Positions 1-64,000 of a DNA stretch of 64,000 nt are shown here, piece by piece. The notes below the pieces were generated by a model. The model was not told the DNA's origin. It did no database searches and saw only the letters and a program-made list of their open reading frames with translations. The position numbers were made by a program, and so were the translations under genes. The stretch is from an uncultured Nitrospiraceae bacterium (lineage in GTDB: Bacteria; Nitrospirota; Thermodesulfovibrionia; Thermodesulfovibrionales; UBA6898), in contig CAWEQH010000010.1 of NCBI GenBank assembly GCA_963811165.1, positions 704,001 through 768,000 of the forward strand. Reading direction: 5' to 3'. Numbering within the stretch: the stretch's first letter is position 1; each line of letters opens with the position of its first letter.

Positions 1-35
1 TTCTCACTTACTATTTTTTTTACGCAAGGTTTTTC

Positions 36-833
36 TTACTTCTTACCGTTAGTGTTCACGGTTTTTTGCGGGTTCGTAATCAGCCACCAGGGGGTCTCAA
101 AATCTATCTTGTCTTTCGGTATTTGGAAAGGCTGCTTCCTGAAATAATACTCCCAAAATTCGTCTCTGAGTTCCTTCTGATAAATCTCAAAATTGCCTTT
201 TTTCTCTTCACTCATCAGGAAGGCCCTGTATGCCCCGAACGGCTCGGGGCCGGACTGCTGAGAGACCACCTCGCCGCCATATATTGAGTAGAGCGCCTGG
301 TTGACTTTCCATGTCTCTACAACCTGCCTGCCGATTTCACGATAGGTCCTCAGTTGCTTCTCCTTTCCCTCGGACAGAAAAACCTTGAGTCCTCTTATCC
401 TCCGCTCAAGCTCCGCCTTTTTCTCGGGGGTAAGGCCCTCTTTTTTTAGTTCATCCTCCCATTCCTGGATGTTCTTCTCGTAGGCCGTCTTTGCCTCTTT
501 TCCTTTGGCGATCATAGCATTCGCGAAATCATCGAGGTCCTTGTCAGAAACCCGGATAGCCAATTCCTCCATGAATTGCTTCTTTAACGGTTGCCAGATC
601 AACTCGTTCAGCCTCTTCCGCCTGTATTCAGCCAATACGGCAGACAACTTCTCCTGCGGGACCGATTTTTTGAGGTCTTTCACTGTCTTTGAATCCGGTT
701 CAATATCTTTCGCGTAAATCTGCGAGGCAAGGACCCTTGCGACCGGTTTCTCTGCCGGCGGCAACTCGGCCCCCGCAGGCGCCATCGTTAAAACAGCTGC
801 CATGCAAAGCAGCATACCTTTTATATTCATCAC
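36..833 (-). CDS. Exported hypothetical protein, helical, SurA N-terminal-like
   Basis: 265-aa ORF with signal peptide (LLCMAAVLTMAPAGA) and GGAGGT RBS; charged helical body; family uncertain. Confidence 0.6.
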   Translation of the reverse strand: MMNIKGMLLCMAAVLTMAPAGAELPPAEKPVARVLASQIYAKDIEPDSKTVKDLKKSVPQEKLSAVLAEYRRKRLNELIWQPLKKQFMEELAIRVSDKDLDDFANAMIAKGKEAKTAYEKNIQEWEDELKKEGLTPEKKAELERRIRGLKVFLSEGKEKQLRTYREIGRQVVETWKVNQALYSIYGGEVVSQQSGPEPFGAYRAFLMSEEKKGNFEIYQKELRDEFWEYYFRKQPFQIPKDKIDFETPWWLITNPQKTVNTNGKK

Positions 834-1166
834 TTACCTCCGAAAAAAAGTATCATAAAATAATAGCATAATTGCCTTTGTACTTTGCCACTCTCACGTT
901 TTCTTCTTTACAACCTGGCCCGCTTTTCATTAATATTTATCAGCGGATCGGGGGAGTCTTCCTCTTGTATGCTTGCCTTATTGGAAATGCGGGTCTCAAA
1001 AGAAAAGGGGATTTTCAGTCAATCGATATTGCCGCAGCAGTGGAGGGCTGCAATAAACGGCGGTAGCCTGCGCAAAAATGGATCAGCCGTCGCGCTCTCC
1101 GCAGGTCATATCTCCCAAAAGAAAAATCTGTTAAACTAAAGTCGAGGAAGAACTAAGGAGTATCAA

Positions 1167-1367
1167 ATGAGCAAAATCGAAAACATCGAAAGAGAAATCA
1201 AAGGACTGACTCCGGATGAGCTCCAGGCTTTTCGTAAATGGTTCTGGGCATTCGATGCCGAAGAATGGGATCAACAGTTTGAAAAAGATGCATTGTCCGG
1301 CAGACTGGATTCTGTTGCGGAGGACGCACTTAAATCCTATAAGGCCGGGAACTGCAAAGAGATTTGA
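1167..1367 (+). CDS. Putative antitoxin of a ParE/RelE-like type II TA pair
   Basis: 66 aa, AAGGAG RBS, WDxQxExDxxSGxLD motif shared with 9275..9475; stop overlaps toxin start. Confidence 0.75.
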   Translation: MSKIENIEREIKGLTPDELQAFRKWFWAFDAEEWDQQFEKDALSGRLDSVAEDALKSYKAGNCKEI

Positions 1368-1619
1368 AGCATTTTTGCTTCACCTGAGTTTTGGGCTCTT
1401 TATAAAAGCCTGCCACAAACTGTTCAAGACCTCGCCGATCGCACTTTCAACTTATTAAAGAATGATTCTCGGCACCCTTCCCTTCATCTGAAGAAAGCCG
1501 GGCGATATCGGTCGTGCCGAATCGGATTGCATTATCGTGCAGTTGCCGTTGAAGTTTCCGATGGGCTCCTCTGGTTCTGGATCGGCAGCCATGAAGACTA
1601 TAACAAACTGATGGGTTGA
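1364..1619 (+). pseudogene. ParE/RelE-like toxin with +1 frameshift in T5 run (1372-1376)
   Basis: Removing one T gives MKHFASPEFWALYKSLPQTVQDLADRTFNLLKNDSRHPSLHLKK...RIGLHYRAVAV...WFWIGSHEDYNKLMG*; may be a sequencing error. Confidence 0.75.
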
Positions 1620-1642
1620 TCAACTCCGACTTGAATTGCCGG

Positions 1643-2938
1643 TCACGAACTTTCCTTTAAAAGGGCATCGAGCGGACTCATAGGGACATTTTGAATATCA
1701 CGCAGCACATGGGTATAGATCATCGTAGTCTCTAAGCTCTTATGGCCGAGAAGGTCCTGGATCTCCCTGATGTTGACACCCTTCATAAGCAGGTGAGTTG
1801 CAAAACTGTGCCTCAAGGTATGGACCGTCGCGTGTTTGACAATGCCAGCCTTCTTCACTGCTGTACCTATGGCATCCTGGATGCCCTTGTCGCTAATGTG
1901 GTGGCGTCTGACCTTGCCGCTTCGCGGGTCGACCGAGAGTTTAGCAGAAGGGAAAACATATTGCCATTTCCATTCTTTAGCCGCATTGGGAAATTTTCTT
2001 GCGAGCGCACTTGGAAGATAGACTTCACCGTGTCCAGCTGCCAGGTCTTTATCGTGCAGAGTTTTCGCCCTCGGAAGATGGAGTCGGAGCGGCTCCTTGA
2101 CAGCCTCTGAAAGAATGGTCGATCTGTCCTTGTCTCCCTTGCCGTTTCGGACAACGAGCAGGCCTCCATCGAAGTCGATATCCAGCACCCTCAATCTGGC
2201 GAGTTCCATGACGCGCAGGCCCGAGCCGTACAAGAGCTGTGCAATCAACAGCGACGTACCTGATAAGTGATGGAAGAGCGCTTTCACTTCTTCGATAGAC
2301 AGCACCACAGGTAGTTTTTTCCCTCGCTTGGCCCAGACCATGCCTGAAATATCGCCGAGGTCCCGTCCGAGCACGTCGCGGAAAAGAAACACAAGGGCAC
2401 AAAGCGCCTGATTCTGTGTTGAAGACGAAACCTGTTTACTGATTGCAAGATGGCTCAGGAAATTCTGAACGGCTTCCGGTGTAATAGCCGCGGCAGGGTT
2501 GTCACTTGCGGTCTCCCGCATATATGCGAAGAACCGCTCCGCCCAGTCAAGATAAGAAAGTTCGGTATTGTAGGCAAAGTGTTTGAGTCTAATCAACCGC
2601 TTCATCTCTGCAAGGAGCTTAGGTCTTTCAGAAAGTCGGCCTTCCGGCCTCTCTTTTCCAGACAATGCCTTCAACTTTTCGCCGCCTTTAAAATGGCTAA
2701 GATAGAGGCGCACAGCCTCCCCCGCCTGGCGGACCTGCCAGTCATGGATGTCCTCCTTGGCTTTGAGGGAGTCCAGAAACTCGGCAACTGTAAGATCGAT
2801 ATCTTGTTGTCCCTTCCTGTTGCTGAAAGCAAGGAACTTGCTGGCCCAGATTGCCAGAAAAAGGACGTGTTTTTCGGGAGCTAATTTGTGCGAAAGAAGA
2901 AATTCTTGAAACTCAGGCAAGATCCCGTTGCCGATCAT
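1643..2938 (-). CDS. intI: Integron integrase with N-terminal extension
   Basis: Tyrosine recombinase motifs ([32 protein letters not shown]) plus IntI-specific insert [26 protein letters not shown]...[11 protein letters not shown]; divergent from attC array. Confidence 0.97.
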
Positions 2939-3052
2939 TTTGCAAAATCCCCCTTGCTATACGAACTTCGCTTTTGCCCGGTATTTTCCATCATATGCGA
3001 AATCTTAGTCAAGCGCTTTATTTATTTTTACTTGATTTTAAATGATTTTTTG

Positions 3053-3082
3053 TTGACCCCTTATAAGATGTTATGCTACATT
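3053..3082 (+). promoter_or_regulatory. Probable Pc cassette promoter
   Basis: TTGACC-18 bp-TACATT with TGn extended -10, just upstream of attI. Confidence 0.55.
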
Positions 3083-3087
3083 TTCGA

Positions 3088-3120
3088 AAAAGGGGAACTT
3101 CGTATAGTAATATGTTAAGC
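3088..3120 (+). other. attI: attI recombination site
   Basis: GAACTTCGTATAGTAATAT-GTTAAGC; R box GTTAAGC (3114-3120) is complementary to R'' GCTTAAC of attC1. Confidence 0.8.
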
Positions 3121-3130
3121 CGAAAATAGA

Positions 3131-3289
3131 ATGAATATAATTGGCAATATTATCCGATTCGTTTTAGATTCAATAGGACAAGAGGCTGATTCTAAGGAAA
3201 AGACTGAAGGATTAATTTTACTACAGATTTTTGTCTTGTTCATCTTAGCTGTCGGCGGGCTATTCTGGCTTTTCTATCACTTCATGTGA
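3131..3289 (+). CDS. Cassette 1 ORF A, 52-aa single-TM protein (not in ORF track)
   Basis: MNIIGNIIRFVLDSIGQEADSKEKTEGLILLQIFVLFILAVGGLFWLFYHFM*, starts 10 bp after attI. Confidence 0.6.
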   Translation: MNIIGNIIRFVLDSIGQEADSKEKTEGLILLQIFVLFILAVGGLFWLFYHFM

Positions 3290-3315
3290 AACAGAGAACT
3301 AAGAGGGAAAGATAA

Positions 3316-3663
3316 ATGTCATTCTGGTGGTACAAGCGCGATAAGAATGGGAAGAATATATTATGGCAAATCGAATTCTACCCCATGGTGTTCATGGTCA
3401 TCATCGGATTGCTTGCCGCACTAGTCGGACCACGGCTTTTCGGCAATCTAGGGTTTATAATTATTTTCCCATCTCTGCTCATGTTTGCGGGCCTTATCTG
3501 TTTGATTATCGCGAAGGTATCGCTATACAAAAAAGGCATATGGCATTCATTTGGCACCAAGAACATGTCTCTGGGCTGCGCTGCTCTATATCGGGCTGCT
3601 TATATTCTGCTAACGGCAGGCGTGGTTATATTGGTCTTGCTATTAACTGCAATACGAAAATAA
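3316..3663 (+). CDS. Cassette 1 ORF B, membrane protein (about 3 TM)
   Basis: 115 aa, GAGGG RBS, ends just before attC1. Confidence 0.75.
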   Translation: MSFWWYKRDKNGKNILWQIEFYPMVFMVIIGLLAALVGPRLFGNLGFIIIFPSLLMFAGLICLIIAKVSLYKKGIWHSFGTKNMSLGCAALYRAAYILLTAGVVILVLLLTAIRK

Positions 3664-3677
3664 AATGCGACACCTGA

Positions 3678-3765
3678 GCTTAACAAGAAAATCGAGGCGA
3701 CAGGGACTAACCTCGTTGGGTTTTCAGGGTATGGTTGCCCCTGCGCCTCATTTGGGTCGTTGTGT
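3678..3765 (+). other. attC: attC1
   Basis: GCTTAAC...AAT(C)GAGGCG...CGCCTCATT...GTTGTGT imperfect hairpin with extrahelical base. Confidence 0.9.
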
Positions 3766-3800
3766 GCAAATAAATTCAAAATATTAACCAGGAGACATAA

Positions 3801-4211
3801 TTGATGGCAACAATTGCAATCATTATTAATGTAATACTTGGGTTACTCATACTCGGGTTACAAATTTGGATGAATATTAAGCTCAGATTTGCTAAGACAC
3901 AAGCAGAGGCAACAGCCCATGCCAAGAATCTTCTTTCAACTCTTGGTTTTGCCTTAATGAACTGCATTATTATTTTTATCTTATTTCGCGAATTTACTTC
4001 GGCTGCTCCACTTGATAGAAAATCATTATATTTCATAATTTCGTTCTCCCTTACCCTTTTCGCCATCTGGTTTTTATGGCTTCTAAAACCAATGTTATTG
4101 CTTCTCGGTGATCTAGTAACTCTCCATAAATTACATATTTCGGAATCTCATGGCACCACCGAAAAAGGAATAAAGACCACACAACACCAGCATCAAGCAG
4201 ACGGGGAATAA
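3801..4211 (+). CDS. Cassette 2 membrane protein
   Basis: 136 aa, AGGAG RBS, three hydrophobic segments; stop lies inside attC2. Confidence 0.75.
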   Translation: MMATIAIIINVILGLLILGLQIWMNIKLRFAKTQAEATAHAKNLLSTLGFALMNCIIIFILFREFTSAAPLDRKSLYFIISFSLTLFAIWFLWLLKPMLLLLGDLVTLHKLHISESHGTTEKGIKTTQHQHQADGE

Positions 4212-4269
4212 TGCCTTTTCTTTTTTCATTCATCGTTCTTCCCCCCGCTGCTTATGCTCATCGTTAAGC
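4179..4269 (+). other. attC: attC2
   Basis: ACACAAC...GCAT(C)AAGCAG...CTGCTTATGC...GTTAAGC. Confidence 0.9.
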
Positions 4270-4279
4270 CCAAAATATA

Positions 4280-4591
4280 ATGATCGAAGAATTATATAAA
4301 GAACATCTCAAGAGGAAATTTCCTGCCGGGTATGGCGGCGAGGAAGTCCTAGGCATTGATCTCGCACTGCTTGATGGAGACACTGCTGGGTGCATCCAAA
4401 CATTTATTATCCAAAAGAAAAATAACAACAATTTGGATACTAGGCGCACAGCAATTCTTGGCCTTTGCTACAGAGACCTTACAGTGGTAGTTCGAGAACT
4501 AACTGGAGAGGCAAAAGAACATTTCAATGCACTTGAAACAATGGCTCGACTAACTCTTGAGGCAATAATAAGTGCAGAACAAAAGGCTTAA
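4280..4591 (+). CDS. Cassette 3 soluble hypothetical protein
   Basis: 103 aa filling the cassette; stop codon within R'' (GCTTAAC). Confidence 0.8.
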   Translation: MIEELYKEHLKRKFPAGYGGEEVLGIDLALLDGDTAGCIQTFIIQKKNNNNLDTRRTAILGLCYRDLTVVVRELTGEAKEHFNALETMARLTLEAIISAEQKA

Positions 4592-4675
4592 CACGCGGCT
4601 CGATCCGACCGGGATTAAGCCCGCTCGGTTTTCGCAAAGGCTGGTTGCCCCGGCGGCTCAGCCATTTCGTTAAAC
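4586..4675 (+). other. attC: attC3
   Basis: GCTTAAC...GGCT(C)GATCCG...CGGCTCAGCC...GTTAAAC. Confidence 0.88.
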
Positions 4676-4704
4676 GGTAATAATAAAATAGAAAATAATA
4701 ATTC

Positions 4705-4953
4705 ATGATTCGTTATCTTGTAATCAGTTTGATTGTCTTGGCTGCTGTCGGCATACTTTTAATTACTTATGTCCAGACAAGAATAATTAAACAGCATGGA
4801 ATACGGCATTTTCAAAAAAGAGGTTTCATGAATGTTTATTGGAATGACCGAACAAAAACAGAAAGATGGTGCTTCTGGGTTGGGTTGGTACTCGCTTCGT
4901 TAATTTTTATAGTTGCGTTCACAGTTGGCATATGGCAAAAATTAAACGTTTAA
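4705..4953 (+). CDS. Cassette 4 small 2-TM protein
   Basis: 82 aa, stop within R'' GTTTAAC. Confidence 0.75.
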   Translation: MIRYLVISLIVLAAVGILLITYVQTRIIKQHGIRHFQKRGFMNVYWNDRTKTERWCFWVGLVLASLIFIVAFTVGIWQKLNV

Positions 4954-5038
4954 CACGCGCATCGAGGCGACAGGGCATTAACTGTCGGTTTTTTTTCATT
5001 AATTATATTTGCCCTGCCCCTCATGCTTTTCGTTGTGG
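4948..5038 (+). other. attC: attC4
   Basis: GTTTAAC...GCAT(C)GAGG...CCTCATGC...GTTGTGG. Confidence 0.9.
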
Positions 5039-5048
5039 CGCAATATAA

Positions 5049-5438
5049 ATGAAAAAACAAATAATAATATTAAGCCTAATTAGCGCTCTCTTTGTCGTAT
5101 TTGCGCTCATGACACTTTCTACATTTTTCTGGGCAAAACTGAATTGGAGGATCATATTCCATGTCGTGGTCTTTTCAATGTTCTCGCTATCCGTCGCAGT
5201 TGGGCTGCTCAAACGCTACCAATGGGCTCGCTGGCTTGCAGTGGCTTCAATGACTATTGGCATTGCAAATTCTATGGTCGGTGGGTATAAGGATATTCAA
5301 CTCATGTCGGCTCATTATCCCGATGTACCCATTTTCGTATTTTGGCTCGTCGGCGCACCGCTGTGGGCTGTTATTGGTTTATCGATATGGTGGCTCGCAA
5401 AGCCTTCAACTAAAGCATTATTCATCAGTAAAGGATGA
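5049..5438 (+). CDS. Cassette 5 4-TM membrane protein
   Basis: 129 aa, GLLKRYQWARW loop between TM helices. Confidence 0.75.
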   Translation: MKKQIIILSLISALFVVFALMTLSTFFWAKLNWRIIFHVVVFSMFSLSVAVGLLKRYQWARWLAVASMTIGIANSMVGGYKDIQLMSAHYPDVPIFVFWLVGAPLWAVIGLSIWWLAKPSTKALFISKG

Positions 5439-5583
5439 AATCGCACGACAAAAAAACGAGGCCACGACAGCAACCGATATTAACAGCCAAGTTAAAGGCA
5501 ATATAACGACGAAGGATATCGAAGCCAACGGCAATTAAAGGCAAGGCACACGGCAATGAAAACAAAGGCAAATATGAAGGCAG

Positions 5584-5674
5584 CCACAACAATTTGCTCC
5601 AGGCGACGCGGGAATAACGGTGGTTCTTTTTTGGTTATCGCTGGTTGCCCCGCGCCCTGAGCATAACGTTCTGC
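5584..5674 (+). other. attC: attC5
   Basis: CCACAAC...TGCT(C)CAGG...CCTGAGCA...GTTCTGC. Confidence 0.9.
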
Positions 5675-5684
5675 GATAACGCCG

Positions 5685-5819
5685 TCACCGTGATAGCCCT
5701 GTCAATATGAACATCCCTGCGAGAAATGGGGCCGCTGCCGATGCGCCGAATAAAAAGGCATATAAAACGGCAAATGCCAGACATGCTAACCAACAGGCTC
5801 CTCTTATATCTTTGGTCAT
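5685..5819 (-). CDS. Cassette 6 reverse-oriented 44-aa hydrophobic peptide (not in ORF track)
   Basis: AAGGAGGT RBS, then MTKDIRGACWLACLAFAVLYAFLFGASAAAPFLAGMFILTGLSR*; fits wholly between attC5 and attC6. Confidence 0.7.
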   Translation of the reverse strand: MTKDIRGACWLACLAFAVLYAFLFGASAAAPFLAGMFILTGLSR

Positions 5820-5852
5820 CTTACCTCCTTAAAATGAAGAAATTTAGAGGCC

Positions 5853-5941
5853 GCAGAACAATAAAATCGAAGCGACAGGGCATAACCCTGCCGGTTTTCA
5901 ATTCTATTGCTGTTCATGCCCCGCGCCTCATTTTGAGCGTT
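5853..5941 (+). other. attC: attC6 (R' interrupted by IS after GTT)
   Basis: GCAGAAC...AAAAT(C)GAAGCG...CGCCTCATTTT...GTT; the original R' continuation GTTGTAC is at 7752-7758. Confidence 0.88.
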
Positions 5942-7751
5942 GAAGCTGTAGAAAAAGTCAAAAAAGGCTGGAAGAACGCCATTCTGATTTGATAAGATGC
6001 TAGGAGACGGGTTAGCAAGGAGGGAGAGAGAGTGGCGAGATACAAAGAATACGACTATTCACAGGGGAAATTCATACCGATACAATTTGACAAGCAGATA
6101 CTACCGGGGACGTTTGAGCATACCCTTCATTATCTAATCGACAACGAAATAGACCTTTCGATCTTTGATGCGAGATACCAAAACGACGAGACCGGGGCGC
6201 CGGCCTACGATCCGGCGATACTGCTGAAGATAATACTGTATGCCTATTCCAGGGGGATCACCTCAAGCCGGAAGATAGCGCAGTGCTGTGAGGAGAACAT
6301 AATCTTCATGGCGTTGTCGGCAGACACAAGGCCGCATTTCACAACCATAGCGGACTTCATCTCATCGGTAGACCAGGAGATCATAAAACTATTTCTTCAA
6401 GTCCTGTCTGACGTGCGATGCAATGGGGCTGATAGGCAAAGAGATGTTTGCGGTGGACGGCTGCAAGATGCCCTCGAATGCCTCGAAGGAGTGGAGCGGG
6501 ACAAAAGAAGAGCTGCAGGCACAAAAAGAGAAGATGGAGAAGGCGATCCGGCAGATAATCGGAAGGCATCGGGAAATGGATGCGAAGGAGAAAGACAAAG
6601 GGATCATCGAGCAGGAAGAGAAATACGTTGAGACGATGAAAAAGAAGGTAAAGAAGATAAAGGAGTGGCTTGAGGACAACGACGACAAGCCCGGCAAGAG
6701 AGGCAAGCCGATAAAGAGCAACATCACGGACAACGAAAGCGCCAAGATAAAGACCTCGCATGGGGTGATACAGGGATATAACGGAGTGGCGGTGGTGGAT
6801 GACAAACACCAGGTGATAGTGCATGCGGAGGCCTTCGGGGCGGCGCAGGAGCATGATCTTTTAGAGCCGATGATAGAGGGGACGAAGGAGAACTTTGAAG
6901 AGATCGGAGAGGAAGACGTATTTGAGAAAGCAAAGCTTGTAGCCGACAGCGGATATCATACCGAGAAGAATATGCAGATGGTAATGGAAGAAGGGATAGA
7001 CGCATACATAGCGGACACACAGTTTCGGAAGAGAGACCCGAGGTTTGCGGATGTGGATAAATACAAAGAGCGATCCAGGAAAGAACAAAGAGAATTCAAC
7101 GGGACGAAGATGTTATACCGAGCCGAAGGACTTCACGCATCACAGAGGACAAGAAGTTTTGCATCTGTCCTGCGGGGAAGAGACTATATTGTAAAGGCGG
7201 CAATGTGATTATCAACGGATACAAGGCGATGAAGTTCCACGGGCGAAAGACGGACTGCCGGGTTTGTGAAGCAAGGGCAAAGTGTCTTAAATATCCGGAC
7301 ACGAACCGAAGCCCGTCAGGTGTGCTTTTTTCAGGGGCAGGAGACGAGACAGAGCGGACAACGTTTACCGAAAGGATGAAACAAAAGATAGATTCGATAA
7401 AAGGCAGACTCATCTATAACCGAAGACTCGGAACAGCCGAGCCTCCCTTTGCCCATATCAGTCAATACTGGGATTGGATAGATTTACCTTCAGAGGAAAA
7501 CGAAAGGTGAATACCCAATGGCTGCTCTACTGTATTACGCACAATCTCATAAAAGTGCATCGATATGCAGAAGGGTTTGCATAGAAAGAAAAAAAGGAAG
7601 GGCGATGCCTCAGTGAAAGGGCTGTAAAAGAGGATTTAACAACCCCCGTCGATCCAGAACAGCATTAACGGAGAATAAACCGGCAGCTTCAATCGGAGAA
7701 ATACAAAAGAAGATGATGAGGAATCAAAAACAGACTTATTTCTACAGACTC
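5942..7751 (+). mobile_element. IS1182-family insertion sequence
   Basis: Imperfect terminal IRs GAAGCTGTAGAAAAAGTC / GACTTATTTCTACAGACTC; flanking (C)GTT duplication; transposase inside. Confidence 0.9.
6032..7584 (+). pseudogene. tnp: IS1182-family DDE transposase, several frameshifts
   Basis: GAPAYDPAILLKIILYAY..SSRKIA (DUF772-type), AVDG, QGYN, ADSGY, RRLGTAEPPF, RGKRKVNTQW...HNL spread over different frames. Confidence 0.88.
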
Positions 7752-7823
7752 GTTGTACCAAGAAATTAAATGAAATCAAAGACGGCTTTGTCGTCATAAT
7801 CCCGTATCGTCTATAGCAGACGG

Positions 7824-8486
7824 ATGGAAAAAAGGAGGAAGGAAATGGGTAAGTGGGGAAACAATAGGCCTAAGATCGGTTTAATTGTTTTGGCATTTGT
7901 ATTGCCAATTTTTACAGGGTGCGCGTTCTCCGTTGATCGAATAGACCTTTCGTACGATGCGCAGCAGAACGTACAAAAAATGGCCGGAGTTGACAATATC
8001 TCAATAGAAGTAAATGTAAAAGATGTGCGGACGCAGACGGACAGAGTGAGTTCCAAGGGGGTTGCCAACCAAGCAGCTGCGATAATTTCCAACCAGGACG
8101 TATCCAAGCTTGTCAAAGAGGCTATAGAACGAGAGCTGGCGCAACGGGGGTATATGGTTTCACCCGGTCATGTCATCATTATGTGCGACCTGAGCAACTT
8201 CTGGGCGAAGTGGGAGATGGGGTTCTGGGCAGGCAAAGCACACGGGTCTTGTCAGTTTATGGTTAAAGTTCTTGACCAAAAAAGAACGCTCATTTTCTCG
8301 GATATCATCAGTGGAGAATCCACGAAAGATGGCATCCAACTTACGTCAGGCGATAATGCAAAGGAAGTGCTTGAACTTGCTTTAAAAGATGCGATGAAGA
8401 AGCTTTTTCAGACACAAGATTTTTTTGACGCCATAGCTAAAGCGGCTGGCAAAGAGCGAATGGCAAAGTCTGACATAAAAGAATGA
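7824..8486 (+). CDS. Cassette 7 YajG-like lipoprotein
   Basis: Lipobox FTGC; VKDVR, LVKEAIERELAQRGY; real start may be 7845. Confidence 0.7.
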   Translation: MEKRRKEMGKWGNNRPKIGLIVLAFVLPIFTGCAFSVDRIDLSYDAQQNVQKMAGVDNISIEVNVKDVRTQTDRVSSKGVANQAAAIISNQDVSKLVKEAIERELAQRGYMVSPGHVIIMCDLSNFWAKWEMGFWAGKAHGSCQFMVKVLDQKRTLIFSDIISGESTKDGIQLTSGDNAKEVLELALKDAMKKLFQTQDFFDAIAKAAGKERMAKSDIKE

Positions 8487-8562
8487 AAAGGTGAAAGCGC
8501 GGGGCTGATTATTGATAGCGACAGCGGAATAGAGACAACGCCCTGATAAAAAAACAAGAGGC

Positions 8563-8657
8563 GTACAACAAGCGCATCGAGAGGGACGCGGGAATAGCCG
8601 TCATTCTTTTTCATTCTGGCGTGGTTGCTCCCGCGCTCCTCATGCTTGTCGTTGTGG
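8563..8657 (+). other. attC: attC7
   Basis: GTACAAC (complement of GTTGTAC at 7752)...GCAT(C)GAG...CTCATGC...GTTGTGG. Confidence 0.9.
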
Positions 8658-8718
8658 CGAATATATATAAATAATCTCTGTCAATACGTTATAATTTGGT
8701 CATAGCGGAGGTAAAAAT

Positions 8719-8931
8719 ATGAATACAGAATTTACTGCAATAATGAAACAGGCTGGAGAATGGTGGATCGGCTGGATTGAGGAAATTCCAGGCGTAAACT
8801 GTCAGGAGCGAACCCGCGAAGATTTAATTGAAACCCTTCGTATTACACTTAAAGAAGCACTCGAATTTAACCGTCAAGATGCTATCGCCGCCGTAGGCTC
8901 AGGATACACAGAAGAAAAAATTGCAGTATGA
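8719..8931 (+). CDS. hicB: Cassette 8 short HicB-family antitoxin
   Basis: WWIGWIEEIPGVNCQERTREDLIETL; ATGA overlap with hicA; TATAAT upstream. Confidence 0.88.
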   Translation: MNTEFTAIMKQAGEWWIGWIEEIPGVNCQERTREDLIETLRITLKEALEFNRQDAIAAVGSGYTEEKIAV

Positions 8932-9116
8932 AACGCAGTGACCTGTTGAAATATCTGCGGGCACAAGGCTGTGAATTTATCAGAGAAGGTAGCCGACACT
9001 CTTGGTGGGGGAACCCAAGTCAAAATAAGAGATCATCTGTCCCAAGGCATAATGAAATTGATGATCATCTTGCACGAAAGATCTGTAAAGATCTCGGAAT
9101 AAAACAAATAAACTAA
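8928..9116 (+). CDS. hicA: Cassette 8 HicA-family toxin
   Basis: GCEFIREGSRH...VPRHNEI...ICKDLGI. Confidence 0.92.
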   Translation: MKRSDLLKYLRAQGCEFIREGSRHSWWGNPSQNKRSSVPRHNEIDDHLARKICKDLGIKQIN

Positions 9117-9117
9117 G

Positions 9118-9209
9118 CCACAACAATTTGCTCCAGGCGACGCTGTGATTAGCCGCTTTTTCGTTTTCATCTTTTGTCGACCCAGCGCGCCTGAGCACGG
9201 TCGTTACCC
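9118..9209 (+). other. attC: attC8
   Basis: CCACAAC...TGCT(C)CAGGCG...CGCCTGAGCA...GTTACCC. Confidence 0.9.
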
Positions 9210-9274
9210 TTAGAAATATAGAAAAATGATAATGTATAATGCAGCCAAAGGGTAATTTAACAAAAGGAGTACAC

Positions 9275-9475
9275 ATGTCAAAGGTTGAAGAAATTAAAGA
9301 AGCCATTGACTCATTGCCGGAGCAGGAATATGTCGAGTTGCGGCGTTGGTTATCCGAAAAGGACTGGGCAAAATGGGACCAGCAAATTGCTGAGCATTCC
9401 GATTCGGGAAAACTGGATTTTTTAATCACAGAAGCAAAAGAAGCAAAATCAAATAATAAACTTCGGGAACTTTAA
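9275..9475 (+). CDS. Cassette 9 antitoxin, same family as 1167..1367
   Basis: AAGGAG RBS; MSKVEEIKEAI...WDQQIAEHSDSGKLD. Confidence 0.8.
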   Translation: MSKVEEIKEAIDSLPEQEYVELRRWLSEKDWAKWDQQIAEHSDSGKLDFLITEAKEAKSNNKLREL

Positions 9476-9543
9476 TTGCACCGTTCGACAGATCGCTTCT
9501 GGGAATGTTTCGACCGGCTGCCCGACCCAGTTCAAAAAACGGT
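9476..9543 (+). pseudogene. Cassette 9 truncated ParE/RelE-like toxin (N-terminus only)
   Basis: MHRSTDRFWECFDRLPDPVQKT aligns with the toxin at 1364, then breaks at an IS end; expected attC (GGGTAAC) is absent. Confidence 0.75.
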
Positions 9544-9567
9544 AAAACAGCCTTTTTCTATAGACTC
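9544..9567 (+). mobile_element. Right-end remnant of a related IS1182-like element
   Basis: AAAACAGCCTTTTTCTATAGACTC vs AAAACAGACTTATTTCTACAGACTC (7727-7751); both followed by GTT. Confidence 0.8.
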
Positions 9568-9660
9568 GTTATGTCCAAATAAAATAATGAAAATAATATC
9601 ACTGCGTCGCTTTGTGGTATCATATTTTCAGGTGCCACAGAAACAAATCGAGGTGAAGAA

Positions 9661-9858
9661 ATGAAGACAAAATTAAAGATGATTTACTGGAAGGGTGAGA
9701 AATTTTGGGTGGGGAAATTACTGGATCATCCTGAAATAATGACTCAAGGCGAAACACTAGAAGAACTCGAAGAAAATATGAAAGAAGCCTACATGCTTAT
9801 GACAATGGATGATGTTCCGCCGAAACATAAGATCAAGGAAGTTATTCTCTCGGTTTGA
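9661..9858 (+). CDS. hicB: Cassette 10 short HicB-family antitoxin
   Basis: FWVGKLLDHPEIMTQGETLEELEENMKEAY; GAGGTG RBS. Confidence 0.9.
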   Translation: MKTKLKMIYWKGEKFWVGKLLDHPEIMTQGETLEELEENMKEAYMLMTMDDVPPKHKIKEVILSV

Positions 9859-10055
9859 AGAGAAAAATATTAATTAGAAAGCTCACCACTGCAGGTTGTG
9901 TTTTATTGCGGCATGGTCAGCGTCACGATCTCTATCTCAATCCGAAAACTGGCAAAAAGCAGCCTGTACCACGCCATAACGAAATCGACGAAAATCTTTC
10001 ACGGCATATAATCAGAGAATTGACAGAACAAATTGCTCAACCAGACTCGCAATAA
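9855..10055 (+). CDS. hicA: Cassette 10 HicA-family toxin
   Basis: GCVLLRHGQRHDLY.NPKTGKKQPVPRHNEI; TTG start overlaps hicB stop. Confidence 0.9.
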   Translation: MKRKILIRKLTTAGCVLLRHGQRHDLYLNPKTGKKQPVPRHNEIDENLSRHIIRELTEQIAQPDSQ

Positions 10056-10113
10056 ACGCGGTTTGGTTTTCATTGTTAGTCTCTGCGCTCGCTGGTTAGC
10101 ACGGTCGTTATCT
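10023..10113 (+). other. attC: attC10
   Basis: ACAGAAC...TGCT(C)AACCAG...CTGGTTAGCA...GTTATCT; R'' matches GTTATGT (9568) with one mismatch. Confidence 0.88.
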
Positions 10114-10186
10114 GCAAAATAATATTTGATAAATACATATCAATGAGACATACTAATACAGATATATTATATTGATAGGAGAATTT

Positions 10187-10384
10187 ATGAAGACTACACT
10201 CAACATAGAAGGCAAATTACTTGAAAGAGCATCAAAGTTGACGGGAATTAAGGAAAAGACATCTCTTGTCAGGCTTGGACTTGAAGCCCTTATCGCAAAG
10301 GAAAGCGGCAAGAGACTTGCAAAACTCGGAGGCACTGAAAAGAAATTAGACGTGATACCCCGCAGAAGATCGGCAGGCGCATAA
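10187..10384 (+). CDS. vapB: Cassette 11 VapB-type antitoxin
   Basis: MKTTLNI...LTGIKEKTSLVRLGLEALI...LAKLGG; TTGATA..TATCAA palindrome upstream. Confidence 0.88.
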   Translation: MKTTLNIEGKLLERASKLTGIKEKTSLVRLGLEALIAKESGKRLAKLGGTEKKLDVIPRRRSAGA

Positions 10385-10385
10385 G

Positions 10386-10760
10386 ATGGTTCTTGTTGAC
10401 ACTTCGGTATGGGTCGAACATTTCCGATCCGGCAACATCGGACTTGAAAACCTGTTGAATGAAGGCGATGTTGCTTGTCATCAATTCATCACCGGTGAAC
10501 TCGCATGCGGTAATCTTTCAAACAGAGCTGAAATTCTGTCTCTGTTGCGGGCGCTACCTCTGGCAAACCATGCCGAACACGAGGAGGTAATGCAATTTAT
10601 CGAGAACTATAAACTAATGGGAAAAGGGTTGGGGTACGTTGATATGCATTTGATCGCTTCGGCTGTATTGTCTGGAGTCCCAATCTGGACACTCGACAAG
10701 AAACTCAAAGATGTTTCCTCAAAACTGGGTTTAGACTACCAACAAACGACGGGCAGATAA
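10386..10760 (+). CDS. vapC: Cassette 11 VapC PIN-domain toxin
   Basis: VLVDTSVW, GELACG, GLGYVDMHL, WTLDK. Confidence 0.93.
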   Translation: MVLVDTSVWVEHFRSGNIGLENLLNEGDVACHQFITGELACGNLSNRAEILSLLRALPLANHAEHEEVMQFIENYKLMGKGLGYVDMHLIASAVLSGVPIWTLDKKLKDVSSKLGLDYQQTTGR

Positions 10761-10843
10761 CACCGCTTTCAACCAGACGCGGAATAAGCCTGGTTCGTTT
10801 TCGATAAAGGCGGTTGCCGCGCTGGTTAAAGCCATCGTTCTGT
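10755..10843 (+). other. attC: attC11
   Basis: AGATAAC...GCTTT(C)AACCAG...CTGGTTAAAGC...GTTCTGT. Confidence 0.9.
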
Positions 10844-11330
10844 GATGATTAATAAAATAATAAAGACAATATCGGCAGTCATCGGCATTGCCTTAGTCGC
10901 TGCGATTGCATTTGCGGAAGCGTCCGAAAAGAGAGATAACGATTTGAAAGTATATCCACTTCTTACTACGACAATGGACAGTCCGTCTTTCGTAGTTGAA
11001 TATACAAATCACGAAGGTAGGAAAGTGTATCTGCCTGAAATGCTCAAAAAAGAAATAATCATACTCGATGGTCAAGAATATACAAGAAAAGTACTCGCAT
11101 TCGGGGGCATTGCCTTCTTGGAACCCGGGGCAGAATGGAAACACACCGTTGATATAAATGAATTTCTTTTCAACTCTGAAAGGCAAAAATATAGTCCTAC
11201 ACTGGGCCGCTGGCGTTGGCAAAGCCTCTTAAAATCCGGAAAACATACATTGGTTGTCAAATTCGCAGGAAAGGAATCTCCGCTGATAGAATTTGAATGG
11301 GATAACAGCATCCCTTTTTTGTATAAATAA
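10842..11330 (+). CDS. Cassette 12 exported protein, beta-rich/Ig-like
   Basis: Signal peptide ending AIAFA; LEPGAEW, GKHTLVVKF. Confidence 0.75.
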   Translation: MMINKIIKTISAVIGIALVAAIAFAEASEKRDNDLKVYPLLTTTMDSPSFVVEYTNHEGRKVYLPEMLKKEIIILDGQEYTRKVLAFGGIAFLEPGAEWKHTVDINEFLFNSERQKYSPTLGRWRWQSLLKSGKHTLVVKFAGKESPLIEFEWDNSIPFLYK

Positions 11331-11355
11331 AGCATTTTATTGTGAAAGAAAGACC

Positions 11356-11443
11356 ACAGAACAAATGACTCAACCAGATGGCGAATAAGCTCGGCGTATT
11401 TCGCAAAGGTGGCTGCCGCCACTGGTCAGCCATTTCGTCCGGG
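11356..11443 (+). other. attC: attC12, terminal, non-canonical R' (GTC)
   Basis: ACAGAAC...GACT(C)AACCAG...CTGGTCAGCC...GTCCGGG. Confidence 0.8.
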
Positions 11444-11451
11444 AAAACACT

Positions 11452-12069
11452 ATGTCATCAAAAAAATATCATATAGCACTGTTGATATTAGTATTGTCTT
11501 TTTGGACTTGGTCGGGAATCAAGCCGCAGGACACCCGCCTTACCTGGGTCCTGGAAACCTTCCCGTTCATGCTCGCGTTGCCGGTTTTGCTGCTAACCTA
11601 TAAGAGATTCACGCTTAGCAATTTAACCTATACCCTCATCGCAATCCACGCAATGATCCTAATGTTAGGCGGCCATTACTCTTATGCCAGGGTACCACTG
11701 GGCTTCTGGATGGAAGGTTGGTTCGGCTGGACGCGCAATAATTACGACAAGATCGGTCACTTCATGCAGGGATTTGGGCCTGCGGTATATACGCGCGAAG
11801 TCTTAGCGCGAACCTCACCGCTTAGGCGCGGCAAGTGGCTGGGGTTTTTATCCATCACCGTACCTTTGGCTTTTTCGGCATTATACGAAATTTTTGAATG
11901 GGCAGCTTCTCTCTCCAGTCCGGCTGACACCGAAGCCTTTCTTGGAACACAGGGTTACATCTGGGACACGCAAACCGATATGCTTTGGTGTCTCATCGGT
12001 TCGGTTGTTGCGATAGTCGTACTTACGAAATTGCACGACAGATATCTGGCAGGGATCAGTGCGCCGTGA
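11452..12069 (+). CDS. DUF2238 / YjdF-family membrane protein
   Basis: GGHYSYARVPLG, RNNYDKIGHF, SALYEIFEW, FLGTQGYIWDTQTDM. Confidence 0.9.
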   Translation: MSSKKYHIALLILVLSFWTWSGIKPQDTRLTWVLETFPFMLALPVLLLTYKRFTLSNLTYTLIAIHAMILMLGGHYSYARVPLGFWMEGWFGWTRNNYDKIGHFMQGFGPAVYTREVLARTSPLRRGKWLGFLSITVPLAFSALYEIFEWAASLSSPADTEAFLGTQGYIWDTQTDMLWCLIGSVVAIVVLTKLHDRYLAGISAP

Positions 12070-12154
12070 TTTTCACCGGATGTGGGGTTTGGCCTGCACG
12101 GGTCTCTCGGCTCAACTCGCCCCCGGACACCGCTGAAACAGGGAGGTACCGACA

Positions 12155-12424
12155 ATGTGCAGGAATATCAAGACCCTCTTTAACTTCGAACCGCCTGTGA
12201 CGGACGAAGAGATTCGGGATGCCGCACTGCAATTCGTGAGGAAAGTAAGCGGTTTCAACAAGCCCTCGAACGTCAACGAAACTGCATTCTTTGCGGCTGT
12301 CGATGAGATTATGGCAGCCTCCAGGAACCTCTTGAACTCGCTTGAGACGAACTCACCGCCCAGGCACCGCGAAGAAGAGTCTGCCAAGACACTGGCACGC
12401 GCTAAAAAAAGGTTTTCCAAGTAA
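12155..12424 (+). CDS. DUF2277 family protein
   Basis: MCRNIKTLFNFEPPVTDEEIRDAALQFVRKVSG. Confidence 0.9.
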   Translation: MCRNIKTLFNFEPPVTDEEIRDAALQFVRKVSGFNKPSNVNETAFFAAVDEIMAASRNLLNSLETNSPPRHREEESAKTLARAKKRFSK

Positions 12425-12476
12425 AGAGAAGCCGGGCCGTAAGCTATAGATTCAAGGCGCCGGTATCAAACAGGCC

Positions 12477-13277
12477 CTACCCTACAGTCACCTGCTCGCC
12501 GACTGAGATACTGCCCTCCTGCCCGGCGTTTCCCCCGCTTATAAATAATTCAAGAAGCCCTGAGCTGTTTACAACAGAGCATAAAACGCCCTTTTCCCCT
12601 TCCGCGTAAAAGCCCTTTAGCGGGACCTCTTTCCCCCTGAATATCACTCTGCAGGGACAGCCTTTTTTGCGGCTGCATGCCATATCCATGTCGGACTTTC
12701 TGATGTTCGTTATTGCATTGCCGAACCTGTCCATAAAAATGACATCGCCCTGCACCTCGCCTTCCGGACCCACTAGGGGGAGGGGCAAGGCGATCTTTTT
12801 GTAATCCGTAACCTGGTCCCCGAATTTCTCCATCTGCACGCCCCTCGACCACCATGCGGCAACGGGCGCAAAGACGTCACGGCCCTGGAAGGTAGGGCTT
12901 CTTTTTTGGAGGAAATAGTGGTCTGCCGTGACATGCACCACATCGAGCGTATCATGCTCCATTTGATAAATATAAGAGAAGACGCCGTTGTCCGGCCCAA
13001 GGAAATAATGCCTGTCCGAAAGCACAAGAAGCGGTCTTCTTTGAGAGCCGACACCCGGATCGACAACGACAACATGGAGTGTATCGTCCGGGAAGTAGTG
13101 GAAATTGATTCCTATCGTATAGGCGGCCCCCCGAATGTCCTGGGGTCTAATTCCGTGCGTGAGATCGACAATTTCGGCATCGGGGTTGATCCTGAGGATC
13201 ACGCCCTTCATGACGCCTACGAAGGGGTCGTCGTAGCCGAAGTCCGTGGTGAGGGTTATGACCGGTCTACCCGGCAT
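12477..13277 (-). CDS. SAM hydroxide adenosyltransferase / chlorinase family (DUF62)
   Basis: [40 protein letters not shown]. Confidence 0.92.
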
Positions 13278-14178
13278 GGACAGTTCCCGTTAAAGAACCG
13301 ATATCCTCTATCCCTTCCCTCTCCATATAATCGATTATACCATCTAGTATCCCGATCGTCGCCCGGGGGTCCACAAAATTCGCGGTCCCGACCGCAACTG
13401 CCGATGCACCCGCAACTATGAATTCTATCGCGTCATCAGCGCTCATTATGCCGCCCATACCGATGAGAGGGACCTTGACGGACTTATATACCTCATACAC
13501 CATCCTTACCGCAACAGGCTTGATCGCAGGCCCCGAAAGCCCGCCCGTGACATTGGCAAGCTTCGGTCTCCTCGTCCTTATGTCGATCGCCATGCCGGTA
13601 ATCGTATTAATCAGGGACAACGCGTCGGCCCCCGCATCTTCTGCAGCGCGCGCCATGACCGCGATATCAGTCACATTTGGGGAAAGCTTGACGATAAGCG
13701 GAAGGGCGGTATTCTTTCTGACAGCACTCACCACCTCAAACGTCACCTTCGGGTCCGTGCCGAATATGCACCACCCCGCCTGTTTGTTCGGACACGATAT
13801 GTTCATCTCAAGGCCATGGACGCCTTCGGCGGCGCTGAGCATCTCTGCGGCAGAAACGTATTCGTCAACGGAATCACCAAAGAAATTCACGATCACGGAG
13901 GTATCAAATGTCCTTAGGAAAGGGAGCTTCTCATCGATAAACCTCTCGATGCCTATGTTCTGAAGTCCTATGGCATTGAGCATCCCGGCAGCGGTCTCGA
14001 CCACTCGCGGAGGGGGGTTGCCTTCTTTAGGCTTTGGAGAAAGACCCTTGACGACCACGGCGCCGAGCCTGCCTAAGTCGATGAACTCCGCATATTCCTC
14101 GCCGTATCCGAACGTGCCCGAGGCAGTCATGACAGGATTTTTAAGCCTCAATTTGCCGATATTTACCTCAAGGTTCAT
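13267..14178 (-). CDS. pyrD: Dihydroorotate dehydrogenase 1B catalytic subunit
   Basis: [40 protein letters not shown]; start set at MNLEV. Confidence 0.95.
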
Positions 14179-14216
14179 ACCTTTATGCCATCTCCCGATT
14201 CCACCCGTCCGCAAGC

Positions 14217-14329
14217 AGGGGGCAATGCGTTTGAGCGGCTTCTTTTATCCCGATGAATATCGGGAGAAAAGCCCTCGGAGGTCCCGAAGGCTTTCGGGAC
14301 CGAGAATGAGCGAAAATGTATTGCCCTCT
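14217..14329. repeat. Structured palindromic intergenic element
   Basis: Terminal IR AGGGGGCAATGCGTTT / AAATGTATTGCCCTCT with two nested hairpins; 15-bp motif shared with 58515-58588. Confidence 0.6.
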
Positions 14330-14334
14330 GTTTG

Positions 14335-15102
14335 CTACCACACTATCTCCCTTGCGTCGAACACCGGTCCTTCCTTACATACCCTCTTATAACCGTCCCG
14401 TGTCTTTACCACGCATCCAAGGCACGCGCCGATCCCGCACGCCATATGCTCTTCGAGCGAAACATAGGCCTTTATGTTGTTTGCGATTGCAACCTTCGCG
14501 ATCTCGCCGAGCATTACATTCGGGCCGCAGGCATAAATAACAGGTCGATGCAGGGCATCGCGCTTATGGACAAAATCGGACAGTACGTCAACGACCGTGC
14601 CTTTGACGCCGCATGAGCCGTCATCCGTGCATACGACCAGTTCTTTGTAAAACGATTCAAGGGTGTCCGTCATAAAAAGTTCCTGCTCGGCGCGTGCCCC
14701 GTAAAAGACAAAGGCTTTTTTCGATAGTTTTTCTACGAGGGAGAAAACCGATGCGATCCCGATACCGCCGGCTATCACGAGGGGGCTCTCCGAATCAGAC
14801 GGCATGGGGTAGCCGTTTCCGAGTGGACCGAGCATATTCAGCACTGTCCCCTCCTTCAAATCTTTCAGGACAGTCGTGCCCTTCCCTTTTATCCTGAAGA
14901 GTATTTGTAAGCCCTCGGCCGTGCGCCTGAAAAGGCTGAAGGCCCTTTTTAAAAGGGGGTCGAGCCCCTTGCTCACCTCAAGCATATAGAACTGTCCGGG
15001 GAAGGGTTCATCCATTGCGTCCAGGTTGGCGAGGGAAAGGAGGTTATGGTTGCGGTAGAGAGGCCGGTTCGATCGTATCTCTGCTCTGAAGTATCTACTC
15101 AA
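14335..15102 (-). CDS. pyrK: Dihydroorotate dehydrogenase electron transfer subunit
   Basis: PGQF, GPLGNG, AGGIGIA, YACGP, MACGIGACLGC...RVCKEGPVF. Confidence 0.95.
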   Translation of the reverse strand: MSRYFRAEIRSNRPLYRNHNLLSLANLDAMDEPFPGQFYMLEVSKGLDPLLKRAFSLFRRTAEGLQILFRIKGKGTTVLKDLKEGTVLNMLGPLGNGYPMPSDSESPLVIAGGIGIASVFSLVEKLSKKAFVFYGARAEQELFMTDTLESFYKELVVCTDDGSCGVKGTVVDVLSDFVHKRDALHRPVIYACGPNVMLGEIAKVAIANNIKAYVSLEEHMACGIGACLGCVVKTRDGYKRVCKEGPVFDAREIVW

Positions 15103-15568
15103 AATTGATCTCTAATATCTCGTACTCTATCGTCCGCGCAGGGGCCTTGATAATAGCGGTGTCGCCGACGTCCTTGCCGATAAGCGCCCTTCCCACCGGA
15201 GAGCCCAGGGATATCTTGCCCCGCTTCACATCCGCCTCCTCCGGTCCCACGAGAAAAAAGACATATTCCTCGTCTGCCTCGACGTCTAAGACCTTCACCG
15301 TCGCTCCGAAGGCCACCTTCGTCTGCTTTATCTTAGAGGGGTCGATGACGTCTGCCATTGCCAGCTTGGCCTTGAGTTCCTGTATCCTGCCTTGTATGAA
15401 GGACTGCTGTTCCTTTGCCGCATGATATTCAGCGTTTTCAGAGAGGTCGCCATGAGCGCGCGCCTCTGCTATTGCCTGTATGTTTTTAGGCCTGTCGACC
15501 TTCATGAGCCTCTCGAGCTCTTCCTGCAGTTTCTTAAACCCGGCAGGTGTTAACGGTACCCTCTGCAT
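15095..15568 (-). CDS. greA: Transcription elongation factor GreA
   Basis: ARAHGDLSENAEYHAAKE, ISLGSPVGRAL. Confidence 0.96.
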   Translation of the reverse strand: MQRVPLTPAGFKKLQEELERLMKVDRPKNIQAIAEARAHGDLSENAEYHAAKEQQSFIQGRIQELKAKLAMADVIDPSKIKQTKVAFGATVKVLDVEADEEYVFFLVGPEEADVKRGKISLGSPVGRALIGKDVGDTAIIKAPARTIEYEILEINFE

Positions 15569-15750
15569 TATTGCTCCTTTATCTTTTCTTTCCTGAAGTA
15601 AAGTAATGTAACATGCTTGCAGCCTTTTTTTCAAAGCGGATATCTTGACCTAACCCCGCCCCATTCATTACTCTAGACAGTCATTTCTTTTTATTCTTTT
15701 AACATTAAACCGGACCGCCCGCAGGCGGTCTATTGATCCGGAGGAAAGAT

Positions 15751-17442
15751 ATGCGGTTTTCAAATATGTTCATCCCTACACTAAGAGACGTGCCGGCTGA
15801 TGCCGAGGCGATAAGTCATATCCTCATGCTTCGGGCCGGGTACGTGCGGCAACTCGCCTCGGGCCTTTACATCTACCTTCCGCTGGGCTGGAGGGTCATG
15901 AACAGGATCAATAAGATCATCAGGGAGGAGATGGAGGCGATAGGGGCGCAGGAAGTGTCGATGCCGGTACTGCATCCCGCCGAGATATGGCAGCAGACAG
16001 GGAGGTGGGACGCGATAGGGGACGAGATGTTCCGCCTCAAAGACAGGACCGGCCGTGATATGTGCCTCGGCATGACGCACGAGGAGATCATGACCTGGCT
16101 TGCCTCGAGGGAGATACGCTCTTACCGCGACCTTCCCCAGGTCTGGTACCAGATACAGACGAAGCTCAGGGACGAGGCCAGACCCAAAAGCGGGATACTA
16201 AGGACGAGGGAGTTCATCATGAAAGACAGCTACAGCTTCGATGCCTCCGAAGAGGCCCTCGAAAAAAATTATAAGCTCCACGCCGACGCCTACCACAGGA
16301 TATACGAGCGGTGCGGCCTCAAGTTCTTCATGGTCGAATCCGACCCCGGCATGATGGGCGGAGCGGTCTCACATGAATTCATGGCCCCAAGTCCTGCGGG
16401 AGAAGACCAGGTGGCCATCTGCAAGGGCTGCGGATATTCCGCCAACGTGGAACTGGCACTTTCAATACCCCTTAAGAACGATCCCGTGGATTGGCAGACC
16501 GAAGAGGTCCATACCCCCGAAAAGAGGACGGTTAAGGAGGTCTCTAATTTCCTGAAGCTTTCCCCTTCGTATTTCTTAAAGAGCATACTCGTTATCTCAG
16601 AGAAGGGTCCGGTGCTCGCGCTAGTAAGAGGCGACCAGGAACTCCATGAAAAGAAACTCGCAAAGGTAATCGGCAACCACAGACCCGCACAGAAGGCCGA
16701 GGTGAAGGAAATCCTCGGTGTGGAAGCGGGGTTCATCGGCCCGATGGGGCAAAAGGTAAGGATGGTCGGCGACGAATCCCTCAGGGAAGGCGTGTACGTC
16801 GGTGGCGCCAACAAGCCCCACTACCATATGAAGGGGATAAGGGCGGGGCAGGATTTTCAGGCGGAATGGCACGACATCCATATTGCTAAAGAAGGTGATC
16901 TTTGTGGCAACTGCGGGGCCTCGCTGCAGATCGAACGTGTTATCGAGATAGGCAATATCTTTAAGCTCGGCACAAAATATTCCGCGCCGCTTAAAGCGGT
17001 CTTCCTGGATGAAAACGGCCAGGAAAAACCGGTCATCATGGGGAGCTACGGGATAGGACCGGCCAGGATCGCCGCCGCCGCCATCGAACAGAACAATGAT
17101 AAAGACGGCATGATATGGCCTGACAGCATTTCGCCTTTCGACGTAGAGATACTGCCGCTGAACATCAAGGACGCTAATACGATGGAGGTGGCCGACACGC
17201 TTTACAAAGATCTTGCAAAAAATGGCTTCGAAGTCCTGATGGACGACCGTGACGAAAGGGCAGGAGTAAAGTTCAAAGACGCCGACCTTATCGGCATCCC
17301 CACCCAGATCATCATAGGGGAGAAAAACCTCAAGGAAGGGCTTCTTGAACTCAAAAAAAGAAGGACGAAAGAGGCGGTCAGGGTTAAAGTTGAGAAAGTC
17401 ATGGAATCATTTATAGCCGGAGGCAACCTGAACCCGGCATGA
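15751..17442 (+). CDS. proS: Proline--tRNA ligase
   Basis: SHILMLRAG, THEE, RDEARP, REFIMKDSYSF, editing insert, GNIFKLG, MGSYGIG. Confidence 0.97.
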   Translation: MRFSNMFIPTLRDVPADAEAISHILMLRAGYVRQLASGLYIYLPLGWRVMNRINKIIREEMEAIGAQEVSMPVLHPAEIWQQTGRWDAIGDEMFRLKDRTGRDMCLGMTHEEIMTWLASREIRSYRDLPQVWYQIQTKLRDEARPKSGILRTREFIMKDSYSFDASEEALEKNYKLHADAYHRIYERCGLKFFMVESDPGMMGGAVSHEFMAPSPAGEDQVAICKGCGYSANVELALSIPLKNDPVDWQTEEVHTPEKRTVKEVSNFLKLSPSYFLKSILVISEKGPVLALVRGDQELHEKKLAKVIGNHRPAQKAEVKEILGVEAGFIGPMGQKVRMVGDESLREGVYVGGANKPHYHMKGIRAGQDFQAEWHDIHIAKEGDLCGNCGASLQIERVIEIGNIFKLGTKYSAPLKAVFLDENGQEKPVIMGSYGIGPARIAAAAIEQNNDKDGMIWPDSISPFDVEILPLNIKDANTMEVADTLYKDLAKNGFEVLMDDRDERAGVKFKDADLIGIPTQIIIGEKNLKEGLLELKKRRTKEAVRVKVEKVMESFIAGGNLNPA

Positions 17443-17449
17443 TAGACTG

Positions 17450-17476
17450 AGATGGGCGGAAAGACTCCGCCCATCT
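17450..17476. terminator. Hairpin between convergent genes, possible bidirectional terminator
   Basis: AGATGGGCGGA-AAGAC-TCCGCCCATCT, perfect 11-bp stem. Confidence 0.6.
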
Positions 17477-17495
17477 ATAGTGTTCTATCTTGAAA

Positions 17496-18294
17496 TTATT
17501 TTTTTGCCAAAGGGGCGTCGGAATGTTTGCGCCGTGGCATTCAGCGCAGTTTTGCTGTGCCGTAATCCCTACGTTTGATACTGCTTTCCATGTGGCCTTT
17601 GGCTTATACGTACCGTCCTTCCAGGCATTCAGGTCCTGGACAAGGTGGTATGCAGCGCTTGCCGTCACACGGGCACACCTGTCTCTTCTTTCAGGACTGC
17701 CGATAGCATAACCGGATGCCTTCATCCATTTTCCGACCGATACATGACAGAGAGGGGATTCGCTCGTCGTCTGGATGATCGCTGTTTTTACCCTCGGTTC
17801 TTTGGGTGTGTAAGAAGGAAGGGGGTTTCGGAATACCATTGCAGGGCGTCAGCGCCGATTGCCGCACCGTTTTCACACTCGGGGCCTGCGATCCTGGGGC
17901 CGATAATCATATTGCTCACAATGTTTGCGCCGGCATTTGAGCCGCATATCGTCCCCCAGCCGACCATTCCCCCTTCAAGAAAAACATAGGCATCAACAGG
18001 AAATGAGGTATAGGGCTCACCCACTTTTTCTCTGAGCTGGCTGAATACGCTGCTGATGACCGCCGCGCCGCAGAATACCCTGTACCATTCGTTATAGGCA
18101 AGTTCCGCGGTTTTTTCAGGGTCGAGTTTTACATACGGCCACGGCCATTTTTCGGTCGACCCGCCCTTTGCTTCAGCTTTTGAAAAGAGACCCAGTCCCC
18201 CCGATGCCAGAGCGGCAATCCCGGCAGCGCCAGCCGCACCTTTGAGAAGCCCCCTTCTCGACAACTTTTCGTCAAACATCTTTGTAACGTCCAT
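17496..18294 (-). CDS. Split-Soret cytochrome c-like (C-GCAxxG-C-C family) Tat protein with two apparent -1 frameshifts
   Basis: SRRGLLK Tat signal, GWGTICG, SPLCHVSV, ERRDRC, CAECH; frame breaks in C runs near 17821-17825 and 17512-17515. Confidence 0.8.
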
Positions 18295-18344
18295 AATTCA
18301 TTCCTCCTTTAATGATTTTGGGTTCATTTAATTCCCCTGAGACA

Positions 18345-18878
18345 TCAGTGCCCGGCAGCGGGTTTCTGCTCCATCATCTTCATTCGCTTCATTTTTCTTT
18401 TCTCTCTGATCATCTTTGTGTCGTTGTACATATCTTCATAGGCCATCTTCATTACTTCATCGAAGGAAGCGATCTTTCCCTGGTTGGTCTTGATGAAGTT
18501 CTCCGCGCCTTCTTTTCCCTCAAAGGCCCACTTCCCTCTTTTTGACATGACCCCGGGCTTGTTGCCTCCGACCACCCATACGGCCTTCTCTGCATCGATA
18601 AGCTGTCTTCCGTTAAAATCGCCGACCTTGATTGATGTCGGCGTCTTGTCGATATTGTTTGCCATATCCAGCGCAGCGCAATGGACGCTGCATACGGCAG
18701 AGACAGATCCGTCTTTATACTCGATCAACATCCGGGAAAAGTCGAACATGCCTCTATCCATCCCGCACAGCTTGCAGTCTTTGTGAAGATGAATATCATC
18801 CTTTGTATGGGCAGATGCAAGTCCTCCGAAAAGTAAGCATACCGCTATTACGAAACTCGGAACATACATCCTTTTCAT
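18345..18878 (-). CDS. NosL-family metal-binding protein
   Basis: CKLCGM, CSVHC, IDAEKAVWVVG, GVM...AF. Confidence 0.85.
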   Translation of the reverse strand: MKRMYVPSFVIAVCLLFGGLASAHTKDDIHLHKDCKLCGMDRGMFDFSRMLIEYKDGSVSAVCSVHCAALDMANNIDKTPTSIKVGDFNGRQLIDAEKAVWVVGGNKPGVMSKRGKWAFEGKEGAENFIKTNQGKIASFDEVMKMAYEDMYNDTKMIREKRKMKRMKMMEQKPAAGH

Positions 18879-19438
18879 CTCACTCCTCCTTTTTTTGTCG
18901 GTTGCTTCCTTGTACCGGATACCATTTTTTTATGCACATAAGATATGCTGATTGCCCCGCTCCTCTCCATGAAGGAGAACTGAAGAAAAAGACATGCCTG
19001 CTGAGAGAACAATAAGAAGGAAAAATAATTTGGTATAAGTCATGATTGATCCTTTTTATTATTGATAGATAATTATATAAAAAGTATACCAGAACGCGCA
19101 CTCAAGTCAAATTTGCATTAATAGATTATCTATATTTTCAATTTATAGTAAAACAATGCAAAATCTAAATCAAGCGCAATAAATACGAATCAACAACGCG
19201 TTTATATACTCCACTTAGTACTTGGGATAGACGCCGGCTGGACCTGCCGGCTGAACGATTTCCTGACTCTTTTTTTTTAAAAGACAAGTTCAATCATATT
19301 ATGAATTTCAGATAGCGTTATCACATTTCTGTATATTTCTTCTCGTGTCCTTAATGAAAAGATACAAAAAAATATTGTTAATCAGACAGTTTTATTTTCT
19401 TTCTTTGTGGTATGTTTATTGCAGAGTTTATTGACTAT

Positions 19439-19804
19439 ATGGCAACAATATTAGTCGTGGATGACGAATCTTCTATCAGGGAGTTACTCTCACATCTGCT
19501 GAGAAGGGTCTCCACCGTCATAACAAGCCATAGCCTGAAAGATGCGCGGACCGCGCTCTTGACCGATAAATTCGATCTCGTTATTTCCGATCTTCGGCTG
19601 GATGGATCGAATGGCAGAGAAGGCCTTGAACTCTTACGTTACATCCGGGAAATCAGTCCCGATACAAAGGTGATACTCATGTCCGGTTACGCCACCGAAG
19701 CGATCAAGAAGGAAGCATACAGGCTGGGCGCCGCGTGTTTTATGGAAAAGCCGATAAATATCTCTCACCTTTTTTCGAAGGTCCAGTTGCTCAACACCAA
19801 ATAG
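19439..19804 (+). CDS. Single-domain response regulator
   Basis: ILVVDDE, DLVISD, MSGY, KP. Confidence 0.9.
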   Translation: MATILVVDDESSIRELLSHLLRRVSTVITSHSLKDARTALLTDKFDLVISDLRLDGSNGREGLELLRYIREISPDTKVILMSGYATEAIKKEAYRLGAACFMEKPINISHLFSKVQLLNTK

Positions 19805-19808
19805 CTCT

Positions 19809-21653
19809 CTACTCATCCGCAGCCCCGGTAAGTCCCTCTCCCGAATGCTTCGAGGTATGTTCTTCTTCGCCCTCACTCCCGGCCGCAGCGCCTTCCTTTC
19901 CGGCTTCGTCTTTTCTAGGCCGTCTTGACCTCCCCCTGCGCCAGTATCTGCGTTTACGCTGCACCTTTTCCTGAACCTTCTGTTCTTCCGCCGCCGGAGC
20001 CGCGCCCTTTTCCGTTTCTTCCATATCCGCACTTCCCGTATCGACATCGGAAGGTCCTTTTGCACCAACTTCGGGGTGCGCTTTTCCGCCAACCTCGTCC
20101 CGGGCTTTGTCCCTCCCCCTCACCTTATGAGGATGCGCTTTATGGAGATGCTCCTCTTTGGGCTTTTCATGTTCGCCGGTTTTTACCTCGCCCGCCTTCT
20201 CCGTCTCTATGACATGATGACCCAGTAACTTTCTGTCGGCAAGGAACGTGATCTTGACCCCGTATTCCTTTTCAGCGCTGCGGATGTCCTCAAATTTGCT
20301 GTTGACCAGGTAGTTCATGGCCTCCACAGGGAGGCGGCATGTGATTCCCAAAAGGCCGCCTTTAGATGCAATCGTAAGGACTTCCCTGAAAGCGGATATC
20401 GCAATCATCTCTTCGTTTCTCACAATCCCCAGTCCGTCGCAGACCTCGCACTTTTTGTTCACCGTCTCGAAGTAGGCCGGCCTCATCCTCTCCCTCGTCA
20501 TTTCGACGATCCCGAACTTCGAGATGTTCGTAATCTCAGCATGCGCCTTGTCGGATTCCATCGCATCCATCAGCCTGGTTTCAAGTTCCCTCCTGTTCTT
20601 GGAAGAAACCATATCGATAAAATCGATCACGATCAATCCGCCGATGTCCCTCAGTCTGAGCTGCCGTGCAATCTCATCGGCCGCTTCCAGGTTCGTCCTG
20701 AGCGCCGTAGACTCGACGTTCTCCTCCTTCCTGGACCTCCCGGAATTCACGTCGATTGCCGTAAGGGCCTCTGTCTTATCGATGACCACATATCCCCTGG
20801 ACGGCAGGTGCACGTATCTCTCGCTTAACTTTGCGATCTGGTCCTCGATATTGTGCATTGAGAAGATCGGCTTCTTGTCCTTGTAGAATTTGATATTGAT
20901 CTTCCGCCAGGGCACGGTCTTTTTCAGAAACTCCTTCGTTCCTTTAAATGCTTCCTGATCGTCGATGAGCACCTCGCTCACGTCGGAGGTCAGGTAATCC
21001 CTCACCGTCCTTACCGCAATGTCTTGCTCCTTGTAAATGAGGGCAGGCGCGGAGGCCTTTTTTGCCTCGGCCTGGATCTTGTTCCAGAGTTTCGTAAGAT
21101 ATTTGAGGTCGTTTTCGAGGTCTTCACCGGTCTTGTCGCTGCCGGCAGTCCTGAGGATAAATCCCATCTTTTTGGGAAGCTTAAGGGCGTGGAATATTTC
21201 TTTGAGACGCTCCCTGTCGTCCCGGTCCTCGATCTTTCTGGATATACCCACCCTCTCCTGGCCGGGCATCATGACTATGTATCTGCCCGGGATCGAGATA
21301 TAGGTCGTAAGGCTTGCGCCTTTTGTGTCCCTCTCGTCTTTTTCGACCTGCACGATCAGTTCCTGCCCCTTCTGCAGGTCCTGAACGCGTGGCCTTTTGC
21401 CCGCGGGCGTGTTGACGAAGAACTCCGGATTGATCTCTCTCAGCTGTAAAAAACCGTGCTTCTTCGGTCCGAAATTAACAAATACCGCCTGAAGTCCAGG
21501 TTCGATTCTGGCAATGCTGCCTTTATAAATATTCCCTTTGAGATGCTCCTTCCCTGACCCCTCGACATAGAAGTCGACGAGTATGTCACCATCGACAATA
21601 GCAACCCTTTTTTCCTCGGCGTACATCGCGTTTATCAATATCTTCTTTTTCAT
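19809..21653 (-). CDS. rne: Ribonuclease E/G
   Basis: GNIYKG, S1 domain, EALTAIDVNSG, LRLRDIGGLIVIDFIDM, Zn-link CEVC, disordered tail. Confidence 0.93.
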   Translation of the reverse strand: MKKKILINAMYAEEKRVAIVDGDILVDFYVEGSGKEHLKGNIYKGSIARIEPGLQAVFVNFGPKKHGFLQLREINPEFFVNTPAGKRPRVQDLQKGQELIVQVEKDERDTKGASLTTYISIPGRYIVMMPGQERVGISRKIEDRDDRERLKEIFHALKLPKKMGFILRTAGSDKTGEDLENDLKYLTKLWNKIQAEAKKASAPALIYKEQDIAVRTVRDYLTSDVSEVLIDDQEAFKGTKEFLKKTVPWRKINIKFYKDKKPIFSMHNIEDQIAKLSERYVHLPSRGYVVIDKTEALTAIDVNSGRSRKEENVESTALRTNLEAADEIARQLRLRDIGGLIVIDFIDMVSSKNRRELETRLMDAMESDKAHAEITNISKFGIVEMTRERMRPAYFETVNKKCEVCDGLGIVRNEEMIAISAFREVLTIASKGGLLGITCRLPVEAMNYLVNSKFEDIRSAEKEYGVKITFLADRKLLGHHVIETEKAGEVKTGEHEKPKEEHLHKAHPHKVRGRDKARDEVGGKAHPEVGAKGPSDVDTGSADMEETEKGAAPAAEEQKVQEKVQRKRRYWRRGRSRRPRKDEAGKEGAAAGSEGEEEHTSKHSGEGLTGAADE

Positions 21654-21660
21654 ACCGGTC

Positions 21661-21954
21661 TCACATTACCTCTTTCTTATCACCAAAAATTTTTGCGATC
21701 TCGGCGTCGAGTTCCTCATGCAGTAATAAAAGCGCCTCGCTCACCGGAAGCTCAGGATACTTTATGATCGCCTCGATGACCTCCTCGATAGGAAAATCGA
21801 AAAAATGTCCGTCGGCGTATACGATCCTGAGGAACGGCCTCTTGAGTAAAAAACAGCGCTTTTTCCGGCCATCCCTGTCTGTAAAAGGAATGATGACATG
21901 TTCATGGTCTTCATCGAGTCCATAGCGCCTTATCAGCTCCTTTATCGCTTCCAT
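21661..21954 (-). CDS. Hypothetical protein
   Basis: 97 aa, tightly packed between ychF and rne on the same strand. Confidence 0.65.
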   Translation of the reverse strand: MEAIKELIRRYGLDEDHEHVIIPFTDRDGRKKRCFLLKRPFLRIVYADGHFFDFPIEEVIEAIIKYPELPVSEALLLLHEELDAEIAKIFGDKKEVM

Positions 21955-21966
21955 ATCTTACTTGCA

Positions 21967-22332
21967 TCACGACGCCGGCGTTTCATCTGCCGGTGAGATC
22001 ATCATAGAGGCCCATATCGAAAACGGGTCAGGATCGATCTCCTCTATCCCGTCGGGAAATGTCTTCATAAACACTTCTCTGTTTTTGAGATATCGCACCA
22101 CCATGGCGTCTATGACTTCCCTGCGCTCGGCCTTCAGCACGTCTTTCGAACCGCGCGCCTCGACAATCTTTCTGACAAGCTCGTTGACCTTTTCACGTTC
22201 GTTTTCGAGAAGTCTGAGGTTGCCTTCTTCTCCCCTGTCTTGCGCCCTCTTTATCGAGTCAAGCATCTCCTGATGCGCAAGAAGCTGCTTCATCGCCTTG
22301 ACGCTGTTTTCGAAGATCTCCTGCGCCTTCAT
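21967..22332 (-). CDS. Hypothetical protein
   Basis: 121 aa, AGGAG RBS, operon-like packing. Confidence 0.65.
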   Translation of the reverse strand: MKAQEIFENSVKAMKQLLAHQEMLDSIKRAQDRGEEGNLRLLENEREKVNELVRKIVEARGSKDVLKAERREVIDAMVVRYLKNREVFMKTFPDGIEEIDPDPFSIWASMMISPADETPAS

Positions 22333-22418
22333 CTCGCTCCTGACATAGTGTCACACTTTTTCATTATACATCACGGTACTCCGAATACAATTCTCCGTTA
22401 CCGCTTGAAACCGCATAA

Positions 22419-23504
22419 TTATACATTAAATCTGAAATTGATGATATCACCGTCCCTCACCTCGTAGGTCTTTCCTTCGAGTCTTAGAAGTCCCTTGTCC
22501 CGCGCCGCCGACATGTTCCCCCCGGAGATAAAATCCTCGTAAGAGACCACCTCAGCCCTGATAAACCCCCTCTCGATATCCGAATGGATCTTTCCGGCCG
22601 CCTTCTGCGCGCTCATACCCTTCCTGATCGTCCAGGCCCTCACCTCGTCCTCTCCGGCAGTAAGAAATGAGATGAGGCCCAGGAGGTCGTAAGAGACATG
22701 GATAAGTTTGTTCAATGCCGGTTCCTTTATCCCGAGGTCATCGAGAAAGGCGGCCGCCTCTTCCGGGGGCAGCTGGGCTATCTCCATCTCGATCTTGCCG
22801 CAGAGACTGAGGACCCTCACTTTCTTGTCCGTGAAGTATGCCTTGAGCGACGCAACGATCCCGGCGGTTTTTTCAGAATTCATCTCCTTCTCCCCGACAT
22901 TCACCACAGTCACTAACGGTTTTATCGACATAAACTGAAGGTGGCTCATCGCCTTCTGTTCTTCTTCGGAGAATTCTACGTCCCTGAGGGCCTTCTCCCC
23001 CTCAAGGACCCCTTTACATTTCAGGAGCAGCTTTTTTTCTCCCTCGTCCGGCTTCTTTCCCCTCTTGACCCCCTGCTCCATCCTCTCAAGGCGTTTATCG
23101 ACAAGCTCCAGGTCGCCGAATATCATCTCGAGTTCGACCGTCTCTGCGTCCCTCTTGGGGTCGATACCGCCCAGAGGATGGGCCACCGTCTCGTCCTCAA
23201 ACCCCCTGATCACATGGACCACGGCCTCGACGTCCTTCACCAGATCGAAGACCTTGCGGTTTTGTTCCATGTCGCCTTTCGTAAGGCCTATATAATCGAT
23301 ATATTCGACCGTCGCGTAGGTCGTCTTCTTGGGCTTGAAGATCTGGGTGAGCTTCTCTATCCTGGCATCCGGCACCTTCACCACGCCGTGGTGGGGCTCC
23401 GGAACTACGGTCGCATAAATCGTGGTCTCAAGGTCCATGCCGGTAAGCGCGTTAAAGATCGTCGTCTTCCCGGAATTCGCAAGTCCTGTTATGGCTATCT
23501 TCAC
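22419..23504 (-). CDS. ychF: Redox-regulated ATPase YchF
   Basis: GLANSGKTT, VPDAR, AAGKIHSDIERGFIRAEV, RLEGKTYEVRDGD. Confidence 0.95.
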   Translation of the reverse strand: MKIAITGLANSGKTTIFNALTGMDLETTIYATVVPEPHHGVVKVPDARIEKLTQIFKPKKTTYATVEYIDYIGLTKGDMEQNRKVFDLVKDVEAVVHVIRGFEDETVAHPLGGIDPKRDAETVELEMIFGDLELVDKRLERMEQGVKRGKKPDEGEKKLLLKCKGVLEGEKALRDVEFSEEEQKAMSHLQFMSIKPLVTVVNVGEKEMNSEKTAGIVASLKAYFTDKKVRVLSLCGKIEMEIAQLPPEEAAAFLDDLGIKEPALNKLIHVSYDLLGLISFLTAGEDEVRAWTIRKGMSAQKAAGKIHSDIERGFIRAEVVSYEDFISGGNMSAARDKGLLRLEGKTYEVRDGDIINFRFNV

Positions 23505-23580
23505 TCTGTTCTCCTTATTCCTGAATAGGTGCTATTATACCCTATCGGCAGTGCCGAAAGCATGGGGAAGGAGTGAGGCT

Positions 23581-24105
23581 ATGACTTCAAAAGACAGTGA
23601 AAAGCTTGAGATCGTGGACGCTAAGGGAAATGTGATGGGCTTGGGCGAAAGGTCGGAACTGCATCGAAACCCCGGCCTCATCCACAGGGTAGTGCATGTC
23701 CTGGTTTTCAATAAAAAAGGCGAACTGCTGCTTCAGAAGAGGTCTCAAAAAAAGGACGTCGCCCCCGGCAAATGGGACACCTCCGTGGGAGGACACGTCG
23801 CCCCCGGAGAGGATGCCCTTGCAGCAGCAAAGAGGGAGATGGAGGAGGAACTCGGCATAAAAGGCTGCGAACTGCAGCACCTATACCGCTATCTTTTCTC
23901 CAACCACCGGGAATCGGAACTCGTAACTACCTACTCATGCATGTATGACGGAGAAGCGGTCTTCAACCGGGAAGAGATCGACGAGGTCGCCTTCTGGGAC
24001 ATAAAAAGGATAAGGGAAACCCTCGGCGCCGGGACCTTCAGCGGCCACTTTGAAAAGGAGATACGGCGTTATCTTAAGATAGAGAACGACAGAACGATTT
24101 TGTAG
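23581..24105 (+). CDS. NUDIX hydrolase (Idi/YfcD-like)
   Basis: HRVVHV, LLQKRS, GGHVAPGEDALAAAKREMEEELG. Confidence 0.9.
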   Translation: MTSKDSEKLEIVDAKGNVMGLGERSELHRNPGLIHRVVHVLVFNKKGELLLQKRSQKKDVAPGKWDTSVGGHVAPGEDALAAAKREMEEELGIKGCELQHLYRYLFSNHRESELVTTYSCMYDGEAVFNREEIDEVAFWDIKRIRETLGAGTFSGHFEKEIRRYLKIENDRTIL

Positions 24106-24129
24106 GGGCAATTCACGAATTGCCCCTAC
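24102..24129. repeat. GTAG-type REP-like palindrome
   Basis: GTAGGGGCAATTC-AC-GAATTGCCCCTAC, overlapping the NUDIX stop codon. Confidence 0.7.
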
Positions 24130-24236
24130 CTCCGTTATTTCAGCTTTCTATAGCGCGCCGGCAACTTTTGCGCCCCTGCGCAACTCGTCATAGTCCTTAT
24201 CCTTCACAGGTACAAAACCTTTCACTCAATCAATTA

Positions 24237-25859
24237 TCAATATGCCCAGTAGGGGCCGCTGCCCAGACTGGAACCTCTTCCTTCGAACCCCACATAGACG
24301 TTTCGGCCTAAGAAAAAAGGCAGCCCCCAATCGAAGTCCGTCGAATTCCCGCCGATTTCTGCAAATACCCAATTTGACGAACTGATGAGACTGACGAAAT
24401 TCCCTATCTGGAATGAGACAACGCCGCCCGGCAACCCTGAGGCTCCCGTATTGGTGGCAGAAAGGCTTGTTGTGGACGACGGACAAAACCAATCCGAAAA
24501 CGGGAACGCGCAGTTTGGAAGCAGGTTTGAAGAAGGGGAGGAGAAAAAAAGCCCGTTCGTGCCGCTGTCGATGAAACTGTTTTTGTAAGGGACGCCATCG
24601 ACGGTTGTAACAAATTCTCCTAAGAGGTTGGCCGTATATGTCGTCACTGCGGAAGGCATGTTGTTCGACCTGGTGTCGATGCCGAGTATTAGGGAACCGT
24701 TGACCGACGGTGATCCGCCGGAAGGAACGTCAGGAAGCTCAACAATTACGCCGTTATTGTCTTGGGGGAGAAGCGCCACCGGGTTTTGGACCTGACTGGA
24801 AAGAGCGACAGCAGTCCCGCTGCAAATCGACCCGCTGCAGGCGTAATATATCCCGATATCGGCACTGTCTTCACATGCCTGACCGCAGTCTTCAATAAAG
24901 AGACCGACCCCCAGGACTCCGTTGAAGCCGGCGGCTTCGGGACTTGGGTCCGCGTTTCGGCATTCATGAGGACGGGAACCGAACGTCGAGTCGATTACCT
25001 GGATCGGGACCTCAACGGCGGGTTCATTTCCCAAAATAACGCTCGCCGTCTGAACGGGTCCCCAGTTCGAAGTGCCGTCTCCATATTGGACGCATTCGGT
25101 CAGCGCCCCGGAAGCGACTGTCTCCTGTAAAAGAGAAACGCCCAGCGCCTGTTTGAAAATCCGCAGACCGTAACTTCCGGTATCAAGCAGGATGTCATCG
25201 ATCCTCTGACAATTCGAAGTGCCGGGGGTACAAACCGTGACGCTGACGCAAGGTTTGTTGGGATAGGAGTCGGCCGAACAGAGCGATCCGTTTACGCTGA
25301 TGGGCAGTACGTTATTCGCTACCTCAATGGCAGTTGTCCACAGGTAGTAACTATCGAGACTACCCTCAGGCGTCACTAAAAGGTAAGCGGTATAGGTCCC
25401 CGGAGGCAGTGACGAGACAGGAATCTCCCCCAGTGCGGATGCTAATGACTCATTCACCCCGTCAGATGCATTTATCTTCCATGGCGATAGTCCTTCATGA
25501 AACGGATCCGAAACCGACAGCGGGATAAAAGTATCATTCATCGTCAATACGTAAATGTTTTGAGGGTTTATAGCCGGTGCAAAATATCCGAAGTAGATGT
25601 CAACCGGACCTGAGAACGGGGCAAGGCCTACCTTAACACTTATCGTATCTCCCCCTGAGGCAGCGGGACCAATTCCAATGGGCATGGCCTGCGAAGGGTC
25701 CGTGCTAATAATCGGCGTAGCTACAGGCCCACGCAGCGGAAATCTTTCCTGCCCGGAAGGTACGGCCATTGACAAAGCAGCATGACCGAGGGGCAGGGCA
25801 AAGGCATTGCTTATGACAACGAAGGCCAGAGAAAAAAGGAGAAATTTACCTGATTTCAT
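24237..25859 (-). CDS. DUF3443 family, pepsin-like aspartic protease fold with extra N-terminal domain
   Basis: PCVSVTVCTPG, LLDTGSYGLR, NGVLGVG, FIDSGTN, FDWGLPFFLGRNVY; signal peptide. Confidence 0.85.
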   Translation of the reverse strand: MKSGKFLLFSLAFVVISNAFALPLGHAALSMAVPSGQERFPLRGPVATPIISTDPSQAMPIGIGPAASGGDTISVKVGLAPFSGPVDIYFGYFAPAINPQNIYVLTMNDTFIPLSVSDPFHEGLSPWKINASDGVNESLASALGEIPVSSLPPGTYTAYLLVTPEGSLDSYYLWTTAIEVANNVLPISVNGSLCSADSYPNKPCVSVTVCTPGTSNCQRIDDILLDTGSYGLRIFKQALGVSLLQETVASGALTECVQYGDGTSNWGPVQTASVILGNEPAVEVPIQVIDSTFGSRPHECRNADPSPEAAGFNGVLGVGLFIEDCGQACEDSADIGIYYACSGSICSGTAVALSSQVQNPVALLPQDNNGVIVELPDVPSGGSPSVNGSLILGIDTRSNNMPSAVTTYTANLLGEFVTTVDGVPYKNSFIDSGTNGLFFSSPSSNLLPNCAFPFSDWFCPSSTTSLSATNTGASGLPGGVVSFQIGNFVSLISSSNWVFAEIGGNSTDFDWGLPFFLGRNVYVGFEGRGSSLGSGPYWAY

Positions 25860-26316
25860 CGACGCGCACTCCTGCGGGGATTAAAGCCGGAGCGTAGGCA
25901 CGCCCCTGCAGGTTCCTCATGTGGCCCCATTTCTCTACCACGACCTGGTCCGTTTTCACCTCTAGCCGCCTTCGGCCCGGTTTACGCGGGGTCTGCTTGA
26001 GGGCTTCATAATATTCTCCGGAGTAGGAGCCCAGAAGCTGCATAAGATCGGGATGGACCAGTCCGTTCCAGGCTATCCCGAATACGATGCCGGATTGCGA
26101 AACGTATTCCCTGACGACGGAGGAACCGGACCCGACCTCCTGGACCGTATAGCCTTTGCGGACAGAAGCAGCATGCCTTACAGCGGAAAGGGCATTTCTA
26201 TCCGACTCGACTGAATCGGCTGATTCGCCGAGCGTACCGTGCGCCTGTTGGGCAAGCGCAAAAAAAATCCCTAAAAGGCATATGCCGGGAAACAGGGCAT
26301 ATAATTTTATTTTCAT
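25846..26316 (-). CDS. DUF2844 family exported protein
   Basis: VREY...VFGIAWNG..PDL.QLLG, GHMR..GRAY; overlaps DUF3443 gene. Confidence 0.88.
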   Translation of the reverse strand: MKIKLYALFPGICLLGIFFALAQQAHGTLGESADSVESDRNALSAVRHAASVRKGYTVQEVGSGSSVVREYVSQSGIVFGIAWNGLVHPDLMQLLGSYSGEYYEALKQTPRKPGRRRLEVKTDQVVVEKWGHMRNLQGRAYAPALIPAGVRVDEIR

Positions 26317-26479
26317 TGCGAAATCTCCCGTGCATCCATACTACTGACCGCACATTGCTTTTTAGAACAGAGCGTTCAATCTGCTACCGCAAATGGTTTA
26401 GGCAAAAAGACGTTGGACCCATATTTACCTAGTATATCACGCCCAGATCTCCCAAGGCCACCGGCTTCTGTGGCCTTTC

Positions 26480-27334
26480 TCAGCCCTTTTCTTCCTTCGG
26501 CTTCATCCAAACCAAAAAAGGACAGAGTTTGCACATGTTGAAGCCGGGATATGTCTCTCCTGTGCGCGGGAACGATGTCCCTTTGTCTCTCACCGTCCGC
26601 TCAAGCATCCACCGTACTGTCGGCTCGAGCTGGCTGCCGGGCCATATCCAGTTTATCTCTCCCTGCTCGGTCTTCCCGGCGGTATAGCTGCCGCTGCACA
26701 TAGGAGTAATGTTTGGCTTATTGGTGAGGTACACAGAGGCGACCCCATGGCAAGCAGAACTGTTCATCGTCATGGTCATTTCAAACGGATGAATGTCCAT
26801 TGCGGCGCACCAGTCGTTGCCGAGGTGGTATGCCTGAAGCACATCGCTCATCCCGTGAATGACATCGGGCTTGAATGGTGACTTGTGAAGCGGCGCAGTC
26901 GCAAAGGCCAACAATCCGCCCGGCAGCCTCTTCTTAGTTTTTACAAACCGTTCGGCCTGGGCCATGTCCTTTGTATATTTCATATGGCTCTTCACTTCGT
27001 CCTCGTCGAACTCTTTCCAGCCCCAGACAAACTTCGCATTTGCGCACCCCAGGTCCTTGACCGTACCCAGCAGGATGTCCCCTCTTTGCCTGGATGCAGC
27101 GAGATAATGGCAGAAGGTAAACGCGCGCGTACCCACTTTATAAGAGGCATTCTTTTTGAAGTCGGCCAGCTCACTCTCGGAAAAGAAGAACTTGACCGCA
27201 ACAGGGTAATATTTCATCCTCAGAAGGTTCCGAAGGGAAAAAACTATATCCGCATTGCTCAGTTCCTTCTTCTGAAGTATCGCCTTTGCAAATTCAACAT
27301 CGTTTAGCAGTATGGACGTATCGATCATGGTCAT
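26480..27334 (-). CDS. DUF169 family protein
   Basis: YYPVAVKF, FCH, GC, SAC, PMCSG conserved-Cys pattern. Confidence 0.75.
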   Translation of the reverse strand: MTMIDTSILLNDVEFAKAILQKKELSNADIVFSLRNLLRMKYYPVAVKFFFSESELADFKKNASYKVGTRAFTFCHYLAASRQRGDILLGTVKDLGCANAKFVWGWKEFDEDEVKSHMKYTKDMAQAERFVKTKKRLPGGLLAFATAPLHKSPFKPDVIHGMSDVLQAYHLGNDWCAAMDIHPFEMTMTMNSSACHGVASVYLTNKPNITPMCSGSYTAGKTEQGEINWIWPGSQLEPTVRWMLERTVRDKGTSFPRTGETYPGFNMCKLCPFLVWMKPKEEKG

Positions 27335-27349
27335 TTCTCCAATATGGAT

Positions 27350-27739
27350 TTAATATACTCCCAACAGGTTAAGCGCCAAAAGCAGAAGCCCTGCGACCGC
27401 AATCCTTTTTACCACAAGGGGGCTGACGCGTTTTGCGATCTGAGGTGCAATGAAGCCGCCCAATATCGCGGCCGGGAACATGATAAGAAAAAATGTCGCA
27501 TCGAAATTCCCGAACATGTAGTGACGCGTCGTACCCATAAGAGTGTTGAAAAAGATCGCAAGCAGAGAACTCCCAACTACCACATACATAGGCAGCCCAA
27601 GCCCCACCGTCATAAGCGGGACCATGAAAGGGCCGCCGCCGAAGCCGAACATCGAGGAGACGACCGCGATCAGAAACCCTCCTATGCAGCCCAAAAGAAT
27701 GTTTATCTTAAATTCGTGTCCCCAGAATTCTACTATCAT
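27350..27739 (-). CDS. TauE/SafE (TSUP) family half-size membrane protein
   Basis: FGFGGGPFMVP, own GGAGGAG RBS. Confidence 0.85.
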   Translation of the reverse strand: MIVEFWGHEFKINILLGCIGGFLIAVVSSMFGFGGGPFMVPLMTVGLGLPMYVVVGSSLLAIFFNTLMGTTRHYMFGNFDATFFLIMFPAAILGGFIAPQIAKRVSPLVVKRIAVAGLLLLALNLLGVY

Positions 27740-27752
27740 TATCTTCTCCTCC

Positions 27753-29021
27753 CTATGCCTTTTTGCCTGCGGCCTCTTCGGCCTTTTTCTTGAATTCCTT
27801 GAGTATCGCCTGTTCCTTCTTGTTCTTTGCGATATACCCCGGAGTGGTCTGCCAGAACATCAGCGCGGCCAGCACTATCAGGATCCATCCGAATACGAAC
27901 TTGAACTGGTCGAGCGTTATCATCTCGGTAAGCTTCGGGCCTATGAACCCACCCGCCACCATCGCAAGACCGATGGAGGTCCCGAGCTTCCAGCTGATAA
28001 ATTTGATCTTTGAATAATTGTAGATACCGCTCCCCTGCGAAAACAAAACGGTCGGCATCACGGTCCCTGCGACCACGGTGTGGGGCAGCGGCCAGATCGA
28101 AACCAGAAGCGGGTTCATGATAAATCCGCCCCCTGCGCCCATGAGCACACCGAATATCGCTATCACCAGGGTGAGGAAAAAAGGACCCAACAGATTGACG
28201 CTGGTTCCCGCATTAGAAAGGTACACATTCGGGAAGCTGATATTGTTTTCTATAAAGACCGGCTGACTTCTCACCTTTTTGTCGACCGCCGCCACAATAT
28301 TATACCTGCCGGGAGCGAGCCCCTTCCTGATATTAAGTACCGCCTTATAAGAGCCGTCGGGCTGCGTCCCGACATCCGCACTAAACACATTCTTCGGCGA
28401 CCTGAACCTGGCCTTTACGAGCTGCATCGAACGCTTCTTGTTCTCCTTTTCATCCATCTGGGGGAGGAGTTCCCCGCGCGAGCCGATGATGCTTCCCATC
28501 AGCGTTGCCTGGTATTTGTCTATCATGGTCTTTGCGGGCACTGAATAGACGCCTTCCGCCCCAAGGTCTTTCAGGGCCTTGGAGAAGCTCCACTTGCTGC
28601 CTTCCTTCTTTATCTTCTCAAGGTTTTCCTTCTGGTCCCTGGGAAGAAATATCTTGTAATATGAAGGCATAGTATGGGTCATATAAAGGACATAGGGCCT
28701 TTTGCCCGTGTCCTTGTCGACCTCGGCGTCGAACCTGGATGCCCGGACCTCTTTGTCGGACCAGACTTCAAGATATACAGGCATTCCCGCCGGAGCCCTT
28801 CCCGTGACCGTAATCGTGCCGCCGTTGTCCATGGAGGACTTATCGACCTCGATAGTCACAACGCCCGATGAAGCAAACTGTTTTTCGGCTGCTGCCATGG
28901 TTTCGTTTGCCGCGGCCGGCTTGATGTCCGGGGGTCTCTGCGCAGAACAAAAGACCGGCGACAACATCTTCAATCCGAAGAAAACGGCGATGCTCACCAA
29001 AAAAAGACGTTTCATTTTCAC
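27753..29021 (-). CDS. TauE/SafE (TSUP) half-domain fused to large periplasmic N-terminal domain
   Basis: Signal peptide, ~250-aa soluble region, then GVLMGAGGGFIMNP TM block. Confidence 0.82.
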   Translation of the reverse strand: MKMKRLFLVSIAVFFGLKMLSPVFCSAQRPPDIKPAAANETMAAAEKQFASSGVVTIEVDKSSMDNGGTITVTGRAPAGMPVYLEVWSDKEVRASRFDAEVDKDTGKRPYVLYMTHTMPSYYKIFLPRDQKENLEKIKKEGSKWSFSKALKDLGAEGVYSVPAKTMIDKYQATLMGSIIGSRGELLPQMDEKENKKRSMQLVKARFRSPKNVFSADVGTQPDGSYKAVLNIRKGLAPGRYNIVAAVDKKVRSQPVFIENNISFPNVYLSNAGTSVNLLGPFFLTLVIAIFGVLMGAGGGFIMNPLLVSIWPLPHTVVAGTVMPTVLFSQGSGIYNYSKIKFISWKLGTSIGLAMVAGGFIGPKLTEMITLDQFKFVFGWILIVLAALMFWQTTPGYIAKNKKEQAILKEFKKKAEEAAGKKA

Positions 29022-29033
29022 CTCCGCATTTTT

Positions 29034-29456
29034 TTATCTAACGACAAGAACCGAGCATGGAGCATTGGCAACCACCCTCGAAGACACGCTCCCGATGACG
29101 GCCCTTTCCGTCGCCTGCTTCCCGCTGGAACCTACGACGACCAGATCAAACCCCATGTGGGTTGCATGGTCGCAGATGACATCGGCGGGTTTTCCTTCAA
29201 GGACCATCGTCTCGGCGACAACCCCTTTTTCCGCAAGCAGGGTTTTGACGCCCTCCATCGCGCCTTCGGTTTCCGCCCTGTATAGCCTCGTGACCGTATC
29301 GCAGTCGATCCCGATCTCACTGAAACACAAATTCGGGACAACAGAGATCACGGTCAGCGGGGCGGCGAAATTTCTCGCGAGCTCTGCCGCCTCAAGCAAT
29401 GCCCTGTCGGCATGGTCCGAGCCGTCATGTGCAACAAGGATCTTCTTCATACGCAC
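29034..29456 (-). CDS. Universal stress protein
   Basis: KILVAHDGS, DLVVVGSSG, GSVSSRVV.NAPCSVLVV. Confidence 0.93.
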   Translation of the reverse strand: MRMKKILVAHDGSDHADRALLEAAELARNFAAPLTVISVVPNLCFSEIGIDCDTVTRLYRAETEGAMEGVKTLLAEKGVVAETMVLEGKPADVICDHATHMGFDLVVVGSSGKQATERAVIGSVSSRVVANAPCSVLVVR

Positions 29457-29573
29457 CTCTCTTTCGTGTATATATTAGACGCATTTTGCCGGTAAACACA
29501 ACGGGGGAAATTTTTATTCAGACGATTTTCAACGGTGAAAGTCATTGTCGGGAAGGAGGGCGAGACAGTGGGG

Positions 29574-30764
29574 CTAGGACTTATGGTGACGGCCTTTCCT
29601 CTCATACATGTTCCTGTCGGCCTGTATAAGAAGCTCATCGAGAGAACAGGGATTTGAAGGATCGTACCAGGCTGAGCCGACGCTTGCTGAGAGTCCATAT
29701 TGACGGTTTGTTTTTTCGTTGCATATCTTAAGACCCTTCTGGAAGCGGGCGATAATAGCCCCGATATTTTCTCCGGTGGTTTCAACAGGAAAAACCACAA
29801 ACTCATCGCCGCCTATTCGGGCAACAGCGTCGGAATCACGGAAACTCTTCTTGAGGCAATCGGCCATCAGCGCCAATGCCAGGTCGCCCGCTTTGTGCCC
29901 CAACGTATCGTTAATCCGCTTCAGACCGTCCAGATCGACATAGAGCATAAATACCTTTGTCTTCTGTCTGTTTGCCAATTTTATATGCCTCTCGGCAACC
30001 GTAAAAAATCCGCGCCTGTTAAACAGGCCGGTAAGTTCGTCGGTAATGGACAATGCATGCAGCTTCCCTTCCATCATCTTAAGCTTGCTGATGTCCTTCG
30101 AAACAACCGTTACCGCAACTATCCTTCCTTCGGAGTCTTTCACGGGACTTAACGTCTGCAGATAATACCTGTCGTCCCTGGTGCTCTTATGCTCATGCTG
30201 GACGGAACGGCCTGCGCTGAAAACCAGATCGACGTTTTTCATAAACCATTCGGTTTCATCCGACAAATGAAATTCGCCGTACGAGCGGCCCTGCCATTCC
30301 CCCCCTGAAAACCCCATCGTCGCTATATGGTTTTTGTTCATATAAATGTATTTATAATCCGGGTCAACAAGATATATGGAATCGTCGGTCGACTCTATGA
30401 GGGAACGATATTTCTCCTCGCTTGATCGCAACGCTTCCTCCGTCCTTATACGCTGCGCCACCTCTTTTACAAGGTCCTGCTCGACACGTTTCTGCCCGGC
30501 AAAGGCCCTCCCCGCAAATATGCCGAATCCTATGAAAAATGCCGAGGTAAGCAGACGGAAGACGACTTCTTTTTTGTTGCCTATCAATACTTCGATAAAC
30601 GGCCCGTCGTAAAACATCAACTTTTCCATTGCCGCATGCAATACCCAGAAAGTCAGAGAAGCCGCTACCGAAAGCATGATTATCCAGTAGTTGATTTTCC
30701 TACTATCGTCCATACGAATATCCCGCATACCGTTTATGCCCTTCCCCGGCCATGGTCCCCCCAC
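29574..30764 (-). CDS. Membrane-anchored PAS-GGDEF diguanylate cyclase
   Basis: 2 TM, PAS, DELTGLFNRR, RDSD I-site, GGDEF; start uncertain. Confidence 0.92.
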   Translation of the reverse strand: MGGPWPGKGINGMRDIRMDDSRKINYWIIMLSVAASLTFWVLHAAMEKLMFYDGPFIEVLIGNKKEVVFRLLTSAFFIGFGIFAGRAFAGQKRVEQDLVKEVAQRIRTEEALRSSEEKYRSLIESTDDSIYLVDPDYKYIYMNKNHIATMGFSGGEWQGRSYGEFHLSDETEWFMKNVDLVFSAGRSVQHEHKSTRDDRYYLQTLSPVKDSEGRIVAVTVVSKDISKLKMMEGKLHALSITDELTGLFNRRGFFTVAERHIKLANRQKTKVFMLYVDLDGLKRINDTLGHKAGDLALALMADCLKKSFRDSDAVARIGGDEFVVFPVETTGENIGAIIARFQKGLKICNEKTNRQYGLSASVGSAWYDPSNPCSLDELLIQADRNMYERKGRHHKS

Positions 30765-31027
30765 ATGTAATATACCGCAAAATTATTTCCGGGCAATGAG
30801 AAAAAGGGGTAATGCCCATTCCGTTCGTTCATTTTAGTTCTCCTTACGGGCAGATGGTCGCTACACATATATACACTTTCCAGGCTCACGGATGTGCAGG
30901 CCGAAAAGGAGTTGTTTAAGGTCTTCGGCTTTAATGTGCAATTTCCCCAAGAAATAGTCAATCCTACCCAGATAGGGGTATGCTATCTGTCCCCCCTCTG
31001 CGACATGTGGTCGCCCCGGAAAAAGTA

Positions 31028-31666
31028 CTAGACCCCCCGTTCGTCCGGACCGAAGATATATTTATGGATCTGTAGGTTAAGCCTCACTTGCAGTCTGTCC
31101 CCGACGATCCATCCCGCAAGCTGCGCCGGCGCGATCATCCCCAGTGCCGGCGAAAAAAGGACCTTTGCCCTGCCTTTCAGTCCGTGCCTGGCGATCAGGT
31201 CCCTGGACCATTCATAGTCGGCCCTGTCGCAGATAACGAATTTGACCTCGTCAGAAGGCTTCAAAAGGTCGAAGTTAGAGAAGTCCATGGCGTCGCTCAT
31301 GCGGCTTCCCGGGGTCTTCACGTCAAGGATGATCACCGCCCTTTTATCTATGCCTTGTATGCTGCACGAACCGTTCGTCTCGATCAAGACTTCATACCCC
31401 TCCTCAAGCAGGTCTCTGGTAAGCAACCGTGATTCCTCCTTCTGCAAAAGGGGCTCCCCCCCGGTGATCTCAACCAGGGCAACCCCTGCCAGTCCGACAC
31501 GGCTGATAATGTCGCCGGGGGTCATCTCGATGCCGTCGCCGTAGGAGTATTTAGTATCGCAGTAAAGGCATCTGAGGTTGCACCCGGCAAGCCTTACGAA
31601 CGTGCATGGCAGGCCGGCATATGTCGATTCCCCCTGTATGCTTGTAAATATCTCGCAGACCTTCAA
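31028..31666 (-). CDS. queE: 7-carboxy-7-deazaguanine synthase (radical SAM)
   Basis: SIQGE, CNLRCLYCDT, TGGEP, ETNG, LQIHK. Confidence 0.9.
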   Translation of the reverse strand: MKVCEIFTSIQGESTYAGLPCTFVRLAGCNLRCLYCDTKYSYGDGIEMTPGDIISRVGLAGVALVEITGGEPLLQKEESRLLTRDLLEEGYEVLIETNGSCSIQGIDKRAVIILDVKTPGSRMSDAMDFSNFDLLKPSDEVKFVICDRADYEWSRDLIARHGLKGRAKVLFSPALGMIAPAQLAGWIVGDRLQVRLNLQIHKYIFGPDERGV

Positions 31667-31796
31667 GGATTCTCAGCAGTCTTCTTCCGGACTTCAGACA
31701 CAGGCTTTGATTTCCCGCAAGGCACGGAATACCTTCATAAAATTAGAATAAAACAGGGGGAGAGAAACTTTCAACCTTTCCTTATGGGAAAGCGCA

Positions 31797-32963
31797 TCAG
31801 GACCATTCCAATGCAAGCCCTTTAACGCTCTCCATGACCTGCTTTCTGATCACCGCCGGAGGATCGGACTCCATGACAACCCTGCCGTCGTCCAGGAGCG
31901 GGACAAGTATGTCTTCAAAGTTTTTCCCGCATGAGCAGGCGCGCGCGGCCCCACTGAGGGGCTCGATTTTCCTCGCCCCACAGCCAAGACATTTAAGCAC
32001 CCTCTTGCTTCCCGACCACTTTCCCCGCTTCGCCAAAGGGGTCCCTTCAACCTCCACGATGTCCATGGCAAAGTCGATGACCGGTGCATTGCTGATTGCC
32101 GTACCGATCCCATACCCGTCGACAACAGGGTTAAGGACGGGAAGTTCGTGCTCCTTTATGCCGCCGCTGACATAAAATTTCACGTGTCCAAACCCCCTCA
32201 TATCGAGCTCCCACCTTGCCTCCTGGAGGATACGGAAGAAGTCCCCGCGGCGCGACGCAGGCGTGTCGAACCTGACCGCATAAAGTCTGTCTCCCAACGC
32301 TTCGGCAACGTTCATGCATTCGAACTTCTCATCGAGGAACGTGTCTATTAACGCGACCCGTTTTACCTCCGGGCCGAGGACCTCGTCATACGCCTTTATT
32401 GCATCGACGGTAGATCCGAAACAGATAATAAGGGCATGAGGCATTGTGCCCATCGGGTCCTCGCCTATGATCTCGCCCGACTTAAGCACCGATACGCCGT
32501 CGCACCCTCCGATAAAGGCGTTCCTTTCGATCATCGGCGCAAGCACGGGATGCATCCTCCTGGCGCCGAAACTGATGACCGGCCTCTCCCCTGCGAGCTT
32601 CTTGAATCTCGACGCCCTGGTGGCGATGCCCGACGCCTGACAGAGAAGCCCCAGGAGCGCCGTTTCATAGACGCAGAAGTCCTGATACATCCCTTCGATC
32701 TCCATTATGGGTTCAAAGGGATAGAAGACCGACCCTTCTTTCATCGACCTGACTTTCACAGGGAGATCTTTCATGAGGTACGCCGCCTCCTCAACGCCTG
32801 CAAGCACCGCCCAGGGCCAATGTTCGGGCAAGTTCTTGGCGATAAACTCGGCCTTCACCCTTTTGTTTATCTTCTTGGCCTTCAGTATCTTTAGGGTCCG
32901 GTCAAAATACACATCGGTGACCCTGCCCTCAAGGATCTCCTTCGACTCAGCAGTATGAAACAT
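31797..32963 (-). CDS. pncB: Nicotinate phosphoribosyltransferase
   Basis: TDVYF, YETALLG, SFGARRMHP, GTMPH, RFDTP, YGIGT. Confidence 0.88.
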   Translation of the reverse strand: MFHTAESKEILEGRVTDVYFDRTLKILKAKKINKRVKAEFIAKNLPEHWPWAVLAGVEEAAYLMKDLPVKVRSMKEGSVFYPFEPIMEIEGMYQDFCVYETALLGLLCQASGIATRASRFKKLAGERPVISFGARRMHPVLAPMIERNAFIGGCDGVSVLKSGEIIGEDPMGTMPHALIICFGSTVDAIKAYDEVLGPEVKRVALIDTFLDEKFECMNVAEALGDRLYAVRFDTPASRRGDFFRILQEARWELDMRGFGHVKFYVSGGIKEHELPVLNPVVDGYGIGTAISNAPVIDFAMDIVEVEGTPLAKRGKWSGSKRVLKCLGCGARKIEPLSGAARACSCGKNFEDILVPLLDDGRVVMESDPPAVIRKQVMESVKGLALEWS

Positions 32964-33067
32964 CTTTCCTCCCGTGCGTCGGGCCTCGCGGCCTTTTATT
33001 TACATTATATATCTGTTCTTGCCTTTCGTCGCAGGGATATGGAAAATAGCTTGTGAAAGAAAATTTA

Positions 33068-33352
33068 ATGAAAAAGATGGTACTGGGCATAGGCTTTTAC
33101 CGGAGGGAGCAGTGGCCCCTTCTCATCGAGACGGCCGTCGATTCTCATCTGCTTGAGAAAACGTATGACGATTGGATGGCGGTCCTCGATTCCTCGATCG
33201 AAAAAATCCGTGCGACCGGGCTCGAACCCGAACTCGTCGACATAGACGTAGAGGAACTTCTCGCCTTCTGCAAAGAAGAGGGTCTTCCGAACAATGCCGC
33301 ATGCAGGGCCAGATTCATCGCAAAGCTCTCCTCGGAACGCAATAAAGAGTGA
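33068..33352 (+). CDS. Hypothetical protein
   Basis: GFYRREQW...TYDDW...VDIDVEELLAFC, plausible small protein. Confidence 0.65.
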   Translation: MKKMVLGIGFYRREQWPLLIETAVDSHLLEKTYDDWMAVLDSSIEKIRATGLEPELVDIDVEELLAFCKEEGLPNNAACRARFIAKLSSERNKE

Positions 33353-33401
33353 AGCTTTTTTCCCCTCTGGACATTCATGAAAAAACCGCTATTCTTAAAG
33401 T

Positions 33402-33950
33402 ATGGAGTTGAGGACACTGAGAGTCATTCTTATACTGGTCATTGTGACGGCGTCTCTCTCTCTTTATTCATTCATGGCCGAAGGAAAGGAGGCAAAGATG
33501 GTCGATGCGTTCAGACTTACAAGCAGCGTTTTTGAAAATAACGGAAGCATACCGGCAAAATTCACATGCGACGGAATGGATATAAACCCGCCCCTTGCGA
33601 TTCAGGGCGTTCCCGACAGCGCAAAATCCCTTGCGCTAATCGTCGATGACCCTGACGCCCCGAGGGGGATGTGGGTACACTGGGTGGTATGGAATATCGA
33701 CCCCAAGACCACGGAGATCAGGGAGGATTCTGTGCCGAAGGGAGCGGCGCAGGGAATGAACGACTTCAGAAAACATGATTATGGCGGCCCCTGTCCTCCG
33801 TCAGGCACTCACAGATATTTTTTCAAGCTCTATGCCCTTGATGCTCAGCTCGCTATCGGAGCAAACTCAGAGAAGGCGGCCCTCGAAAAAGCGATGCAGG
33901 GACATATCATTTCACAGGCCCAGATCATGGGCACATACAAAAGGAAATAA
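33402..33950 (+). CDS. YbhB/YbcL (PEBP) family protein
   Basis: DDPDAP, WVHW, YGGPCPPSGTHRY. Confidence 0.93.
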   Translation: MELRTLRVILILVIVTASLSLYSFMAEGKEAKMVDAFRLTSSVFENNGSIPAKFTCDGMDINPPLAIQGVPDSAKSLALIVDDPDAPRGMWVHWVVWNIDPKTTEIREDSVPKGAAQGMNDFRKHDYGGPCPPSGTHRYFFKLYALDAQLAIGANSEKAALEKAMQGHIISQAQIMGTYKRK

Positions 33951-34307
33951 CCGGCTTTATTGTCGCTATGTCATCGAGGTTAGAGATCAATCTCTAACGG
34001 GATTTTCACATAGTTGCCGCTAGTTGACCTGCCGGACAATGCCTGAAAGGATCAGCGGGGGTCATTTCACCCCAAAAAAAGGGTTATTTTAGTCACGGGG
34101 TTGAGGGGTAATAAATCGCAGTCATGCGCTACGAACCATAGGGGGAATGCGAACTCCGGGATGTAACTTTATTTTCTGCGAAGCCGCACCGTCCCCCATT
34201 ATTATGCGAGGAAAAAGAGGCGTTTCCTCATATCGGCTGCTGCTGGAGCCTTGACCGGCACAGGGCCCAACAAATGCAGACTGTCCGGACAGTCGTCTAC
34301 AAACGCA

Positions 34308-34427
34308 TCAACGCAGATAAGCTTCAACTGCAAGCATTAAGATGATCATAACGGACAGAGAGCCGACTATCAGGGACAAAATCGCTGCCAGGCTTCTCTG
34401 CTGCACGTTTCCCATGTTTGACATCAT
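34308..34427 (-). CDS. 39-aa single-TM small protein (not in ORF track)
   Basis: AGGAGGTGA RBS; MMSNMGNVQQRSLAAILSLIVGSLSVMIILMLAVEAYLR*. Confidence 0.6.
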   Translation of the reverse strand: MMSNMGNVQQRSLAAILSLIVGSLSVMIILMLAVEAYLR

Positions 34428-34511
34428 ATCCGTTCACCTCCTATCCGCCCTTGAAAGGCTCGGGGTAACATTACCTTCCATCCGTCTATGGAGTCATTAA
34501 TATTATCTAAA

Positions 34512-34527
34512 AGCAAGACATATGCCA
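34512..34527 (-). promoter_or_regulatory. Sigma-54 -24/-12 promoter
   Basis: Minus strand TGGCAT-ATGTC-TTGCT with exact GG-N10-GC spacing. Confidence 0.7.
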
Positions 34528-34827
34528 TTTCGGACAGGCGTGCCTATCGCATAGTATTTCTTGTTACGCATGAGATAGTTACAGGGGGGTTGTCTCATAT
34601 GACATACAGAGGGACAGACAACTAGTGCGTTAAATGACCCCAAGTCGGTGAATTCGCCAAACAGACGGGTGTCCGGGTCGGTCTTTTTGCCATGTCAATC
34701 CGCGCCCTTTCGTCCGGACGTCCATGGTGACGTTCTCCCCTTATCTTGACGCCAATCATCTGATATACTTTTTATGACCGGTGTATAAAGACACAGGTCG
34801 AAAAACAAACAGGAAGGAGGAGCGACG

Positions 34828-35391
34828 ATGAAGATCCGCGATTATTGCAGAGTGGTTGCACTGGTCCTAGGTTTTACGTTTGCGTTCTCTCTGCTTGCCG
34901 CCGTGTCGTATGCGAAGACGAAAGGAGAGATCAACGCCAGCGTCAGAGCAGGGATGAACCGTTTCAAGAAGGAAATCAAGGGGGGCACCGACTATCTCAA
35001 GGGCGCCAAGGGAGTGCTCGTCATGCCGGGCATCACCAAGGCCGGGTTCGTGGTCGGAGGGACATACGGCCAGGGCGCGCTGCTGGTCGGCGGCAAAACC
35101 GTTGACTACTACAGCCTTGCTGAGGGTTCGGTGGGATGGCAGATCGGTGCCGAGAAATACGACATGGTCATCCTGTTTATGACCGATGAGGTACTCAAGA
35201 AGTTCCGAAGGGGTGAGAACTGGGAGGCGGGCGTCGATGCGGAGATCACCCTTATTACCACAGGGGCAGAAGTCTCTGTTGAGACGCTGCGGAGCCAGCA
35301 CCCGATCGCCGGGTTCATTTTCAGTCAGAAGGGCTTGATGGGCGGGGTCTCCATCAAGGGTGCGAAATTCACCAAGATACATCCCGATTAA
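34828..35391 (+). CDS. Ysc84/SYLF lipid-binding domain protein
   Basis: AKGVLVMP..KAGFVVGG.YG.G, SVGWQIG, KGLMGGVSI. Confidence 0.88.
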   Translation: MKIRDYCRVVALVLGFTFAFSLLAAVSYAKTKGEINASVRAGMNRFKKEIKGGTDYLKGAKGVLVMPGITKAGFVVGGTYGQGALLVGGKTVDYYSLAEGSVGWQIGAEKYDMVILFMTDEVLKKFRRGENWEAGVDAEITLITTGAEVSVETLRSQHPIAGFIFSQKGLMGGVSIKGAKFTKIHPD

Positions 35392-35489
35392 GGACTGATC
35401 TGGCTGTGGGGGCATACCGCCTATAGCAGGGAATGGTCGGAAGTTCCTTGTCTTCCGAGAGTGTCGAGCAGAAGGAGAAAGAAAGAGGT

Positions 35490-37706
35490 TCAGACTTCGG
35501 CTTCAGAGTCCTTGCGCCCGGGTTTAAAATAAAGTACTGCAAGCGGAGGGACTGTGATCTTTACGGAATAGGGTTTCCCGTGCCACGGCACGTTTTCGGA
35601 AGTGACACCGCCGAGGTTCCCCATGTTGCTTCCCCAGTATTCCTGGGAATCGCTGTTCAGTATTTCTTCGTAGAAACACCTCTCCGGGACGCCTATCCTA
35701 TATCCCTGTCTCGGCATCGGGGTGAAATTACAGACGACGACGATATGGTCGTCAGGCTCCTTCGCGCGCCTTATGAAGGCAATGATGCTGTTGTCGGCGT
35801 CCCTGAAATCTATCCACTCAAAACCATTGGCCTCAAAATCGACCTCGTGCAAAGAGGCCTCCGCCACATAGGCGGAATTGAGATCGCGGACGAACTTCTG
35901 TAACTTTCTGTGCTGCTCCTTCTCGAGGACCTGCCAGTCGAGCCCCTGATCGAATTTCCATTCGTCCCACTGCCCGAATTCGTCCCCCATAAAAAGGAGC
36001 TTTTTGCCCGGATGGGCGTACATGAAACCATAGAAGAGCCTCAGATTTGCGAACTTTCTCCAGAGGTCGCCGGGCATCTTGCTAAGCATCGAACTCTTGC
36101 CGTGAACAACCTCGTCATGGGAAAGTACCAGGACAAAATTTTCGGTGAAGGCGTAGATGAGGCCGAAGGTCAGGTTGTTGTGGTGGTATCTGCGGTGTAT
36201 CGGGTCCTTAGAGATATAGACAAGCATGTCGTTCATCCATCCCATGTTCCATTTCATGTCGAAGCCGAGACCGCCCAGATAGACCGGCCTTGAGACGCCC
36301 GGCCAGGCGGTCGATTCCTCAGCGATGGTCAGTATACCGGGGAAAAGCTCGTGCGTGATCTCGTTGAACTTCTTTATGAACTCAATCGCCTCGAGGTTTT
36401 CGTTGCCGCCGTAAATGTTCGGTATCCACTCGCCCGGCCTCCTCGAATAATCGAGGTAGATCATTGAGGCGACGGCATCGACCCTCAACCCGTCTATATG
36501 GTACTTCTCGAGCCAGAAGAGCGCGTTCGATATCAAAAAATTCATTACTTCCTTGCGGCCGTAATTGAAAACCAGCGTGCCCCAGTCTTTGTGTTCGCCC
36601 TTGCGCGTGTCCATATGCTCGTACAGGCATGTCCCGTCGAAAAACCCGAGGCCGTGTCCGTCCTTCGGGAAATGCGCCGGCACCCAGTCAAGGATGACGC
36701 CGATGTCGTTGCGGTGACACATGTCGACAAAGAACATAAAATCCTCAGGGGTGCCGAACCTGCTTGTAGGCGCAAAATACCCTACTGTCTGGTAGCCCCA
36801 CGAGGCGTCAAGCGGATGCTCGGACACCGGAAGAAGTTCGATATGCGTAAAACCCATAAATTTGATGTACGGTATCAGCAGGCCGGCGAGCTCCCTGTAG
36901 GTGAGGAACCTGTTCTCCTCTTCCTTACCCCTCATCCAGGAGCCCAGGTGCACCTCGTACACCGACATGGGGGCTTCGAACCAGTTCATGCGTTCGCGTT
37001 TTTTCATCCATTTTTTATCGGACCAGGAATACCTGTTTATCTCATGGACGATAGAGGCGCTCTTCGGTCTCATCTCGAAACAGAAACCGTAGGGATCGGC
37101 CTTCACCGCGCGATAGTTATGGTAACGGGATTTGATATCGAATTTGTAAAGTTCCCCTTCGCCCAGGCCGGGAATAAATATCTCCCATATCCCCGATCCG
37201 ACAAGCAACCGCATAGGGTGACGGCGGCCGTCCCAGGCGTTAAAGTCGCCTATAACGCTTGCACTTTTCGCGTTCGGCGCCCAGACCGCAAAGTGCACAC
37301 CCTTCATCCCGTCCAGCTCGATTACATGGGCCCCGAGTTTCTCGTAATTCTTATAATGACTGCCCTCGCCTATCAGATGCAGGTCATAATCAGTGAGGAC
37401 TTGCCCAAAGGAATAAGGGTCTACGATTTCGGATATCTCTCCTTCAGCGGTCTTAATCCCGATACGGTAAGGAAATATCTCCCCCGGCAGACGGACGGCA
37501 TAGAAGCCCTTCTTATGGACCTTTTCCATCGCATGCATCTTTTGCGTCGCTTCATCAACGATCCAGGCCTCCTCCGCCTCGGGAAGAAAGGCCCTTGCCT
37601 CAATCCCCTTTTCATCGCCCTCGCCTAACACATGCATGCCGAGCACGGAAAAGGGATCTCCGTGCAGACCGTCGACGATGAGTTTGATGTCTTCCTTAAG
37701 CCCCAT
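35490..37706 (-). CDS. glgB: 1,4-alpha-glucan branching enzyme
   Basis: [48 protein letters not shown]. Confidence 0.96.
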
Positions 37707-38361
37707 TCCCTTCCTTTCTGCTCTGTACGCTGCTGAACCCCACCAGATCCTAAGTCCGGCGCGAATGCCAATTTCGCCAAGCCTGCACAAAAGATATTAA
37801 CACATCGACTATATCTGATGCATGTGCAGATTCTTACTGAAATTTGACCAATGTGCCGGCTCAGATGATTCCGAACGCTGATTCCGATCCGTTTTGGACA
37901 TCTTTAGAGAATTAGTGACCGATTCATTCAGTTCAGAAAAGAAGTAGCCGCAAGTCGCCATGGCTGACGCGGTTACTCAGTTCTTCACATTTTTCTTCAG
38001 CACGTCGCTTCGGGAAATAATAAATGGTCGGTTCATTTTCAGATAAATGCGTCGCTGTTTTGGAAAAGTCCGATCCCGGAGACTTTAGCAGGAGGAGGAC
38101 ATTACGGTTTTTATTTCAGAGAGAAACTGATGCCTTCTCCGCCGAGATTGGCATGATTGGCGATGATAAAACAAAACAGCCGGCAGGTTGTTTTATGGAT
38201 AGGCAGGCAATTATACACAACGTTGAACTGGCTAAGCGCGGAGCCCTCCTCGATAACGGGGTAACTGTCGCCGGCCTTGGAAGGTATCAAGGAATGTGAG
38301 TGGAATCACGGAACTGAATGCCAAAGTGAGGCTATATATAAATAGAGGTATACATTTCGCC

Positions 38362-39168
38362 ATGACAACCCGTCTTCTGACTCTTATTACGCTTGTTGTT
38401 CTCCTCGTCTGTCCCTCCTTGACCAATAGCGAATTAAGCGATAAGAAGAAGGACCTTCGGCAGGAACGCGTCCCCATCCTGCTTTATCACCGCTTTGGGC
38501 CGGTGGTATCCGACAGCATGACCGTCACAACAGCCGTTTTCAGATCCCAACTGGAATACATCAGGGAAAAGGGGTTTACGGTAATACCTCTTAGACAGCT
38601 TGTCGACTACTATCTGCGAAAGGGGCCGCCTCCGCCTCCCGGGTCTGTTGTGATCGTCGCCGACGACGCCCACAAGTCGGTCTATACCGATATGCTGCCG
38701 CTGGTAAAGAAATATCACATCCCCGTGACGCTTTTTATCTATCCTTCGGCGATATCCAATGCCTCCTATGCCATGACGTGGGAGGAATTAAGGGAGGTCA
38801 AGAGGACCGGCCTCTTCGATCTTCAGGGCCATACATATTGGCATCCGAACTTCAAGAAGGAGAAAAGGAGGTTGCCGGGCGCCGAATATGAGAAGTTCGT
38901 GGATATGCAGTTGAGGAGATCGAAGGACAGGCTGGGCAAAGAACTCGGTGTTACAATCGACATGCTGGCCTGGCCTTTCGGAATTTACGACAACGAACTC
39001 ATCAGGCATGCTTCGGGCGCGGGATACACGGCCGGTTTCACGATAGAGAGAAGGCCCGCGGGCAGCGGGGACAATGTCATGAAGATCCCCCGCTACCTTA
39101 TGCAGAATTCAGATAAAGGGAAGGCATTTGAGATGATCCTGGGGCAGCCCCCGGGAAGAAAGGGTTAA
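38362..39168 (+). CDS. Polysaccharide deacetylase (CE4)
   Basis: PILLYHR, ADD, HTYWH, AWPFG; signal peptide. Confidence 0.88.
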   Translation: MTTRLLTLITLVVLLVCPSLTNSELSDKKKDLRQERVPILLYHRFGPVVSDSMTVTTAVFRSQLEYIREKGFTVIPLRQLVDYYLRKGPPPPPGSVVIVADDAHKSVYTDMLPLVKKYHIPVTLFIYPSAISNASYAMTWEELREVKRTGLFDLQGHTYWHPNFKKEKRRLPGAEYEKFVDMQLRRSKDRLGKELGVTIDMLAWPFGIYDNELIRHASGAGYTAGFTIERRPAGSGDNVMKIPRYLMQNSDKGKAFEMILGQPPGRKG

Positions 39169-39199
39169 TCATGTTCTTCAAGAGAGGCAAGGTGGCACC

Positions 39200-40510
39200 G
39201 TGAAAATCGCCGGGTTCCGTAGTGTACCGTATGTGATGTTTTTGCTCGTATTCTTGTCGGCGCCGGTATTCGCGTCTGATTATGCCGGCGGAAAAGTGGT
39301 GGATTATCTGACGCGGAAGCCGATTGAAGGCGCGATAGTGACAGGAAATAACGAGGTTGTCTATACCGACAATAAAGGCGTTTTTGCGGTTAAGAACTCC
39401 GCAGCGAAGATCGGCATCAGGGCCTATGGCTATGCAAGGGGGGAACTGCCACTCCCCGCGGCTTCTGCCAGGGACCGTCTCACTATCTATCTTAGACCGT
39501 TCGTCCCGAAGGCATTATATCTCACGTACTATGGAATAGGCAGCAGAGTGCTCCGGGAATCGGCCCTGGCCCTGGCGAAGGAGACCGAAATCAATTCCCT
39601 TGTCATCGATGTAAAGGGCGACAGGGGAGTGATAACCTACAAGAGCTCTATCCCCCTTGCATCTGAGATAGGAGCCCAAAGGCTTGTTATCATAAAGGAC
39701 ATAAGGGGCCTGATACAGTCCCTGAGGGAAAAGGGCATTTATACCGTCGCGCGGATTGTTGTCTTCAAGGATGAAGTCCTGGGCAGTGCGCGTCCTGACC
39801 TGACCGTGAAGACCCAGGACGGCAGGATATTTCACGACAGGGAGAACCTTGCCTGGGTAGACCCGTCGAGGAAGGAAGTATGGGACTACAATATCAATAT
39901 CGCTGTGGAGGCGGCGCAAAACGGCTTCGACGAGATACAGTTCGACTATGTGCGCTTTCCGGACAGGAAAGGCTTGCTGTTTGCCGTTGCCAACACAGAA
40001 GAAAACAGGGTGAAATACATATCGGGATTCCTCGGCGAAGCGAAGAGGAGACTGGCGCCCTATAATGTTTTTGTTGCCGCTGATATTTTCGGTTATGTAT
40101 CGTGGAACCTAAACGATACCCAGATCGGACAGAAGATCGAACAGGTTGCTTCGTGCGTAGATTACATATCCCTCATGCTCTACCCGTCAGGGTTTCAGTT
40201 CGGCATACCGGGATACAGGAACCCGGTTGCGCACCCGTACGAGATCGTCTCTCTAACGCTGAAGAGGGCCCGTGAGCGCACAAATATCCCTGCCAGCCGT
40301 TTCAGGCCCTGGCTCCAGGCATTCAAGGATTATGCATTCGACAGGAGGCATTTCTCAGGGCCTGAGATAAGGAGCCAGATAAAGGCTGCGGATGAGTTCG
40401 GCTCCGGCGGGTGGATGCTCTGGAATCCGAAAAATATCTACAAGTCCGACGGGTTGAAAAAAGAGCGGGTTTCGAACAATACTACAAGGCAGGATGGCCC
40501 GACAAGCTGA
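39200..40510 (+). CDS. Putative glycoside hydrolase (DUF4015-like) with N-terminal beta domain
   Basis: VIDVKGD, ARIVVFKD, GFDEIQFDYVRFP, MLYPS, RPWLQAF. Confidence 0.85.
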   Translation: MKIAGFRSVPYVMFLLVFLSAPVFASDYAGGKVVDYLTRKPIEGAIVTGNNEVVYTDNKGVFAVKNSAAKIGIRAYGYARGELPLPAASARDRLTIYLRPFVPKALYLTYYGIGSRVLRESALALAKETEINSLVIDVKGDRGVITYKSSIPLASEIGAQRLVIIKDIRGLIQSLREKGIYTVARIVVFKDEVLGSARPDLTVKTQDGRIFHDRENLAWVDPSRKEVWDYNINIAVEAAQNGFDEIQFDYVRFPDRKGLLFAVANTEENRVKYISGFLGEAKRRLAPYNVFVAADIFGYVSWNLNDTQIGQKIEQVASCVDYISLMLYPSGFQFGIPGYRNPVAHPYEIVSLTLKRARERTNIPASRFRPWLQAFKDYAFDRRHFSGPEIRSQIKAADEFGSGGWMLWNPKNIYKSDGLKKERVSNNTTRQDGPTS

Positions 40511-42911
40511 GGCAAAGGGAATCGCCGCACTCGAAATGACGTGTTCCGTTCTGGCAGCGCTCTGCCTTCTCTATGTGCTGGTCGTTACTTTCACAGTCCC
40601 GACACAGGCTCAAGCCGACTCAATTCAAAGGTTGCGCGCCGACCAACTGGCACCCATCGCCGATATCGTTGAAAAGGCCATCAGGGACGGCAGGACACCT
40701 GGAGCAGTTGTCCTTATCGGTAATCATGGGGAAGTTGTGTATCGGCGGGCCTTCGGTTTCCGCTCTCTTGAGCCGGAGCAGGTGCCGATGACGGAAGACA
40801 CCATATTTGATATGGCCTCGGTCACAAAGGTCGTCGCCACAACCACCGCAATCATGCAGCTGGCGGAAAAGAGAAAGCTGGATATCGAGGCCCCTGTTGC
40901 CAGCTACTGGCCTGCGTTTAGGAAAAACGGCAAGGCAAAAATAACGTTGCGGCAACTCCTCACCCATTACTCCGGGCTACGCCCCGACCTGAGTTTGAGG
41001 CCGAGGTGGTCAGGGTATAAAGATGCCATGAAAAAAATTATCGCGGAAAGGCCTGAACTTTCTCCGGGAACAGGGTTTATATACAGCGACATAAATTTTG
41101 AAGTCCTGGGCGAGCTTGTCCGACGTGTCTCGGGCCGGCCGCTCGATAAATATTGCGCCGAAAAAATTTTTAAACCTTTGGGAATGAAAGACACCGTCTT
41201 CAGACCATCGGGCTCCCTGCGTGACCGTATTGCCCCCACCCGGAATTGCCTTGAGGGGCCTCCCTGCGGAGGGGCGCATGACCCTTCATGTTGCAAAATG
41301 GGCGGCGTGGCCGGACATGCCGGGCTTTTTTCGACAGCCGATGACCTCTCCATTTTTGCACAAACACTCCTTAACGGAGGGAAACACGGCAATGCGCAGA
41401 TCCTCACCCCTGAGACTGTCGACACGATGACGGCGACACAGACTCCTGCAGGCAAAAAGAATCTTCGGGGGTTTGGTTGGGATCTGGAAGCACCTTTTGC
41501 CTCCAATCGGGAAGAATTGTGCCCTGCGGGCGCTTACGGACATTTGGGCTTCACAGGGACCGCGTTGTGGATTGATCCGGTTTCAGACACCTATATAATT
41601 GTTCTGACAAACCGTGTATATCCGGACGGCAAGGGCGACGTGAAGGAATTGCGGGCGCAGATCAAGAAGACCGTTGCTGATGCGCTCGGGCCGGTTTCGG
41701 ACGAACAGGTTCTGGAGAGGAGGCCCTCGCTGGCGAGCTGTTACGAGCGCACAAAGAGACAACGGGCGCAGGGTTTGCGCCGCGAGAGAGTGCTGACTGG
41801 GATCGATGTCCTGTCTGCCGAAAATTTTCTGCCCCTCAAAGGCCTGCGCGTGGGACTCATCACGAATCATACGGGACGCGATTCCTCCGGACGGAGTACC
41901 ATCGACCTGCTCCGCAACGCGCCCGGCGTGAAACTGACAGCCGTCTTCAGTCCTGAACACGGCCTGTCCGGCAGGGAAGACACGTGCGTGGCATCCGGTG
42001 TGGATTCCGCTACCGGCCTGCCTGTATTCAGTCTTTACGGCAAAGTAAGAAAACCGACGGAGGAAATGCTTAATGGTCTGGATGCACTGGTCTTCGACAT
42101 CCAGGACGCGGGCGTCCGCTTCTATACGTATATCACGACTATGGGGTATGCGATGGAAGCCGCCGCAAAGAAAGGGATAGCATTTTATGTCTTGGACAGG
42201 CCCGATCCCATTAACGCCTCCCTGGTGCAGGGACCTGTCCTGGACAAAGAGTTAAAGTCTTTTACCGGTTATTTCCCATTGCCCGTGCGGCACGGAATGA
42301 CGGTGGGGGAACTTGCCGGGATGTTCAACGCAGAAACCGGGATTGGAGTGAAACTGTACGTTATCAAAATGTCGGGGTATAAGCGCACCGAGTGGTTCGA
42401 CGAGACGGGCCTTCTGTGGATCAGCCCCTCCCCCAACCTGCGCAGTCTCACTGAGGCCATTCTTTACCCCGGAGTGGCAATGGTCGAGGGCGCCAACGTG
42501 AGCGTCGGGCGCGGGACTGATACGCCCTTCGAACTTCTTGGCGCCCCGTGGATCAATGCTGAAGAACTCGCAGCGGCCCTGAACAGCAGAAATATCAAGG
42601 GAGTAAATTTTACGCCGATTGTTTTTGTGCCGAAGAGTGACATATATGTAAATCAAGTCTGTCACGGAGTGCGGATAGCTCTGACTGACAGGCAGGCGCT
42701 TGATGCGGGAGCCATGGGAATTGAGGTTGCGGGAGCACTCTATACGCTTTACCCCCGCGATTTTCAGCTCTTTAAAACGCTGGGTCTTATCGGATCACGC
42801 GGAGTTCTACAGGCCATCAGGGACGGCAAGACTTCTGAGTCGATCACGCCCCAGTGGAGGAATACTCTTGAACAATTTGTGAATTTGCGGGCGAAGTATC
42901 TGCTCTATTAG
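40494..42911 (+). CDS. Serine hydrolase (beta-lactamase fold) fused to DUF1343/NamZ exo-beta-N-acetylmuramidase
   Basis: SVTK, YSD, GHAGLFS, HLGFTG; then GLITNHTG, SPEHG, FDIQDAGVRFYTY, RHGMTVGELA, PSPNL. Confidence 0.9.
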   Translation: MARQAEAKGIAALEMTCSVLAALCLLYVLVVTFTVPTQAQADSIQRLRADQLAPIADIVEKAIRDGRTPGAVVLIGNHGEVVYRRAFGFRSLEPEQVPMTEDTIFDMASVTKVVATTTAIMQLAEKRKLDIEAPVASYWPAFRKNGKAKITLRQLLTHYSGLRPDLSLRPRWSGYKDAMKKIIAERPELSPGTGFIYSDINFEVLGELVRRVSGRPLDKYCAEKIFKPLGMKDTVFRPSGSLRDRIAPTRNCLEGPPCGGAHDPSCCKMGGVAGHAGLFSTADDLSIFAQTLLNGGKHGNAQILTPETVDTMTATQTPAGKKNLRGFGWDLEAPFASNREELCPAGAYGHLGFTGTALWIDPVSDTYIIVLTNRVYPDGKGDVKELRAQIKKTVADALGPVSDEQVLERRPSLASCYERTKRQRAQGLRRERVLTGIDVLSAENFLPLKGLRVGLITNHTGRDSSGRSTIDLLRNAPGVKLTAVFSPEHGLSGREDTCVASGVDSATGLPVFSLYGKVRKPTEEMLNGLDALVFDIQDAGVRFYTYITTMGYAMEAAAKKGIAFYVLDRPDPINASLVQGPVLDKELKSFTGYFPLPVRHGMTVGELAGMFNAETGIGVKLYVIKMSGYKRTEWFDETGLLWISPSPNLRSLTEAILYPGVAMVEGANVSVGRGTDTPFELLGAPWINAEELAAALNSRNIKGVNFTPIVFVPKSDIYVNQVCHGVRIALTDRQALDAGAMGIEVAGALYTLYPRDFQLFKTLGLIGSRGVLQAIRDGKTSESITPQWRNTLEQFVNLRAKYLLY

Positions 42912-43548
42912 CACCGATAATTCATAATTTTTTTATGCGAAAGAAGGCAGGACATTGGGAGCAACGGAAAAAGGGGGAAAAAGGGGATTTACTGCGCTTT
43001 GGAACGCGTTATCATGGGCTCAGAAGGGGGAGGAAGGACCTTATCTGACGATTCCGATTATTTTTATTTTCATATTCTATCCCTCCTGGTGTTAATTCTC
43101 TCTCGTATGCAGAACAGCCAGGAATGGGCGCCAACGGATATTGATATGGCGACTTCTGAAGAATCACTTACAACAGCAGTTTTACAAAGATATCAGGCTT
43201 TGTATGTTTACTTATGATTGTTGGCGGCAAAAAGGCAGGCTACTTCATAGATCTCCAACCTTCTCATTTCTTCTGGAAATCGATAAAAGATTCGTCTATC
43301 AACTCCTGCTGATTATCGGGTGAAGACCGAACCGAGAAGAAACCTGCGCGGCGCTGCAGTGATTTTTTGCATATTGTTTTGACGGACGAATACCTCGAAA
43401 GTTTTTCCGACCTTTTTTTAGGAAATATCTATATTTTTGCAGCTCAGTGCCTGCCCCGCGGAAAAAACCAAAGGGAGAGACGCGCTTCCGCGATATCTCC
43501 ACGGTGAAGAATTTAGATCAGGGCCGCAACCAAGGATGCCGAAACCTG

Positions 43549-43577
43549 TTGACATATATGTAAATAATTTTTATTAT
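43549..43577 (+). promoter_or_regulatory. Sigma-70-type promoter of the cytochrome operon
   Basis: TTGACA-17 bp-TATTAT, with palindromic ACATATATGT overlapping the -35. Confidence 0.7.
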
Positions 43578-43604
43578 TGTACACGAAATTACAAGGAGGG
43601 AACC

Positions 43605-44603
43605 ATGGTACTGTTACGAAATCTCCTCTTTCTTCTCATCATTCCTGCAATCGTTCTTTCAGGGTGCGAATCTCTGAAGTCGTCAAAGGCCATACTCCCG
43701 ATAAAGGAATACGAACTGATGATAGCCGGAAGGCTCGATGCCAACTATGTGGGGACGGCAAACTGTCTTGCCGCATGCCACTTCCACGACAGGATCAGGC
43801 GCGATTTTGAAGCGAGCACGATGGGGGTCCAGCTTTCAAAAAAATCGGGGATGCCTCTTGTCGACTGCGAATCATGCCACGGGCCCGGAAGTCTGGCAAT
43901 CGAGGGCCTGACCGTGGAGAAGGTCGAGCAGGACCAAAAGGAGGGGAAGCAGACCGCTTGCGATTTCAGGACGCTGATCAATATTAAAAGCCTGCCGGCC
44001 CAGGCCAGGTCACTCATATGCCTAAAATGCCATACCGCCAATGCGACCTTCAACCTGCATAACTGGAACGCAAGCGCCCACTCCATAGGCGACGTTTCAT
44101 GCTCCGAATGTCACAAGGTCCATGCGGGACCCGACTTAACGGTGAGGCTGGACGATATGGCAGGCATGTGCGAGAAGTGTCACATGGATGTGCAGGCCGA
44201 GTTCTCTCTGCCTAGTCACCACCCGATACACGAAAAAAAGATCTTCTGCATAAGCTGCCATGACCCCCACGGGACGACAAGCGACAAAATGCTCCGCAAG
44301 GCGGGCATCAAAGAGACCTGCACCCAGTGCCACGCCGAAAAAGAGGGGCCCTTTGTCTTTGAGCATGCGGATATCACGGAGGACTGCAGGACCTGCCACA
44401 CCCCGCACGGTTCCGTCAATAATAACCTTCTGACACAGCAACTGCCGTTTCTGTGCCTTCAGTGCCATTCGGGGCACAGGACGTCGAGCACCTCTTCTGC
44501 CGAATCAAAGGCGGCGTTTTATACGAGGTGCACGGACTGTCATTCCCAGATCCACGGCTCAGATCTTCCTTCTCCGGTCGGCAGGAGAAGGTTTACGCAA
44601 TAG
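43605..44603 (+). CDS. DmsE/MtrA-family decaheme c-type cytochrome, lipoprotein
   Basis: Lipobox LSGC; 9 CXXCH plus 1 CXXXCH (CLAACH); CHGPGS, PSHHP, GPFVFEH, IHGSD. Confidence 0.92.
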   Translation: MVLLRNLLFLLIIPAIVLSGCESLKSSKAILPIKEYELMIAGRLDANYVGTANCLAACHFHDRIRRDFEASTMGVQLSKKSGMPLVDCESCHGPGSLAIEGLTVEKVEQDQKEGKQTACDFRTLINIKSLPAQARSLICLKCHTANATFNLHNWNASAHSIGDVSCSECHKVHAGPDLTVRLDDMAGMCEKCHMDVQAEFSLPSHHPIHEKKIFCISCHDPHGTTSDKMLRKAGIKETCTQCHAEKEGPFVFEHADITEDCRTCHTPHGSVNNNLLTQQLPFLCLQCHSGHRTSSTSSAESKAAFYTRCTDCHSQIHGSDLPSPVGRRRFTQ

Positions 44604-44619
44604 GGGGGACTGAACAATT

Positions 44620-46584
44620 ATGAAGAGATACGTTTATATCGCGCTTATCTCGGTAATGCTGATGAGCGGCCGGGCCTTTGCCCAGGCAGAAGGCCCTTCG
44701 TCCGGGGAAACAGCCGTCGAGGAAGCCCCTCAGGAAGAAGGGTACACATTCCCTACTATTAAACCCGATTTCTCTGTCTCGGGGGGATACCGGTTAGTCC
44801 ACAGCGACGGGTTCGACAGAGCGGCCGAGTATGAATACCTCCATAACTCTCTCACACTCGGCGGTGAACTCAGGATGTTTTCCTTCCCCAACAGGTTCCA
44901 TCTGGAATTCGACGTCAAGAACGAGAAGGACTTTAACGGCGATGTTACCTATATGTATCGGGACATCCTCCGTTTCAGGGGCGTCACCAGCAGCCTCTTC
45001 CATAACCTCGAAAATATCAAGCTCATGGACCTGGACCCCACAACCCCCTCACCCGGCGTAGAGGTCAGGGACGCCGAGACTAAATACGGGACCCGGACGG
45101 GTATGAGCAACGCCTCTCTTAGGTTCAAGACGCCCGACTTCCCTTTCCATGTGTATGTCGAAGGGAGCCTGGTAGAAAAGAACGGAACGCAGCAGCAGAG
45201 GAGCCTGCTCGGTTCGGGCTCGTTCAACAATATCGTCAGGGCCTCTCAAAGCAGAAACATCGACCTTGACACAAAAACCGTGACCGTCGGAGCAAACAGC
45301 CATCTCGGCCCTGTCGAAGTCGATTACTCACATAGTGAAAAGAGACTCGACGTCGGCGGCGACAAGGTCCTCTTTGATTTTTATACCGCCTCGGCGGCAA
45401 GGGCGGCGGGAGAATTTCCGCACAATCTGATACCGGACCTCAAGAGCTCTACAGACACCGTAAAGATCCATACTTCATACACGGGGGCCCTGGTCGCATC
45501 GGCTACCTTCTCGAAAATCGGCAAGGACAACAAAGACAGCGGCGCCAAGGCGGATTATTTCATAGGCGCTGGAGAAATCTCGTGGGTTGAGTCTCCGAGG
45601 CTGTCCTTCTTTCTCAAATACAGGCATAAGGAATCCGACATAGACAACCCCGACGTCGTAAGCATCACGGACAGGACTAACCCTCTGAACACTTACACCT
45701 ACGCCGTTGAGCCGGCCATCTCTTCGGTCACCGACAACGTCAGCGGCATCGTCAGATACAGGCCGCTTTCAGGGGTAACCCTCAGGGCGGACTATATCTA
45801 TGAAAACATCCGGCGTGACGTCTCCCCCGATTGGGACGTCCCCCAGAACACACAGAGGAACTCCGCATCGATCTCGGCCGATATCAGGCTCATCAGGGGC
45901 CTGGACTTCAAGGCAAAATATACACACAAGTACATCACCAACCCGGCTTATAATACGGAACCGGACCATTCCGACGAAGGCAGGGTATCGCTCACCTGGA
46001 TCCCGCTGCCGCGGCTCAACGCAACGGTCAGTTACAGCATCATCAGCGAAAAAAGGGATGACCTCCTTTTTACCGACACCGCGGACGCAAGAAACAGGGA
46101 GGTAAACAGGAACAGGCTGATGGGAAGCGTCACGTATTTGCTCTTAAGGGACCTTTCGGTCACGGTCAGCTATGCATACATGCATGACAGGACAAGGCAG
46201 GACATCGTGTACCAGGACCCGGCCGGAACTCCGCAGGTAGACCCCTTTGTACCGAGTACGGACATGGTGCATAACTATGTCCTCAACCTTAATTATGTTC
46301 CGAAAAATAATATCACCCTAAATACAGGAGTGAGCTATACCGTAAGCAACGGGGAGTTTTCTGTGTCGGACCCAAACCTCCTGGAGCCCGTGTCGATCGA
46401 TTCTTTTTCTCGGCTCAAGACAAGGGAGATCATCTACTACCTCTCCGGTGAATACAGGTTTAAGGGAGGTTGGGCGGCAGGCTTTCAGTACCGCTACAGC
46501 AACTCCGACGATATCCTGGCTTACGACGACTTGACGGACGGCAAGACCCATATCGTATTGCTGACACTTTCAAAGAGATGGTAA
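44620..46584 (+). CDS. MtrB/PioB-like outer-membrane beta-barrel
   Basis: Signal peptide, amphipathic strands, C-terminal W; directly after the decaheme gene. Confidence 0.82.
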   Translation: MKRYVYIALISVMLMSGRAFAQAEGPSSGETAVEEAPQEEGYTFPTIKPDFSVSGGYRLVHSDGFDRAAEYEYLHNSLTLGGELRMFSFPNRFHLEFDVKNEKDFNGDVTYMYRDILRFRGVTSSLFHNLENIKLMDLDPTTPSPGVEVRDAETKYGTRTGMSNASLRFKTPDFPFHVYVEGSLVEKNGTQQQRSLLGSGSFNNIVRASQSRNIDLDTKTVTVGANSHLGPVEVDYSHSEKRLDVGGDKVLFDFYTASAARAAGEFPHNLIPDLKSSTDTVKIHTSYTGALVASATFSKIGKDNKDSGAKADYFIGAGEISWVESPRLSFFLKYRHKESDIDNPDVVSITDRTNPLNTYTYAVEPAISSVTDNVSGIVRYRPLSGVTLRADYIYENIRRDVSPDWDVPQNTQRNSASISADIRLIRGLDFKAKYTHKYITNPAYNTEPDHSDEGRVSLTWIPLPRLNATVSYSIISEKRDDLLFTDTADARNREVNRNRLMGSVTYLLLRDLSVTVSYAYMHDRTRQDIVYQDPAGTPQVDPFVPSTDMVHNYVLNLNYVPKNNITLNTGVSYTVSNGEFSVSDPNLLEPVSIDSFSRLKTREIIYYLSGEYRFKGGWAAGFQYRYSNSDDILAYDDLTDGKTHIVLLTLSKRW

Positions 46585-46595
46585 AGGACGACACC

Positions 46596-47558
46596 ATGAA
46601 ATCCCGACTTCACGCTGCTCTTCCCGATGCCGGACTCAGAATTATATATCTGCTCCTCATCCCCGTGCTCATTATTTTTTTGACGGGTCCGGCCGCCTCG
46701 GCAGCTCAAAGAACTATAGGTATCATCATGACCGGAAACATTCCTTACTATAAGGATGTCCAAAAGAGCTTCACCGAGACGCTGGCAGCGGAAGGTTTCG
46801 GCCCCGGCAGCGTAGATCTCGTAGTCCAGACGCCGTCGCCCGAGCCCATGTCATGGACAAATGCAGCCAGGAAGCTGGTCACCATCGGTTCTCACCTAAT
46901 CGTCTCCTATGGCGCGCCTGCCACGATTTATGCGATGGGCGAGACCTCCGATATCCCTATCGTGTTTGCCGGGGTGTATGACCCCCACGCGGTCGGGGTT
47001 ACCGGCAAAAACGCAACCGGTATCAGCTCGAAGGTGCCCGTCGCAAGTATTCTCAAGAATTTAAAGAGCATTACCAACTTCTCCACTTTGGGCGTTGTCT
47101 TCAACGATTCAGAAAAAGACACGGTAGTCCAGGCCAACGACGTGAAACAGCTTGAATCCGCTTATGGGTTTAAGTCGACGAGGTTCAACATCAAGAAAGC
47201 ATCCGATTCCCCGAAGATCGCAAACGTAGATGCCCTCCTTTTGACGACGGGTTGCGCGGCGATGCACTGTGTCTCAAATATAATCGGCATTGCACGAAAG
47301 GCCAAGATCCCAACCGCCGCTACCATAGCGGGCGGGGAGACGTCGGGCATCATACTTACGATCGCGGCGGACCCCCATGAGCAGGGCAGGGAGGCCGCAA
47401 AAATGGTCGCCAGGATCCTCAAGGGAGCTAAGCCCTCCTCCATTCCCATCGAACAACCGAAAAAAATCGACGTCATAATAAACCTCAAAGAGGCCACGGA
47501 TATGGGACTCAAGGTGCCGTTTGATTTGCTGACTTCGGCCACGAAGGTAATAAGATGA
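46596..47558 (+). CDS. ABC-type substrate-binding protein (orphan)
   Basis: DIPIVFAGVYDP, NATGIS, QGREAA...ILKG, INLKEA..LG.VP; no permease or ATPase nearby. Confidence 0.85.
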   Translation: MKSRLHAALPDAGLRIIYLLLIPVLIIFLTGPAASAAQRTIGIIMTGNIPYYKDVQKSFTETLAAEGFGPGSVDLVVQTPSPEPMSWTNAARKLVTIGSHLIVSYGAPATIYAMGETSDIPIVFAGVYDPHAVGVTGKNATGISSKVPVASILKNLKSITNFSTLGVVFNDSEKDTVVQANDVKQLESAYGFKSTRFNIKKASDSPKIANVDALLLTTGCAAMHCVSNIIGIARKAKIPTAATIAGGETSGIILTIAADPHEQGREAAKMVARILKGAKPSSIPIEQPKKIDVIINLKEATDMGLKVPFDLLTSATKVIR

Positions 47559-49630
47559 AGATGGACTTTAATCTTCAAAAGAAAGCGGTCCTATTGATAG
47601 CGGGCATTCTCTTTTTTACCATCGCCATAAATACCGTCGTGCTCACCATGGTCGGGACGGAAAAATTTAAAGACGCGATCTTTTCAAAGACCGAATCCGC
47701 CGGCGAGGGTATGCAGAGGGACCTTGGCAAGGTCCTCAGTCTCGGGGTCCCCATAGAGTCCCTCGAAGGCATGAACGAGAAGATGAAGGAGCTGGTTACG
47801 CGGGACAAGGCGATCGGATACGCAATGATAATGGACACACAGGGAAAGATCTTGTTCCATAGCAGCGAGGCCGAAATAGGCAAGGTACTCAAAGACAGGA
47901 TCACAACAGCCGCAATCTCTTCCGATAAAATACTCCGCCAGACCGCAGACTCCTTCTACGATTTCTCATTTCCGCTTCTTAATGCCGAGGGAAAGATTGC
48001 CGGGACCCTCCGTGTAGGGCTGCGGGCCGAGGCGATAAATTCCCAGCTTTACGCACTCCTTCTCTGGGCGGTAGGCGCCTCAATTCTCTGTTTCGCGCTC
48101 TCTCTCTCCTTGGTCTCTTTTTCGATTTCGAAATTCATTACACGGCCTATCTCGGTCATGGAAAAGACGGCCGACAGGATCGCAGCGGGTGATCTCACCG
48201 CGGCAATAGACATCAAAGGCCGGGGCGAGATTGCGTCTCTCGGCCAGGCGATAAACGGGATGGCCTTCAATCTTAAGGACATGCTCTCCAAGATTAGCGG
48301 CATCACGGGCAGCGTCGCGGGTGTAACGACGAATATCGCCACTTCCTCCCAGACGATACTGTCCATCGCAGACGTGCAAAAGCGCTCCGTCGAAGAGACC
48401 ACCCTTGCGATGGAGGAGATGGACGGTTCCGTCTCGAAGGTCGTGTCAAGCGCAGGCAGCCTCTCCGAATCCGCAGAGCATACCTCTTCGGCGATAATGC
48501 AGATGTCCGCTTCTATAGAGCGCATAGCCGAAAACGCAAACGTCTTCAGCGAGACCGCCCACGACACCGCGTCCTCCATCGAGGAGATGGTCTCATCGAT
48601 CAAGCAGATCGCGGCTAGCATAGAGAACCTCTCCGCATCATCGGAGGAAATCGCATCGTCAATAGACGAGGTGAACGCCACTACCAAGGACATCGAACGC
48701 CGGGCGGCCGACTCCGTCGCCCTTGCAGAGAAGGTCATGACGAACGCGTCCGACAGGGGAATGAATGCGGCGACCGCGGCGCTCGACGGTATGGAGAACA
48801 TAAAGAAAGGCGTCGTCGCGCTTTCGGACGTCATCAATATGCTCGGCAAGAGGACTTTCGATATCGGAAAGATACTCAACGTCATCGACGACGTTGCCGA
48901 CCAGACCAACCTCCTGGCGCTCAACGCGGCAATTCTTGCTTCAAAGGCGGGTGAGCACGGCAAAGGGTTTTCTATCGTGGCCGACGAGATCAAGAGCCTC
49001 GCGGAGCGGGCCTCCGTCTCCACCAATGAGATCGCCGCTCTCATCACGTCGGTGCAGGACGTGACAAAATCGAGCATAAGAATGGCCTCCGACGGGATCC
49101 AGACGGTCGATAAAGGGTTCCTCCTCGTAAAAGACATGGACAATGCCCTGCGTGAGATAGTCGAGAGTTCCAAGGCCTCCACCGAAATGGCAAAGGCAAT
49201 CCAGAGGGCCACCGCAGAGGAATCGCAGGTAATCAAACAGATTACCGATGCCATAGAAGGCATGACCGAACAGACGGAAACCATCTCCCGCGCGATCCAG
49301 GAACAGAGCAAAGGGAGCAAATTCATTATAGAGGCCACCGAAAGGGTGAAAGAACTCTCCCGCCAGGTGAAAACCGCTACAGGCGAGCAAAAAGACGGCA
49401 GCAGGCAGATAGCCGGGGTAATCGATAACGTCTCGCAGCAGGCCTCGCAGATCGCAGGCGCCACGGCAAAACAGAAGGAAAAGAGCATCTCCATAGTCCA
49501 GTCAATGCAACAGATCCATCTGGCCTCCGATAAACTGATTAGTTCGGGAAACGAGATGAACCAGGTCATTGGCTCGTTGAAGGAGGAGGCCCTGAACCTC
49601 CTGAAAGAGATTCAGAAGTTCAAGGTCTAG
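47555..49630 (+). CDS. Methyl-accepting chemotaxis protein
   Basis: TM, Cache-like domain, TM, HAMP; QTNLLALNAAI..SKAGEHGKGFSIVADEI. Confidence 0.95.
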   Translation: MKMDFNLQKKAVLLIAGILFFTIAINTVVLTMVGTEKFKDAIFSKTESAGEGMQRDLGKVLSLGVPIESLEGMNEKMKELVTRDKAIGYAMIMDTQGKILFHSSEAEIGKVLKDRITTAAISSDKILRQTADSFYDFSFPLLNAEGKIAGTLRVGLRAEAINSQLYALLLWAVGASILCFALSLSLVSFSISKFITRPISVMEKTADRIAAGDLTAAIDIKGRGEIASLGQAINGMAFNLKDMLSKISGITGSVAGVTTNIATSSQTILSIADVQKRSVEETTLAMEEMDGSVSKVVSSAGSLSESAEHTSSAIMQMSASIERIAENANVFSETAHDTASSIEEMVSSIKQIAASIENLSASSEEIASSIDEVNATTKDIERRAADSVALAEKVMTNASDRGMNAATAALDGMENIKKGVVALSDVINMLGKRTFDIGKILNVIDDVADQTNLLALNAAILASKAGEHGKGFSIVADEIKSLAERASVSTNEIAALITSVQDVTKSSIRMASDGIQTVDKGFLLVKDMDNALREIVESSKASTEMAKAIQRATAEESQVIKQITDAIEGMTEQTETISRAIQEQSKGSKFIIEATERVKELSRQVKTATGEQKDGSRQIAGVIDNVSQQASQIAGATAKQKEKSISIVQSMQQIHLASDKLISSGNEMNQVIGSLKEEALNLLKEIQKFKV

Positions 49631-49642
49631 CAGGGTTCGGCG

Positions 49643-50329
49643 CTATTTGGGTTTCCGGACTGACAGGAGCCTCTTTGTGGCGCTGCGGACCGCCTCGCAG
49701 ACGTTCTTGTTCTTTTCGAGGATGACCAGGTCTTTCGTCCTGAGATCGCTCACATGTGTCACTGAGATCCCCGGAGGGGTCTTAGGGTTCGTGACGATGG
49801 CAAGGGTGACCGCGTAGTTTTTCATCCATTCCCTGTTCCTCGATATTCTCCTCAGCGCCTCCTCAATCGCCTGTCTGTTCCTGGCGATCATCTCGACCTC
49901 GGACTCGGTAATTTTGCCGTTTTCAAGGACGCTAAGCATCACCTCCTTGTTCGAATCCCTTGCAAGGATACCCCTTATCTCTCTGCCGCCCTTAAGGGCC
50001 AGTTGGATCCTGGCCGATATGCTCAGGCTCTGGATCTTGGTCGTAAGGCTCACGGCCCTCGCCTCTTTCGTCTCCTTCGCCTTCTCCGCCTTTACCATGG
50101 CAAGGCTGGACCTGGTCGGAAGGTTAAGGTGCTCCTCGACGAATCTCCTCACTTCTTCCGGGGTGTCGGGGTTTTCAAGGATAAGCCTCAGGATTTCGGG
50201 GCGGTGAAGATTTGCCTTTGCGACCTCCTCGAAGATACCGGGCTCGGACGCATCACCGAGAAGGATTTCGAGAATCTCCTGCGATGCGCCGGCATAATCG
50301 AGCAGTATAAGCTTCTGCGGATCTTCCAT
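49643..50329 (-). CDS. Conserved hypothetical helical-repeat protein
   Basis: LALKGGREIR.IL.RD, NPKTP; adjacent to tlyA. Confidence 0.7.
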   Translation of the reverse strand: MEDPQKLILLDYAGASQEILEILLGDASEPGIFEEVAKANLHRPEILRLILENPDTPEEVRRFVEEHLNLPTRSSLAMVKAEKAKETKEARAVSLTTKIQSLSISARIQLALKGGREIRGILARDSNKEVMLSVLENGKITESEVEMIARNRQAIEEALRRISRNREWMKNYAVTLAIVTNPKTPPGISVTHVSDLRTKDLVILEKNKNVCEAVRSATKRLLSVRKPK

Positions 50330-51067
50330 CTAAGTTCTCCCAAGGTAAATGAAATATTCTATGTTGCCCTTCTGTCCGCGGACAGGCGATTCAAAAACCC
50401 CGAGCGTCTGGAGCCCGGTCCCCTCAGCCCACTGGCGGACGCTCTCTACTGCAGAGAGCCTCGTGGACTCGTCCTTCACGATGCCGCCCTTGCCGACCAT
50501 GCCCTTTCCCGCTTCGAACTGCGGTTTTATGAGGGCAAGGACCTTGCCCCCGCCGCCCATGAATTCGAGTACCCTCGGCAGGACCTTCAGAAGCGATATA
50601 AAAGATACGTCTATGACCGCGATATCGACAGACTCCGGGACCGCAGTATTTTCGATGTATCGTATGTTCGTTTTTTCGAGCAACACCACTCTTGGATCAT
50701 TTCTCAGGGACCAGTCCAGTTGGCCGTAACCGACGTCTATAGCATACACCTTTCGTGCATTTTTTTTAAGGAGACAATCCGTGAATCCGCCCGTAGAACA
50801 CCCGACATCCATCGCGACCATCCCCCCGGGATCTATCCCAAAATGCTCCAGGGCCGCTTCAAGCTTCAACCCGCCGCGGCCCACATAAGGGCACTCCTTT
50901 TCCTTAAGGATTATTTCGCCGGCCACAGCCACGAGGCTGCCGGCCTTTGTGACAACGGCCCCGTCGACAAAGACGTGTCCCTCCATGATGAGCGCCTTCG
51001 CCCTCTCCCGGCTCTTCACGAGCCCCCGGTCTATGAGAAGTTTATCGAGTCTCTCCTTAATTTTCAT
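50330..51067 (-). CDS. tlyA: TlyA-family rRNA methyltransferase
   Basis: RLDKLL (S4), RGGLKL, DVGCSTGGFTD, DVSFISL, LIKPQFE. Confidence 0.95.
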   Translation of the reverse strand: MKIKERLDKLLIDRGLVKSRERAKALIMEGHVFVDGAVVTKAGSLVAVAGEIILKEKECPYVGRGGLKLEAALEHFGIDPGGMVAMDVGCSTGGFTDCLLKKNARKVYAIDVGYGQLDWSLRNDPRVVLLEKTNIRYIENTAVPESVDIAVIDVSFISLLKVLPRVLEFMGGGGKVLALIKPQFEAGKGMVGKGGIVKDESTRLSAVESVRQWAEGTGLQTLGVFESPVRGQKGNIEYFIYLGRT

Positions 51068-51089
51068 GAAAAACGTCCCAGGCCCTATT

Positions 51090-51893
51090 TCAACTGCGCT
51101 TGTGCTTTAGGACTACTTGCTCGAACATCATGGCTAACCCGACGCCGAGATCAAAGATTGATTGAATAGGTAAATAATTTTCAACCGTTGACTCGAAGAA
51201 GATATGAAGAGACGATGCGATATCGCCATCTGCTTTCCAGTAGCAGATCAAGATCGGCACTTTTGGAAGCGGGTACAAGATCAGCGATATATCTGATGAA
51301 AACATATTTGACGACCTGTCTCCGCTAAAAATATAGATGAGATCTTCAAATAGGTCCGTATGGGTATCGGCCATCTCTTTAAGGGGTTTTTCGCACAGCT
51401 GCTCAAAAAGAGAACTCCGCTCCGCTCCCATTCTTAATTCTCTAAATGGAATCCATTTGCCGGATACATTGTCATCCTTATTGGTAATGACATAGTCAAG
51501 TAATATGAGCGTTATCCAGGCATGAGTGTGACATTCAGACGTAATATTCCCCATCGAATCCATGTAGAAGTCCTTGCCGAGACATTTAATAGCCAGCTTG
51601 TCACCAATCATTCCGGCGCCAAGTTTCTGAGCGGATGAAAGCAAATCTATCGAATGTATTTTACTTCTGAGTTGATTCGCGGCCTCCTCCCTCTTTTGGA
51701 GGATAGATTTGTGTGTATCTATCTTCTTAATCACCCCGGCGATACTCCTGTCGATATGCGGGCAATCGGTAAGTTGCTTTTCACCGCTTAATACGCCCGT
51801 AGAAAAAGCCATACACGACGGAAGTGAGCATTGCCTGCAATTAGATTTCGGGAGTAATTTGTATACGTCCAAAGGAGATTTAATCTGTGTCAT
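51090..51893 (-). CDS. Fe-S cluster domain plus DUF3786 protein
   Basis: LPKSNCRQC..PSCMAF...CP; WIPFREL, PLPKVPILICYW. Confidence 0.85.
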   Translation of the reverse strand: MTQIKSPLDVYKLLPKSNCRQCSLPSCMAFSTGVLSGEKQLTDCPHIDRSIAGVIKKIDTHKSILQKREEAANQLRSKIHSIDLLSSAQKLGAGMIGDKLAIKCLGKDFYMDSMGNITSECHTHAWITLILLDYVITNKDDNVSGKWIPFRELRMGAERSSLFEQLCEKPLKEMADTHTDLFEDLIYIFSGDRSSNMFSSDISLILYPLPKVPILICYWKADGDIASSLHIFFESTVENYLPIQSIFDLGVGLAMMFEQVVLKHKRS

Positions 51894-51956
51894 TATCCTA
51901 TCCTTATTGATTAATCCGGTAGCAATAAAGGCAGAGCCCCCGAAACAGACCAGAGC

Positions 51957-53834
51957 TTAGACACTGAGCGTATGCTCTCTCATAAACGAAAGCACCGCGC
52001 TAAAGATCCCCTCTTCATCGAGCCCGTATTTGGCCCTCATGCTGTCGGGCTTGCCCTGTTCGATAAACTGATCGTCGATGCCGAGCCTCTTTACTTTGAC
52101 ATGGCCCATCTCATTGTCGGAGAGAAGTTCAACGACAGAACTTCCGAAGCCGCCCTGAAGCACGTTTTCCTCGATCGTAACAATCCGCGGGACACGCGAG
52201 GCCACAGAAAGGATCATCTCCTTGTCGAGGGGTTTTACAAAACGGGCGTTTATCACGGTCGCATGCACTCCGGCCTTCTCAAGCCTTTCTGCGGCCCTAA
52301 ATGCGGGCAAGACACAGTTGCCGATGGCAAGCAAGGCCAGATCAGGGCCTTCCTTAAGAAGCTCCGCATGGCCCAAGGTAACCTCGGAACAGGGCATATG
52401 CGCATCAGGGACCTTGCCTCTGGGGTAACGTATGGCAGATGGGCCCTCATGCCCGACTGCGAATTCGAACATCTTCCTCATCTCGTTTCCGTCTTTCGGG
52501 GCCATAAGGGTAAGGCGCGGGATATGCCTTAGATAGGAGATATCGTAAAGGCCGTTATGGGTCGGGCCGTCTTCGCCCACGATCCCCGCCCGGTCGATCG
52601 CAAAGATCACCGGCAGGTCCTGGAGGCAGACATCATGGATTATTTCATCATAGGCGCGCTGAAGAAACGTCGAGTAAATCGCAACCACCGGCCGAAGCCC
52701 CCTTGTTGCAAGACCGGCGGCAAACGTAGTGGCATGCGGCTCGGCGATGCCTACGTCGTAGAACCTCTCCGGGTATTTCTCGGCAAAACATTCGAGCCCG
52801 GTACCTTCCTTCATCGCCGCGGAAATGGCGATCACCCTCTCGTCGGTCTCGGCGATATCGGTTATGATCCGTCCGAAGACCGCGCTGTAAGTGGGCGCCC
52901 CTTTGGCGCCAAGCGGCGAGCCGGTCTCAAGTTCGAAGGGGCCGACCCCGTGGAATATGCAGGGGTCCTTCTCCGAAAACTCATAGCCCTTGCCCTTCTT
53001 CGTCATAAGGTGGATAAGTGTGGGAGAGCTTGCCCTCTTCACCGTTTTAAGCGTTTCTATGACCCGCTCTATATCATGCCCGTCAATAGGCCCGAAATAT
53101 TCGAACCCCAGTTCTTCAAACAGTATGCCCGGAAGTATCAGCCCCTTGATAAGCTCCTCGAACCTCTGCGCCATCTTCGCCATCGGCGAGCCGAGTTTCG
53201 GTATGCCCTCTAGGAAGGACTTCGTCTCCTTCCTGAACCTCCTATAGAACTCGCCCGAAAGTATCCTGTTCATGTAGGCCGACAGGGCGCCGACGTTTTG
53301 GGATATCGACATCTCGTTGTCGTTTAGTATCACGATAAGGTCTTTCTTTAAGTGCCCCGCGTGGTTGAGCCCCTCAAACGCCAGTCCCCCTGTAAGGGCG
53401 CCGTCGCCTATCACGGCGATGACCTTAAAGTCTTCTCTTTTTTTGTCGCGGCCCTCCAAGATGCCGAGCGCAGCCGATATCGAGGTGGAACTGTGGCCGG
53501 TGTTGAAGGCGTCATGAACACTCTCTTCCCTTTTTGGAAATCCCGAAATCCCATTTTCCTTTCTGATCGAGTGGAACCTCTCCCGCCTTCCGGTGATAAG
53601 TTTGTGGCTGTATGACTGGTGCCCCACGTCCCAGATTATCTTGTCTTTCGGCGAATCGAACACATAATGAAGGGCGAGAGTGAGCTCTACGACGCCCAAG
53701 TTCGAGGCAAGGTGGCCGCCGTTTACCGAGACGGTCTGAATGATCGTCTCCCTGAGTTCCCCTGCGAGTCTGCGGAGGTCCTCCGCCTTAAGTCCCTTAA
53801 GGTCCGAAGGCGAGTCGATTTTTTCGAGCAGCAT
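51957..53834 (-). CDS. dxs: 1-deoxy-D-xylulose-5-phosphate synthase
   Basis: GGHLASNLG, WDVGHQ, GHSSTSIS, GDGALTGG, DRAG..GEDGPTH. Confidence 0.97.
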   Translation of the reverse strand: MLLEKIDSPSDLKGLKAEDLRRLAGELRETIIQTVSVNGGHLASNLGVVELTLALHYVFDSPKDKIIWDVGHQSYSHKLITGRRERFHSIRKENGISGFPKREESVHDAFNTGHSSTSISAALGILEGRDKKREDFKVIAVIGDGALTGGLAFEGLNHAGHLKKDLIVILNDNEMSISQNVGALSAYMNRILSGEFYRRFRKETKSFLEGIPKLGSPMAKMAQRFEELIKGLILPGILFEELGFEYFGPIDGHDIERVIETLKTVKRASSPTLIHLMTKKGKGYEFSEKDPCIFHGVGPFELETGSPLGAKGAPTYSAVFGRIITDIAETDERVIAISAAMKEGTGLECFAEKYPERFYDVGIAEPHATTFAAGLATRGLRPVVAIYSTFLQRAYDEIIHDVCLQDLPVIFAIDRAGIVGEDGPTHNGLYDISYLRHIPRLTLMAPKDGNEMRKMFEFAVGHEGPSAIRYPRGKVPDAHMPCSEVTLGHAELLKEGPDLALLAIGNCVLPAFRAAERLEKAGVHATVINARFVKPLDKEMILSVASRVPRIVTIEENVLQGGFGSSVVELLSDNEMGHVKVKRLGIDDQFIEQGKPDSMRAKYGLDEEGIFSAVLSFMREHTLSV

Positions 53835-54721
53835 TAGTTTTTCCTTTCAAGAAGATAGCGCGCAATCTCCCTCAGGGGGTCGGCGCTAAAAGAGAACGGG
53901 TCGAGGGACGATACGGCGTCGTCAACCAGTTTCTTTGCGATCTCCCGGGACCTTTCGAGCCCGTAGAGCCGCGGATAGGTCATCTTGTTGATCTTTTCGT
54001 CGGAACCGACAGATTTGCCCAAAACGCGCGTATCTCCTTCTATATCAAGTATATCATCAACCACCTGAAATGCATGTCCTATCTTTTCGCCGTATGAGGT
54101 CAATGCGCCCACAATCTCCGCATTGCTTCCAAAGAGGACCCCGCCGACCTTTACCGAGGCTCGGATAAGGGCCGCGGTCTTGTGCCGGTGAATGAACTGC
54201 AGGGTCTCAGCGTCCGCTTCGGCATTTTCTGAAAGGATATCCTGTACCTGTCCGGCGACCATGCCCTGATATCCCGACGCCGCGGCGATCTCCGCAGACG
54301 CCTTCAAAAGGTCCCTGTCTTTGACCTTGCTGCCGTGAGAAGAGTCGGAAAGTATCCGGAATGCCTCGGTGAGCAGGGCATCTCCCGCAAGGATCGCCAC
54401 GGCCTCGCCGTATACCTTGTGGTTCGTCGGTTTCCCCCTTCTTAGATCGTCGTCGTCCATGGCGGGCAGGTCGTCATGAATAAGGGAATAGGTATGGATA
54501 AGTTCCAGGGAAGATGCGTAGGGAACGATGTCCTCCGCATTGCCGCCGCAGGCCTCGTACGCGGCCATCGCAAGGATCGGTCTTACCCTCTTTCCGCCTG
54601 CAAAGAGAGAATAGAGCATCGACTCCTGAAGTACGGCCGGTCTCCTCTGCTCTTTGAAATAATCCCTGAAGAAAGAATCGACCGATTCTCTCTTGTCTTT
54701 CAGATATTTTTTTAAGTCCAT
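53834..54721 (-). CDS. ispA: Farnesyl/geranyl diphosphate synthase
   Basis: GGKRVRP, HDDLPAMDDDDLRRG, FQVVDDILD. Confidence 0.93.
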   Translation of the reverse strand: MDLKKYLKDKRESVDSFFRDYFKEQRRPAVLQESMLYSLFAGGKRVRPILAMAAYEACGGNAEDIVPYASSLELIHTYSLIHDDLPAMDDDDLRRGKPTNHKVYGEAVAILAGDALLTEAFRILSDSSHGSKVKDRDLLKASAEIAAASGYQGMVAGQVQDILSENAEADAETLQFIHRHKTAALIRASVKVGGVLFGSNAEIVGALTSYGEKIGHAFQVVDDILDIEGDTRVLGKSVGSDEKINKMTYPRLYGLERSREIAKKLVDDAVSSLDPFSFSADPLREIARYLLERKN

Positions 54722-54746
54722 AGACCTTCCGTCCGGTCCGTCCTGT

Positions 54747-56285
54747 TTACTCCCACTCGATCGTGCCGGGCGGTTTCGAGGTGATATCGAAAACCACCCT
54801 GTTGACGCCCTTCACTTCGTTGATGATCCTGTTTGAGATCCTGCCTAAAACCTCATAGGGGACCTTCGCCCAATCCGCGGTCATGCCGTCTACGCTCGTG
54901 ACCGCTCGCACGGCCACGACACTTTCGTAAGTCCTTTCGTCTCCCATGACCCCGACACTCCTTATGGGAAGTATGACCGCAAACGCCTGCCAGATCTCGC
55001 GGTACAAACCCGCAGCCTTTATCTCTTCAAGCACGATCGCATCCGATTCCATCAGTATCCGGAGCCTCTCTTCGGTAATATCGCCTATGCAACGTATAGC
55101 GAGTCCGGGTCCCGGAAACGGATGTCTCCATGCGATCTCCTCGGGAAGTCCGAGTTCCTCGCCCAGGACCCTCACCTCGTCTTTAAATAACTCACGGAGG
55201 GGCTCGATCAGCTTCAGTTTCATTACGTCCGGAAGCCCGCCCACGTTATGGTGGCTCTTTATTACGGCTGAAGGGCCTTTAAACGAGACACTTTCGATAA
55301 CATCCGGATAGAGGGTGCCCTGGGCGAGAAACTCCGCATCCTTTATCTTCTTTGCCTCGTCTTCAAAGACCGCAATAAACTCGTTGCCTATGATCTTGCG
55401 TTTCTTCTCCGGCTCGGTGACTCCGCTGAGCTTTTCGATGAACCTCTTTCTTGCATCGACATGGACCAGCCTGATGTGGAAGTGCTCCTCGAAGGTCTTC
55501 TTCACCTTCTCCGCCTCGCCTTTTCTTAGGAGTCCATTGTCGACGAAGATGCAGGTCAGCTTGTCCCCAACGGCCTTATGGACCAAAAGTGCCACCACCG
55601 ACGAATCGACCCCCCCGCTTAAGGCGCATATCACCTTCTTCTGCCCCACCTTCGACCTGATGTCGCCGACCTGCCATTCTATGAACGACGACATCTCCCA
55701 TGTCGGTTTACAGCCGCATATACCGAAGATAAAATTATGCAGCATGCGAGTGCCTTCTTCGGTATGGGCCACCTCGGGATGAAACTGCAGAGCGTAAAAC
55801 TTCCTCTCCCTGTCGGCCATCACCGCCACCGGTGAATTGTCCGTATGGCCGATGGCCGAAAAACCCGCGGGAAGGGCCTCTATCCTGTCTCCGTGGCTCA
55901 TCCAGACCTTCGTGTCCGCCGACAGTCCCCATAGCAGATCGGTATCGTCGTCCACTTTCAGTTCGGCCCTGCCGTACTCCCGCTTTGCGGCCTTGGCGAC
56001 ATTGCCCCCAAGGGAATGGGCCATCAGTTGCATGCCGTAGCAGATACCGAGGACCGGGACGCCTAGCGTAAATACCTCCATATCGGGAAACGGCGCCCCC
56101 GCGTCGTATACACTGGAAGGCCCTCCTGAGAGGATGAGACCCTTCGGCCGGAACTCCTTTATCTTTTCAATGGGGGTGTTGAAAGGGAATATCTCAGAGT
56201 ATACCTTGCTCTCCCTTACACGGCGGGCGATAAGCTGAGTATACTGGGAACCGAAATCGAGGACCAATATTCTTTCTTCATGCAT
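54747..56285 (-). CDS. guaA: GMP synthase
   Basis: [34 protein letters not shown]. Confidence 0.98.
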
Positions 56286-56309
56286 GGCGGAATCGAGTCT
56301 CCTGCCCGT

Positions 56310-57794
<1,485 letters not shown>

Positions 57795-58111
57795 TTAACA
57801 CGACGCATCCCAATAAAGCAACGCGCCCGACGATTTGACGAAGAGATCTTGCGTGTCTTCAGTGAGGGGAAATAGCCCCACCCCTATATAATGAAGAGAT
57901 GCTTTTTTGTCCACTAATTTATCTTGACACCGACTCTTTGTTTTTATTATAGTTTGAGGTATCTTATTGTTCCCAAATAGGCAAACATTTTACTATATGG
58001 GAAAAGGAGTCAGACATAAGTCCGCAGTTACTATCAATATCTTAGTGGCATAAAAATTGTTATCCTGTATAACAGGTTTCTAAATTTTTCATAATGAAAG
58101 GGGGTGAAGAG

Positions 58112-58429
58112 ATGAAGAAGACAGTATTGATCCTGACAGTTATCGTAGCCCTGGCATTCGTTGGCAGCGCATTCGCGGTTCCGAAGGGAAAGACCGTAGA
58201 ATTCACAGGCGGGAGCGAGGGCAAAGTAGTTTTTGACGGCGGAAAGCACGCAGAAAAGGGCTTGAAGTGCAACGATTGCCATACCAAGATATTCCCTATG
58301 AAGAAAGAAGAAGGGAAGTTCAAGATGGCGGATATGGAGGCCGGTAAGGCCTGCGGAACATGCCATAACGGCGAGAAGGCATTCAGCGTGAAGGACAAGG
58401 CAAACTGCGGAAAGTGCCATAAAAAGTAA
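58112..58429 (+). CDS. c7-type triheme cytochrome c
   Basis: Signal peptide; CNDCH..IFPM, CGTCH, CGKCH. Confidence 0.9.
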   Translation: MKKTVLILTVIVALAFVGSAFAVPKGKTVEFTGGSEGKVVFDGGKHAEKGLKCNDCHTKIFPMKKEEGKFKMADMEAGKACGTCHNGEKAFSVKDKANCGKCHKK

Positions 58430-58457
58430 GGCAATTTTCGATTAGCTTTTTTCCTAT

Positions 58458-58490
58458 AGAAAGGCCGGAATTTATTCCGGCCTTTCTTTT
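58458..58490 (+). terminator. Rho-independent terminator
   Basis: AGAAAGGCCGGAAT/ATTCCGGCCTTTCT stem followed by T run. Confidence 0.85.
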
Positions 58491-58514
58491 ATTCTCTTCT
58501 TCATTTTTTTGTCT

Positions 58515-58588
58515 AGGACTCCCGAAGTCCGTCTGCGCGGACAACCGCAGTGTCGGAGCGGAGCGAGAATGAGCGAAAGGGCAGTCCT
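58515..58588. repeat. Structured intergenic element related to 14217-14329
   Basis: AGGACTCCC...GGGCAGTCCT ends; contains TCGGAG..CGAGAATGAGCGAAA. Confidence 0.55.
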
Positions 58589-58612
58589 TCCTGCACCCAT
58601 GAATAATCCGGG

Positions 58613-59527
58613 TTAGATTCTTGTGAGCCAGGAAGCGTACTTCCGGTTCCTGCCTTTTACCACATCGAAGAAAATCTTCTGCAGCCTCTCAGTGATCTTT
58701 CCGCGGCCGCCGTTGCCGATCTTTCTTCCGTCGACCTCCCTGATAGGGGTGACCTCGGCCGCTGTCCCGCTGAAGAAAGCCTCGTCCGAGATATAGACCT
58801 CGTCTCTCGTGAAGCGTTCCTCTATCACGGGTATCTTTTCGTCCCTGGCGATCCTGATAATGCTTTCCCTGGTAATCCCCTCGAGAATAGACGTCAGGGG
58901 CGTGGTCTTTATACGGCCGTCCCTGACGATGAAGACATTCTCCCCGCTCCCCTCCGACACATATCCTTCGGTATCCAGAAGAAGGGCCTCATCATAGCCG
59001 CAGGCTATCGCCTCTCTCTTGGCGATCTGCGAGTTTACGTAATAGCCGCACACCTTTCCCCTCGTCATATCGATGTTTACATGGTGGCGGGTGAAGGAGG
59101 AAACTTTGACCCTAATGCCCTTTTCGAGCCCCTCGTCTCCCAAATAGGCGCCCCATGGCCAGACGGCCACCGAGACCTTGATCGGGTTATCTTTCGGATA
59201 GAGCCCCATAGCGCCGTACCCGATATAGACGAGCGGCCTGATATAGCACTCCTTCATCCCGTTGACCTTCACCGTCTTGATGATGGCAGACCTGATCTGC
59301 TCCCTCGAAAAGGGCATCTTCATCATAAATATGTGCGCAGAGTCGAAGAGCCTTTCTACATGTTCGTCGAGGCGGAAGATTGCCGAACCCTTCCCGGTCT
59401 CGTAACAGCGTATCCCTTCGAACACACCGAGGCCGTAATGGAGGGTATGGGTAAGGACATGGACGTTGGCGTCGTCCCAGGAGACGAGCTTACCGTCCAT
59501 CCAAATTTTGTCTGATTTTTTTATCAT
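58613..59527 (-). CDS. ilvE: Branched-chain amino acid aminotransferase
   Basis: [36 protein letters not shown]. Confidence 0.96.
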
Positions 59528-59583
59528 GGCCCATTATTTAACCAATTGAGCTTGACCGCTGTCAACTTATTTTGTTGGCGCAA

Positions 59584-61224
59584 TTACATCTTCTCTGGTG
59601 CGGTCACTCCGAGTATCGACAAGGCGTCGGACAGGACAACCTTGATCCCCATGCATAGGGCAAGCCTCGCCTTCGTCATCGCCTCGTCATCCGTAATTAC
59701 CTTATATTTATGGTAATAGGGATGGAACATGCCTGCGAGTTCCTGCAGGTAAAAGGTTATCCGGTGAGGCTCAAAGGCCCTGGCCGCCCCTTCGAGCATC
59801 ATAGGGTAAGCAAGGAGTTTTTTTACAAGCGTCATCTCCTCAGTATTGAGGAGAGAAAAATCGATATCCCCTGTTTCGATGTCGATGCCCTTCTCAGTCG
59901 CGTTTGCGAGGATACTGTTTATCCTTGCATTTGCGTACTGGACGTAAAAGACCGGGTTTTCGGCAGAAGTGGCCGTTACGACGTCGATGTCGAAATCGAG
60001 GTGGCTGTCCGACTTTCTGGTAAGAAAGATGAATTTTGTCGTGTCGGCGCCGACGAGGTCGACGACATCTCCGAGGGTGACAAAATTCCCCGCCCGCTTC
60101 GACATCTGAAAGGGCTCGCCCTGTTTCAGGAGATTTACCATCTGCACAAGGATGACCCTGAACTTGGAGCTGTCGTAGCCGAAGGCCTTCATGACCGACT
60201 CTATCCTCGGTATGTAGCCATGGTGGTCAGCTCCCCATATATCTGCGATAACGTCGTATCCCCTGTCGAGTTTGTCTTTGTGATAGGCGATGTCGGAGGC
60301 AAAATAGGTATATTCACCGTCGCTCTTTATGACGACCCTGTCCTTGTCGTCTCCGAATTCGCTCGAACGAAACCAGAGGGCGCCGTCTTTCTCATATATA
60401 AATCCCTTTCCCCTGAGGGCCTCTATCGCCCCGGTCACTTCACCTTTTTCATAGAGCTGCCTCTCGCTGACCCAGTTTGTGAAGTCCCTGATATGAAAAG
60501 TTGCGATATCCCCCCTGATGAGAGTAAGCATCCTCTCATATGCCCACGAGGTGATCTCCTTTTCGCATTCCTCAAAGGGCAAGCCGCGGAATTTGTCCTT
60601 TCCCTCGGCCCTGAGCGCCGCCGCCTCGTCGTCTATATACTGCCCGCGATAGCCTTCTTTCGGGAATTCGGCATCGAGCCCAAGGAGTTGCTGATACCTG
60701 GCGTAAACGGACATGCCGAGCAATCTCACCTGCCGGCCGGCATCATTGATGTAATACTCCCTTTCGACTATGAAACCTGTTTCCTCAAGCAGGTTGCAAA
60801 GGGCATTGCCGACGGCAGCCCCCCTGGCGTGGCCTATATGCAGAGGCCCGGTGGGATTGGCGCTTACGAATTCAACGAGCGCCTTTCTGCCCTGTCCGAC
60901 GTCTTCCCTCAGCATGGACCTGTCCCCGGCAAGGACCTTTTTCAACTGCAGATGAAGATACTCGCGGGTAAACGTAAAGTTGAGAAAGCCGGGACCTGCG
61001 ATATCTACCTTCTCAAAGATACTCCGGTCCGCTATCGCCGCGATGATCTCCTCGGCGACCTTGCGGGGGGCCTTTCTGAGCTGTTTTGCGAGTCCCATAG
61101 CAACAGGCGTAGAGAGGTCACCGAAAGTCTCGGCCTTCGGGACCTCTATCTCGATCCCGGGCAGCGGAGTTATCCCCATCGATTCAAGGGCGGATTTGAG
61201 TATTTTTACGAGGTCTTTTTTCAT
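59584..61224 (-). CDS. argS: Arginine--tRNA ligase
   Basis: EFVSANPTGPLHIGH, WGADH, MSKR, YVQYANAR, APEKM. Confidence 0.97.
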   Translation of the reverse strand: MKKDLVKILKSALESMGITPLPGIEIEVPKAETFGDLSTPVAMGLAKQLRKAPRKVAEEIIAAIADRSIFEKVDIAGPGFLNFTFTREYLHLQLKKVLAGDRSMLREDVGQGRKALVEFVSANPTGPLHIGHARGAAVGNALCNLLEETGFIVEREYYINDAGRQVRLLGMSVYARYQQLLGLDAEFPKEGYRGQYIDDEAAALRAEGKDKFRGLPFEECEKEITSWAYERMLTLIRGDIATFHIRDFTNWVSERQLYEKGEVTGAIEALRGKGFIYEKDGALWFRSSEFGDDKDRVVIKSDGEYTYFASDIAYHKDKLDRGYDVIADIWGADHHGYIPRIESVMKAFGYDSSKFRVILVQMVNLLKQGEPFQMSKRAGNFVTLGDVVDLVGADTTKFIFLTRKSDSHLDFDIDVVTATSAENPVFYVQYANARINSILANATEKGIDIETGDIDFSLLNTEEMTLVKKLLAYPMMLEGAARAFEPHRITFYLQELAGMFHPYYHKYKVITDDEAMTKARLALCMGIKVVLSDALSILGVTAPEKM

Positions 61225-61373
61225 ACGCATTCGCCGGAGATAAAGTTTATAGATGAGTGATGGGGAAAGTCAAATGCGGGGGAAAATAATTAATAATTAG
61301 CGCCCTTGCCGCAATTTGATATAATGATACAATATCTCAATTAAGGTTTATCGAAAGAGGATGGATCGAAATA

Positions 61374-64000
61374 TTGGATAAATCGGCTGAATGGGAACTG
61401 ATCCGCGAGCGCAAAGAGGCCGAGGAGAAATTGCGGATCTCCTACCTTTTTTTGGAAGCAGTTCACAGGCACAGAGATATGCCGCCTCTGCTCGATGAAT
61501 ATGTGTCTCTGATAAAGGCGTACACAGGGTGCAATTCCGTCGGCATTCGGATACTCGATGAGGCAGGAGGGATTCCCTATCGTTCGTACGAGGGGTTCAG
61601 CTCCCTGTTTTACGAGTCGGAGAGTCCCCTTTCCATTAACAGGGACCAATGTATGTGCATAAACGTAATCAAGGGCTCCGTCGACCCTGGCAAGCCCTTT
61701 TATACCGAGGGCGGCTCCTTCTATATGAACGGCACAACCCGCTTCCTCGCCACGGTATCTGACGAAGTGAAAGGCCGGACCAGGAATGTCTGCAACAAAG
61801 AGGGATACGAATCAGTGGCATTAGTGCCTTTTTGGTCGGACGGGCGGATTCTCGGTCTAATACACGTGGCGGACCAGAGGGAAAACATGGTGCCCCTTAA
61901 GGCAGTACAGATGCTCGAGAAGGCCGCTATGCAGCTGGGCACCGCCCTTCATCGCATCCTCGCGGAGGAGGCGATGCGACAGGCCCAGGCCCGCTTGGAA
62001 TCTATTCTTGGCAGTGTGGCAGACACCCATATTCTCTTCGACCGGCAATGGCGCTACCTTTACGTCAATGAAGCCGCTGCCCGTGCTATCGGGCGGCCGC
62101 GGGAAGAAATACTGGGGAATACCCTTTGGGGGCTTTTCCCTGACATCGCCAACACAGAGCTGGGGCTCCAGTATCTCCGCTCGATGGTGGAACGCGTCCC
62201 GGTTTCCTTCGAGTTCCATTATCCGGCCTCGGATACCTGGTGGGAGAACCGTTTTTATCCTGCGCCGGAGGGCCTATCGGTGTTCGCAACCGACATCACC
62301 GAGCGGAAAAAGACAAAAGAGGCGTTGTTGGAACGAGAGGCCCTTTTCTCTACAGTATTCCACAGCAGTCCTATCGGCATCGTCATCTCCAGACTATCTG
62401 ACGGCCTGATCTACGATGTGAATGAAACGTTCCTGAGTACCTATGGCCTTGCACGCGAGGAGGCGATAGGCCATACGTCTTACGAGCTGAAAATTTGGAC
62501 CAATCCTGAGGAGCGTGCCAATATGGCCGAGTTGTTGCGCCGGAAAGGGCGAGTGCAGAATTTCGGGGCCAAGTTCCGGAGGAAGTCCGGACAAGTCGGT
62601 GATCTGCTCATATCTGCCGAACTGATCGAGCTGACCGGCGAGCAGTGCGTACTGGGTATGTTTTCGGACATCACCGAGCTGAGGCGTGCTGAGGATGAGC
62701 TGCGAAGAAGCGAGGAGCGTTACAGGTCCTTATTTGAAAACATGATCGAGGGCTATGCATATTGCAAGATGCTTTTCGAGGGTAAGGAACCGATCGATTT
62801 TGTCTACATCGATGTCAATAACGCCTTTGAAAAATTGACCGGCCTAAGAAACGTGATCGGGAAAAAGGTCACCGAGGTCATTCCACGGATCCGGGAGACC
62901 AACCCTGAACTCTTCGAGATCTACGGCAGAGTTGCCTTGACAGGAGAGTCTGAGCGGTTTGAGACGTTTGTGGGTTCCCTGGGGATATGGTTTTCCGTTT
63001 CCGTCTACAGCCCGAAAAAAGGATATTTTGTGGCCGTCTTCGACAATATCACGAAGCGCAAAAAGGCAGAAGAGGAAATCCAGATAAGAGACGTCGCCAT
63101 CCAGTCTTCGATCAGCCCCATAGGCATGGCAGACTTAAACGGCAATATTATCTTTGCCAACGGCTCATACTTAAGGCTCTGGGGCTATGACGATCTGAAG
63201 GAGATTGTGGGCAAACACATCTCGGAATTTGCCTTATCGCAGGGGCAAAGCGCAGAAGTTGCAGCCTCACTTCTGTCGGGGAAGGGATACATAGGAGAGG
63301 GCGGAGCCATAAGAAAGGACGGGTCTGCTTTCGATGTGCAGATATCGGCCAACCTGGTGAAGTCGCGCGAGGGGAAACCGGTATGCCTGATGGCTTCATT
63401 CGTCGACATCACCGACCGCAAACGGGCAGAGAAGGCCCTGCAGGAGTCGGAAAGAAACTATCGCAACCTGGTCGATAACGCCCTCGTGGGCGTGTACCGG
63501 TCCACCATCGAAGGCCATTTCCTTTATGTGAACGAGGCAATGGCGCGTATATTTGAGTGCGGGTCTCCAAAGGAAATGCTCTCTGAAGATGTACAGCTAA
63601 GATACAAAAGCCCAAAAGACAGAGAATGTTTCATTGAGAGGCTTAAACAGCACGGCGCGGTCAGCAACTACGAAATCGAAGTCCCCACCAAGGACGGAAA
63701 ACTCGTCACAATACTTATCAGCGCCACGCTGGACAACGGGATCATTTCCGGCATGGTCCTCGACATCACGGAGTATAAAAGGCTCGAGGAACAGTTCCTT
63801 CATGCCCAGAAAATTGAGGCGATCGGACTGCTGGCAGGCGGCGTCGCGCACGATTTCAACAATATCCTCTCGGCGATCATCGGCTACTCAGAGATTATGT
63901 TGATGAAGATGCAGGGAGATGATCCTCTACGGAACTACCTGGAACAGATAATGGCGTCATCCAACCGCGCCACTGTCCTTACGCAGAGCCTGCTGGCCTT
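61374..64000 (+). CDS. GAF/multi-PAS sensor histidine kinase, runs off window end (not in ORF track)
   Basis: Open frame with GAF (RNVCNKEGYESVALVP), several PAS/PAC repeats (DITERK, DITDRK) and H-box AQKIEAIGLLAGGVAHDFNNIL; start uncertain. Confidence 0.9.
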   Translation, partial: MDKSAEWELIRERKEAEEKLRISYLFLEAVHRHRDMPPLLDEYVSLIKAYTGCNSVGIRILDEAGGIPYRSYEGFSSLFYESESPLSINRDQCMCINVIKGSVDPGKPFYTEGGSFYMNGTTRFLATVSDEVKGRTRNVCNKEGYESVALVPFWSDGRILGLIHVADQRENMVPLKAVQMLEKAAMQLGTALHRILAEEAMRQAQARLESILGSVADTHILFDRQWRYLYVNEAAARAIGRPREEILGNTLWGLFPDIANTELGLQYLRSMVERVPVSFEFHYPASDTWWENRFYPAPEGLSVFATDITERKKTKEALLEREALFSTVFHSSPIGIVISRLSDGLIYDVNETFLSTYGLAREEAIGHTSYELKIWTNPEERANMAELLRRKGRVQNFGAKFRRKSGQVGDLLISAELIELTGEQCVLGMFSDITELRRAEDELRRSEERYRSLFENMIEGYAYCKMLFEGKEPIDFVYIDVNNAFEKLTGLRNVIGKKVTEVIPRIRETNPELFEIYGRVALTGESERFETFVGSLGIWFSVSVYSPKKGYFVAVFDNITKRKKAEEEIQIRDVAIQSSISPIGMADLNGNIIFANGSYLRLWGYDDLKEIVGKHISEFALSQGQSAEVAASLLSGKGYIGEGGAIRKDGSAFDVQISANLVKSREGKPVCLMASFVDITDRKRAEKALQESERNYRNLVDNALVGVYRSTIEGHFLYVNEAMARIFECGSPKEMLSEDVQLRYKSPKDRECFIERLKQHGAVSNYEIEVPTKDGKLVTILISATLDNGIISGMVLDITEYKRLEEQFLHAQKIEAIGLLAGGVAHDFNNILSAIIGYSEIMLMKMQGDDPLRNYLEQIMASSNRATVLTQSLLA

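Follow-up and report, generated by a model that had tools for sequence, protein, structure and literature searches.

How does a DDE insertion sequence come to lie precisely between an integron recombination site and the cassette that follows it, and what in the target does its transposase read? The window, the whole 64,000-nucleotide stretch from an uncultured Nitrospiraceae bacterium analysed here, holds a sedentary integron, with an integrase gene, successive attC sites and cassette starts that match R'' (Table 1). R', R'', L', L'' and GTTRRRY are the usual box names, and the numbering of attC sites and cassettes is our own. Cassette 1 starts with GTTAAGC, matching R'' of attC1, and the cassette start is the exact complement of R'' at 10 of the 11 R'' sites listed; the sole mismatch (GTTATGT where GTTCTGT is expected) is in the cassette after the IS remnant at 9544-9570. 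The preliminary description had placed the element between attC6 and the start of cassette 7, with no cassette gene hit and the GTT of attC6 retained, and had read the resumed GTTGTAC as the exact reverse complement of the R'' of cassette 7 (GTACAAC); both observations hold, the latter at position 8563. The attC6 site scores 55.4 bits with our attC model R1, built on 27 other, unoccupied attC sites and thus without attC6 itself; the match ends on the last T before the IS, and the bottom-strand fold of the site has a z of -2.3.

Table 1. Features of the integron array and of the inserted element (window coordinates).
Feature	Position	Strand	Remarks
Integron integrase intI, 431 aa, open frame	1643..2938	-	TIGR02249 398.6 bits (cut-off 265)
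Putative attI	3098..3120	+	GTT 3114-3116 starts cassette 1; predicted extent
attC6, R'' GCAGAAC to R' GTT	5853..5941	+	insertion target
Left GTT copy (3-bp target duplication)	5939..5941	+	
IS1182-family element	5942..7751	+	1810 bp, imperfect terminal inverted repeats of ~18 bp
Transposase pseudogene	6032..7584	+	D, D, E motifs present, in different frames
Right GTT copy, original cassette 7 start (GTTGTAC)	7752..7754	+	
Cassette 7 gene, lipoprotein PF03923, uninterrupted	7824..8486	+	
attC7, R'' GTACAAC at 8563	8563..8653	+	model R1 50.5 bits
Remnant of a related element's right end, with GTT at a cassette start	9544..9570	+	

At the junction, the left flank ends ...TTTTGAGC-GTT, the element runs from GAAGCTGTAGAAAAAG to ATTTCTACAGACTC, and the right flank resumes GTT-GTAC; the same ends are seen in homologues. 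The duplication had been given as (C)GTT, of which only GTT stands: the C is part of the right end of the IS, because elements with a T before the left GTT still end in CTC before GTT, and one element has TTT/TTT. The insertion had also been placed exactly at the crossover, which is correct for the triplet, but IntI cuts inside it and a 3-bp duplication implies cuts on either side. The family profile, the DDE triad, the terminal inverted repeats and the target duplication identify a DDE element of the IS1182 family. Its transposase is frameshifted, with at least three frame changes by tblastn and about five by three-frame translation, all read from the assembled sequence and due to decay or assembly error; the sequencing runs screened contained a share of at most 0.06 of the words. 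The pieces match NF033551 and PF05598/PF01609, the NF033551 match falling below the cut-off because the gene is broken, and one piece is 91% identical to P0001, an intact relative. Intact relatives encode the full DDE triad in a single ORF and pass NF033551 (281.2 bits for P0010 and 279.2 bits for P0001, cut-off 270); in the homologue alignment (A2) D142 and D306 are invariant and E468 nearly so. A search of the plasmid collection gave no relative at 60% identity or more, no relative with a solved structure was found, and the AlphaFold model (pLDDT 52, pTM 0.27) was left out of the reading. About 25 bases inside the left ends lies a conserved extended -10-like motif (TGCTATAAT), which is altered in the window copy.

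Whether the placement is a habit of the lineage was asked of its relatives. With the intact natural homologue P0010 we fetched 16 genome and 74 metagenome loci, which yielded 69 distinct left junctions with at least 70 bases of flank, 58 from the main clade and 11 from a sister clade with different inverted repeats (shorter flanks, loci without a left end and duplicate junctions were dropped). The flanks were scored with attC covariance models, as the preliminary description had proposed (R1, and R2 built on 11 short sites; matches were paired with junctions by hand). GTT precedes the left end in 56 of the 58 main-clade homologues, and an attC model match ends on the very junction base in 47 (one weak, E 0.22), against 0/11 for both in the sister clade, counts to be read knowing that the loci are related, thus not independent, and that the models, trained on attC sites from the same loci, are biased towards the attC families of their training sets. 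The remaining 11 main-clade junctions have no attC model match. The contrary pattern named beforehand, most copies at non-attC sites with no fixed offset, did not appear: the insertion point keeps a base-exact offset, at GTT. Among 45 complete elements, 41 are flanked by GTT/GTT, one by TTT/TTT and three by mismatched triplets. Likewise, all 15 left ends recovered as DNA relatives follow GTT and 10 adjoin an attC match, two of these weak. A strict attC rule, which is insensitive, accepted 27/58 junctions versus 18/5000 random genome GTT, and a redone flank control accepted 36/58 versus 115/4412 on the same strand and 63/6156 on the opposite strand. An anchored stem score taken alone was unspecific (119/600 random GTT) and was discarded. 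Generic terminator targeting is ruled out by the fixed GTT offset together with the attC model matches.

We also surveyed 151 genomes of the phylum with an inverted-repeat pattern that did not include GTT, taking further only matches with a CTGTAG or GTGTAG core. The 83 ends scored comprise 34 that follow GTT, 33 right ends with GTT on the outer side and 16 others. When restricted to the 61 ends that resemble verified ends beyond the pattern, all 29 left-type ends follow GTT, and the 32 right-type ends have GTT outward (27), a variant (3) or GTT on the unexpected side (2). An attC match adjoins 22/34 of the GTT-preceded ends, and 22/27 outside genome G137. Pooled and deduplicated, 72 of 100 left ends adjoin an attC match; the pooled GTT count is partly circular and hence was not used. 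Two multi-copy genomes have their left ends mostly at attC (3/3 in G184 and 3/4 in G082). An attC-preferring IS1182 subgroup is thus strongly supported by the observed junctions, and its orientation relative to attC is nearly always the same across the lineage. The preference is real and lineage-wide, and apparently undescribed, a known family being combined with a known kind of niche. The habit is lost in the sister clade (L039, L099, L101-L105 and others; ~45% identity), which has NF033551 matches above the cut-off, a similar length and GAGA-type ends but sits in flanks such as AGGGA / TCCCT. A quick tree separates four sister rows from 55 GTT rows, and off-target rows showed no clustering in it (86/500 shuffles as low).

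The named hosts are mostly Nitrospirota MAGs, with one Bacillota MAG. At 44-45% identity, a Pseudoalteromonas piscicida relative (44%) has its left end at attC (E 0.0088), and a Catenovulum relative (L117) has a GTT duplication and the opposite orientation; the latter, on a Catenovulum adriaticum plasmid (L117:3869-5326), has as neighbours a maturase fragment of a group II intron and a toxin-antitoxin pair. Tandem copies parted by one GTT were seen at five loci (L038, L057, L063, L066, L206) and fit repeated use of one site. Gene-less miniature copies of ~100 and ~220 bp with the same ends are found at the GTT of attC sites or arrayed in tandem beside full elements (L163:1558-1775, L166:966-1064, L038, L057, L197, L198, L206). 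In the sister clade, the elements at L113:962-1027 and near L114:2109 both start after CTGCT, 13 bases downstream of the GTT closing an attC-like sequence, possibly a second attC-linked habit.

Targeting of attC is not absolute. In genome G137, contig breaks carry 7 left and 8 right ends whose inner sequence is identical; all 7 left ends follow CGTT, none adjoins an attC match and only one has the T-N-A motif discussed below. The genome itself has intI and at least five attC sites. The IS ends in G137 show 77-79% similarity to those of L025 and L047, and the identical ends at many sites suggest recent activity of a relative; the transposase was searched for in the assembly and not found, and is probably unassembled. 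If matched as we propose, two left-right pairs would each restore a plausible single gene, one for a ShlB-type transporter and the other for a restriction-modification fusion; both are probably split genes. Other insertions lie in ORFs (L049, L052, L083), and at L042 the element sits on a gene's stop codon, where the end of the IS provides a new stop that leaves the protein end unchanged. The N-terminal transposase sequence of the off-target copy at L052 is shared by L050, a copy located at an attC.

These copies bear on the idea that the transposase needs C/T-GTT-purine only, and that the excess of attC reflects selection against gene-breaking insertions, G137 being then what a fresh burst would look like before purging. 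The identical G137 ends at hairpin-less CGTT sites, two of them probably inside genes, and the insertion at the L042 stop codon agree with this idea. We nonetheless regard it as improbable, given that the host genome of the window (G000) has 3296 YGTTR sites outside long ORFs versus 22 attC model matches; therefore harmless sites alone predict less than 1% of insertions at attC, versus the 47/58 observed. The multi-copy genomes G184 and G082, with their copies at attC, also speak against it.

The preliminary description had proposed that the transposase recognises the attC hairpin. In its general form, recognition of folded attC as hairpin or cruciform, the arm motif being a by-product of attC conservation, this has several points in its favour: attC sites with very different arm sequence and length are used, low-scoring targets are still enriched in attC, and the family member IS1272 targets stem-loops (PMC4923244, PMC5678879). 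Against it, hairpin-less targets exist, some mimicking the 3' arm only, several occupied sites are without the AAC of R'', and where IS1272 deletes the stem without duplication, here the hairpin survives with a 3-bp duplication. We therefore consider it rather unlikely; the hairpin claim is weakened by the G137 insertions next to hairpin-less GTT and by several other off-target sites that mimic only the 3' arm, and an intact hairpin with a duplication would point to a duplex target.

We lean instead, with reserve, towards an IS1182-family lineage that inserts on GTT, mostly that of attC R', with a transposase that likely reads the duplex 3' arm and is likely helped by the attC setting. With DDE chemistry, a 3-bp duplication is read as staggered cuts on duplex DNA. 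Since the duplication is 3 bp and the hairpin is left whole, the cuts would flank GTT on duplex DNA. The proposed readout would be T-N-A, 7-8 bases, then C/T-GTT-purine on the double-stranded 3' arm of attC. T-N-A, a motif picked after seeing the data, occurs at the same offset in 5/9 sites in or at the end of ORFs versus a 10.2% background (p ~0.001). With an attC 3'-arm matrix, dominated by one short GC-rich attC family, L052, L083 and L003 score above the 99th percentile of genome GTT sites, and the matrix is selective: of 87,622 genome GTT sites, a lenient threshold admits 324, among which 14 are attC. Because off-target sites often mimic the 3' arm without a hairpin, duplex arm plus attC context fits better than the hairpin. 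Among weakly matching targets, attC accounts for 4/10 and 10/17 versus 4/853 and 6/90 of non-ORF sites in the window's own genome, a comparison that sets targets from many hosts against one host genome. Sequence and selection are too little for these weakly matching targets, and therefore true attC sites would add something, a structural or positional boost, possibly extrusion; later enrichment by selection may contribute, cassette junctions being harmless. Readout would be by protein rather than by RNA: the 50 3' non-coding regions of the elements held no conserved internal motif and Rfam gave no match to a guide-like RNA, searches with which a variable guide is compatible. An 11-residue stretch of the attC-clade transposase is absent from that of the sister clade.

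Could IntI itself place or co-target the element, for example by recombining an IS circle whose junction carries GTT or by attracting the transposase? In favour, it is the core triplet of IntI that is duplicated, and at L155:1561-1591 (G174:C3) a 28-bp footprint of fused left and right ends lies between two GTT, at the place expected of attI and ~450 bp upstream of an intI that is broken. Such a role is nevertheless very improbable: TTT/TTT at L083 shows that what is duplicated depends on the target, some targets are intragenic, intact relatives encode a full DDE triad, and in G184, where no intI passes the cut-off, copies sit at attC.

The place of insertion does have a consequence for cassette movement. 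IntI cuts between the A and C of AAC (PMC2811028), and hence the IS is predicted to lie inside the excisable unit of cassette 7. Nothing of R'', the two L boxes or GTT would be lost from the upstream attC, and the IS would form the first 1.8 kb of the excisable unit of the next cassette; in the resulting circle, 2 of the 7 bases of R' would no longer be the original ones. The hitch-hiking suggested in the preliminary description is thus a correct prediction from geometry, from which alone follows that the IS could travel with cassette 7; no moved IS-cassette pair turned up, the same pair behind different neighbours being absent among the examined loci. The remnant at 9544-9570 had been credited with the same geometry; it does show a right end and then GTT at a cassette start, but its left side and its attC are missing, and it follows a short truncated ORF.

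In a search of papers, as distinct from ISfinder or TnCentral entries, IS1111 elements and group II introns were the only ones seen to target attC. The IS1111-attC group (ISPa21, ISPst6, ISKpn4) is described there as a monophyletic IS subgroup tied to the attC sites of cassette arrays (PMC3001079, PMC11187229), with a DEDD enzyme guided by a seekRNA (PMC11187229), whose insertions lie close to the 5' end of attC and run antisense to the array (PMC3001079). The present lineage is likewise an IS subgroup tied to attC. Unlike IS1111-attC, it combines a DDE enzyme, terminal inverted repeats, a 3-bp duplication, the R' triplet at the 3' side and sense orientation, and, unlike the seekRNA-guided elements, shows no conserved non-coding motif in the 3' regions; the element proteins gave no Pfam or NCBIfam match to an IS110/IS1111 DEDD transposase. 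Group IIC-attC introns (S.ma.I2) are lineage-specific and orientation-specific attC parasites as well (PMC3001079), but retroelements with unrelated chemistry that insert into the bottom strand near the attC 5' end. IS1272 and TnSha1 share the transposase family and insert at hairpin-forming DNA (PMC4923244, PMC5678879); their targets are terminators with no primary consensus, the stem is partly deleted, there is no duplication and both orientations occur. In contrast, the present lineage has a fixed GTT, a duplication (41/45 GTT/GTT), a retained hairpin and one orientation, features of which the retained hairpin and the duplication rule out a stem-loop replacing insertion of the IS1272 type.

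A DDE transposase that finds attC poses a clean question of target choice, because attC sites share little primary sequence, and the non-targeting sister clade serves as a built-in control. Placement at the junction likely spares host genes. An element landing between cassettes without gene breakage can persist in arrays, may seed deletions like the one at 9544, may break assemblies at cassette junctions and would perhaps move with cassettes. Beside IS1111-attC and group II introns, the lineage would add a third way of parasitising attC, with a chemistry of its own. Taken to its full extent, and here we are tentative, this would be a widespread undescribed DDE lineage that has evolved a reader of the attC 3' arm encoded in protein, inserts at the core triplet of IntI while sparing the site, and has in cassette excision and re-integration a second route of spread, driven by the integrase. 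It would then form a third class of attC parasite, independent of the other two and alone in riding inside the next cassette.

Elsewhere in the array, window positions 8719-10760 hold a run of toxin-antitoxin cassettes (two HicA-type pairs, VapBC and one truncated pair beside the IS remnant), and the last attC (11356-11443) may be inactive, because it ends in GTC rather than GTT. The host genome G000, 95% complete, has its 22 attC model matches on contigs C1, C4, C9 and C10, and 11 of these form small clusters at a distance from the integron. On C1, an IS fragment without ends (C1:367071) lies ~550 bp from another attC, and far from the integron a ~50-bp left-end remnant of a related element (C4:685760-685893) directly follows the GTT of a 64-bit attC (C4:685810).
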